Below are positions 1-64,000 of a stretch of 64,000 nt of DNA, one piece after another. Position 1 is the stretch's first letter, and each line of letters starts with the position of its first letter. Source of the DNA: Ylistrum balloti. Lineage: Eukaryota. The stretch spans positions 62,001 to 126,000 of the forward strand of contig NW_026782635.1 of the NCBI RefSeq assembly GCF_031769215.1, in the 5' to 3' direction. The translations under genes and the position numbers were made by a program. The notes under the pieces were generated by a model. The model made no database searches. It was not told the DNA's origin and saw only the letters and a program-made list of their open reading frames with translations.

Positions 1-180
1 GCTTAATATTGATCTGAAACCTGGCCTGAATTTATCGACAGCTTAATATTGATCTGAAACCTGGCCTGGATTTATCGACAGCTTCATATTGATATGAACC
101 TGGCCTGTATTTATCGTCAACTTGATATTGATATGAAATCTGGCCTGAATTTATGGACTGTTTGATATTGATCTGAAACC
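1..180. repeat. 40-bp tandem repeat (~4.5 degenerating units), truncated by the window edge
   Basis: Unit gcttaatattgatctgaaacctggcctgaatttatcgaca recurs at 1, 41, ~81, ~120, ~160. Confidence 0.85.
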
Positions 181-299
181 GGACAGATAGTGTGTGATAG
201 TTTCGAAAAAAATGTTTAGATATATCATCTTTTTAAATTTCTCTTGATCTTGATATATATATACTTATCGTCGATACTCAAATATACTGGACACTTCTT

Positions 300-485
300 T
301 TAAAAGCGCCACACCCAACATGGCGGGTGTGGCCAATGAAGCAGAAAACACTTACTCTTTCGAATCACCTGTTCTTCTTCTCGTTGTACTTTTTAAGGGG
401 TCTTTGAATAAATGTTTCTTTTGTTCATATTTTGCCATAGTTTTATTGAATTTGACTTTGGATTATGATTATGTTGACATTTTGG
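300..485 (+). mobile_element. 3' conserved segment of a Penelope-like retroelement family (fragment)
   Basis: catggcgggtgtggccaatgaagcagaaaacacttactc...gaatcacctg...gattatgattatgttgacattttgg matches the segments at 45330-45400 and 51950-52130. Confidence 0.65.
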
Positions 486-680
486 TATTTTAATATTATT
501 CCTCATCAATAAAATTTAGTTCCCTTGAGGGAAATTTTGATATCATATCGTTCTGTTTAGGTCCACTGTTCGTGCGAAACCAAAACAAATATCAACTTAT
601 CCTGATCTGGTGCAGTTGATTGCTACTCTTAATTACTTTTTTTTACAAGTTTTTGTTCAATCGCCCTTTATTCAGACACG

Positions 681-2915
681 GAATCCCCAGATATCTAGAG
701 TGATAGATATAGTATCCCCAGATATCTAGACTAGAGTCATAGATACAGTATCCCTAGATATCTAAAGTGATAGATACAGAATCCCGAGATATCTAGACTA
801 GAGTGATAGATACAGTATCCCGAGATATCTAGACTAGAGTGATACATACACTATCCCTAGATATCTTTACTAGAGTGATAGATACAGTATCCCTAGATAT
901 CTATAATGACATATGCAGTATCTTTAGATATCTAGAGTGATAGATACAATATCTCTTGATACCTACATTATAGTGATAGATACAGTATCGCCAGATATCT
1001 AGACTAGAGTGATAGATACAGTATCCCTAAATATCTAGAGTGATACATATAGTATGTCTAGATATCTAAACTAAAGTGATAGATATAGTATCCCTAGATA
1101 TCTAGAGTGATATATACGTTATACCTAGATATCTAGAGTGATAGATACAATATCCCTAGATATCTAGACTAAAGGGACATATACAGTATCCCTAGATATC
1201 TAGAATATAGTGATAGATACCGTATCCCTAGATATCAAGACTTATAGATACAGTATCCCTAGTTATCAAGAGTTATATATACAGTATCCCTAAATATCTA
1301 GAGTGATTGATACAGTATGCCTAGATATCTAGACTAGAGTGATAGATACAGTATCCCGAGATATCTAGACTAGAGTGATAGATACACTATCCCTAGATAT
1401 CTAGACTAGAGTGATAGATACACTATCCCTAGATATCTAGACTAGAGTGATAGATACAGTATCCCTAGATATCTAGACTAGAGTGATAGATATAGTATCC
1501 CTAGATATCTAGAATAGAGTGATAGATACAGAATCCCTAGATATCTAGACTAGAGTGATAGATATAGTATCCCTAGATATCTAGACTAGAGTGATAGATA
1601 TAGTATCCCTAGATATCTAGAGTTATAGATATAGTATCCCTAGATATCTAGAGTTATAGATAGAGTATCCCTAAATATCTAGAGTGATTGATACAGTATG
1701 CCTAGATATCTAGACTAGAGTGATAGATACAGTAGATATCTAGAGTGATATATACAGTATCCCTAGATACCTACATTACAGTGATAGATACAGTATCCCT
1801 AGATATCTAGTGATAGATACAATATTCATAGATATCTAGACTAGAGTGATAGATGCAGTATCCCTAGATATCTAGAGTTATATATACAGTATCCCTAAAT
1901 ATCTAGAGTGATTGATACAGTATCCCTAGATATCTAGACTAGAGTGATAGATATAGTATCCCTAGATATCTAGACTAGAGTGATAGATACAGAATCCCTA
2001 GATATCTAAACCAGAGTGATATATGCACTATCCCTAGATATCTAGAGTTATAGATACAGTATCCCTAAATATCTAGAGTGATGTATACAGTATGCCTAGA
2101 TATCTAGAATAGAATGATAGATACAGAACGCCTAGATATCTAGAATAGAATGATAAATATATTATCCTTAGATATCTAGAGTGATAGATACAGTATCCCT
2201 AGATATCTAGAGTGATAGATACAGTATCCCTAGATATCTAGAGTGATAGATGCAGTATCCCTAGATATCTAGAGTGATAGATACAGTATCCCTTGATACC
2301 TACACTATAGTGATAGATACTGTATCGCTAGATATCTAGACTATAGTGATAGATACAGTATACCTAGATATCTAGAGAGATACAGTATCCCTAGATACCT
2401 ACATTATAGTAATAGATACAGTATCGCTAGATATCTAGACTATAGTGATAGATACAGTATCCCTAGATATCTAGACTAGAGTAATAGATACAATATCTCT
2501 AGATATCTAGAAAAGAGTGATAGATACAGTATCGCTAGATATCTAGACTAGAGTGGTAGATGCAGTATCCCTAGATATCTAGACTAGAGTGATAGATACA
2601 GAATCCCTAGATATCTCGACTAGAGTGATAGATGCACTATCCCTAGATATCTAGAGTTATAGATACAGTATCGCTAAATATCTAGAGTGATTGATACAGT
2701 ATGCCTAGATATCTAGACTAGAGTGATAGATACATTATCCCTAGATATCTAGAGTAATATATACAATATGCCTAGATATCTAGAGTGATAGATTCAGTAT
2801 CCCTAGATATCTTGAGAGATAGATACAGTATCCATATATCTGGAGAGATAGATACAGTAACCCTCGATATCTGGAGAGATAGATACAGTATTCCTAGATA
2901 TCTGGAGAGATAGAT
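681..2915. repeat. ~2.2-kb satellite of mixed 31-bp and 36-bp units containing the palindrome CTAGATATCTAG
   Basis: Unit gtatccctagatatctagagtgatagataca (31 bp); an extra ctaga gives the 36-bp variant. Confidence 0.95.
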
Positions 2916-3409
2916 GTTTCCTCTCCCCATGGATTTTACCTATATTCTTTGTGCATTTTGTTGCAGTCGGAATTATTAAACTTGTGATTTAATGAATACC
3001 TTAAAATACAAATTTAAAAAAAAAACTCACCATAACACAAAGTTACCAAGTGCAGGAGACCGAAAATTGACACCATAATATCCATCATCAGCCTGGACAA
3101 ATGGAGTTTTTTGTTCCCTATAGTTGGCGTCATTATGCAAAAGCATTAATATAGCTTTATTAATCAAAATTCACCTACAGTTAAATTCTCCAAAACCGAT
3201 AATTGCTTATTAAGTCTATCAGTATAGGTGATTTATCTTGGACGATAAAGTTTTTTTGATAGATCAAAGTGTTAGACAAATATCTGGTGCTGTGCAATTT
3301 CCGTCTGTGCTTCCTGCGAGTGTCAATTCACGTGGATACACAAATATTAATCTGATCCAGAAACATCAGACAGTTATCCTAGAACAAATGGTACCTTGGT
3401 GATACTATA

Positions 3410-3570
3410 AAAACAAGAAAATACCAACGTGGCAACATAATTCAAACTCAATTTCAATAATGTGAACAAAAGCAAGATTTACGAGGAAACTTCCATAAAA
3501 GTACAAGGAGAATAAGACCAGGTGTACCGAGATAGTAAGCGTCTTCTGTTTCATTGACAATAACCGCCAA
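3410..3570 (-). mobile_element. Penelope-like element 3' segment, reverse orientation
   Basis: aagaaaataccaacgtggcaacataattcaaactc...agaccaggtgtaccgagatagtaagcgtcttctgtttcattgacaataaccgcc is the reverse complement of the segment at 300-485 and 51950-52130, and is close to 58065-58245. Confidence 0.65.
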
Positions 3571-6284
3571 ACAAATCATAGATCACAATGTTTAATCTCA
3601 CCTGACTGTTTGTCAGACGTACCTTCCAGGCATAGTTTGCACAAATACATCGTGATAATGGTGACGTAATGCATTGTTTATTATCTGATCACCGGTAGAA
3701 TTCTGAATCCTCAACATGTTGCTATGGGGAGAGGGGTATACCGATACAGTAACGAACATATAGAACATTGCGAAATGGATCTATCTAAAGCGAATATTCG
3801 ATGATAAGAGTATTTATGAATGTGATTTTAAGAGGATTTAATAGGATGATAGTGAACGCAGGCATTTCTGCCTCTGTATTCACACCAATGCAATGTATTA
3901 ATATGAACATAATTATTTTAGAGAGTGACACTACACGAAAGAGCCAAACAGAGAGCGATACAGAGTATGAACCAGCCATCTTCCTACTTTTCGCCTCAGA
4001 GTCCGTCAAAACACATTTTCTTCACCGCTTCCCTCGCAGGCTTTCTGCCATTTTGGAAGACGGCAGATTTATTTACAGTTCTTTGCGCATGCGTCAAAGG
4101 GCAGGACTTCCCGTATTATTATAAATAAACACTGAGTCGTTTCGAATTCTAATTAAAAACTATTTATTACGTTAGATTGGTAGCGATTTATTTTTCAATT
4201 GCGGTCTTACAGGGAATGTCAGAACTTTTGCTACCTCTAGATATCTATATATTTATATAAAATAGTATCGGTGAGCATATATTTTTTTGTTTACAAAACA
4301 CGTCAATTTAATGTTCACATATATAATGTATATAAAATGTGTGTCCGTACACTAAGGCCGGTCAGGCAAGTCAAAAAACATCAAATATGCGAGTGTATCT
4401 AGCTATTCAGTGTTCATCTGATATATCTACAAGTGCCCGATTTATATATTAATGACTTGATTAAGAAATATCCTTAGTTATATTCCTATATATATAGAAA
4501 AGTAATAAACTATATCTCACACTTATTTCTATGCCATTTCTAAATTTATATCTACCACGACTGAACCGAACAACGTGCATACATCATTAGCTGTCGGTCT
4601 GTTTAACAAGACATCATTTTACCACTTTTTCTTCAAAATACACCTTTTTTCATTTCTAAACATCCTTTTAATTTTGCAAGCACCTTTTAATACCTTGGAA
4701 AACATATTTTTTTAAGTTAATAGGAGCTTTATTGACGACAAAATGGATTAAAATGACTACAAACTAGATTACAACACTAGGTCAACAGAGATATTTAAGA
4801 ACAGTTGGAAAACTACGAGCATTTTGTTTGTCAAAGGTTACATTGATGCTGATAAACGACAAACTAACAATAGAAAATGACGTATCATGCGACGAAAAAA
4901 AAACAAAAACAAAAAAACAAACTTTCGTAAACAATAATTGCTATCACTATTTAGTGAGAATTGCAGCACGGATTTAAGTATCTAATGATGGTCCCAAATT
5001 ACTATAACTATTTTTATTTTTAAATTTATCAGAAAAACAAAACGACGAGCAAGCGGCCATCTTAGATATTTGGAGTTAATTAAGATTTAAACCTCCCAAA
5101 TGGCATGTTTTTCACATTGTGATGATTTTGAAATCGAAACAAGAAGCACCATTCATTTTCTGGCTTGAAAATGAGTCTTTTAGCATTACTGCTGTAACAA
5201 ATACATAATGCAGTTTAATCTATATGTTTCTCTAGTGTAAATATATATTGAAAGGTTCTTATACCTTAGTATACAAAAGAACACAAGAAAATAAGAACAT
5301 AGCAACATAGTCATAATTAAAACTCAAATTCCATTAAAATAGCGCAAAATATGAATGAAAGAAAGATTTACACTTCCAGTGTACATAATTTCATTTTCTA
5401 TATCACCACAGTGTTATTGACATTCAAGAAGTGTTTGCTTCATTATAGATTAAAAAAAAAAACAGAACGAAATAAAGTGCTCTAGTTGATAGTAACAAAA
5501 CGAGGTCGATGGTGGTGAGGGACTTAAATATCACTGATGCAGTATATCTAAAAATATTAAAATCAAGCAAGATTCAAGATACAATTTTCTTTCCATGGTA
5601 CCATTTCTCCTTCCAGTGCTACAAACGGCTTCCCAAAAGATGCAGTCAAAATGTGATCTCAATAAGCATAGAAATGGAGGTCGTTGTTAAATGACCCTAG
5701 CCAACGATCAAAAGTTCAACAATGTAAACCAAACCAGATTTTTTTAATCACAAGATATTTTTGTGATTTTTAAATAAAAAAGTAAATTATCATATTCATT
5801 GTTACTTGTGAATAACGGTCAATGATACCTCTAAATACTGTTTAATTAAACCCGTATAAAGGATCGATATCGGATGTTGGAGCTATATGAAAGGACGCCT
5901 AGCATTTAGTTTTTTGTTGTTTTATATATGTGTGTGTACGCTACGTGGGGAAGAAAATATTTTATTTGTTCCGAACAATTATCCGCTTTTTTTTATTAAA
6001 AAGTCTGTCGTGACAGATATGAATTGTTGTCAAACATGTAGTTTATTAATATTCTTGCTATATCCATTAATATCTGACCGGTGAATGACAACTAATAGTA
6101 AAACGTGAGGAAATCCGCATAAAACTCCGTATGATAAGTCACTTCAAGGGAAGAAATTATTGTACACATCATTATAATCATCAAATGGAATCTGGAAGTA
6201 TTCAAATGAGAAGCCGTGAAAGGAGAGTATATCCCGCCAACATTATACACACTTATTTGTATGTTCCTGCTTATACGAACAGAA

Positions 6285-6645
6285 ATCAGTGGACCGCAGA
6301 GGAAAAAAGGAAGTTATAACTACACAGTATAGGGAACGGGCTGAACATCTCTAGACCATGGAAGGAACGGGCTGTAAATCACTGGGCCGCAGCGGGAACA
6401 GGAAGTATTTAACTAAACAGCAGAGAGAACGAACTGGAAATCACTGGACCGAAGAGGGAACAGGAAGCAAATCACTACATGGTAGATGGAACGGACTAGG
6501 CATCACTAGACCATGGAAGGAATGGGCAGGACATCACTGGACCGCAACGGGAACAGGCGGTATATAACAAGACAGCAGAGGAACGCGTTGGGCAGCACTA
6601 CACAATGGAAGGAACAGGTGGACATCACTGGACCGCAGAACGATG
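6285..6645. repeat. Degenerate ~31-bp minisatellite
   Basis: atcactggaccgcagcgggaacagg-like motif recurs at ~6288, 6378, 6440, 6471, 6502, 6533, 6594, 6626. Confidence 0.6.
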
Positions 6646-7054
6646 AACGATCATGTACTGCTCAATGTAATATAAATTAGCAAGTGTTAGCGTTGTGATT
6701 TCTTGACAGCAATCAATAAATAGATAATTCATTGTAGAAGGAATTAACTTTGATTTCAGCTTGGGTATGGTCATCATCTGAGTAATCATTTGTCCTTATT
6801 TGTCGGATGCTATATAATTATCAACATTATATGGTTCATTATGCAACGAAAACATACGTTTAGTTATCATTTGGGCTGCAGATATTTTTCTAGACACTTG
6901 CTAAATGATAATCATCTTTTCTAATTGGTTAAAAATATCTAACTTCCCAAACTTCTATTGGAAAAATTGCAGATCACACTTGACCTAAACAGTTCTCTGG
7001 AGTCCAAAAACATGCTCTTATTATAAATTTTTGTTGGATTTGAGATAGAATATG

Positions 7055-8190
7055 AATTTGCATCCCTGTAACCTTAATTTGTATCCCTGTAACCTTAATT
7101 TGTATCCCTGTAACCTTAATTTGTATCCCTGTAACCTTAATTTGTATCCCTGTAACCTTAATTTGTATCCCTGTAAACCTTAATTTGTATCCCTGTAACC
7201 TTAATTTGCATCCCTGTAACCTTAATTTGTATCCCTGTAACCTTAATTTGTATCCCTGTAACCTTAATTTGTATCCCTGTAACCTTAATTTGTATCCCTG
7301 TAACCTTAATTTGTATCCCTGTAAACCTTAATTTGTATCCCTGTAACCTTAATTTGTATCCCTGTAACCTTAATTTGTATCCCTGTAACCTTATTTTGTA
7401 TCCCTGTAACCTTAATTTGTATCCCTGTAACCTTAATTTGTATCCCTGTAACCTTAATTTGTATCCCTGTAACCTTAATTTGTATCCCTGTAACCTTATC
7501 CCTGTAACCTTTTTGTATCCCTGTAACCTTAATTTGTATCCCTGTAACCTTAATTTGTATCCCTGTAACCTTAATTTGTATCCCTGTAACCTTAATTTGT
7601 ATCCCTGTAACCTTATTTTGTATCCCTGTAACCTTATTTTGTATCCCTGTAATTTTAACTCACACCCCTTTAATCTTAATTCGCATCCCTTTAATCTTAA
7701 TTTGCATCCCTTTAATCTTAATTTGTATCCCTTTAATCTTAATTTGTATCCCTTTAATCTTATTTCGCATCCCTGTAACCTTAATTTGTATCCCTTTAAT
7801 CTTATTTCGCATCCCTGTAACCTTAATTTGTATCCCTTTAATCTTATTTCGCATCCCTGTAACCTTAATTTGTATCCCTTTAATCTTATTTCGCATCCCT
7901 GTAACCTTAATTTGTATCCCTGTAACCTTAATTTGTATCCCTTTAATCTTATTTCGCATCCCTGTAACCTTAATTTGTATCCCTTTAATCTTATTTCTCA
8001 CCCCTGTAACCTTAATTTGTATCCCTTTAATCTTAATTCTCACCCCTGTAACCTTAATTTGTATCCCTTTAATCTTATTTCTCACCCCTGTAATCTTAAT
8101 TTGTATCCCTTTAATCTTAATTCTCACCCCTGTAATCTTAATTTGTATCCCTTTAATCTTAATTCGCATTCCTTTAATCTTAATTCATAC
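7055..8190. repeat. 21-bp satellite turning into a 42-bp two-monomer higher-order repeat
   Basis: Unit atccctgtaaccttaatttgt; after ~7650 ctgtaacct and ctttaatct monomers alternate. Explains the YPCNLNL and IKIKGIQ ORFs. Confidence 0.95.
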
Positions 8191-8940
8191 AGTCTTTATC
8201 TGAATTCGAACAAAGTAAGAAAAAGAAATCACCTGTATATAACGCTATGAAATATCCGTTTCGTTTAAGTCTTTATGTACTGTAATCCTAAATTTGATTT
8301 CTGATGAATGCGATATGGAAAATGTCGTCTCAAGTCAACATTAATGTTTGATATATAATCAACAACATTATACGTAACATATAAGAAAAGGTAAAAGTGT
8401 TTCCATATATGAGCAAGATGGAAAGCAAATATCATTTTTCACCGTTGACCTCCTTGTATGACCTATGTTCTTGCATGACCTTTGAACTTTCTACTTATTT
8501 TACCTGTCCGAGAAAGACCTAACACTTCAGGCGGAGGATCACGATGAAATTAGACGTAGACAAAGGTAATGTACTGTAACACTATATATATTAGGCATGT
8601 ACATTTAGGTGTTAAATGATAACATCTTTAAGTTACCAGCATATTTGTCCGAGTTGACATTACATCGTACGTGTCAGCTAAACTTCTGCCCCTAACACGT
8701 GTCCCAGCCTGTTAAACACGAGCATGTAAACTTCTTTTAAAGATCCTATTTAACTGTTTTTAAATCTTAATATATGGTCAATGATGAACGAAATAATTAA
8801 AAGCGTCGCTATTTATCAATTGTCTTGTCAGTAAAACATAAGAACTTATCAATTAGATTAAAACACATATTATTACTATGAGTTATCTGATAACATCACT
8901 AGTGATTAAGTATTTTTTCTAATGATGATATAACTTTTGT

Positions 8941-10185
8941 ACATTCTGCCAATCAGAGCGGGGATTTCTAGTCACTCATTTCTGCCAATCAGAGTGGGGC
9001 TTTCTAGTCACTCAATTTTGCCGATCAGAGTGGGGCTTTCTAGTCACTCAATTCTGCCAATCAGCGCAGGACTTTCTAGTAATTCATTTCTACCAATCAG
9101 AGCGGGGTTTTCTAGTCACTCATTTCTGCCAATCAGAGCAGGACTTTCTAGTCACTTATTTCTGCCAATCAGAGTGGGGCTTGGAAGCACTGGAAGTTAA
9201 TTTGAAAAAAAAAAAATCAGAGCAGGACTGTCTAGTCACTCATTTCTGCCAATCAGAGCGGGGCTTTCTAGTCACTCAATTTTGCCAGTCAGAGCAGGAT
9301 TTTCTAGTCACTCATTTCAGCCAATCAGAGTGGGGCTTTCTAGTCACTCATTTCTGTCAATCAGAAGTGAAATTTCTAGTCACTCATTTCTGCCAATCAG
9401 AGCAGGACTTTCTAGCCATTCATTTCTGCCAATCAGAGTGGGGCTTTCTAGTCACTCAATTTTGCCAATCAAAGTGGGGCTTTCTAGTCACTCAATTCTG
9501 CCTATCAGAGCGGGGTTTTCTAGTCACTCAATTCTGCCAATCAGAGTGGGGTTTTCTAGTCACTCAATTCTGCCTATCAGAGCGGGGCTTTCTAGTCACT
9601 CATTTCTGCCAATCAGAGTGGGGCTTTCTAGTTACTCAATTCTGCCTATCAGAGCGGGGTTTTCTAGTCACTCAATTCTGCCAATCAGAGTGGGGTTTTC
9701 TAGTCACTCATTTCTGCCAATCAGAGCGGGTCTTTCTAGTCACTCAATTTTACCAATCAGAGCAGGATTTTCTAGTCACTCATTTCTGCCAATCAGAGTG
9801 GGGCTTTCTAGTCACTCATTTCTGTCAATCAGAAGTGAACTTTCTAGTCACTCATTTCTGCCAATCAGAGCAGGACTTTCTAGCCATTCATTTCTGCCAA
9901 TCAGAGGGGGGCTTTCTAGTCACTCAATTTTGCCAATCAAAGTGGGGCTTTCTAGTCACTCAATTCTGCCTATCAGAGCGGGGTTTTCTTGTCACTCAAT
10001 TCTGCCAATCAGAGTGGGGTTTTCTAGTCACTCAATTCTGCCTATCAGAGCGGGGTTTTCTAGTCACTCAATTCTGCCAATCAGAGTGGGGTTTTCTAGT
10101 CACTCAATTCTGCCTATCAGAGCGGGGCTTTCTAGTCACTCATTTCTGCCAATCAGAGTGAGGCTTTCTAGTCACTCAATTAAAA
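8941..10185. repeat. 36-bp satellite with CCAATCAG in most units and a 468-bp internal duplication
   Basis: Unit ttctgccaatcagagcggggctttctagtcactca(a/t); diagnostic variants tcagaagtga (9361, 9829) and tagccatt (9413, 9881) are both 468 bp (13x36) apart. Confidence 0.95.
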
Positions 10186-13100
10186 TTTGACGATTTTCTG
10201 GCTTGGAAGCACTGGAAGTTAATTTGAAAGAAAAAAAAAACTGTTGGCATGAAAAAAGAATACCGCCTTCAGTAGCCAATTCACAATTGCGTCATCTTGT
10301 TGTCATACGTAATATGCTGAATACTCGTGAGCTATATATATTTAAACAGGAAACCATTCAATATCTACTTATGTATATATACGTAATAATTTTTCTTCTC
10401 CTGTTTTGGGTGAAGACCACTAAAGTTTCAACAAAAATGATTTCGAGTTTCATAAATCAAATGCCAAAAATTGCATATTATTATGTAAGAAGGTATTTTA
10501 ATCATAATTTACCAGTTTTCATCAACGCAAATAGGAGTCGAGATAAGCAACTAATAAGTAGGTTTGTTTCCTAAATCTTTCATAAAGGCAACAACGTGTG
10601 ATCCACATGGGTTGCCTCGTTACCTTATGTAGGATATAGAGACGATAATATTAGTAAACGCATGTAAACATACACGGATCAAAGTTGAAATATTTCATAT
10701 TCCGGACAGTTGAGTATAAATAATTTTCAAATGCATGTTACTTAACCTTTACGTCAGGATTACAAGTTTTCTTGACCACCTGGCGTCCGGACTAGCGTGA
10801 TCCACGGTATATAATTGAGTTCAATATAAACAACGGTGATAAATAACGACATACGTACACGCTGTTAGACAAATGTCTGTAATTCAGAAACTTTATAATG
10901 AAGAATAAGAATTAATCTGCTTGATATGACGTTGTTTACCTATCCGCGAACCGAAGTCGTTAACTTCTGACTGTCGCGACATACGACGGAGGTGACTTGA
11001 TATGTTGCTTCTCATGTGTGTACGAAGAATATTTATCTTCTCAGTGCTTGTGAATGTGTACAAGTAAATGTCAAGTATTTGCGGAACCTTAATTATTTTT
11101 CTCACACACATATATTTCAGATTTCTTTAAACCTCTCCAACACATACAACTATTTCATGAATAGTTTAGAAAAGTGTTCTAGTAATAGCCACAAGGCGAA
11201 ACGTCCTTTATATGAGGTAGGGTTGAAAGAAAGGACACGCCACTTTTCAGAAGTGCGTACGAGAAAAGTATGTGACCATTTCAAGGATATATAAGATATC
11301 AGTATCCACAGATGAAATACACTGTATAATATCAATTCAACATAGGTTGATTGTTTTTTGTTTGTCATGCTGCCTCAGGTTAGTGCCACAATTGTTCGTA
11401 CAGGGCCAAACACATCCACAAGGTCGTGTCAATTACCAGACGGCACGTGTCCTTGAAAAACAATAACCATTTCATTGATGGTGCCTTTATGTTGTATCTT
11501 TATTTACATGAATCGTGATTGAAGTCGACAGAGCGCTTTGAAGAAATGTGAATCATTGATATTAAACAAATACCAAAGTAAAAATCAATTTCAACATTTG
11601 TTTAAGTCGACATAAGAATGATAAACATATCGTGAAAAATATTTTACCCAGAATTCTTCAGAGATTAAGTTGAAAAGCATGTACAGTGAATATGTTTAGT
11701 GTGTCTCCTCGTCAAGTCAGGGTCATTTTGAGGCAAAGTCTATTTGTAGTAACTGGCTTTTTCATACAGTGTTTTCGTCATGTGTTATCCTTAGCAATTT
11801 GGATAAAGGGCATTTCCCAAGAACACAATTACCACAGTAGCTGATAGTTAACGCCCCGAGAAGGGATTCTGATATCGCACTTTTGAGCTCCACCATGTAT
11901 CTATTCAAATTGTAAAATTGTCAAAAATGCTACAAAAATTGCAGATGTACTTAATTGCTTACCGCCATGTTTAAGTCTTCTGCTTGGCTCTGCTTTTCAA
12001 ATTCAACATGTGCACCATACCTCTGCTAGTGATTTTTTAAACTGAGACATGGTGTCCAGTCTACTAAATAAAATTACTAGACTTTCATGAAATCTATTAC
12101 TATTACTTTAAATCGCATGTCACTTGTGACGCCTTTAAATGGCAGTTTCATTTGAAGACCAAACTTTCGGCAGTAAATACATTTATGTCACTAGGGTCTA
12201 TATTTCACTGCAAAATGTGTATAAGCAGACGTCATAAGCATTGAACTATGCTGCCTATGGTGTTTATTATCGATATAAAGGACAAAAGTTGCAGATAAGC
12301 ATAGCATAATGCACAATATTAAAGTGAGAACATTGCTTATGGGTTATGCTTGTCTACCAAACGTTTTTATTGATTTCGGCCATAAAAACCAAACCTGGCA
12401 ATTTTATGTCTAAATAGGATTTATATTTACATACCACGAAAACAGCGAACAAATTAAAACAGTAAAATGGCTTGATTCTGCACATTTAGAAGAAAAAGGC
12501 TAAGTAGCTACTTGTCATTAAAAGCATTCCACCTATCTAAAGTCGGCTAAAAAAGCCTATACGGATTGCCAGAAGTAATGTCTATTTACAAAGTGTATCT
12601 AGGTTACGTCTATGTTTGAAGTTACTTTAAGTTTTAAATTATCTACAGCAAAGAGCCAAGCTGACTTGTAATTTAGCAATGTTGCCAGAGGGCTTCGTTA
12701 TTTGCATACAATTGTACACACGTTAAGGTATATAAAAGTAAATGGCAGCCATCAACTGGACTTAAATATTACGTTTATCATCTTTATGTGGTCAACATTG
12801 TCAAACTTTCAGGCGTGGAAGTCTAAATACAGATAAAAACAGCCACAGCTTCTGTTATTCTTAAGTAAATTTATAATTACAAGTAAGACATTTGAGTCAT
12901 TTGTGAAAACGCTAATGCACGATATTCGAAGCAATTTCCGCGTTAAAGTCTCATTCAGACGTATGGAACCAAGCGAAACACCAATCAGCGATATTTAGGG
13001 AATAAGGATATTGAGAACTAAATACAATAAAACATTGTGTGCCTAAATCCAATATCTGACGGAGCCGATTATCTCAAATTTACCATTGTTCATTAGTAGG

Positions 13101-13989
13101 TCTCCCATGATGACCTACATGTAAATAGATAAAAAAAAATTTCAAATTTTTACTCGTGAAATATAGGAATTTTTCTATTGGATAAAACCAACTGTAAAGG
13201 TCACATCGTATATCACCAGTTTTACTAGTGATTTATAGAATTTCGTAGTTTTGACCAATCAGAGCCGTAGTTTCTAAAATTAGATATTCACTGCATTGAG
13301 GTTGGTCGATTTTCCTCTTAGTCGGCAAATTGGGGGTGAATGTTGAGTTTATATTTTCCCGGTGCATTTTTGGGTTTTCTCTAACTTGGAATACAAACCT
13401 TTTTGAAATCGACTCCTGTCATGAAATGGAAGAATATCAAGTGTTTATTTGAAATGTTGTTGATTTGTTCTGAAGCGTAAGATGTTGGGATGCACTATTT
13501 GGAGGTGGATATATGTTTGTTGTGTCATACTAATGTTGTACGCTATATAAACAGAACATATAAAGGAAAACTCATTTAAGTGTTTATCAGTTATTACATA
13601 ACCCATGTACATGCAATTTCGACATGAAAACTTTAAGTTTGCTGACCTCTCAGATACCACAACAACAAAAATAACGCCATACTTCAAATACTTTAGGTAT
13701 TCCAGCGTCATCATAACTTAATTCTAAAAATCTTAAATTTTTTCCAGATTTTTTAATGAAATATCGGGAAAAAATCGATGTTTCAAGGAGTTTTATTTCA
13801 TGGATCATGTTTTGACTTGTTCTTCACGACGGCATGGTTGATTAATATTACAGACTAATGAATTAAACATATTTTATTGCAAAAAAAAATATTACAACAG
13901 GATTAGGTACAAGTTATTACAACTTATGAAACACCCTTTCCCCAATATATAACAAAATATAATTAGACAACGCAATAGCCATATGGCAA

Positions 13990-14035
13990 CAGAGAGAGAG
14001 AGAGAGAGAGAGAGGAGGAGGAGGGGGAGGAGGAT
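13990..14035. repeat. (GA)n/(GGA)n microsatellite
   Basis: agagagagagagagagagagagaggaggaggagggggaggagg read directly. Confidence 0.9.
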
Positions 14036-15050
14036 GATTGAGGGGGTAGTTTTGGTGGATGACGTCAAGTGAACCTATTACTAGATTTAATAAAGTTTTG
14101 GACATTCAAAATAATTTTCGAGTTTGTTTCAAAAGAAAGATCTTTATAACCATACAATACCAAATCTAAATCACAATGTATGGGTAAATTTACATACTAA
14201 ACTTACTACTCCTGTAGTGGTGACTAAATAGCGACTATATGCAGATTAGTGTTTATTGGAGTTGATGAAGGTAATGTTTGAGTTATTGGAAAACAGAGTC
14301 TTCAGCGTATACATTTGCAAACCAGGGTGGCGAGTGGTGTGCCCCAGTCAACAGAAATACCTGTGTATGGGTATCTAGATGATACATTTGTACCGGCTAG
14401 GTTTCTGATGTTACAAACACTTAAATATAGATAAATAAATATTGTTTTACCTACAATGAGAGTAATAATAAAGTAATGTATACACGATTTCCTGTCTGAC
14501 GGTGTTATGTTTTAGATCATGCAGTGCTGAGACAAAGATACGTCCGTTGAATGTACACTAAGACAGGTCAAGTGTGACACGTTGTAAACAAAACGCTCGT
14601 GTTTGTATGTCGCTATTCAGTCTTACATGAAACCAAAATTCACTGTAACATTATCACTCCTCAGTATGGCGTTACTTTTCAATTATTGATAATACTATTC
14701 ACAGTTGTGGAGTCGTGCATTCACTAGCTCTTAGGTCAAACCATGACGCTGAAATCATAGTATATGTAGTATTATTATTTATGTCAAGATTTCAAGATTT
14801 CGAAAATAAAAGAAATTTTGGTTTGCTTATAAACAACTATACGTATCCCTTTCCTGAACTTTTTACGGTACGTTCTTTCGATAATGATAATTAAAAATAT
14901 CGGTTTTTTTTTTAATCGGCGTAATTGCATTATAAAATGAAAATGTATCGTTTAATAAGACGCAAAGAAATCGTTGTATTTTCCACCGACAAAATATGAA
15001 TGAAGATATATATGTCAATCATCGTTCTAGATTTGTTCCATTTTAAATAG

Positions 15051-18000
15051 ATCCTGAAGCGGACACGGAAATGGTAAAGTGTGACGGAGAGACTTCACCG
15101 CTCAACTTGGTATCAGAAGGGACATCGTACGATATTCCGCTGCCTACTGGGGGCGAAAACGTTACCTCAGAGGGAGTTAGGTAATAATCATAATCTTCAT
15201 ATTAATTCAATTTCATGATTTATGTATTTTTTAAAATCGTTTTTTAATTCTCGCTAACATTTACATAAGGGATAAATTCCAATTTTATTGAAGGAAAATA
15301 CAATTTGCTTAAGCTTAAAGGGAGACAATTACACTTTTTGAAACCGAATCTCAGCAAAAACCTAATATTTCTATATATGATACATCTACAATTACGGATT
15401 TTTATGCGTTATACATACGTGACGAAAAATTGTCTTGTGAATTGTGTAACTAATTCCTGAACTTGTCATTTTTGTCTAATTATTTTGAAACTGATCATAT
15501 AAATTTTATACGTGTTAAATAAACTCTTTACGTTTTTATTCCTTTCTTTGACCGCTACTGACGTATGTAATGTGTTTGCTGTCTGTATCAGTCGTGCCGA
15601 CGTTGTGATTATACTGAGCGGACTATATGGAATCCTGTTGGTGGTCATCGGTCTTGTCCTTCCTATTGCCGAGGCCTTCGTGCATACGGACTGGGGACAG
15701 AATTACATATTTGAGGTATGCGTTAACAGATGCCTTAGTTGCTAATGCTTTGGTCAATTGGTCGTAGGACAATTGGTTCGAAACCGGGGATCAGTGAATC
15801 ACCCTTGTCGACTCCAAATACAATATGATAGGGCATGGATCGGTTAACATATGTTTTTTTCATATTTTGATTAAGCATTGTCTTTAGCAACGGGATATGG
15901 CAGGAATTATCCAGCCTGTAAAACTTTTAATTTTCCATTTCTTGAGATCAACATCCCTACATCCTTAACCTATAGTATTGACATGTCGCAGCTGATTCGT
16001 AAAGAGCAAAATGTGAAAAAACATTGCAGTTGAAACGTAAAGAAACAATGGTTTTCGATAAATGATGAACAGTTTATCATTGATTTTGAATTATTGGTGT
16101 TAAATTATAACTTTATAATTATAACTAAAGGAGTAATTTCACATTATTTTGTACGGTTGATTTTATGACATTTCATGCATGGATGCAAAACTCAAACCCT
16201 CCAATAAATAGAAGAAATGACAAATCAAGGCTTTAACGTTTCTGTCAATATGAAACAGTTGAATTTGCACTTGTTCTAATACTCCATATAAAAAGAACAT
16301 AGTATTGTGCAATAGCTTGCAAAACATTTTTTTAAACGACGGGAGACCTGTCTGATATCGTGGATATATCTTAAAACGATATCTATCTTAAATATTACAA
16401 ATACTGAAAATTTTTCTGTTAATTTTTCTATTAATTGTCTTCCAGTTTTTCTATATCTACGTGTACACTGCTAGTCTGGCTTTTCTGCTCTTCATCTACC
16501 TGTTTTTACTGAGGTCTGAACCTCTTCCGAAACCTACCTGGTTTTATTCGTTATGTACGTGGATACGTTCGAAGATCTCCGCAAGCAAACATAACAAAGA
16601 AGAAAGTGTTTCTAAAAAGCCCCAACAGAAGATAAGTTTTGGTGGAGTGACGCATGAGACGGGTAGCTTCTTCCTCCGTCTGGGAGCTGTTGGTAAAATG
16701 CTTCATTTTTTTCGATCATAGTTATATATTATTATCCAAATAATGTGTTTTGAAAGGAAATCGTGAGGTAAATGAAGTGATACAAAGTATTCTTAACGAA
16801 TTTAAAACTGAAACTAAGATTGCATTTTTGAGAATCAAACCCTCGAAAATAAGAAATAATATAGTTACAGAAAAGGAGTTAAAATCAGATGTAAGATTCC
16901 GTATATAGCCATTATGATTTCAGCAATATTATAATTATAATTCGTCTTGAGAATCGGGTTTGTCACCTGCTCCATTCAGATACTTTTTCTCACCGATAAT
17001 GCAAGTTCGAAATTCATTTTTGCTTGCGTTATCAAAACAAAAGAAAAAAACCCAAACAAACAAACAAAAACAAAAATTTAGAAATACAAATGCAGGTCCA
17101 TAGACCTTCTTTCGATCACTGACGGCGGAGACATAAAACAAATGAACTTATCTGCAACATGATATAACATGATATGTACTATTTCATAACAAATATATGC
17201 AACTATTTCAAGGTTTTCACTTGTGGTGCCGGAAATGCTTACAGCTTCATCTCCAGATTTTGTGACCTTTCAGATTGTCTTTACCCGATTCTCAAAAGTG
17301 ATTTTTCATTTATCACCGATATTCCTATTTTTAATATAAAATTCTTATAGGTCTGTCTACATATCGAGCTGATACCTGTTACTCAACGGGAAAAGCAATA
17401 AACAGAACGAATTTCTAGCATAGAATATTATAAAAATTAAGCAAATAATCCAACATTATTCTTGACAGGTTTCGGTATCGGAAGTATGGTACTGGACGCG
17501 CTGTATTTTGGTCAGTATTTCGAGTTTGGGGACAGCCATAAATTCTGCATGGATGCCACGCAGATACTGAAGCCAGCCATCAAATCTTGTTTCTCGTTTT
17601 CACAACTCTTCTTCATCTTCCGAAATTCAAGGGTAAGTCTGAACTATGAATGCTACATATACTCAAAAATGGTATTGTTTTCCTGCATATTTGATCACTG
17701 CAGAGTTTTCCTCGTTTTTTATGATGTTCTAGCTGAATATCACATTTCGCTCCATTATTGTGAACAAAAAGACCACCGAGCACTAAACACCAATATACTC
17801 TGAACATTGTAAATCAGACAAGCGTCCAGTGTTGGTACTATGTTTTATTGTAAACATAAAGGCAACACCGTCTATCATTGCTCCTTTGATTTGTCGTTTA
17901 AGCTAGTGTACCTCATTGTCCCTGTGTTTAGCTTATAGTGTATGACTATTATTTTGGTGTTTAGACTAGCGAACATCATTGCTCCTGTATATGATCCTAT

Positions 18001-20186
18001 ATTTAGACTAGGTTTAGGGATTTTTTAACGCCCCAAGATTTGTTATATGATTGGATAGTAGACTGTTTCTGGTTAAACGTCCTGAAATTGGTGCTATGGT
18101 TGGTATGTAGACTAGCGTCCATCACTTTTTGTTTTAGGTTTACCGTTCTAAAATTGATAATATATTTAGTTTTTAGACTAGCGATAATCATACTATAGCG
18201 GAGGTTTTAGACACCTATCGATTAGTACTGTAGAGTTGTAAGAAAATAACTCAATATTTTGTAGTGGTAATTGCTGGCGTACACCATTGCTTGTATACTG
18301 TATTTCTTTCATCATTATTCTTGCTCTTTGTTTATAACCGAGCTTCCACCAATATTATTTACTCTTTAGGTGAGCATACTGAAGCATTCCTTCGTCGCCC
18401 GGTTTGGGTTCATGCACATGAGCGCTACAAACGTTTGCGTTTGGTTTCGAGTCATTGTCGTGGAGACGCTTCATTCAATACACAGCCACAAAAAATCACA
18501 CCATTACGCCAGGTTGAACTCAACAAGAATAGGTAATTCTTTGTGTTAAAGAATGCAAAGAGGTTATTGATAAATTGTGATTATTGTGTCAGTTTTTTTA
18601 ATTATATGTCCATGGAACAGTTTATACGATGCTTTCCAAACACAATGTGTCAACTGTAAAGGGAACTACCGTCCTACTTGATAATCGTACTTCATTTCAA
18701 AACTTAATAACACAGTGAATGTCTGGATTCAAATTCACATCTAAGAGATATTTACAAAATCAACCTCCATACTTAATTAATGATAGGTAATAACTAAGCA
18801 AAACTTAAAAATATAACAATGTGATTGGTAAATTTGAGTTTACTCTTTCAGTGGAGCATAATGTAAGTCATAGTTGGATTAATCGGGAAATCGGGATGTC
18901 GTATTTCCCCGCACTTCCCGAACTTTCATGTCAGTGGAGCAATTTGATTGGTCAAGTTCTGCGGTCTGCAAGTCCCTACCTATATCCTTTCACTATTGAG
19001 TACAGCGTCATCTGCGCTGGTAAGTAGCCATTCTAACTTCCAAACTACAACAAGTAACGTCACCATATTAGTACTGTAAATCCGTTTTTGAGTTTTAAAA
19101 ATTTGTATTTTGACAAAAACTTGAAGCAAATCGATATATCTATAATTCGAGACTGGCAATATGGTCGTTGGACTATAATTGTCAATGGGCCGTAATATCC
19201 ACTAAAATGATAACAATAATTTGAGAAAGAGAAAATCGTATATTTTTGATGTACGAGAAAGCTACATGCATAACAACACGTTCTCATAATTCGCTCAAGA
19301 CACCAAGTTTTTTTTTTTGTTTTTTGCTTGTTTTGTTTTTGGTTTTTGTTTTTGTTTGTTTTTTTTGTTTTTTTTGTTTTTTTTTATGCCATAAGCAGTG
19401 TTTTTTATTCCAGGGATATTTTTTGTGATGTGGCAAAATGTCGGTATGACTTCTAAAAGGGCTTCAACAATTGATGACATACCACACAGCCACCATCTGA
19501 TCAGCATTGATTGTGCAAGCTCCAGTCGTGGCCTTTTTCTTGGAATTTTGACATTCGTTGCATCACTTGTTTCAATGATTATTTTTAGTGTCGTTGTACA
19601 GACAGACAACGAGAGTCAAGTGATCGTCCTAGTAGTTTATCTAAGTGAAATTATTGCATATATATTCATGATAATTGCATCTATTTTCGCTATGATTCGC
19701 ATGCGCCATTTAAAATTTTCAAGTAATTTAACCGACGAACTGGAAAAAATTTTGGCCTGGTTATCGTTCAGTGGACTTTTCATGTTTTCAGTCTTTAGTA
19801 TTTTTGCTGCAGTTTATTTCATTGACACTCTGGAAGCTGTCTTGACGATTGTAACAAGTATATTTTCAATGATACAAGCGACGCTTCAGACAATGTTGCT
19901 GATCATGGGAATGGGGATGTCAGCCGGAAGTCAAATGCACGCGACAAAAAAGTCGGGGAGAGAGTTCGTTACTTTCCTGCTCATGTGTAATATAACAATG
20001 TGGGCGAATACGACTTTTCAGATAAAGAATGTCGCCCACAACCCAGTGCAACTGCAGTTCTACGGACCGGAAGCCTGGGGAATATTCACCCATGTTTCAG
20101 TACCACTCTCCATCTTTTTCCGGTTTCATTCTACGGTGTGTCTTTCTCATATTTGGAAACACGCCTGGAAAATGAAACAGCAATAG
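15051..20186 (+). CDS. OTOP: Otopetrin-family proton channel (OtopLc-like), 7 exons found, ~590 aa; 5'-most exon not located
   Basis: Exons 15051-15180, 15592-15715, 16446-16692, 17469-17632, 18370-18532, 18852-19019, 19414-20186 all have AG/GT ends with matching phases. Joined frame contains otopetrin motifs LSGLYGILLVVIG, GSFFLRLGAVGFGIGSM, SQLFFIF, ARFGFMHMSATNVCVW, SPYLYPFTIEYSVICAGI, SGREFVTFLLMCNITMW, PLSIFFRFHSTVCL. An in-frame ATG (MVKCDGE) lies in the first exon found. Confidence 0.93.
15925..16005 (+). mobile_element. Penelope-like RT C-terminal remnant inside an otopetrin intron
   Basis: Translates with one frameshift as NFPF-LEINIPTSLTYSIDMSQLIR, homologous to 45010-45070 and 53980-54045. 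Confidence 0.7.
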
Positions 20187-21944
20187 GAACATCTCCTTAT
20201 ATAACTTTGAAGACCGAATTGTTTTTGTCAAATCTTTTACGGCAATTATTATTCTCCTAAAATCTTTGACGTAATTATGCTGATAAGTACGGATCGCTGA
20301 CAGTTTGGCACAAACACGATACGCTGCAAAATGTATTAACTTAGTATATTGTCAATTATCGTGTAAATACAAACATATCTTTCACACGTTTATACGATCT
20401 TTATTAACTTTTTTATAAATCCATTTTCTCCTTCAGATTTTAAACACTAGTTTTCTGTTTAATCTTTGGCTTTCTATTACTCGTTGTGGTGTTTTGTCTG
20501 TTTTGAAATGGAAATCACGAACCGTAATATGCTGTTTTGAGTACGGGTGCTTTATTTATACAAATTGCCTTGAGGTGACTTACGTCGTATGTTGTTGAAA
20601 GAAAGCTAGCAGTAATAGACGGACGATACACCTAGAAAACAAACTCAGAATCATCTATTCATACCGATATGTCTGGTGCCTAACATAAGAATGGAAAATA
20701 AAAACATTAAAATCCCTTCAGCATGGCAGGACAGATCAGAAGAGAGATAAGGACGACCGGCAAAAGGACAGAGGGAAAGAAAAATGATTATGAAAGACAA
20801 ACGTTCAGAATGGCTGGCCGAGAGAAAAGGACAAATATAGAATTCGGCAAAGAGTAGTTGACGAAAGGAAGTCGATGCTGTTTTAAGTGTTATTTGTAAA
20901 ACATGCAAACTATATAATTAAATGCAGCTAGGATTTAGAGATATTGTGGAATTTTCTGGATTTGTTTGTTGGATATTTTCTGTGAAGATCTGGGACTTAA
21001 CGTTTGATATGATGGTTCTAGTCATTTATGATACATTTATAGCTGTACATAGGGTTAATATCAAACCGACCAGGTACGTAATTCTACAGGTGTGCAATAG
21101 GTTGCGACTGTTAATGTAATTAAGTTATTATCATGGCGTCATCAACGTCTTTACGTTTCAACGCATGAAATGGAGGCAGTGAGATAAATTTGTTAATCAT
21201 AAATCATGAGGTATTTTATTGAGAATAGTTCGTAAAATTTAATCAAGATTAAGTTTTATATTCCTGTGTATACAAGACAAAATTCCAACTTTGTTCTCCA
21301 ATTACCTCAATAAAAGATAGTGCTTTTATAATTTCGTCATTTGCGCATGTATTTCATTTAATGAACTATTCATACAATATAGTCATTTGTAATTTAGAAC
21401 CAAAATAATAATGATATACAAGTATCTCATTTGATCTTATGATAATGGAATAGTATCATCAATGACACATTAAAAAACATATTAAACGTTGCAACTGTCT
21501 TGAAACTTACATTATGGTATCACAGATGCAACAGCTGGTAACTGAAATGACCTGTACATGCATGCTGTATTGAAAGCGCACAATAAAACAACATTGTCTA
21601 CCTTATAACAGAAGAGCACCACAAACTAACTAAATGAAGGGAAATAACTCTGTCATAATTATAACAGTTGTATAAACGGTACGTACCGTAACGGCACATA
21701 AATTACATATATTCTAGTCATAAACATACTTTGTGTTTCGATGTTCAAATTCGATTACATTGGAGTGTCTTTTGTTTATTTTAAGTATTACATAAACATA
21801 TGAACGTATAGTGATTGTGAATTTATAGCAGTTTTACTCAACTGTCTCTCAAGGAACTGTTATCAAGGGAATTAAAACAAAACAATCGTTAGTATTACTC
21901 GACAAAAAGGCTTTTAATCTAAACAGAAAGATAAATGTGGCTAA

Positions 21945-22190
21945 TTTTAGGCTCACCATCTTCGTCTGATAATCGTTAAAGCAGCCCATACATTGTACGT
22001 TTATCATACTGTGTCTAATTTTGGTTCACAATCTTCGTTTGATAATCGTAAATGTAACTTATACATTGTACATTTATCATACTGTGTCTAATTTTGGTTC
22101 ACAATCTTCGTTTGATAATCGTAAATGTAACTTATACATTGTACATTTATCATACTGTGTCTAATTTTCGGTTCGACATCTTCGTCTGAC
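21945..22190. repeat. 73-bp tandem repeat, ~3.2 copies
   Basis: atcttcg anchors at 21958, 22031, 22104, 22178. Confidence 0.9.
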
Positions 22191-23454
22191 TGTCGTGAAA
22201 GCAAATTTTAATTAAAATCCAGATATACGATTCCAGATGCGGTAGGGTTTTTAAGCAAATGAATCCTGTGAAATGAATTACAAAAAATGCAATGCATGGT
22301 TTCGGTCATACATCACGTGGTCACGTCATCCAACCTTGGGCAGTACACTAACACCCTTACGTGAATATCACTTAAAGCTTCCGTGTAACCACTTTTAACC
22401 GAAAGGAAAATGGTCGGCACTGACTGAAAATTGTTTGAAAAGTTTCAAGAGTACATATTTTTTTTTCTTCTCTGGTTCTGCCAGTATGCTTAACATTTAG
22501 ACAAAACGGTCGATTTCGTGTATATGTTCTCTCTTATCGTACATTATGATATAGCAATTTGTTGTTTATGATTAGGAGTCATGGAACATTGGTTTGGTCA
22601 AAAGGGTAAGGGTAATTGATCGACTACGAATTAGAGTTCCTATAAAAATAGAACAGATATGGCTAAATGAATGTGATCGACATTGGCTATAATAAACAAC
22701 GCGACGTTGATGGAATAGATATGTTGCAACTGTGTGTCTTTTTGATTACTACTCTTATAAGAAACAGGTCGGTATTAAATTTTAACTCACCATTCGTGAA
22801 ATGAAATCCTAAAAAAGGGGAGGAAAATAAGAAAAAAAAAAAAAAAAACTGAAAAAAATTGATCAGTTCGCACACTGATATAATATCGGAAGCACTACAA
22901 TATCACATGGATTTATTGACATCAGAGACGATATTCAACAGAAATCAAAACCCATACTTATTATTGTGGTTAAACCTTACAGCACTGACGGTTATTTCGA
23001 AAAGAATTCAATATGTGATAAGGTCTAAATGTGAAACGTCTAGGAGAGTGAAAACGAGATGGTATCTTCTAGAGCCATCCTTCGCTAAACATTTTATTTG
23101 TTATGTTTGTTACGTCGCTGATGGATAAAATGGAATAATACATGATCAGTCATTTCAATATTATTATCCATTTAATTTCAGATCGATGAAATGTAGTTTT
23201 GGAATCTATCGCTTATCCACCGTAACGCAACATTATATGGTAGTGTCCTGTACCACTGTTCTGGATCGGATTTCCACCACTATTAACATGTTTCGTCGTT
23301 GGAGCATAGCGACCAAGAACATCTTGGTGACTGGGCCTGTGAATATAGCCCTGCAATCGCTTCAGTTGACACAGTTTATCTCTACGTAAAGCATAGATAT
23401 TAATGCAGAAGTCTAAGAAAATGCAATGCGGTAAAATATCAGTAGACCTGATGT

Positions 23455-24500
23455 AAATCAGTCTGGACAACTCTTTCCTGATAGTACTGTACACTAGGGT
23501 AAACTGGAGATGTCGATTGCTTCACTTCGGGGGCCTGTTTCCAGGCCTTATAGACAGCCTTGAAAGCGTCCTCATATTCCTCCAAGTGTTGATGACAGTA
23601 ACCAAGCATATTGAATGCCACAGCCTTATTGGTGATGCCAGGAAGATTACATTACCACACCATATCGTCAAGTGCCTTCAGCTGTTCTATGTTCTGATCG
23701 GACTTCAAACAACACCAGAACCGGAGGAAACACACGTATACAAGTCTATCGACTGCAACTGTATTGCATATGTCAGCTTAAACGTCGGAAAGGGTTGCTT
23801 TGATTTTTCGACGCGAGTACATTTCTATTTGTAAAGTCTGTGGAAGGCTGCCTCTTTCATATCATAGGAACAAGATGTTTAACACATTTGACATATCAAA
23901 ATCAAATTCTTTGTGAAGAAACAAAGGTAAATGTTTCAAATCTTCATTTAAATAGAGATACATTTAAGAGATTGTTTCACGAATTGAAAATACAGACATT
24001 TAAGATATTATTTAAGGGGTTGTTCATAGATTTACCTTCCTTTAATCAGCCTATATAAAAATAAATATTGTTCAAGGCTTGTGTCAATAGCATTTTCCCG
24101 ACTTTGGTTGGAATGATGGTTTGGTTTGGTTAGACATTTTAACAAATTAGGTTAACTGGTGTTTTCACAGATGATGCTCTCTAAATGGCCTATTCATAGT
24201 GCTATTTCATGAAAAGTCATGTCACAGAAACGTTGAAGAAATCTCATTACGCTGACATATTCTTGCATAAGAATAGACAAGTTGTATGACCTTATTTGGC
24301 ATTCAATTAGTAGTAGTGCGTTATTGACAAGTAAGATAATATGAAATAGGCACTGCCAAATAGCGAGCTCGTAATATGTTCAATACTATGAGACATGAAT
24401 CTGGCTTACATTGAGATCCTTTGGGGGTGTTTTTGCATTTCAGTTAATTTTTTTGCGTAACAGGTTAGTTCATTACTTTGTTTTAGAAACTTTGCACACA
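23455..24500 (-). pseudogene. Decayed paralog of the cGLR gene; C-terminal helical/TPR-like part only
   Basis: 23455-23900 aligns closely with 31135-31560 (AVDRLVYVCFLRFWCCLKSDQNIEQLKALDDMVW*CNLPGITNKAVAFNMLGYCHQHLEEYEDAFKAVYKAWKQ). In-frame TAA at 23652-23654 replaces a Cys codon; 1-nt deletion after KQ. Extension to ~24500 is weak, by-eye homology; no NTase domain recognised. Confidence 0.88.
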
Positions 24501-25339
24501 AATACCTGGTCGTCGTAAGCGATAATTCTGTCATTCTTATTACCTATTTCAAAGTTGTAGTGATATTTTAAGGTAGAATTTAAAAATTAACAACACGAGT
24601 GAATGACAAAAAATGGTTTTATAAACTCTTTATACAACAGAATCTTCGTTCTGTTTTCTTTACAATGAGTCACTGTGGCAAACTGTTATTAATTCATTTT
24701 TATTGATATTTGGAGAGTGTACAGAAGGTACCCAATTCCCTGTGCAAAATATAATTATGTTTACTAATTTGTAACCCCTAGTAAACGTTTGCAAAACTTT
24801 AAAATGGGTACATTGTATACTTAATCATTTGAAGGTCAACCTGACCAAACAGTGATATGGATTTTTTTTAGTTTTATCAGATAAATCGTATGATCAGTCG
24901 ACAATAGGTTATGGAGCCTTAAGATGGACGTTGCCAACACCAGCGAAATGAAATTAACGTTCAATATCTTATTATATTTTTACGACATTCTAAAGGCCCG
25001 TCAACACAAGAGGTCATTAGGGCCATCAAACGGTAAAACATCTAACGTTTAAAGAGGAACCAAAACCTGATCATTACGCAATAACGTTTTAAGTTTCAGT
25101 GCAATTTTGACAAAATACTGACAATTCATATTTAAGTATTTTCATTACAGTGGATGATAAGGGAGAATTTATTAATATACATCAAGATTAGAATGTCGAT
25201 TTCTTTACAAATTTGTAACGTTTTATTTTATTCTCATTTTAAATGAGCCCTAGTAAACATGGTTTTCAGTTGGGGAAAAGGGTGTGAAACTATTATTAAA
25301 TATCTAGCTTTTACACATTGTATTTTTCTGTTGTAGATC

Positions 25340-25400
25340 ACATTGCGTGTGTCGTCATGAAACGATGAAGGAGAAGACGCTTACTCTCCTGGAACAGTTT
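25340..25400 (+). mobile_element. Short Penelope-like 3' segment fragment
   Basis: gtgtcgtc...gatgaaggagaagacgcttactctcctggaaca matches 51960-52000 and 54860-54895. Confidence 0.55.
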
Positions 25401-26566
25401 TATATACTGATATATCCGATTTATGGTTTTTACTCAAACCGCAATATAATGTAATTAAAATGTTTTCAATTGCTTACTCTAACATACTAGAATAAAGTGA
25501 GGTGAAAACGTGAAACAGTTTTCATCTTTTTCAGCTAATTTTACATTTCTGTATTCTGTATATTCTGGGCGAGAAGGAAAGCGAAAACTTTATTTAAATT
25601 AACAAATTATCTCATTGGCATTCTTTCTACCAGGAACATTAAAATGGAATTCCCTCAATCGCTTCAGCTTCAAATTATAGGCCAGTAGCATTACTGACGA
25701 GTTCAAGAAGGACGAAACAGATTTATGATGCAGTTTAATTCTTTATTTGACTCCACTGTACATAACTCTAAATTATCAAAAGGTGTTATTCTCTTGTGTG
25801 TATTTTATACAATTTTCACCAAAATCAAAATAAGTTTGTTGACAATAACACACATACACCTATATATCATGTGAGTTCGTTACTGACAGTGTGAAACCTG
25901 AAATCATTTACAAACCTTGGACTGTATAGTGTATATATATATATATATATATGGCATTGATCCAGGGTCTTCACATATACAAACTTACATAGAATAGCTC
26001 GTGTACTACACCTGTGAAATCGACAGTAGGTAAATACGAGCTCAGTTTTATAAAGGAGTTCATTTATACATCGGTATGTTATGTACACATGTATATATCT
26101 CATGGTTTGTCTGTTTCATGACACCAATTAAGCTGTCTAAACGTCAGTTTACACGAAAGTAATACAAACATTCAAATGTAATTCTAATCTAGTGAGTGAT
26201 GACTATGTACAAACAACGTACTACGTTCATATCATGTGTTTAAAGACGATGTACATTTAACCAGTTGACAATGGGTTCCTTAATGTATGAGTACTTTGAT
26301 TGATCGTTATCGAATTGCTTTGTAAACTACGCTATTCGGTTGCTGTGTAAAATTTCATTTCTTGATATATTAGTAATAACATTTAAATTTATCATTTAAA
26401 TCTATGAATTGATACAGTATAGATGAAGTGGTTTGATACTTTAATCTTGGCGGAACTATGAATGACATCCGAGCATACTGATTACAACCATTCCGCAACC
26501 TTGTCCAGGCAATGTCGCTAGAATGGCGCTCCTATTTTAATGGCGATTTACAAGAATCTTCGTACG

Positions 26567-26718
26567 TTTTACACGTGTTCAAAGTCTATGATACTGACTA
26601 ACTTTTTACACGTGTTCATAGTCTGTGATACTGACTAACTTTTTACACGTGTTCATAGTCTGTGATACTGACTAACTTTTTACACGTGTTCATAGTCTAT
26701 GATACTGACTAACCTTTT
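26567..26718. repeat. 37-bp tandem repeat, ~4 copies
   Basis: Unit ttttacacgtgttcatagtctgtgatactgactaact; anchors at 26590 and 26627. Confidence 0.9.
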
Positions 26719-27674
26719 ATAATGATTTGGCATCAGTCGTCACACACAAATGAATAGAAACTGTTTTTGATTGCGTTACTTGCCTAGATGTATTCATAAA
26801 ATCGTCTGTCTCTTGTGTGTATCTATTACAACATGGAGGTATACGTTCAACTTCATTGCACATGGTTAAGCTAGAAAAAGATAATGTGTCTGCATAAATA
26901 CATGTACGGTAATTGTATATAGATAAGGTGTCGACTTAGCCGTTTGTAAAAAATAATGCTTTTCTGCTGATAATCATCAATACTGAACATAAATACGAAT
27001 GAAATACTCTGAAATGTCCATATCCTTAGTAAACTGGGGGAGCTTTCTGTGTATTCAATAAACGAATATCTAAATGATATCAATAGTATCAAACAAACAC
27101 ATTTTTTTCTATCAGGAATACAATAAGATTATTTACAAATAATTTCATTTTGGATCCAGAGGCTACAGAAGTTTCTTCGATATTGAATTAAACCATCATC
27201 CTGTTAGTGGCGGTCGAGGATTGAAAAACACTAAATGTAGGTTTGGAATAATTATAGCAAAGAAATGGGGTTTTGAAACCCTAAAACAATACTGCCAACA
27301 TTAAAAAGTTGTACGTAGCTATCAGAAGTCCTTGGCAAGTTAGGAACAAAAAGTAATAGTTTAAATGTATCCCTTTTATAACGGGTTCCTATTTCATTTT
27401 TCAGGAACATCAGAATTGTTTTAAATATCATTAACATGAACATACTTTGAACGTTTTGACAATTCCAGTAATTATCCAGTGTAGGTTTTGATGTTGCCGT
27501 TTAGCCAATTTGATTAATTGTTGTAAAAACCTTGCTCATCTACGATGACATATTTTTGTATATTATTTTATTTAGTGACTATATAAACATATTTTACCAG
27601 AAATGACACTGTCTTACAGCAAAAAGCACGTCGATTGACTTATTTGTTTGTGGTAGCTCCAACTAAATCACGAT

Positions 27675-27890
27675 GTTGACAACTGAAAGCCTAACGCACA
27701 CACATGGTTTCGAAAGATGCTGGTTCATGAAAGTCATTGGGAAGTTTTACGGTTGCCATAGTAATCTTATTAGGTAATGCTTGTGCCACATGAAATTGGC
27801 CGTGCTTGATGTTCCTTAGTTTGCCTTGTGGTTACGTTGTTAATTTTATTTTTCGTCGTCGATGAAGCAAATCCCCATAACTCTTCACAA
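27675..27890 (+). mobile_element. Penelope-like RT thumb remnant plus start of the 3' segment
   Basis: Translates LTTESLTHTHGFERCWFMKVIGKFYGCHSNLI, homologous to LTNELVTQSFKRSRTMNIIGKIFGRHDDLI at 45110-45200; followed by gtcgtcgatgaagc at ~27855. Confidence 0.65.
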
Positions 27891-30800
27891 AAACCTCGTG
27901 TTATCGTCCCTATATGTTTCATGAGTCTAGGTGTTTGCTTCATGGTTTTAAATGTGTAATTGTTAATGGATTCAGTGTGCGTTGGGGCAAGTTTAAATGA
28001 AAAAAGTGTATCTTATTATACTATCCGAACCACTAACCGACGAAGACAGTAGTCCACAAATTCGAATTCGGACATTTTCTATATATATAAAGGATCAAGC
28101 AAAACGTCGTTGCCTTAAATGCCTTCACTTGGATATTTTTTGTCTCATGCGGTTTTGTAAAACAGTGAGATAGACACAGAAAGCAAAGACAGTAAATTGG
28201 AAAAGATTGGTTGATTAAACATTTCATTACCGCGTAATCTTAGGTAGTTTCTAGGGGAATAACATATCTTGGTTAGGTTTATTGTGTCTTCTGTGCTATA
28301 TAGATCATCAGATATTAGTTTGAGGATGTAAAAATGAAATCTGTGTACCTGGGGCCTAAACATCGAGGCTCTAATGAGTAAACTGGTCATTTTTATTTTT
28401 TTTCCATGTCGAGGTAATGTAGGATCAATACCTCTTCTGGCAGGACAAGTGCTCGGATTCTCTGTCGAAATTATAAATTTCATAACCTTGGCGTCCATTG
28501 TTTCACTCTACAATAGATATTTTTACTATTTTTTTTTCTAAAATATAAACACAACATTTCTATTTTCATATCAACGGTAATTTAAAGACAAAAACCCAAA
28601 AGCAAGTAAGAAAGAAGAATATTTTAATTGCAAATATACAACGATGTCTCTGACATCACTCGAGGATAAACAATTGTGATTCTATGTCAAAACAACGATA
28701 ACGGACAAACTATTATGCCATTAACATATGAACATTTAAACAAGTTCCAACTAAGGCCATTCTGAAAATGACGATACAGTGTCTCATTATCAAGGCATTT
28801 ACGAAAATATCTATACGTCAACAATCTCTTATCCAAACTCATATGTGGTTAGGGCATGAGATGAAAAAAAACTATCTACACGAAGAATCATGAAACAATA
28901 CCATGAGAATGAGACCAAACGGTGTGCGAACACATTTGAGAACTTCATGTACCTGAATTGAGTGAATTTTACATACAGGTGTCGATAATAAGGCGATAAG
29001 AGATTCAGCAACCTCTCGTTGATTCCTCTGACAATTTTTCTAAACTTGTCTCCGTTAATCACTTTCGATAATTTGCTCTTTTCAATAGCGTGTGAATTTA
29101 GATAACGTTTTGTTAACTTTTCTGGTATTTCCATCCTGTTTCTGAAATCTGTTTTGTCTTCAGAGACATAGTTAATGAGTGGCAATGAACAGAAGTATTG
29201 ACAAATGCATATCTAAATTTAACCGCAGAAGAAACCGCTTTTACATATATATTGGATGGCACGTAATACTTCAATAAAAATGTTTTATTGATATACAATA
29301 TGTCATTATGGAATTGCATGCACAAAATATAGGAAACTTAGTATGAACGTCAGGATGTCACATACTCTTGTAGATCTTACATATACTGGTGTAATAATGG
29401 AGAATTTATACAACGTGATATGGTAAATATATGACAAATGTCAATAATTAAATAATAGAAAAAGCAAAAGGAATAGTATGATGATCTAAGGTGAATAAAT
29501 GTATCACGTGATATATTATTGATTTTGATGTGCGTTTCAATGGTTATTCAGGTTTAGGGACTACTGATGTCACGCCCATCCTCAGCTTCATAGGGCAATT
29601 TGTATCACACGTTATGTAAACATACAATCGTGACAGGAACGTGATCTACAATTGATGAATGGTATCTATAAAAAGGGCGATTTAATATACAGCTCGAATC
29701 CGAACTAAAATCTGGACGCAGTGAAGTTCATGCTATCACAACTATAAAAATGAATCCTGTGAAATAACATACGAAAGTATTCGATATAAAAAAGATCTTG
29801 TTTTGTATCATTCTGTGAATAGATGTTTCACATATGTCAAAACCTATATCCGAACTGCATTTTATTCACCAATAGCATGCTTCAAGTTATCACTTGACCA
29901 AGCTATGAGCACCATTATCCCCATTCAGTGACAATAAATTGATGCACCAATACAAACACTTCTTAAAGAATGTTTCCATACACATTCATTATAACAAAAT
30001 TGTACACACCGACATAAAATTTTGTTTTATATATACCAATAATTTGTGAAAGTTTTGGTGATTCTATGCACATTATGATATGGTTAATGATAATTTATAT
30101 CGATGACATGGATACAAGGAGCTTTGATATTGTGACGAATTCATCGTCAATGTCGATTCTCGAAGAAAATACGTATAAAAGAGGAATACACTTCAATTAA
30201 CGATTGAAACTGGATTTATTCTTACTGCCTATTCTATAATAAAGTATATATATATCTCGGTCGGAATACATATTCTATATCTGCTTTTGCTGTAATCGGC
30301 ACTAACGAAAAATAAAAGTGTTTTAACACGAAATCTAATTCTGAAGGTACTTAAAACCATGTTCAAAACTATTGAAATAAGCAATTCTATATGTTGTACT
30401 GAACAAATTTAATAATGAGAATTCATAAACTCACTATCATTTCCTTTGAAATTTTTAACTATTTTTTTCGTCGCGAAGTCTTATGTTTGAGTACGTTTTC
30501 AGACATAATCCAGCGTAATGTCAACGTTAGGTAGGCAAAGATAAAACAACAAAACCGTTGAAGGTTTGATTTTCATTAAGTGTTGCAGAATGTCTTTCTT
30601 CACCCTCGTCAACATAAAACCCTGACCACGCTTTCACTTTGTATGCTTAAACAGCTTTCAGATTTGATTTTAGATACAAGTGCGTACATTGATATGAAAC
30701 GAAAACTACAAGTATCATGTCACTTGTGTAGACTACCACCAGCCATTTTGAATAAACATGACGGCATTAAAATGTACATATTACAATAATATATCTTTTT

Positions 30801-31134
30801 TGAATGAATACATGAATAAGTGTTTAGCAATAAATTAAATAGGGAAATCAAGACTACATAGAACCCTAAAGAATAAAACTACAAAAACAAAAACAAAAAA
30901 AAAAAAAACAAAAAACAACTGAAATTAATGAAGCATTTGGAACACTTAATAATATTTATCTGGATTTTTACTAAGATACGCATATCTATGAGCCTTAGTC
31001 TTATAGTAATCATTCTCCAACATCATATCAATATTTGCTTCTTTGTTTAAAATAAATATAGTTATAAACATCAGTGATTGGTTATGATGCAGAATTCTCT
31101 GAAAATGCAACGAGAACGTCATAACCGATGTGAA

Positions 31135-33387
31135 TCAGTCTGGACATGTCTCGTTTAACTCTCTCCTGATAGTACTGTACACTAAGGCGAAAATGTGAAC
31201 CTCGGTCGCTTCACTTCGGGGGACCTGCTTCCACGCCGTATAAAAAGCCCTGAAAGCGTCCTCATATTCCTCCAGGCGTTGGTGACAGTACCCAAGTAGA
31301 TTGAATGCCACAGCCTTATTGGTGATGCCAGGAAGACTGCAGCACCACACCATATCGTCACGTGCCTTCAGCTGTTCTATGTTCTGATCTAACTTCAAAC
31401 AACACCAGAACCGAAGAAAACACGCGTACACGAGAGGATCAACAGCCACCGTATCCCGCATGCCAACAGTAACGTCATTAAGGTCGCTTTGACTTTGACG
31501 CGAGCACAATTCCAATTGTAAAGGCTGTGGCAAAATGTCTCTTTCAAATCGTAGGAACACGATGTCTGACAAAAATGGCACATACGAATCTGACCCATTT
31601 AGAACCGAATTTGCAAACTCCATAATGAAATTTGATAGACCTAATGGATTGTTTGTGGTTAGGATAGAATCAACTGGTAACTGTAAACGACCGTATGGCA
31701 ATTGTTTCATTTGTGAAATAAGCGATCTTAATATTTCGTTGCTGGTAATAATGTTACCAACAACGACGTTCAGGTGACAAATAATGACATGTTCCATTAA
31801 ATCCTCTATCCGACTGAATCTGCACGCTGGCAATATCGTGTCTTTATACCGTGGCTTGCATTCTGAACTTAGATTCGTATTCATCCACAGCAAGCGGTTA
31901 CGAATCAGTTCAATTTCCGTTGTAAGACATCGCACTTCTTGCAGGGGAATGTCATGTTTTGAGGATATATTCTTTATTTCGACACATGTTTTGCCACAAT
32001 ATTCTATAGCTTTTTGTAATGTTTGCTGACATGACAATGGTACTCTAATGAAACTACTCACCTCTTCACACAGTATCTTCATTTGTATTGAAAAGAGGCG
32101 TGTTCCTAACGGTAACACTATGTCCAAGTCTTTAGTATCTAATGCTACCTCCTCCATGTATCGCGACCTAAATTCGTCACTGAATGGCGTTGTTTCACAC
32201 AATAAAACTCGTGTGTTCACTCTAGTGAAAATACATACTTTAAGTACAGTCTGTTTTTCTGTAGCGGTGTACCTCTTCGTCAATAGATTACACGTGCGGA
32301 TGAAATAGTTTGGACAGAAGTCCTCTTGTATACAGGAAATAATCCTGTTTAAACACATCTTGACTGTTTGGAGAAGTCGATTTGGAACCCAGAGGTCGGG
32401 AGGGGATTCCTCTATCACCCAGAAAACGATAGTCTTCAGGATGTAGGACGAAATTATGTCTCCTATTTTGTCCTGAAACACGAAGGTTTTAAGTTGTTTT
32501 AATAATAATAAGCATTTTATTTGAGTTGAGTTGAAGTCCAAAACTAGGGCTTGCTCGACAAGAGCAAACGACAGTCTCCAATCTAGATACTGTCGATCAC
32601 ATTCTTTACATCCGACTGGGACGACGTAGCACCCACAATTTGTATGTTTTGATATGAAATCATTAGATGGCCAGCCATAGGAACGCTTTCGTGTAATCCA
32701 TTCTTCCGCAACCGAGGGCCAAACAGGACAAAAAATAGAAATCACATTATCGACCTTATTCATTACAAAAGTACCTCGATTGTTCATTCCACTTGTCACA
32801 CGAGACAATGCTGGCCCTGTTACGATCTGATTTCTCAGTGCATTTTCTATTTGCATGCTTCGAAAGTACATGTCAAACATATTAATGGGTCCTCCAAAGT
32901 TATTCATAGTGGCAGGAATCGCATTTGATAAATAGTGAGTATTTGTTTCTTCCTCGTATTCAAAAAAGGTAGATATAGAGGTTGAAACTGGAAGTGTAAA
33001 TACCGTTCCTTCTTGAAGAACTTTCAGTTTGACGTAGCCAAGATTGGTTATGCAAGGTTCCATATGAAATTGCCAGCGATCTGCAGGAACATGAATATTA
33101 CTATCTTCATATGCCTCACATTTTGAAAGAACTAGCATCATGTCAATATCACATGAAGTACAATTGTAACTTGAAAATAGCAGAGTTCCTTCTCCCATAC
33201 TCCCTATGAGTCTTCCTTTAATACCTAAAGCAGGCATTCCTGATGTGGTATATTGGATATCAGCAAAGAAATTATACAGCTGACAACAATGTCGGTTATT
33301 CATTAGAGAAAATTCTGAATATCCGGCATCATCAAGAATATTACTGATCGCCAAACTGGCTACCGCGGGATCTTCATCAGTTTCCAT
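31135..33387 (-). CDS. cGLR: cGAS-like receptor (cGLR; Mab-21/cGAS-DncV-like nucleotidyltransferase) with ~370-aa C-terminal helical/TPR-like extension, 750 aa, no introns in the CDS
   Basis: Uninterrupted ORF. NTase motif LIGSMGEG...SCDIDMMLV and third acidic residue in KVDNVISI; Mab-21 motifs WPSVAEEWITRKRSYGWP, YVVPVG, WRLSFALVEQ, LLLLKQLK, SSYILKTIVFW, CPNYFIRTCNLL; TPR-like AVAFNLLGYCHQRLEEYEDAFRAFYTAW. The ORF-track start (33414) is TTG; first ATG is at 33387, just after a good acceptor (ttccatttctttgaag, exon edge 33395). Confidence 0.92.
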   Translation of the reverse strand: METDEDPAVASLAISNILDDAGYSEFSLMNNRHCCQLYNFFADIQYTTSGMPALGIKGRLIGSMGEGTLLFSSYNCTSCDIDMMLVLSKCEAYEDSNIHVPADRWQFHMEPCITNLGYVKLKVLQEGTVFTLPVSTSISTFFEYEEETNTHYLSNAIPATMNNFGGPINMFDMYFRSMQIENALRNQIVTGPALSRVTSGMNNRGTFVMNKVDNVISIFCPVWPSVAEEWITRKRSYGWPSNDFISKHTNCGCYVVPVGCKECDRQYLDWRLSFALVEQALVLDFNSTQIKCLLLLKQLKTFVFQDKIGDIISSYILKTIVFWVIEESPPDLWVPNRLLQTVKMCLNRIISCIQEDFCPNYFIRTCNLLTKRYTATEKQTVLKVCIFTRVNTRVLLCETTPFSDEFRSRYMEEVALDTKDLDIVLPLGTRLFSIQMKILCEEVSSFIRVPLSCQQTLQKAIEYCGKTCVEIKNISSKHDIPLQEVRCLTTEIELIRNRLLWMNTNLSSECKPRYKDTILPACRFSRIEDLMEHVIICHLNVVVGNIITSNEILRSLISQMKQLPYGRLQLPVDSILTTNNPLGLSNFIMEFANSVLNGSDSYVPFLSDIVFLRFERDILPQPLQLELCSRQSQSDLNDVTVGMRDTVAVDPLVYACFLRFWCCLKLDQNIEQLKARDDMVWCCSLPGITNKAVAFNLLGYCHQRLEEYEDAFRAFYTAWKQVPRSEATEVHIFALVYSTIRRELNETCPD

Positions 33388-35427
33388 GTTGATGTCTTCA
33401 AAGAAATGGAACAATGTATTAATTTTTAATCACGCTATACCGTCGAATATTGTTAATTAAGATAATTCATTATGAATATCTTAATATCATATATTCGTAT
33501 ACAGATAATATTTTTTATTGATTAAAACAGCGACCGATTCCATGAAATCAATATATAGGGGTATAGAGGTGTAAGAAAACATGGAAATTCATTATTTCAT
33601 CTAGAATCTATTCGAATGATTGCTAGATAACAGTTATGTCGATCAATTTAAAGATATTTCTAGAAATATGTTTATCAGTCTCTAGGAAACTGGGATGTAA
33701 TGTAATTAAAACCATTGTTTACAAGCCCATCGAAAGCCAAAACAAAGCGGCGATATGATGACTTTTATTATCATTATGTGTTTTGTTCCTAAATCTTTAT
33801 TGTTTTTAAACACATTGTGTTGTACTATAAAGGTCTATTCCTTAAGCTTTACATAACTGACAGGTCGTAGCATTACTATGGAATGCGTGTGATATTAACT
33901 TTTTAATTGCCGTTGTATATCACTTAAAATACTCAGTTGTTTACCAAAATGATCGACCCAACCACAATATTTATTGGTCCCATTTCTAAGGCATTTGTTT
34001 ACAGTATTTCCTGAGCCTAAGTCAGTATTGCGTAAGTTGATAACCGAATATGAAAGTTGAGATCACTATAAACACAAAGACATCATGCTGGCTTAATTTA
34101 GTTATACATGTAAAACGTCCTTTTAACAAACAAGGTAAATCTCTATAAATGGGATAACTGAGTGACAACTTGATACTGTCATCTTACCGAAATGCCATAC
34201 ATTGCATACGATGAATCACATGCAAATACTCTTCCTGAGCAGGAATAAGCGAGAATGGCGTGTCCTTATTCAGCATTCAATTTTACCGTTACTACTTAAC
34301 ACCGAGCAGGACCATATAACTTCTATAAGACACGGTGAAAATTCCTTGTTGTTCCTCCAAAGTGAATATTATATTATAAACAGATTAAACATACAATCAA
34401 CATGCAGGTAAGAATAATTGAGATTAGTTATTGTACAATCGAAAAGATATCGATTGGTAAACAAAGTGATTTGTATTTTTGCTACTATTTGATGCAATTC
34501 TAATGCAAACTATTAAATATCTTCACTTGCAAATGCATTCTTTAGTGTTCTTCTCAATAAGGTACTTGTGAAATCTAAGTCCAGCTACATAAATCTACAT
34601 TTCATTTTACAGTACATTTACAAATTGGTCATCTCGCATTCAAATATATGTCGAAAACTACGCATGATAGAAGCTTTTTGAAATATACAATCTAAAATGA
34701 TTTTAAGTTAAATCTGTTTAGACGGCGGATAATATGTTTGTTTTATGCATATATTGGATATGAGATAATAAATTCTGTAGAGTTCTTTCGATTTCGTCTC
34801 GTATCTAAAATAAATTCCATTATCAAATCTCCAGTATATGCATAAAACAAGCAAGCCATCCCCTAATTAGTAATGATATAGTGAAAACGATAATACACAG
34901 TCTTTGTCAAAAGGATGATAGATTTTTTAAACATTATTCGTTATGATTAAGAACTAATTAAGTGATACTAAAAACTATAGTAACATTAACTTTTCCGTTC
35001 ATTTATTGATTTGATTGAGGTAAAGAAGCAGTATTTGACATAACCAATAACATTCTCTCACCGTACCGACTACTAGTCTGTTTTATAATTCGGCAAGTTT
35101 GCCTTTAATTCTATGGCAAATACACCTATATATCATATAGGGGAATTGGGTGACTGTGGAACAATGGACACCTAAAAACCGTTGAATGAATAGTATATCT
35201 TTTAGTAAATCTACCCATGGATACAGATATTAAATGTATAAAACTCGATTTTGCGTTGATCCAGGTGTGCCACGCTAAAAATATTAAATGGTATATATAT
35301 TATGGGATTATGTGAAATTTATTTATCAGTTCGTAGGATATTCTCAATATAACTAATATAGTTTCACAAATGTTTCTGATTGGCATTTTAATCACTAGAA
35401 GCATAATGACGTTTTAATTACTTATTC

Positions 35428-37850
35428 CACATTACATGTTAGCTTCACTCCGTACCCACATTGCTTCTCACTATTTTTTATTTTACATTTATATGTACCC
35501 ACATTACATGTTAGTCTTCATAAGTCCATTCGACATACACTGTTATCACTTTAAAAAAATATAAAATCAAAATGATCCACATTTTCATACCCACATTACA
35601 TGTTTTTTTCACATTACACTTCACGTTCCACATTACATGTTAGCTTCACGCTTACCCCACATTACATGTTAACTTCACTCCGTATCCACATTACATGTTA
35701 ACTTCACTCCGTACCCACATTACATGTTAACTTCACTCCGTACCCACATTACATGTTAGCTTCACTCCGTATCCACATTACATGTTAACTTCACTCCGTA
35801 CCCACATTACATGTTAACTTCACTCCGTACCCACATTACATGTTAGCTTCACTCCGTACCCACATTACATGTTAGCTTCACTCCGTACCCACATTACATG
35901 TTAGCTTCACTCCGTACCCACATTACATGTTAGCTTCACTCCGTACCCACATTACATGTTAGCTTCACTCCGTACCCACATTACATGTAAACGTCACCCG
36001 GTATCCACATTACATGTTAGCTTCACTCCGTACCCACATTACATGTTAGCTTCACTCCGTACCCACATTACATGTTAGCTTCACTCCGTACCCACATTAC
36101 ATGTTAGCTTCACTCCGTACCCACATTACATGTTAGCTTCACTCCGTACCCACATTACATGTTAGCTTCACTCCGTACCCACATTACATGTTAGCTTCAC
36201 TCCGTACCCACATTACATGTTAGCTTCACTCCGTACCCACATTACATGTTAGCTTCACTCCGTACCCACATTACATGTTAGCTTCACTCCGTACCCACAT
36301 TACATGTTAGCTTCACTCCGTACCCACATTACATGTTAGCTTCACTCCGTACTCACATTACATGTTAGCTTCACTCCGTACCCACATTACATGTTAGCTT
36401 CACTCCGTATCCACATTACATGTTAGCTTCACTCCGTCTTCACTCCGTACCCACATTACATGTTAGCTTCACTCCGTACCCACATTACATGTTAGCTTCA
36501 CTCCGTACCCACATTACATGTTAGCTTCACTCCGTACCCACATTACATGTTAGCTTCACTCCGTACCCACATTGCATGTTAGCTTTACTCCGTACCCACA
36601 TTACATGTTAGCTTCACTCCGTACCCACATTACATGTTAGCTTCACTCCGTACCCACATTACATGTTAGCTTCACTCCGTACCCACATTACATGTTAGCT
36701 TCACTCCGTACCCACATTACATGTTAGCTTCACTCCGTACCCACATTACATGTTAGCTTCACTCCGTATCCACATTACATGTTAGCTTCACTCCGTACCC
36801 ACATTACATGTTAGCTTCACTCCGTACCCACATTACATGTAAACGTCACCCGGTATCCACATTACATGTTAACTTCACTCCGTATCCACATTACATGTTA
36901 ACTTCACTCCGTATCCACATTACATGTTAGCTTCACTCCGTACCCACATTACATGTTAGCTTCACTCCGTACCCACATTACATGTTAGCTTCACTCCGTA
37001 CCCACATTACATGTTAGCTTCACTCCGTACCCACATTACATGTTAGCTTCACATGTTAGCTTCACTCCGTACCCACATTACATGTTAGCTTCACTCCGTA
37101 CCCACATTACATGTTAGCTTCACTCCGTACCCACATTACATGTTAGCTTCACTCCGTACCCACATTACATGTTAGCTTCACTCCGTACCCACATTACATG
37201 TTAGCTTCACTCCGTACCCACATTACATGTTAGCTTCACTCCGTACCCACATTACATGTTAGCTTCACTCCGTACCCACATTACATGTTAGCTTCACTCC
37301 GTACCCACATTACATGTTAGCTTCACTCCGTACCCACATTACATGTTAACTTCACTCCGTACCCACATTACATGTTAGCTTCACTCCGTACCCACATTAC
37401 ATGTTAGCTTCACTCCGTACCCACATTACATGTTAGCTTCACTCCGTACCCACATTACATGTTAGCTTCACTCCGTATCCACATTACATGTTAGCTTCAC
37501 TCCGTACCCACATTACATGTTAGCTTCACTCCGTACCCACATTACATGTTAGCTTCACTCCGTACCCACATTACATGTTATCTTCACTCCGTACCCACAT
37601 TACATGTTAGCTTCACTCCGTACCCACATTACATGTTAACTTCACTCCGTATCCACATTACATGTTAACTTCACTCCGTATCCACATTACATGTTAACTT
37701 CACCTACTATCCACATTACATGTCTACGCTCATTTCACCTGCTATCCACATTACATGTCTACGTTCATTTCACCTGCTATCCACACATTACATGTTAGCT
37801 TCACTTTGTATCCACATTACATGTTAGCTTCACTTACCCGGTTTCCACAG
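35428..37850. repeat. ~2.4-kb homogeneous 29-bp satellite
   Basis: Unit gttagcttcactccgtacccacattacat, nearly invariant in the centre and degenerate at both edges. Confidence 0.97.
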
Positions 37851-38809
37851 GTAAAACACACCTCAGGGTAAGTCGGCTGCACAGTTTGTGTATATAAGTC
37901 ATACACATTCCAAGTGTTAAATGATACGATAAGTGGAGTAGATTTCTGATGATAAACCCCTGTTGGGAACTATATCTGCTAAATATAAATGAATGAATAT
38001 TGTATTTCACAAATTGACAGTTCGTATTCTCATTAAACTGAGAGCACTCAGTGTATTCAATGACCTTTAACGTTCAATAGTCTGATAAATGATGGTTATC
38101 GCATGAAAACTTGTTTCAACGCTTTGTTGAAAAACTTCTGCCTTGATATTGAACAATGTAATGCAATGTGTTAAATAGAATGCGTACTCCGTTGAAATAC
38201 CCTGATTCAAAATAATACACTTTACAATAAAATAGAAGATACATTCCAAATCACACTACTGGTTTTGTTTGTAGAATAAATCTGAAAAAGAATCTTTCTT
38301 TTATCGAATATCATTAAATATCAGTGAATAACACTAAAGCATCTTTGTCAATCATTTCTGAAAAGAAGACGATTCTAAGTTGTGTAATTTGTTGCAGTTT
38401 TGAAAAACAAAATTACCACGAGATTGACACAGAAAGCAAAAAATTAAAGAGTAAGTTGTCTACTTTTTTCTTTGAATTGATATGAAGACTCCAGTTTGTT
38501 GACAGTTATTTACCATCGGATAGGACCGTTTTATATCATTTTGTATCTCGATGTTGGTTGTTGAATTGACCCCTTATCGCTTAGAAAATATATTAGAAGT
38601 GCTAAAGAACTGATTCCTCTATTTTATATTCTCATTTTATATTTCTTCTCCGCCGACATAAATTATATTTCTTTTTACCTGTTTAAGTGTTGAGTAATTT
38701 ATTTTAAATTTGAATAAGTTTTTCCAGCCGCTATCCTTGGAAATATTCCACTACAACGTACCGTATATAATACTTTCCACATCCGTTTTTCACAACATTT
38801 CATTGTTCA

Positions 38810-39120
38810 TCAAGAATGTATTGTACATTACGGTCAACTGACTTTGATATTGCTGTTATCACGCTGTATAAAAAGCCCTGAAAGCGTCCTTGTATACCTC
38901 TAAGTATATTCACGAAATGCACAACTCTATTCAGATTCAAAATGACATTTGCCGTGTGACTGCGAGCTGTAATTAGTAACCTATAGCGGTTAGTGGTGAC
39001 GTTAAACTGGAAGCCTGCTGAACTCGGATTGTCCGTAACACATGAACCCACATATATCCTGCATTCGTATCAAGGAGAACGCTAAATATGTCGCTGATTG
39101 GTCCCCATTAGGATTCTCTT
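38810..39120 (-). pseudogene. Second, more decayed cGLR C-terminal remnant
   Basis: cacgctgtataaaaagccctgaaagcgtccttgtatacctctaag (~38860-38905) matches cacgccgtataaaaagccctgaaagcgtcctcatattcctccagg (~31231-31277); reads LEVYKDAFRAFYTA* with Trp replaced by TGA. Upstream similarity (..SRLPV) is weak. Confidence 0.65.
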
Positions 39121-39379
39121 TTCACATACGTGTTGGTGACAAAATACCATCTGTTAAATCACAACTTATTTTGTTCTGTTCTGTATACTAGTACCTATAT
39201 ACAGAGATAAGTCAAACAAAAATCATGTCTTCCGATTGGGCTACACATACATAACTTGATTTTGAAGTAGTTCCGCCGATATATATATTTTACTGGGCAG
39301 ATGAACTTAAGTATTAACGGTCATTCGATAATGTGCCTGATAATAAGACCAATATGTCGTCTCAGTATCGTTTGCCTCT

Positions 39380-39482
39380 CTGCCTCCCCCACCTCTCTCT
39401 CTTTCTCTCTCTGTCTATCTGTCAGCCGTCCGTCTGTCCGGCCGTCCGTCCGGCCGTCCGTCTGTCTGTCTGTCTGTCTGTT
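39380..39482. repeat. Compound (CT)n/(CCGT)n/(CTGT)n microsatellite
   Basis: Read directly; explains the VRPSVRPS and RQTDGRTD ORFs. Confidence 0.9.
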
Positions 39483-39829
39483 TAGTACGGCGCCCAATTC
39501 ACAACTGACATGTGATTCATTCGAATGCAATTTACTTAGTCCCATTTAATTTGTCATACTTAAGACCCCATTGAGGAAGTCACTTAACAATTCCTGAAAT
39601 GTTATATGATCAGTTTGATTCATTATTCGGTATACATCAATTTATTAAGTTCACATTAAAAATGTCATTCACTTCTGTGTCTAGGTTCAATTCCTAATGC
39701 TCGGAAAGAAATCTTAGACAATATGTAGTTCATAGCATGTTCTAGTGTTTAAAAAAATCTGTTTCTATTCATCCTAACATAATTCTCATGAACTTTCAAG
39801 GGAGGAGGACTTAATAAGAGACTGAAAAG

Positions 39830-39905
39830 ACACAAGGAAAATGCGACCAGACGCTCTCGAAGGATAAGCGTCCTCAAATTCGTCGACGACACCCATCCAA
39901 GTAAG
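39830..39905 (-). mobile_element. Penelope-like 3' segment fragment, reverse orientation
   Basis: Reverse complement reads ggatgggtgtcgtcgacgaatttgaggacgcttatccttcgagagcgtctggtc, matching the family segment. Confidence 0.55.
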
Positions 39906-42418
39906 TAGTATCATATTTCCAATTGAAAACATGGTAAACAACAACGGAACTAACAAGTATCTAACCAGCATCATACTCCACCTTCATATTATACATAGCC
40001 CTGTACAGTAGAGTGATATTTTATATGTGATCAATGTAAGTCTTATCCAGAGAGGTATAATACAGATCTATATTACACGTCACTGTTTGTGTCTTATCCT
40101 ACTGTGTTAATGTGATAAGCACCTGTACAAATGTCGACAATTTGTAGCTCTTGTTACTACCAATAGATACCATAGTTCAAATCTGGTACACTAAACAGAA
40201 TACCAGTGTAAATATTAGTCCAATCTATTTCAATATTACCTTTAAAGCATTGGTATAGAATGATGCCATACCAGGACTGTGTAAGATATTGAACCCTGGC
40301 AAAATATTTCAGTGATATGGCGTTCAGCGCCGAGGCATCATACAGCTTTCCTGATTATTGTAGAGCTTAAGGGTTCATTATGAATCGTAAATGCTGGTAT
40401 ACATATTTTTTATTATATCGGAAACAAGTTTAGTTATTTAATACAGAAATAAAATAAAGCAACAATGTTTATGGACAAAGACAGACAAATCAAGCGGTAT
40501 AGTAGCACTGTGCTCATTCCAGTTCCTTATATCTTTTCCATCAAGGCATCGTTCTTTGCTAAGGCATAAAAGTCTGCTGACGTATGAGTTTGTATAAAGT
40601 GTGCAGTACAGTGTGCTATATGTTCAGGTTAACATGAATGAAAAGAATTTTCCCAGTGATTTTGCATCTGTAAATGCTGATATATTGATCTAGTGGTTTT
40701 GCTTTTTTCCTTCCTGAAATTCCGCGTTTTTCTGACGGTTATTGAGTCGGACGCCAAGCTTCTGCCTTTTTCTCTGATATATGTTGCGTCACAGTCCTTG
40801 CATCCGATTTGTATTCTGCGAAGTTTTCTTTCGGTATTTTATCCTTAAGATGGACAAGGATATAACGGAGAGACTTGTGAGGTTTCATGGCTGATAGACG
40901 GTATCACAAAAGACACACGTTATCGAAACTTAATGTCTTGTATATAGAGTTTGGAGTTCTGTCGGTATGAGCGGTCTTGCTATAGGCGGATGATACCGAA
41001 TGCTTTATAAGTGAATGTATTGACGAAAAGAGAGACACTAAATTGTGTGAAATGAATTCCTGAACGTTTTGGATAAGTACCGCAGTGTTAAACAAGTGTA
41101 GCCGAATTCACTTTAGTATATTGTTACCATCTTGTGTATTTGTGGTCTATAATCTGTTCACCATCTCATCACCGTATTTGCGACCTTTATCTACACAGGA
41201 TTATAGCACAGTCAAAACAAAATGGTGGATCCCTTACTATCTCGTTCACTACGTACGTCTGTGCTAGTAAGCTCCATATTGGTCATTTATCTGATGAAAG
41301 TGACCACGTAGTTATCAAAATGCCACACTCTAATCTTCTACTGGTTGTGTTATAAGAACCTCTATTCTATAGACATTACCAACTTGAATTTTTTTTTTGA
41401 TGAAATTTGTTGTTTTGTTCTCAATAAGATACATATGTAAACAACAATATATAGGATTGTTCAGATCAACATGAAAATATATAAACACAAATAGAGTAAG
41501 GTCACTATCCTTTCTTATTAAACGGCACAAATTTATGTCAAAGGAAATTATTTTGCTGTTTTATGCTATACATTTATTTGAATATTGACTTTGATTCTCT
41601 GCATTTTATAACATACAAATCATTGACGTCAAAGTTGAGGTCACGATATATATACTTTATTAACTAGGCGTCATATGAATATCACGCCATGACCCATATT
41701 TAATGTATCGACTGAACGCTAAGAATAGGAGTCTATTATTTTATCTTTTTTATTTCAAATCGACAAAACTAGTAACAACAAAGACAATACCGACATGTTT
41801 ACAAATTCTGAGTTATAACATTAATTTCTTGAATCTAGGGCAAAGTAAAAATACAGAAAATATTTATGCAGAAACTCCTGCAAAACTACAAATATAATAA
41901 GACCCGTTGCTCTGGTAAGGTAAGTGTGGCAAATAATGTCACAACACGACAGTTAACTTCACAAAGAGATCATTATAACGACCGTGAACTAACCCATCAT
42001 CGTCTGTCTACATCACGAAACTTTGTATGAAATTCACCACTTTTTATGATGATAACCTTGTTACGTCACGAGTAAGGAAACGATGCATGTCTTCTACTGA
42101 CCATGCATCTACCATAATAATCACATGGTGCATATCTTATATTCTAATAGTGACAATTTTCATGAAATGCCTTTCGGCTTGTGATAAAATGTTTGATCTA
42201 AAAATAATAGTTTCACAAGATCTCAAGTATACACTTAAAGTCATTGCTGTTGTGTAATTCAAGGCTAAATTGCACTATCAGTCATGATCAGTTGTCATCT
42301 CAACACGTATTTATATTAAGCTCGAAAATATTTTGAATTTCATTATGATAATAATTTATATATAGATGGCATTCGGATACATAAATTATCTTTTTCATTC
42401 ACTTGGAAAATGTTACGC

Positions 42419-45400
42419 TTACTGAGATACTGTTTTTATGAAATACCATACTCCATCCACGCTCACAAGGCTATTCAATATCAAGGTAGATGTAAGTAAA
42501 GTACATTGATTGTTTGCGACCACAAACATGAAGCTGTCACACCCGGCTGTCCTGCAACAGATCAATCCGCAAGCTCCTTGATTTGGCATTTCTATGTCCA
42601 TGAGAACGGTGAAAAAATCGCCAATGGACCCTAACACTTTTTTCCATTTGTGACAAGTGGCTGTAGAAAAATACATCGATAAATTATCGAGGCATCATAG
42701 ATATTTAGACCTGGTACTAGTATATTGAAAACTTCTGTGTATAAAATATAGTTAAACTTAACCCACTTTATATCTCATTACCAAATATAAAATTGTTTGA
42801 CAACTGCTTATCTATGCTTGTTAAAGATTGGCTACAAATTGTTAACACGTATTCTTCAAGGAATTAGGAATATTGCTCACATCGAGGTCTTATGCCAGAT
42901 AAAAATTGGTCTGCAATATTTCGAATTGTATACAAACGTCTTAGAAGTAATTTTCCTAAATACCAGCCCTTCATCAGCCTTTAAGTAGATCTTATTCTAT
43001 ATTTATATTTATACGTCAGCGACATTGTTATTGTTGTTCATGATAAATGTGGCAGTCAAGTTGACTAAAAGTAATTATGCAAATATATTATAATGACAGT
43101 TTTACCAAGGAAAGCTGAAAGAAAAGATATGATGTCATTACAATGTAATTCGAAAAAGCCGAAATCTCAAAATGAAAACTCACTACAAAGATCTGCAGCT
43201 GGACATCCTTGCACCTCAAGTCTCATCGACAGATAGCCTTGGAAAGTAATGGGTATGATGCGAATGTACTTTGAAATGACATTCCCATCCAGTTCGTTGG
43301 TGACGATTGTTAACCTGTCAAAATTCCCCGGGAAACGCTTCACAGAGGAAAATCAAAGCAATGATTAGTTTATTATTTTTTTTCAAAGATTTGAATTTTT
43401 AAAACTCTGATAAAGTGATTGCTTCATGCATTGAATGATGCTCTAGAAAGTAAAAGTTGTCAGTGATGTATAGTTCTCGTTCAACATGTTGAACCGAACA
43501 CCGAGAAGTGCAATCAACATTTATGTATCTTTTCAGAATTAGATTTCAAAAATATATAGGTAAACGAGTAAAACTGTTGATAAAAACAGAGTTCGAATTT
43601 TATGTTCTGAAATAAAATTAGGATATATGGATTTATGATCGTTTATTTGTTTTACGAGGTAAAAGGGCTTCTGGACATCTTTTTTACGTTTATAGATTTA
43701 ACCTAATCTGTTACAATATCTTTACAATACTTCTTAGCTTTTCATAATTCTGGTCTGTTGCTAATTGCATTTTCGTCGCACAAAAACGGTTGATTTGTAA
43801 TTGGTCGTATTTTTCAAATATTTCGTCATATTTGCAATCAGAGATAAGTGTTTGTAGTTGAACACATTGTTACTTAAAACAAAAAGTACTGAAAGGTTAC
43901 CGTTCCTGCATTTAATGATTTTAAGTGATATTTAAAAAAAAACAGTGGCAAAATGCATTGAAGACTTAGCTGATGCCATTTAAGAAGTAAAGGTAATTTA
44001 GACGCAAAAGTGATTTTTTTTAACAGGAACATATTCATACAAACTCTGATGATCTTTCTACATTTCTATCTAAATTTTCAAATTGCGCAAAATAACATAT
44101 CTTTATGGCGAAAGAAAACCGGAAATAGATGCATGACATCCATTAAAAATTGTCATATCTAAAATTACAAATTAACATTTTCAACTTTTGGAATTGTTGA
44201 AAATTTCATCATTTTGCAATATCACGTTACCTTTTCCAGATCATTAATTGTAACACATTCTACTTATTCAAAATAATGCAATTTGATGGTGTTAACTAAT
44301 GTTTTGATTGATATCTTTACAAAATATTAGTCCTTGTTTCATACTCATGATTCGCTGCACTAAATATATCATATCACAGGCCCCAGAGGCGTTTTTGTAA
44401 CACATTTCCTGGGTTATCATTTTAAGTGTTACAACAATCATTCAGTTAAGTTTAAATTAGTTCATTGGCAAATTTCAATTGTTCCTAAAAAGGCCTTTTG
44501 TCGCATATACATAACAGCACACGAAGTCGATAAGTATTACCTTCACTTCGCCTGTTGTGGAGTTCATTATGTAATTCCAAGTGATTCCATCCAGACTGAT
44601 ATTGACATTGTATGATGACACCCATTGGTTGGAATCTGCCCGACCAAGAGTTTCGATTGCCTTCAGTGTCGAAACTGTCTTAAACTCCACCTTTTTTATG
44701 AATAGAATTGTGGGCCTGTTTAATTGGACTCCAATACACAAGAACGCACCACTTTAAAATAAATAGTAATGATACCATTTTCAATTAATGACCTAGTTGT
44801 TAATGAAGAAACCAAGCCAAGAATGTAAATATATGTATATCTCAATACATGCTGAAATACATTTAGACAGATGCCTAAACATTAAAGATGACATATTTCT
44901 GTAAATGTGTGTGGATTTTGAAGAACTCCAATGAGCGCTTTACTAATCTTAAGCACCTACTTCTAAAATCTCTTTTATAACAACATTTGATTTTCTATCC
45001 TGTACACCACTATTTCATTTCTGGATAGGAATATCCATGCATCCCCAACCTATTATAATCAAATATCACTAGCCTGTTCCCATTATCGCGATTTTCGTGC
45101 AGGAAGTCGTCAGCTGACAAACGAACTTGTAACGCAGAGTTTCAAAAGAAGCAGAACGATGAATATTATTGGGAAGATTTTTGGTCGCCATGATGATCTC
45201 ATTGAGACTTATTCTATTATTCAGCTCGACGTTTTTAATGCTCTTTAGTTTGCTTGTTGGCTCCTTTGTTGTATACCTTGTTTTCATTTGAGAATGTGAC
45301 ATTATTTACTTGGATTGATCGCGATTTACATGGTGGGTGTCGTCGATGAAGCACAAGACACGCACTTTTTTCGGAATACCTGGACTTATTCTCCGTGTAC

Positions 45401-46502
45401 TTTTTCAGACGTCTCCATGTAAATCTCTCATATTTATTCATAGCTAGATATCTTCTCTCCAATTAGATATTGACATTTCTTTCGATTATGTTTGATCTTT
45501 CCAAGTCATCTCATATGGTACACACTTTAAGCTCATAGCATCACTGACGAACCCTAAAAGGACGAAATGTGTGTTTTTGTACAATCTTTTGATGTGATAG
45601 ATGCAATACTTTAAGGCATTTGTTATTTCTAATACCTGATACACAATTATCATGCTGTATTTCTAATTCGTGTTTCGTATTTCTTGTAAATGACGTTCGT
45701 GTTTATCTTAACTGAAGTAGGTTTAAGTCTGTGTTAGGTGTTACGTCTTTCGGGAAAATTGAGTTTTTCACGTAAAAGCCTTTGAGAACATCTCTTAGCT
45801 TTGTAAGATTTAGATGTTACTTCCATAGTTTTAAGCATTTCTTGTAAATTGATTCAGGGTATACATATAACATATGTTTAGAACCTACTGTGTATGGTAA
45901 ACTCTGCTGGTTTTGAAATTTGGTTTTTTTATTTTCTTGTACGGCATGCTTATTTATCCTTGCGAAATTTTCTATAACTTGATTTGTTTTATGTTCAGTA
46001 TTACCTGGATATACTCTCCGCCTATGTGAACATTTCCTGCACACCAGGCACGGCTACTGTTAAATCTAGCCATTTGTGCAGGACAACATTGGAGATATGA
46101 TGACGCTGTTAGCGCATTGTCAGAAATGCCATTTTCTCCTGTTACCAAATCGAGGATACCTTCATCTAAAAGATATTGGTAAACTTCCTTAATCAATATT
46201 CTGTGATAAGGACGTTTTAGTTTTAATCTTTATCAGGTACCGGTGCATGTTGTTATTTCGTTCGTATAGAGATTGCTAAAAAAACATGCCATATTTTCAC
46301 AAATAATGAATTATAAATACTGACAAACGTATTCCATCTCGACGTAACTATTACGAACTTTGCAAATATCAACATTATCATCGTTATAGTGTTTAGCAGA
46401 AATTTGTAACAAATCCAATTCTAATGAAATTGTCAACTTACCACATATAACATGTTGTATCATCATGTACAGAAGACCGAAATGTTGCACCGATTTCTTC
46501 AT
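42419..46502 (-). CDS. Probably secreted F5/8 type C (discoidin) domain plus C-terminal PAN/apple domain protein, 5 exons, 255 aa
   Basis: Exons (minus) 46502-46442, 46165-46005, 44690-44541, 43337-43184, 42660-42419 join in frame with AG/GT ends (768 nt). Signal-peptide-like MKKSVQHFGLLYMMIQHVIC; discoidin motifs ISDNALTASS, ARFNSSRAWCA, EYIQVEF, AIETLGR..QWVSSYNV..SLDGITW, FPGNFD, KYIRIIP, SMRLEVQGC; PAN-like CGLICCRTAGCDSFMF...NQCTL. Confidence 0.88.
44960..45570 (+). mobile_element. 5'-truncated Penelope-like retroelement remnant (RT thumb, 3' segment, degenerate hammerhead) antisense in intron 2 of the discoidin gene
   Basis: Translates FLDRNIHASPTYYNQISLACSHYRDFRAGSRQLTNELVTQSFKRSRTMNIIGKIFGRHDDLIETYS; then catggtgggtgtcgtcgatgaagc...ggaatacctgg (45330-45385); then catca-CTGACGA-accctaaaaggac-GAAA (45539-45567). 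Confidence 0.75.
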
Positions 46503-47551
46503 AGTTCATGTAACCAAATGGCAGCGTCCAGGGTACTCTTTGACCGTTATGATAAAACTGTCCATTATCTTAATAATGTGTTTGTTATTCTCACTAGGTC
46601 TCGCTAAAGATACATATTGAAAGTGTTTATTTAACTTTCATTTGTTTAGTTTAAAGGTAATTGAAGTTTCGGGTTGAAGTGTTTAATGGACTCGAACATT
46701 AGTGTCCAATAAACATTGTTTGGCGATGTTATTTGTTTATTTACACGTCAATGGTAGCGTGTTTCCTTTCCGTTGTAGTTATACGACTCTTTAGTTATAG
46801 ATGCTTATATAATGATATACTTCCATTAATAAAGGTTCGATTTTACTTTACTTTTATTATGTTCAATATTACGTCTCCTATGTTATCTGTATTATGTCAA
46901 TCAAATAGAATATGCCGCTAAAATGTCAACAAAATGTTTGTCAGGAAAAGCCATTTGATAATAATTTATGCGTCATGTAATGACCGGACGAAAATGGCGC
47001 TCAGATTCAATCAAGTTTGCTATATGGAATAAGTTCAAGGTTTATCTTTCATGGAATGACTATGATCTCTTGGTTGATTTTTGTCTCAACTTACAATATA
47101 AATAATATTAGCAAAAAAGCATTAGACATTAAAGCGGGTATGGAAGAGAACACTTCAGCAACACAACACTGTTACGGAATATCGAAACTTCGCGTTCAGA
47201 CAGCAATGCAGGCGAACTATATCACAGAATACACAGAATTAGTTGCATATATCTATCAAGATAACATTTTCCCCATTTGAGTCAATAGATTGTGTTAAAA
47301 GATACATAATATTAATTATAAATTCTCTTCTTTTTTTTTTATATGTATTTTAGTAACTTTGAAATGGGAATTTATGATATAAATGAAAATTAATATACGT
47401 CCGAATGCGCAATATCTTATCATTATGCGTATATTGGTTACAGGTGATTAATATTGATATAAAAAACGAATAATAAATGTACCTACATGTTTATCACATA
47501 ACCGACTCGTTTTCCCATGTCATAAGTCCATGTCATAATAATGGTAATACA

Positions 47552-48966
47552 TGTCACGTAAGCATGTATAGTTTGTCTATAAATGGTAAGTTTTAATTTG
47601 AGTTTGTTTTGCGGTGTAAGGACTCTTAATTGTCCGCACCACTGGGCGGATATACGTCACGGGCTTGACCGGTTGTGCACGAAATGGACACTTGTTTACG
47701 GTCCACAGTTTTGTGAGTTCGTGTAACCGATATGTAAATATAGCTGTTTCCGATATTGTGAACAAGGCACAGACGACAGACTGTGGTAAGTTATGTTTCT
47801 TTCTTCCGTTTCCATATGTTTTTTTTCTGGCATTATTTTATCCATGCCGTCAAATCTATCGGGTCAAGCAATCGAGGTGTCGGTGCGCTCCAATCATGCG
47901 TAACTATTGTTGATACATGTAGTACACTTGTTTTGTGGTGTGTTTCTGCTATATCATTTTAATTTCATACTTCCTATTGATTTCTGGTGTATTTAGATAA
48001 TATAAACATAATAGATTGTTGTGTGTAGAATTATTTAATAAATATAGGGTTCTTGTCCGTTTTAAAATTCTATGGAAGCTCTGAGCTAGAGCTATAGCGT
48101 TAGTTGGAGTGTGTACGCGCACTGGGTAAAAAAGTATGGAAGCCGTGAGACGCCAACTTCTATGAATTGTGCTGAGTCGTGTTTTTATAGCCATTTGGAG
48201 CCGCACACTTATCCCTTTATCTTTATTATATTGATTTACGTATATTTACAATATATTAATGAATATTTATATTATTGATAATTAATTATTAGTTAATTAG
48301 TATGCCAGGTGAGAGTGAATCTGTGTGACTACAGCATTATTTTCCACTATGTATTATTGTAGCTTCACATAACGGACTAGGATTCTCAGCTATCAAGCCA
48401 GGACCAGTCAGCTGTGCCAACTCATTGTGACTCCAGCGTCAGGACCGACCGGATAAGTTCTCTTCGCCAGGGTCAAGGTCAGCATGGAATACATGTGTTG
48501 GGTCGTTACGTAGGCCAGGGTCAGCGACTTGCTTGGAGGCTGAGTCACAGTATATCTACTATTGGGATGGCTGTCGTGTCAAGGACACTAGTGTGTACAT
48601 CCCAGCTTTCCTGTCGTGTCTTGGACACTAGTGAGTTTGCCAATTTGGGCGTTTCAAGCAAGCATGGTGCTGCTTGATGTGTTTATACCTCTTGGCTCTG
48701 GATTGAGCGTGGTTGCAGGTTAGCGACTGTCTTGCACCGGAACTGTACCAGGATCCCATTCGTCGTTGTGTGTGTAGCTACAGACTGTAACTTGTAATAA
48801 TTGTGTTTGTGAATGAGTGAATTAGTGAGTGTGACGTGTGGGTATTATAGGTTTTTTTTATTTAATCTCTTTATTGTCATCATTGTAAATAAACATTTGT
48901 CATTGCAATCAATCTTTTCGGTGTTCATTCCCCGGATCGCTGACCGACGCTCGTTCCACGTTAACA
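47552..48966 (+). mobile_element. Probable solo LTR (Gypsy-like style)
   Basis: Starts tgtcacgt and ends ccacgttaaca (imperfect TG..CA inverted ends); GC-richer interior; AATAAA at 48888-48893 shortly before the end. No clean target-site duplication, so the left boundary is uncertain. Confidence 0.45.
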
Positions 48967-50155
48967 ATAAGACGTCATCAATTTAACTGAAAGTGAAATG
49001 AATTAAAACGATTTGCAAGGTCTATTCTGGTACATTTTGGAAATAGGAATTGTTAACTGTACATGTACAAATAGTAGATAACTATATATCGGTTATCGGC
49101 CGAAATGGCGGTTTAATGCCCTACATCTCAGAGGTGATCCATGACCATACACTTTAAACTACGTGATCCGCGAATATCGCATGCCGGTCACTCCCTGTTT
49201 ATATCGTTCATTAGGGACATGTAAATGCCTACCAGTAATGGATGACCAGAAATACTCAATCATGGACAATTTTACAGAACACACACATTACTTCGTAACC
49301 TGAAATTCATATTATCAAAATCGTTTCTTCAATTTTGGAAACTAAAACAAAAAGTGTTTAGAATTTTAAGTCTTTTTCGAATTTAAAAACTTCTTAACTC
49401 TTCGTTATTATTCATATTTATTGAAGGCAAATTATAGGCAGATTCACATATAACCCTTATCAAAAAATCGTTTTACATCATGCGTTAGATACAGATAATA
49501 ACTTCATTTCAATTTTGTAAATCCAAATTTGTTTGTTCACCTTTGTGATGTAATAATAAATAAGACGTTTTAACTCAATGTTTGAATGGTATGCAACTTT
49601 CTAAGTGAGGCATCAACTACAAGGAAACACGTTTCAAAATGGTCTTTCGAAAGTCAGCGAAGAAACACGCGTTTACGTTCACGCGTATGCTTCGCTACTT
49701 GACTGGTGCGAAATTCAAAAGAATATGATATAAGCAAACATGTGTGCCCATAAGAGGAATTCAAACACCAGTATTTTAGTGGAACATAGATGAGAGTTAT
49801 TGCTCTTTACATACTCAGAATCAGCAATAGCATAGTTTTCCTCGAAATAAGATAGTTCTCATATACAGTTGAAGTAGACCTAGCGAGCAGCGAGGAAATG
49901 GATGTGTTTTTAGCGTTGTTTAACGTCCTCACAACAAGCAGAGGCATATAGAGAGAGGTATCATGAAGAGTTAAATATGACGCTCAGGGAAAAAAGACAG
50001 CAAACAAAGGTAAAATCAACATCCCGATGCTGCATGTCCAGTCTCCTTAATATCCTTTTGGTCCCACTTTCATGAAACAGAAATACGCACGCCCCAATAT
50101 CGGTTAGTTTGATTTTGGGTCATCTAACAAATAATTGATAAAAAGTAAAACTGAG

Positions 50156-50759
50156 AGTAACCTAAACCACATTATATCAACTGAGACACGTATACACAGT
50201 TCTACTTACCGATACCCATGGAAGTTACCTAAACCACATTATATCAACTGAGACACGTATACACAGTTCTACTTACCGATACCCATGGAAGTTACCTAAA
50301 CCACATTATATCAACTGAGACACGTATACACAGCTCTACTTACCGATACCCATGGAAGTTACCTAAACCACATTATATCAACTGAGACACGTATAAACAG
50401 CTCTACTTACCGATACCCATGGAAGTTACCTAAACCACATTATATCAACTGAGACACGTATACACAGCTCTACTTACCGATACCCATGGAAGTTACCTAA
50501 ACCACATTATATCAACTGAGACACGTATACACAGCTCTACTTACCGATACCCATGGAAGTTACCTAAACCACATTATATCAACTGAGACACGTATACACA
50601 GCTCTACTTACCGATACCCATGGAAGTTACCTAAACCACATTATATCAACTGAGACACGTATACACAGCTCTACTTACCGATACCCATGGAAGTTACCTA
50701 AACCACATTATATCAACTGAGACACGTATACACAGCTCTACTTACCGATACCCATGGAA
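50156..50759. repeat. 67-bp tandem repeat, ~9 nearly identical copies
   Basis: cctaaaccacattatatcaactgagacacgtatacacagctctacttaccgatacccatggaagtta at 50161, 50228 and onward. Confidence 0.97.
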
Positions 50760-51919
50760 TCATTTGCCTCAGCAACAAAAGGGGCGATATCACATTGTTC
50801 AAAGTCACTATTAAAAGCGATGTGGGCTACATCATTTGATTAAAATGAAACACGACGAAGAAAAGAAAAGTTCATGACGTATCAGCGATTATTTGATTCG
50901 TACTGAAAATTGTCTGTCACTAAAGATATTGGTTACTTTCATTGTTAACAAATTATCTAAATACCATGTTGAGATCGGGTCAACACCGGGTCTTATTCTA
51001 ATTGAACATTTTCAGGATGTCCCCGTGAAGATCTTTCTTTGTTCAAATTTTGCGTAAGGTTTGTTGAATTTCGAGTTTGGATTGTGATTTTGTTGACATC
51101 TGTTGTTTTGTTTTATCAATTCTGATTTTACAAAAGAACCGACCACGTTTACGTTACTTTGTAGACGTTTCGTATTGTCTTAAGGGCTTGTGGTACATGT
51201 ACCATCGAAAGAAGAAAAGATGCGACGATACCATGGCTTTTGAGGAAATGTTGTCAGATGTTGTTTGAAAAACAAAAGTTAGAATTTAAAAGTTATTTTG
51301 TAGATCCGGGAAACTAATGTGAACATTCATGTCATTCACTAGCTAACTGGTACATAATTTTACAATATAATAAAAAAATAAAAACAAATGGTGGGTGAGT
51401 CAGTATATTAGAAAAAAAAATATGTATACAGGGGAAACAGTTGAAGTAAGAACATAGTCTGATCATTGAGCTAAAGATAACTGGTCTATTTTTGTGGTAG
51501 GCTACTGATACGAAGACAATAGTATGTCTCTAGAAGATAACAGGCTTACGTTCGTCCAGCATTGGCAGTCCGTAGATTTCTACCTCCGGTCATTGTGATC
51601 GATCTATCCGACACGCACGGAGCTTCACTGTGATATGTACGGAGCTGAACTGTAGCGCAGTGTTAAATATTTATCATAACGTGTTAAAGGTTCCGCAAAT
51701 CTGTCTTTTAAATGGAAGCACTTTACTAAAACAAAAACTCTTTTCTATCATTAGACACTAAAATGATCGTGAGAAATGTGAAGATAATGTAAGTGAACTT
51801 AAAGTAGACCTGTATTTAAAGGTTATACTATCGAGAATATCGGATATTTTCTCGTGCGTGATGCTCGTAAGTTTCCCTGTTAGTTCCCTTGCTTTATACC
51901 TATAATGTAGTTCTCATTT

Positions 51920-52140
51920 GAGAACGTGACATTACTTACTTGGATTTACCCAGGTTTATGTGTCGCCGATGAAGCAGAAGATACTTACTCGTCCGGAACA
52001 CCTGTCCTTATTCTCCCTGTATTTTGCAGAAGTCTCTGTGTAAATAATCTTACTTTTAACCATGATTTGTCCTATTTGGTTTTAGATTTGAGCTTGGCTT
52101 ATGATTATGTTGACATGTTGGAATTTTCTTTTGTCTTTTA
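51920..52140 (+). mobile_element. Penelope-like 3' segment
   Basis: gtgtcgccgatgaagcagaagatacttactcgtccggaacacctgtccttattctcc...ttatgattatgttgacatgttgg matches 300-485 and 45330-45400. Confidence 0.7.
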
Positions 52141-52186
52141 ATACAAATTCATGAGACGATACAGTAGAAACAGACAGTGAATTAAA

Positions 52187-52321
52187 CTACATCGTACAGC
52201 CGTTTCGTCCTTCTAGAACTCGTCAGTGATGCTACATCATACAGCCGTTTCGTCCTTCTAGAACTCATCAGTGATGCTACATCATACAGCCGTTTCGTCC
52301 TTCTAGGACTCGTCGGTGATG
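52187..52321 (-). ncRNA. Three tandem 45-nt minimal type-I hammerhead ribozyme motifs
   Basis: Middle unit on the minus strand: CAUCA-CUGAUGA-GUUC uagaa GGAC-GAAA-CGGCUG-UA-UGAUG, i.e. stem I CAUCA/UGAUG, CUGANGA and GAAA cores, 4-bp stem II, near-palindromic ACGGCUGU stem III, GUA cleavage triplet. Confidence 0.88.
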
Positions 52322-53844
52322 CTAGAGGCCTAAATTTTGAAGACTAAGAAGCTAATGAGGAAAATCCAAAGTCTAGACGGGGAGGTTTAATAGCACTATC
52401 TTGAAACAAATTTCATAATGCTAATTTATAAAACATTTTAGAGCAGACTCAAGTCCAAGTTTATATTCTGAACCGTGCCATTATATGAATTAAAACGTGG
52501 CATGCTGGTTACGGCAAACTTTCGGGAATTGAAGTCCACCAGCATTTTCCACCACCTGATATTTCATAGATTACACAAAGTTACACAAGTGAATGGCATA
52601 CTTTAACAACAAACATGTGATTAAAACTTCGGGGTATTAAAATCAAAAAACATCTTTTCGTTACATCTTTCCTATCATTAGACTCTATAGTGATCTCAAG
52701 AAATGTGGAAAGCAAGAAAAAGTCAATGAACGTAGTTTTTGGAGGTTTTTTTATGTTATACTCGCCAAAATAATATTTTCGCGACAAGGAAATGTAAAAT
52801 TAAAAAATGATGTACATAAACAATAAGCATGCGATTCTGATATGGAAAGAAACATTTTTATTAGATAGAAGTATATAAGCAGGAAGTAGTGGCGGAGTCT
52901 TCGACACCTTCTTTTTATTCTATCAAATATCTTTGCATTTTCGTTCGCTAAACATTGAATTGGAATTAAAGTTTTCTCGACCTTTTTTCTGCAATCTCAT
53001 ATTCTTTATCAGTAAGTCTACAAATTATGTTGTTTTTCACCAGAATAAAGGTCTGGTGTGCATATATTTTGGAACACATTTTGAGTAACGCGTATCGATA
53101 CGAGTTATTCTTATTTTGACACGTAATTTTATAGATACTGGTGTCCGTCTTCAAGATTGTCTTTTGCTAGACCGAAGCTTATAAAATCCGTCATGTTTTT
53201 GTTTAAAGTTCAAATATTAAGCTCCAAAATGTTGAGATGAATCTCAAGCATAGCAATGAAATTTCCTTTATTTTGTATCTATACATGCATACATGCGAGG
53301 ACAACGTCCGCTCTATCTTCTAATCCACTGGTTACACATCTTTCCACGTAAGTTGAAATGCAGTTAACATGTTTATTTCCTGAATTTTATGGTGTGGCTA
53401 ATTATTTTGAATGAAATAAGCTATAGAATTTTAGAATTTGAGTTACACACTTCAGCATCATTTGGTTGTTGGATAATGGCGCTTTGGGAACCTCATTAAC
53501 TTTCTCATTTCTGCGTACATGACATGACAAGAAATCCGAAATGAAATTATCTTTTTTTTTCAGTGAGAAACTAAAACTTCGATTTTCTCTAACCTTCCCA
53601 AAGGGCTTTTACCATGAAACGTCTTCTGTGTGTCTTCTGCTTGACGTAAACTGATTTCTTTGAAAAACCAAGAGACACACAATTTCCTATGAGTAGCATG
53701 TTTTTAATGATACAACAATCCTCAGGCAGAATATTTTGAGAAATACCGGCTACGTCTAAAATGTCGGTTGTTTCAAACGACATACATCTGTATCTAACCG
53801 TACCATTTCTATATAAATATAATACAATACACAAGATAAAGTCA

Positions 53845-54050
53845 TCCACCAGGAATGGAAAGGAATGACACGACAGACTGTTCTGGATCAGAAGCTAACC
53901 TCGATCTTTTCTAGCAACAAAAAGAACAGGAGCAACTTTCCACCAACCTGTATGATAAGCATGATGATTGCCATTTCACAATTGTGAATTTTCCATTTCT
54001 GGATAGGAACACTCCAACAACCCACATCAATGGTGTTAACATTCCATATT
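53845..54050 (+). mobile_element. Penelope-like RT C-terminal remnant
   Basis: Translates ..ANLDLF*QQKEQEQLSTNLYDKHDDCHFTIVNFPFLDRNTPTTHINGVNI, resembling the LDL..TKLYDKRDDF.F.IVNFPFLDSNIP..AYGVYIS motif I recall from invertebrate Penelope-like RTs. Confidence 0.75.
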
Positions 54051-54819
54051 CTATAGTTTCTATATTATAAGATGTCTAAAACTGACAAACCCGCATCACA
54101 TTTTTCGAGAGATGCAGGTTAATTGGTATTGAGGGAATGCTTACGGTTGTTATAATGATGTCATTAAGGAATATGAGGAGAAATGAACCTGTACGTGTTG
54201 AATATCTTTTTCTCTTACGTAAACAAGTAAATGAGCGCTTTTTACTGGTATGAGATTTTCTTTCCTCGCACCTTAGACAGGGATATTCCACGTAAAACCC
54301 CGTCCTAGATTTTTCTATCTCACCCAATGTGTCTAGTACCTTTACGTGCGTTTGCGCGGAAATTTTAAGCATCGGTGTATTCATCCGCGTGTAAACGTAG
54401 GTGGCACCTATACCAGTGCTTTTCACCAAAAACGTAGGTTATGTTGATGTTAAAATTTCAGATGTTGTAGATGAAATAACATCTTCACTGAAAAATGTAT
54501 TTATTGTAAGTGCGCCCTACATTGCTTACGCAGCACTATCCAAACAGTGTTTAAAAGTGGAGAGACTGTGTGGGTAGTTTGAGGTTCCCACGCGATACGC
54601 CAAACTCTGATGAAATATTAAGTAATGTAATGAGTGGTAGGTGCTAGAAAAACAATCTATTACCTGTAACTGAGTGAGATCGGGGTATCTCATTCTCGGG
54701 CTTAGATCCTCATCCTAGGGGTTGATCCGGGGAGGGAGATTCATCTATATCACTTTCAAGGAGGTGAAAGATTCTATTAAGTGGTTTTGTTCTTATTGAC
54801 CTTGTTCTAATTTGGGAAC

Positions 54820-54965
54820 GTGACATTACTGATTAGCTCTGACAAAGATTAACATGACAGGTATCGTCGATGAAGGAGAAGATGCTTTCACTTCTGGGAC
54901 TAATGGCTTTGCAATTTCTTTTGTTCATATTTGAACCAGAAACATGCTTCCGTTAACATGTTGGT
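54820..54965 (+). mobile_element. Penelope-like 3' segment fragment
   Basis: aacgtgacattact...catgacaggtatcgtcgatgaaggagaagatgctttc matches 45295-45350 and 51924-51990. Confidence 0.6.
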
Positions 54966-55517
54966 AGTTTCTTTGTTGTTTTCCTACACTGACCTAATTA
55001 TAAGCGTGTTTGTTTCTCTGTTTAAAATATGGAATTCGTGTTTCAGTTTTATTAACGACCATAAACTACGAAAAGAAAGGCAGCTAAGTGTACTTTCCGG
55101 CAAAGCTGTCTCGTTGTAGACCTCTCCATCTTCTTTATTAGGTGCATTCGACAGTATACGTCCGTGTGGTAGGACTTTAAAGTCGGCTACTGTTCCGCAC
55201 CATCACACGAAAGATATCACAAAAACTACGCAGCCCTTAAAACTAATCAACACCATAGCTGCTGATAAGACTTTAAACACAAAACATAAAATTCGAACGC
55301 TTCTGATTTGTGTCAGTCGCTTCATATGCTTGTGTGATTTTTGTATCAGCTTCGCGGTCGCATGGTTTAGACACGGCTTGTTGACTTTAACCGTAAAACG
55401 CATGGCACGGTTTAAAATGTATACCTGTACTTTATATCCTTCTGAAATCACATTGATAATGATAGAGGAAGGGCTTATTTCCATCCCGGTTTTTGACATT
55501 TACTTCGTTGCTCAGTC

Positions 55518-55580
55518 GCTTTTTAGGCTCCAGCAATTTAGGACCCTATCATCACTTACGAGTCCTAGAAGCTGTATGGT
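55518..55580 (+). ncRNA. Inactivated hammerhead homolog (GAAA arm deleted)
   Basis: gctttttaggctccagcaatttaggaccctatcatca-cttacga-gtcctagaag-ctgtatggt aligns with the reverse complement of 52277-52352 except that the gacgaaacg segment is missing. Confidence 0.6.
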
Positions 55581-58064
55581 ACAGTTGAATTCAATGTACA
55601 ACTATACTCTATTATAAATGCATTGATTTATGTCTTTTGTACAACGTTATAATGATCGATATTTCGTAGCACTGGACAGACACCTTAACTTTGCAGTGGG
55701 ACAAAGCATATCCATGGTTTTCTATACACAGTGTCCTCTTAACAGAAAAAGCGTCAATACATTCAATAATTTCATTTCCACTCTGTAGAAAGGAGGCTGC
55801 GTTCTTCGTATCCTTCGGTCATGTTGTGAAATAAAGCAAACCTAGGATTTCTGAAAGCAGAAGTGTATAGACGCCCCAACTCTCTGTTACATGTACGTCC
55901 CGTATTGCAGGCATGTCACATTCGATACCACAGCATGATACAATGTAGTCCAGGACAGCAGAAACATCGACAAAAACCGTCAAAATCATCCATAAATTTA
56001 AAACAAAAATATGCTTGACAGAACGCAAATTAACGAAAACGAAGTTTTGCAGTGAAATCGATTTCAGAGAAATTGGTTGCTAAATTGTCTATTATTGTTC
56101 TGCCTATGACAATAGTGTTCATCTGCTGACAGGTGCATGTACACGGTATTGATTTTATATAGGATTCACACTTTGTGTCTACAAACTGGTAATGTTAGAA
56201 CTGTGCTGCTCTACAGCAAGAGATTCATTTGATTTTAGTGTTAAGAACAAGCATTGTAAAACTGATTAATTTCAAAGTGCACCTTGAATGAATATAGAAA
56301 TTAGAATATAGTTATTTATGATCCAAGATAAAAAGGGCTGAAAACTGGTTCAAAAACGGCCTGCCCAATACGGGTATATTGTCGTGTAAAGAGTACTTTT
56401 TTTGTCTTCTACTGCTAATCAGCATAAGCATTACTCGCGCTAAATGGGACCTTGTCGGATGTGACTTTACAAGTTCAACGACAGGTAGCAGTCGCAATGG
56501 AAGGACTGAGCGAAATAGAGAATAACGGTACTGTACAACGTAAGACTGCAAAGGAATATCAAAAGTTTTGGTGAAATAGATAATTCTGTCGATACAGACA
56601 GTATCCAGCGAAAATTTGTCAAAAGTTTCAGACAGTGACTGATTTAACCATATTTATTGTCAACCTTAGAAAAACATACAAGTTGTTGTAACTTTACATC
56701 TCCCAATATATATTTACATATGGAAAGCAATTACTATCGCGGAAACATGCCAATATCTACAGTTATCATTACTATTGAAATCTAAATCCGTTACTAGGCT
56801 AGATGAATGACTATATATGAGTATATTTGCGTTAAGGCTGACGGTGAAATGAGGATTTCCGAACAAAATGGTATCCAAGTTGATCGCAACATTAAAAGTA
56901 ATGAAATTTTATGAAAATATTCCTTAAATTGGTATAAAGATTATATTATAAAAGGAGTAAACGATGTTTTCACAGTGATTACCACAAGTACACAAAGCAT
57001 CATTTACGTGTGAGATTAATTGTAACCAAACGACTCCATGGTAACCAAGCTTGAGCACTGAAGAGGAATTTGCCGTATTTCGTGCCAGAATTTCTATATC
57101 CCAAAGTTATTTACAAAATAACTTAAACGTTGATGTGTGTTGCGTTTGAATAATGAGAGTATGTATAACATACACACACATATATATATTATGACATATT
57201 GACGTCATAATACATTTCTCATGTTAGGATAAGCAGGAAGATATCAATGAGTAAGATATGTTAGCCTGATAACATGGTTCATTGACACTTTGTGAGACAT
57301 ACAATTCTCACTCTGCTAAATTCCCAAATTTGGTTTGCACATTTAACACTTTCTAAAATCACTGAATTGTATAAAGCGCAAAAATAACGAAATGATCCCT
57401 TCCCCATACTTCTAATTAATGCAACTATTCAAGATAACTTCTGTCACAAATGCTACATACTAATTGACGTTGTTTGCGGCCTTTCTAACTCCAGTCAAAA
57501 TGATGCTGGTCCTTATAAGGATGGACTTTTTTTCTGTAGTATTTGTTCCAATAATATATCCCCATCTGTACAGGAAAGGGTGGCGGTGCGCTTCGTTAAT
57601 TTGACCGAAGTTTTAATCGACTGTTGGTTGGTGTTGTATAAATTCGCATTATTTTCTAGAAACAGACTGGATAATATAGAAAATATAATGTTTACAGTCA
57701 TTAACTCACAAATCAAATAAAAACATTGATTAATTTAGATACATATGTGTCATCGGCATGTTCAAACACCCGCATACAATGCATCGTTTTTCTACCTAAG
57801 ATAATTTCAAAATTAATATTGGAGAAAGTCATTTTCATATGTTCTATGTATGTAGTATTTTAAATATAACCTACAGAAGAAAGAGTGAATGGAATATATC
57901 ACAAAAGTATCTAAAACCTTCGAGCATTCGATAGACGTTACCTGATATATTCCTATAACGCTGTCTAACCATATCGAGGAAATCACCTCCGAGTGAAAGG
58001 CGTGCGTTTCAGATAAATCAATATCTGGAAAACGGAATTTGTACTGTATATGATGATTACAACA

Positions 58065-58245
58065 CGAAGAAAATACCAACATGGCAACATAATTCAAACT
58101 CAAATTCCAAAAACAAGTGCAACGTATCAGCAAAAGACAAAGTTACAAGTAGACTCCTGAAAAAGTAAAAGGAAAATTAGACCAGGTGTTCCGGAAGAGT
58201 AAACGTATTCTGCTTCATCGACAAAAAACCCGCCATGTAAGCCTT
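58065..58245 (-). mobile_element. Penelope-like 3' segment, reverse orientation
   Basis: gaagaaaataccaacatggcaacataattcaaactc...agaccaggtgttccggaagagtaaacgtattctgcttcatcgacaaaaaacccgccatg. Confidence 0.7.
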
Positions 58246-61241
58246 GGTCAATCTAAGTAAGACTAATGTTTTATAAAGGGATGTCACAGTGCATTTGTCT
58301 CAGTCAGGCTCATATAAAGACGTTGTATCGAATGATTTCCGTTACAGTGATATCACACGGCAATGTCGCACACCGTCAAGAATGTTAGAGTAGCTTTGGC
58401 ACGGTTAAGGACATACATATAAATTTGGCGTTCGTTCTGAATTTACCGGATAAATAAACATTATGTGATTTATTGCGTTTAAGGCAAGTGCGCTTCTACA
58501 TTTTCTTATTTGATCAGTCAGTTTTTATTTTCTCAGTCACCTTCAAATACATTCCCTTCGCATCACAGACGAATCATTGATGGACAAAACATCTGTATGG
58601 GACTGTTCAAGCCATTATTTGGCTCCACTGTATGATATTCTAATTTTGGTTTGAAAGGTGAGTTTTCTAGTGTGTCTTTTGTATAATCTTTGTAAAAGAA
58701 TCAAATAACAAAATACTCTAAAATATTAATTCGTTCATGGTGTTAGATTCCCTGTATCATAAACGACACTCACTGCTGAGATATTACCATGCGTGAACAT
58801 TTAAGTATGGATTCGACTTGCTTTTAAATTGGTCGAAATCGTATGAAAAACTAAGGTCATTTAAGGATGGCCTCTCGGTGTGTCAGAGGTAAACGTTCGT
58901 TTTAGGAGCCTGCAATATGTCCTTACAAGTCTCTCCTTGTTAGCACAGAACCTACGCCGATTATAGTGCTATAACACTGCAGAAAACCACATCCGGTCCC
59001 ATTGAACAGACAACCAGCAGTCAATGCCAGAAACAAAAGAGACACGAGAACAATAACTTATTACAAAGAAGATAAAACATCAGATCCCAAATTTTGTTAG
59101 CCCCTTACGAATCATGTCAGGGATGCAGTTTTAAAGCTTTACTCGAACAAACTAAATCGGAGACTGTTTTTTGTAACCAATTCACCAGAATAAAAACAGA
59201 ATACTGACAGTCTTCAGGCGCTTCATAAAACAAGGACAAGCATGAACAACAATCGATTTACAGGGAGTCAGTTTTCTGAAATTATTTTGTTTAAATTTCG
59301 AAGTTTTAATGTCGGAGACGCAAATGGCTTTGCTTTCCGAAATATCCACACTCCCAAGTCCGCAGTGTATTTATAAAAAGTAACATTGTTGCAATATCGA
59401 AATTCCAATAATGTCATATAGTTTGAAACAACCGTCTGAAGTCTGTGCCGGCTGAAATGTCGGTATATTTGTGTGTTGTTCAATCTTTAATCATATCTCG
59501 TCATTTCTAATATTAATGTAAGAGTCACCGCAGTTTTAGCATAAACAATCGAATACACGGAAAATTTGTCACTACAGCTTTTACTGTTCGTAGCGATTCA
59601 TCATCATCTCCAATAACATCAGCTGTCATCATTTGAGAGGTTTTATCCTCGACACATGCTATATTCCTTGAGATAATTATGCATTCAGTGACGAGAATAA
59701 AATCATAGATAATGCATAGCACCGATGCTATTTTTGTGATGTGTTTATTAAAAGTGAAGAAATTTCAGAGTCACTTTAATACTACTCTGAAAATTGTGCC
59801 GGCTCATCCTTTCCCAGGCCGTTTGACACTCTACTGGACACTCTCATTATTACAATGGTCCGTCAACACATAAAAGGTCATTAGGGTCATCAGCCAGTGA
59901 AAGACACAACAATCCAAAAAGGAAATCAAACAAACTAAAAAGGTTAAAGACAAATGCTGAAAATCTTAATGGTTATATTATCACAAAATATTAAAATGGT
60001 AAGTCATATTCTATTACATAGATCAACATCTATCAGACAACCTAAAATTTGATAAATCTCAAGTTTCATAGCATGGAGACCATTCATCGATGATAGGTTT
60101 TACGGAATGCAATTTATTATTGAGATATATAATGATTCCATTCCTCCTGCCACTAAGCTGTGAAAAATTGTTTAATGAATGGTTTAAAATAAGTTAAATA
60201 ATGTTTAAAAACGACAGTTGGTAGCGATAAAGCTGCCTTGCGGGCACGATCTGCTTTTTCGTTTCTTGGTATTCCCATGTGAACTGGACACTTGAATGGA
60301 ATCTGTATTCATGATGATTAATTAACGGATCTATTTTGAAATTCCCGGATTACGTAAATTGTATTTACTTATTGAAAAAATGTCTCCATACTGGATATCT
60401 GGTTGATATATATAATAACTTACATGGCGAGTTGCTGATGTTCCCATATACGGCTGTGCTGCTTCATTTCTAGGTCACGTGACCCATCGGAAGACACGGT
60501 AACTGCGTTTTGCAGCAAATACACGCCTATAACGACCACGTATCACGGTCCGATATGTGAAAGATAATTCTATGATTTGACGACATGATAAATAAAATCT
60601 TAGTTTCCGTTGAGATGACTGTTTTGCTTAATTATCTTATGTAATGCAATGCCAACATAATGCGCAAATGTAACACAGGCTGGTTATATTCAATGTTTAG
60701 GCATACTTTGGTGAGGTATAGTGAACAAGATGGTTGCGAATAGTTCTCATGCATAAGAAACAAGACAAGACTGCCAAAAACATCACGTGAAAGACATATC
60801 GGGTAAACGTTCCTTTCCGGAAGTCAATGATCGACCCCGTGGATCTGGAAAAAATGCTATACACATAAAGAGGATGATCTTGCTGCTTACAAAGGGTGTG
60901 GTCAGAAATTACTTTTTAGGAACATATAAAGATATTGATACTGGTATGAGAAGCAAACGTGATGAGACCAAAAAAAACCCGCCCATATCAACTCATTTTC
61001 AGCATTCAACAAACGTTATCTAGACAAGCTGTAATGCTAATTTGAGACTCCTATTTATCCTCAGACCTAACACCACCAATAATTGATTTTCTGTTTCATC
61101 TTGTCATTTTGCTGATAACATTCTTACACCCGCACCTATCGCAAACACCATTGGAATACTGGTGGACTGACGACCTGTAAATTGTCCCATAACTGTAACA
61201 CAAGGAATTCATAGACAGTGATCCTAGGAAACACATATCAA

Positions 61242-61515
61242 CACAGGACTGGTGATCTGAAAGTCTCACTCACTAGACACTAACAACATTACACGTATCA
61301 TCACAGGACTGGTGATCTAAAAGTTTCACTCACTAGACACTAACAACATTACACGTATCATCACAGGAATGGTGATCTAAATGTCTCACTAGACACTAAC
61401 AACATTACACGTATCATCACAGGAATGGTGATCTAAAAGTCTCACTAGACACTAACAACATTACACGTATCATCACAGGAATGGTGATCTAAAAGTCTCA
61501 CTCACTAGACACTAA
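61242..61515. repeat. 60/56-bp tandem repeat, ~4.7 copies
   Basis: cacagga anchors at 61242, 61302, 61362, 61418, 61474; the later units lack one ctca. Confidence 0.92.
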
Positions 61516-61647
61516 AATCTACCATTTAGCATTCACTGTTTTTACTGTCGTTTATCGTTTAAAGAATTCATGACATTCAAATATAAGAACCGAACAAAAT
61601 AATGAAAACATTTTCGTAATATTATCTTTAATCAAGGTTTTCTCACT

Positions 61648-61690
61648 GTTTAACGTCCTATCAACAGCTTTGATCATCTTAAGAATGAAT
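61648..61690. mobile_element. SINE-like dispersed tail fragment
   Basis: gtttaacgtcctatcaacagc...tcatcttaag; related snippets at ~24995 (cccgtcaacacaagaggtcattaggg), ~49917, ~58850 and ~59857 (ccgtcaacacataaaaggtcattaggg). Family assignment is from recall only. Confidence 0.4.
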
Positions 61691-62190
61691 ATTAGGTGAC
61701 TATCTAGTGCGTGTCTGGCCAGTTACTCCCATTATGAGATTTAGCTCTAACCTATTTAACTCTCAAAATATGAATAGAAACAAGATCATTTTTCTGTGAG
61801 TTTGGGTTATGATGTTTTTATACAGTAATTATTCAAGATTTTGTTTGTGAATAAACCATTATATATATAAAAAAAAAATAAACGAATAAACGCCTGACCC
61901 GCGTTTTCTATAAATACGTGTATTTACGCACTTGACGGAAATATTTTGTTGACTTATTATTAATAATGAATTTTATTTGAAATATTTAATCATTGCAAAA
62001 AATCTCCGATTGGTTACATCGGAGAAGAATTAAATGCTAAACACCTAATTTGTGTTGCTATCAACCCAATTAGTTTTTTCCTCGATATAATCCATGTAAC
62101 TACCTGTACAAATGTTTTACAATTCAATAGTCATCTCATCTTGGCCAGATATTCCGTCCATGTTATTTTCACACCTAAAACTTTGACAAA

Positions 62191-62810
62191 TCGAGGTAAG
62201 TCTCGTTACAGGCTGGCGGTCGAGGTTAGTCTCTTAAAAGGCTGGCGGTCGAGGTAAGTCTCTTTACAGGCTGGCGGTCGACGTAAGTCTCATTATAGGC
62301 AGGCTGTCGAAGTAAGTCTCGTTACAGGCTGGCGGTCGAGGTAAATCTCTTTACAGGCTGGCGATCGAGGTTAATCTCTTTAAAGGCTGGCTGTCGAAGT
62401 AAGTCTCTTTACAGGCTGGCGGTCGAGGTAAGTCTCTTTAAAGGCTGGCGATCGAGGTAAGTCTCTTTAAAGGCTGGCGGTCGAGGTAAGTCTCTTTAAA
62501 GGCTGGCGATCGAGGTAAGTCTCTTTAAAGGCTGGCGGTCGAGGTAAGTCTCTTTACAGACTGTCGGTCGAGGTCTCTTTAAAGGCTGGCGATCGAGGTA
62601 AGTCTCTTTAAAGGCTGGCGGTCGAGGTAAGTCTCTTTACAGACTGTCGGTCGAGGTAAGTCTCTTTAAAGGCTGGCATTGATAAGTTAAGTCTCTTTAA
62701 AGTTCCTAAGTCTCTACAGACTTGGTGAAGGGTTAGTCTCTTTAAAGGCTGGCGACAGGTAAGTCTCTTTAAAGGCTAATAAGTCTCTTTAAAGGCTGGC
62801 GGCGGTCTCC
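62191..62810. repeat. 29-bp tandem repeat, ~20 copies, most carrying GAG|GTAAGT
   Basis: Unit aggtaagtctctttaaaggctggcggtcg; degenerates after ~62680. Confidence 0.95.
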
Positions 62811-63199
62811 TTTCAAGTCTCAGCAGGTAAATGTATTATTCTGACTCTGGCAAACTTGGACATCAATAATGCGCTGGCGGCCTTTCAACAGCAGCACCAA
62901 ACTTGGAAGAGTTAGACTGTAATACACATGTCTAGACACCATAGCGCAGTACCGACTTTTGAAAGATAGATTACGTAAGACTTGATTTATGTGCTCTGAA
63001 GCTTCTATGTGATATCACCGTTTAAAACAATGTTTTCTGGATCGCGAGAAAACTAGACACTTATGTTAAACAAGTGACAGAATGGAAACTAAATGTCAGA
63101 TTACCTCTGCGGGTACAGTATCAATATAGTTATCTTGGCTATATATTTTTATTTCAGATACGAAATTCAATAAATATCTCTTAAATGCATTAAATAGAT

Positions 63200-63655
63200 A
63201 CGATTTGTTACCAGTGAACTACTAGACAAAGGCTCCACCCACACTTCGGAACACATCTTTTAAAAATAAACATGATAATAAAGGGTCCTATCATTGGAAG
63301 ACAAATTAAGAGAAAAACATTAAACTCAAGCGCCCCGGAAAAAAGGTATGTTTTTCCACTAGGACAATTCCCAAGTTCACAGGTCCGTCATTGTCTTGGC
63401 TGCGACCAACAACTGTCACGTTGAATTGATTCGCCTGATCTCGACTTATGTACGCCTTTAGCCTGCTATCAGACTTTCATCCTTTTCAAAAATGTCTATT
63501 TCCGGAACCTACCTTTGGTCAGACGATGCTGTCCTACATGATTGTAGGACTTTCTAAACGATCAAGAAAGGACTTTAAAAGTGGTATTGAGGCCCTCAAA
63601 CATCGCTACCAAAAGTGTATAGATACTGAAAGGGGAGTTACAAAAACAATGCAAT
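63200..63655 (+). mobile_element. Decayed mariner (Tc1/mariner) transposase, C-terminal catalytic half
   Basis: Across frameshifts reads LRENIKLKRPG..KGMFFH*DNSQVHRSVIVLAATNNCHVELI, then SDFHPF, ISGTYLWSDDAVLH, KDFKSGIEALKHRYQKCIDTE, following the mariner order HQDNA..H / YSPDLAPSDFHLF / GI..L..RWQKCI. Confidence 0.78.
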
Positions 63656-64000
63656 ATGTCCGACAAAAGTCAAACCTTTTAAGGCCATACCAATTTGATT
63701 TATAGTTCTTCGGGATTTTAGGATTTAAAAGTGGAGCGAGCGAGCGAAATTTTTTTAATATTAAAAAAAAATCCAATTCTTCCAAAATTGGAGGGAGCGA
63801 CTGATAGCAATGTTTTTATGTTGGAATTAAATTATCCTTTTGGTTTTTAATGTTGTTTCTAAGTGATTATGACAGATCTTTTAAAGTAAAACTTCTAATG
63901 ATCGAGGACTCCAGTAATAAATCATTTTATCCATATTTATATTGTATCATATAAGGAAAATATGTTAAAAAAGAATTGTATGCATGATACCCAAAAAGAA

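Follow-up and report, generated by a model that had tools for sequence, protein, structure and literature searches.

To our knowledge, most animal cGLRs have no known ligand. Among the known systems nearest to the protein described here are vertebrate cGAS and the Stylophora pistillata protein Sp-cGLR1 (PDB 8GJY), which are basic, consist of a single domain and respond to nucleic acid. According to Li et al. (2023, PMC9980059), 87% of cGLRs have one domain only, and tetratricopeptide or ankyrin repeats are present in some. Their architecture classes for cGLRs include "TPR", a class based on conserved-domain hits; none of the proteins that they tested was a TPR fusion. The same authors reported that dsDNA- and dsRNA-sensing cGLRs have a pI above 8.5 and predicted non-nucleic-acid ligands for acidic cGLRs, an idea which was raised and not resolved (PMC9980059). 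Human MB21D2 (PDB 7LT1), also of the Mab-21 type, has kept a putative active site, and its ligand and product are unknown (Li et al. 2023, PMC9980059). The shrimp proteins LvMab21-1/2/3 belong to the Mab-21 immune proteins of invertebrates; they do not act like sensors of nucleic acid and are reported to function without cGAMP synthesis through binding of IKK-epsilon (PMC12928593).

Here we analyzed a 64-kb stretch of scallop DNA from Ylistrum (the window), which encodes a Mab-21 protein with a long C-terminal extension. Compared with Sp-cGLR1 and cGAS, the window protein is acidic, lacks the zinc thumb, has about 40 additional residues inserted in the N-lobe and ends in a 350-residue tail. 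MB21D2 is its second-best PDB sequence match (E 1.5e-9), with the similarity limited to the C-lobe, and unlike the window protein has no TPR tail. The shrimp proteins, which we liken to it by description and not by sequence, are set against a subfamily in which the catalytic motif is conserved. The window protein resembles the cGLR-TPR class of Li et al., drawn from the bivalve expansions described in PMC9980059, in that tetratricopeptide repeats follow a Mab-21/cGLR core whose active site is putatively complete, but it falls outside their strict motif spacing.

Results

Gene model and upstream region

The ORF listing of the window contained a minus-strand frame at 31135-33414, which is 759 aa long when counted from an upstream TTG. 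The ATG at 33387 agrees with the conserved N-terminus of the Argopecten homologues and was taken as the start (Table 1). No other non-repeat ORF in the window, whose GC content is about 35%, exceeds 262 aa, and the frame is therefore not a chance ORF. The CDS is a single exon in all four genes inspected (the window gene and three Argopecten irradians homologues). A gene-model fusion was ruled out because the frame is unbroken in the genome and the architecture is repeated in more than 50 cluster representatives. The gene was covered by contigs of four DNA runs (four individuals) with no stop and no frameshift; apart from a single in-frame deletion of 3 nt at 33179, all differences were substitutions. 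There were at least 32 substitutions; among those listed, 14 were synonymous and 18 nonsynonymous, giving a pN/pS of about 0.35 in a set of contigs some of which may come from paralogues. The window gene is a real and intronless pectinid scallop gene, probably functional as judged from its sequence.

Table 1. Features of the cGLR gene and satellite arrays, in window coordinates
Feature	Residues	Position	Strand	Basis or remark
CDS, complete, single-exon	1-750	31135..33387	(-)	750 codons from ATG 33387, stop 31135-31137; ORF list and translation
cGAS/Mab-21 nucleotidyltransferase fold	10-400	32188..33360	(-)	spine helix, NTase N-lobe, C-terminal helix bundle
NTase GS motif	G62-S63	33199..33204	(-)	translation, context LIGSMGEG; junction of strand 56-61 and helix 62-65 in model
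Catalytic acids one and two	D80-I81-D82	33142..33150	(-)	translation, context CDIDMM; strand 79-93 in model
Third catalytic acid	D213	32749..32751	(-)	translation, context KVDNV; strand 209-220 in model
N-lobe insertion	126-190	32818..33012	(-)	parts with pLDDT <50; least conserved, most gapped region
Fast-evolving helical part of tail	421-600	31588..32127	(-)	AF2 models, identity, dN/dS
Conserved non-TPR insert	601-645	31453..31587	(-)	consensus and near-invariant column in 59-sequence tail alignment
Strongly conserved TPR-type end	646-745	31153..31452	(-)	two helical hairpins and capping helix
One canonical TPR	692-725	31213-31314	(-)	TPR consensus fit
Satellite array, 36-bp x65		695-2903
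Satellite array, 21/42-bp x53		7055-8185
Satellite array, 36-bp x34		8944-10178
Satellite array, C-rich 29-bp x76		35628-37834
Satellite array, 67-bp x9		50156-50759		99% identity

A pyrimidine-rich tract ending in AG stands directly before the ATG in both the window gene and the A. irradians homologue. This hints at a 5'-UTR intron, and the promoter may therefore lie elsewhere. The 500 bp upstream of the gene had no block in common with the A. irradians homologue. A scan of the window for an ISRE-type pattern showed no enrichment (25 matches vs. 16 expected), with none near the cGLR start. About 270 bp before the ATG, at 33654-33669, lies a perfect 16-bp palindrome, ATATTTCTAGAAATAT. Its TTCnnGAA core resembles a heat-shock element or a STAT-like site, and a TATATAT stretch lies about 100 bp downstream of it, on the gene side. 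Conservation of this palindrome was sought in the A. irradians homologue and was not found.

Enzyme half

The first-pass annotation had placed G62-S63, D80, D82 and D213 by counting from ATG 33387, and direct translation put all of them at these positions. It had also proposed a profile search for Mab-21 and TPR domains. Pfam Mab-21_C was found at residues 290-381 (E 1.3e-14), and the Mab-21 NTase domain at 197-281 (E 7.8e-5), where its 23.3 bits are just below the 24.1-bit cut-off. The best PDB sequence matches were Sp-cGLR1 (8GJY, E 1.2e-13), MB21D2 and MAB21L1, in this order, followed by many cGAS entries. These matches were confined to residues ~200 to 385. The family profile reached cGAS at E 5e-13 over positions 145-384, and the GS/DxD region of the solved structures was out of reach even for this profile. 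This region was therefore tested by structure prediction. The full-length AlphaFold2 model (pLDDT 74, pTM 0.67) has the GS motif and the three acidic residues in the strands and helix expected of them (Table 1). The fold search matched cGAS over the whole catalytic domain, with the end of the cGAS fold near residue 400. D213 aligned with the VD of Sp-cGLR1 and cGAS in phmmer and hmmsearch alignments.

Conservation, which weighs more than the model as an argument for this motif, was examined in a family set of 59 representatives whose pairwise identity never exceeds 50%. The GS, the D-x-D and the third acidic residue are all kept in 50 of them; by residue, G and S are each retained in 51/59, D80 and D82 each in 53/59, and D213 in 56/59. 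Nine copies have lost the motif. The window protein thus has the GS and three acidic residues of a cGLR, homology over the NTase core and the C-terminal helix bundle and, in the model, a predicted structural homology to known cGLR/CD-NTase enzymes. The exact cGLR pattern of Li et al. (2023, PMC9980059) is h[QT]GS-X8-20-[DE]h[DE]h-X50-90-h[DE]h, and the window protein departs from it with L-I-G-S, X16, D-I-D-M, X130, V-D-N. It has Ile in place of Q/T before the GS, a second spacer of 130 residues and Asn at the last position. The long spacer is due to the poorly conserved, low-confidence N-lobe insertion, and the distance from DxD to the third Asp varies from 79 to 132 residues across the family. 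The active site appears to be intact. Family scans, fold prediction, fold search and conservation in ~59 diverged relatives all agree with the cGLR identity, the complete catalytic motif and the helical C-terminus with a TPR end that the first reading had assigned.

H248, C253, C260 and C263 form an H-x4-C-x6-C-x2-C pattern (window 32599-32646, residues 248-263) in the loop before the WRLSF motif. We rejected this zinc knuckle as a feature of the family, as only the pectinid members keep the pattern. It might bind zinc in that lineage alone. The zinc thumb of cGAS is a different element and comes after WRLSF.

Tail

The cGAS fold leaves about 350 of the 750 residues (about 400-750) beyond it, in agreement with the earlier estimate that about half of the protein lies after the Mab-21 domain. 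The tail-only model, built with 59 sequences, was confident (pLDDT 82, pTM 0.81) and all-helical save for a short insert. Residues 421-600 form long helices at 424-452, 457-477 and 482-507 with further hairpins in the AF2 models. The insert that follows has the pattern F-x3-E-x4-P-x2-L-x2-E, in which the Glu is nearly invariant, and is modeled as short strands and helices with a block pLDDT of 62-95. In the terminal part, residues 692-725 fit the 34-residue TPR consensus (positions 4, 7, 8, 11, 20, 24, 27 and 32) at 7 of 8 positions, with F, L, G, A, F, A and P matching and His at position 11. Pfam TPR_1 matched the window protein itself weakly (692-718, E 0.041); TPR_1 or TPR_2 was found in 20 of the 59 homologous tails, with a best E of 1e-9, and at the level of the family the terminal TPR is genuine. 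The description of the C-terminus as helical with a TPR end is correct.

A tail profile (residues 375-750, 9 sequences) was searched against 1.84 billion representatives and matched 138 proteins in three groups. In the first, 63 proteins also have the Mab-21 core and are mostly 600-1025 aa long. The second consists of short fragments or stand-alone copies. The third consists of ordinary multi-TPR proteins, which match profile positions 305-350 only, that is, the terminal repeat. Foldseek of the tail model against the PDB gave nothing below E 0.03, and in the ESM Atlas the whole tail domain was common only to mollusc Mab-21 clusters (TM 0.68). The tail is generically TPR-like, without a specific solved or functional relative; known systems that can be set beside it are TPR peptide receptors and 3-TPR co-chaperone modules (PlcR 2QFC, FKBP52, CHIP, Sgt2).

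Distribution

The full architecture was found in scallops, oysters, a freshwater mussel and a hard clam. Named members come from Ylistrum, Saccostrea, Crassostrea virginica, Potamilus (Unionida) and Mercenaria (Venerida), and all are annotated "uncharacterized". By domain content and homology, the window protein belongs to a bivalve-wide cGLR subfamily with a Mab-21 nucleotidyltransferase followed by a ~350-residue alpha-solenoid ending in TPR. The first-pass annotation would have been refuted by an earlier characterization of this exact architecture, which does not apply. The design is uncharacterised, yet it is not new: TPR fusions are already catalogued in PMC9980059 and are widespread in bivalves, and the window gene adds no new principle.

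Two close A. irradians paralogues, P0005 (494 aa) and P0008 (454 aa), bear the NCBI name "cGAS-like receptor" and break off inside the tail or ahead of it; some copies have thus lost all or part of the tail. A Mercenaria mercenaria member, P0109 (1025 aa), has a Trypsin_2 domain at 772-968 (E 1.4e-5) after the Mab-21 core and tail. This protein represents a cGLR-TPR-protease fusion or, alternatively, two genes merged in one model.

Selection

Identity to the A. irradians paralogues peaks at 73-82% in the last 100 residues and has its minimum, 28-40%, in residues 421-600. Region-wise dN/dS by the Nei-Gojobori method was 0.10-0.13 in the NTase C-lobe, 0.05-0.25 in the TPR end, 0.19-0.42 in the NTase N-lobe and 0.30-0.46 in the variable helical middle; synonymous sites are saturated in the comparisons with the window gene, and only the P0003-P0004 pair is quantitatively reliable. 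The dN/dS against the Argopecten paralogues was 0.14-0.21. By this region-wise method, no region had a dN/dS above 1 that would indicate positive selection. Judged from these substitution patterns, purifying selection acts on the enzyme half and the tail alike. The dN/dS values below 1 and the identity profile therefore suggest that both halves are functional, and that the tail consists of a fast part and a nearly frozen part.

In the four DNA runs, the contig depth rose from about 14 to between 40 and 110 over 31276-31463 and 32404-32497. These segments are the most conserved coding tracts, their loose ends run into other sequence, and one contig links 31434 to 32371. The rise in depth points to several paralogues which carry these tracts at 90% nucleotide identity or more. 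Gene conversion could account for such high-identity tracts being common to paralogues.

Other features of the window

On the plus strand, a 262-aa ORF (19398-20186) matches Pfam Otopetrin over the C-terminal half of the profile (E 2e-65, positions 188-434 of 434). This ORF, some 11 kb away from the cGLR gene, probably represents the final large exon of a gene for an otopetrin proton channel. Long "ORFs" at 7333-10190 are satellite repeats read through, and the spike in GC and skew at 36-38 kb is due to the C-rich 29-bp array (Table 1). At gathering thresholds, no Rfam family was matched anywhere in the window, the segment 52187-52321 included.

Discussion

We consider it fairly probable that the window protein is a cytosolic cGLR which makes a nucleotide signal in response to a non-nucleic-acid trigger read through its tail. 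The activated enzyme would condense NTPs into a cyclic di- or oligonucleotide. This product would signal via one of the scallop STING proteins; Pecten and Mizuhopecten have 3-5 STING genes (Li et al. 2023, Table S5, PMC9980059). The tail would read a protein or peptide instead of double-stranded nucleic acid. The hypervariable helical middle may be the source of each paralogue's specificity, and the near-invariant TPR end may bind something common to all paralogues, either a partner from the host or the conserved C-lobe of the enzyme itself. A contact of the TPR end could then couple ligand binding to the active site.

The nature of the trigger is where this reading parts from that of an ordinary nucleic-acid-sensing cGLR, in which dsRNA or dsDNA is the ligand and the tail serves only for localization, oligomerization or downstream docking. 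The nearest solved sequence relative is the dsRNA sensor Sp-cGLR1, and dsRNA sensing has been described as a widespread ancestral mode of cGLRs. Yet the core of the window protein has a pI of 5.1-5.4, as against the values above 8.5 of known nucleic-acid-sensing cGLRs, and the family cores have a median pI of 6.3, with only 5 of 57 above 8.5. Residues 1-60, which include the spine helix, contain 8 acidic and 3 basic residues. The cGAS zinc thumb is absent, its residues aligning to a gap in the TPR-tailed family in the profile alignment. Because of the acidic core, the non-basic spine helix and the missing zinc thumb, we infer that the trigger is not double-stranded nucleic acid, and nucleic-acid sensing seems quite improbable to us. 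A further alternative dispenses with catalysis: the protein would be a Mab-21 scaffold for protein-protein signaling, its TPR tail docking, for example, a TBK1/IKK-epsilon-type kinase and its NTase pocket at most binding nucleotide. Three cGAS-related shrimp Mab-21 proteins bind no nucleic acid, make no cGAMP and activate IKK-epsilon directly (PMC12928593), TPR domains are protein-interaction modules, and the window protein lacks the strict cGLR motif spacing. We nevertheless think a scaffold unlikely. The catalytic motif has been kept in 50 of 59 relatives despite divergence to 15-50% identity, which would be difficult to account for unless the proteins are catalytic or at the least bind metal and nucleotide, and the match to the cGAS fold extends over the whole catalytic domain.

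The gene could also be a silent or decaying paralogue, a dispensable copy of an over-expanded family whose frame is still open. The family is large and includes truncated copies (P0005 and P0008) and the copies with motif loss (9/59), and no promoter block is conserved with the A. irradians homologue. Against this, a 750-codon frame at 35% GC would not survive neutrally, the four individuals differ in the gene only by substitutions and the single in-frame deletion, and both the pN/pS and the dN/dS against the Argopecten paralogues are low. Decay is therefore very improbable. A more far-reaching form of the reading that we prefer, a cGLR with a non-nucleic-acid trigger, assigns pattern recognition to the tail itself. 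The enzyme would be switched on when a protein or peptide that comes from a pathogen or signals danger binds to the variable helical/TPR solenoid. We regard this as possible but doubtful. If true, these would be the first cGLRs shown to be activated by protein and not by nucleic acid, and the paralogue-specific tails would constitute a receptor repertoire.

The TPR-tailed bivalve subfamily offers a practical test case for ligand recognition by acidic cGLRs, as it combines a conserved active site and an acidic core with hypervariable and invariant tail parts. The window gene is one intact, single-copy, intronless representative of this subfamily which is usable as a test construct.
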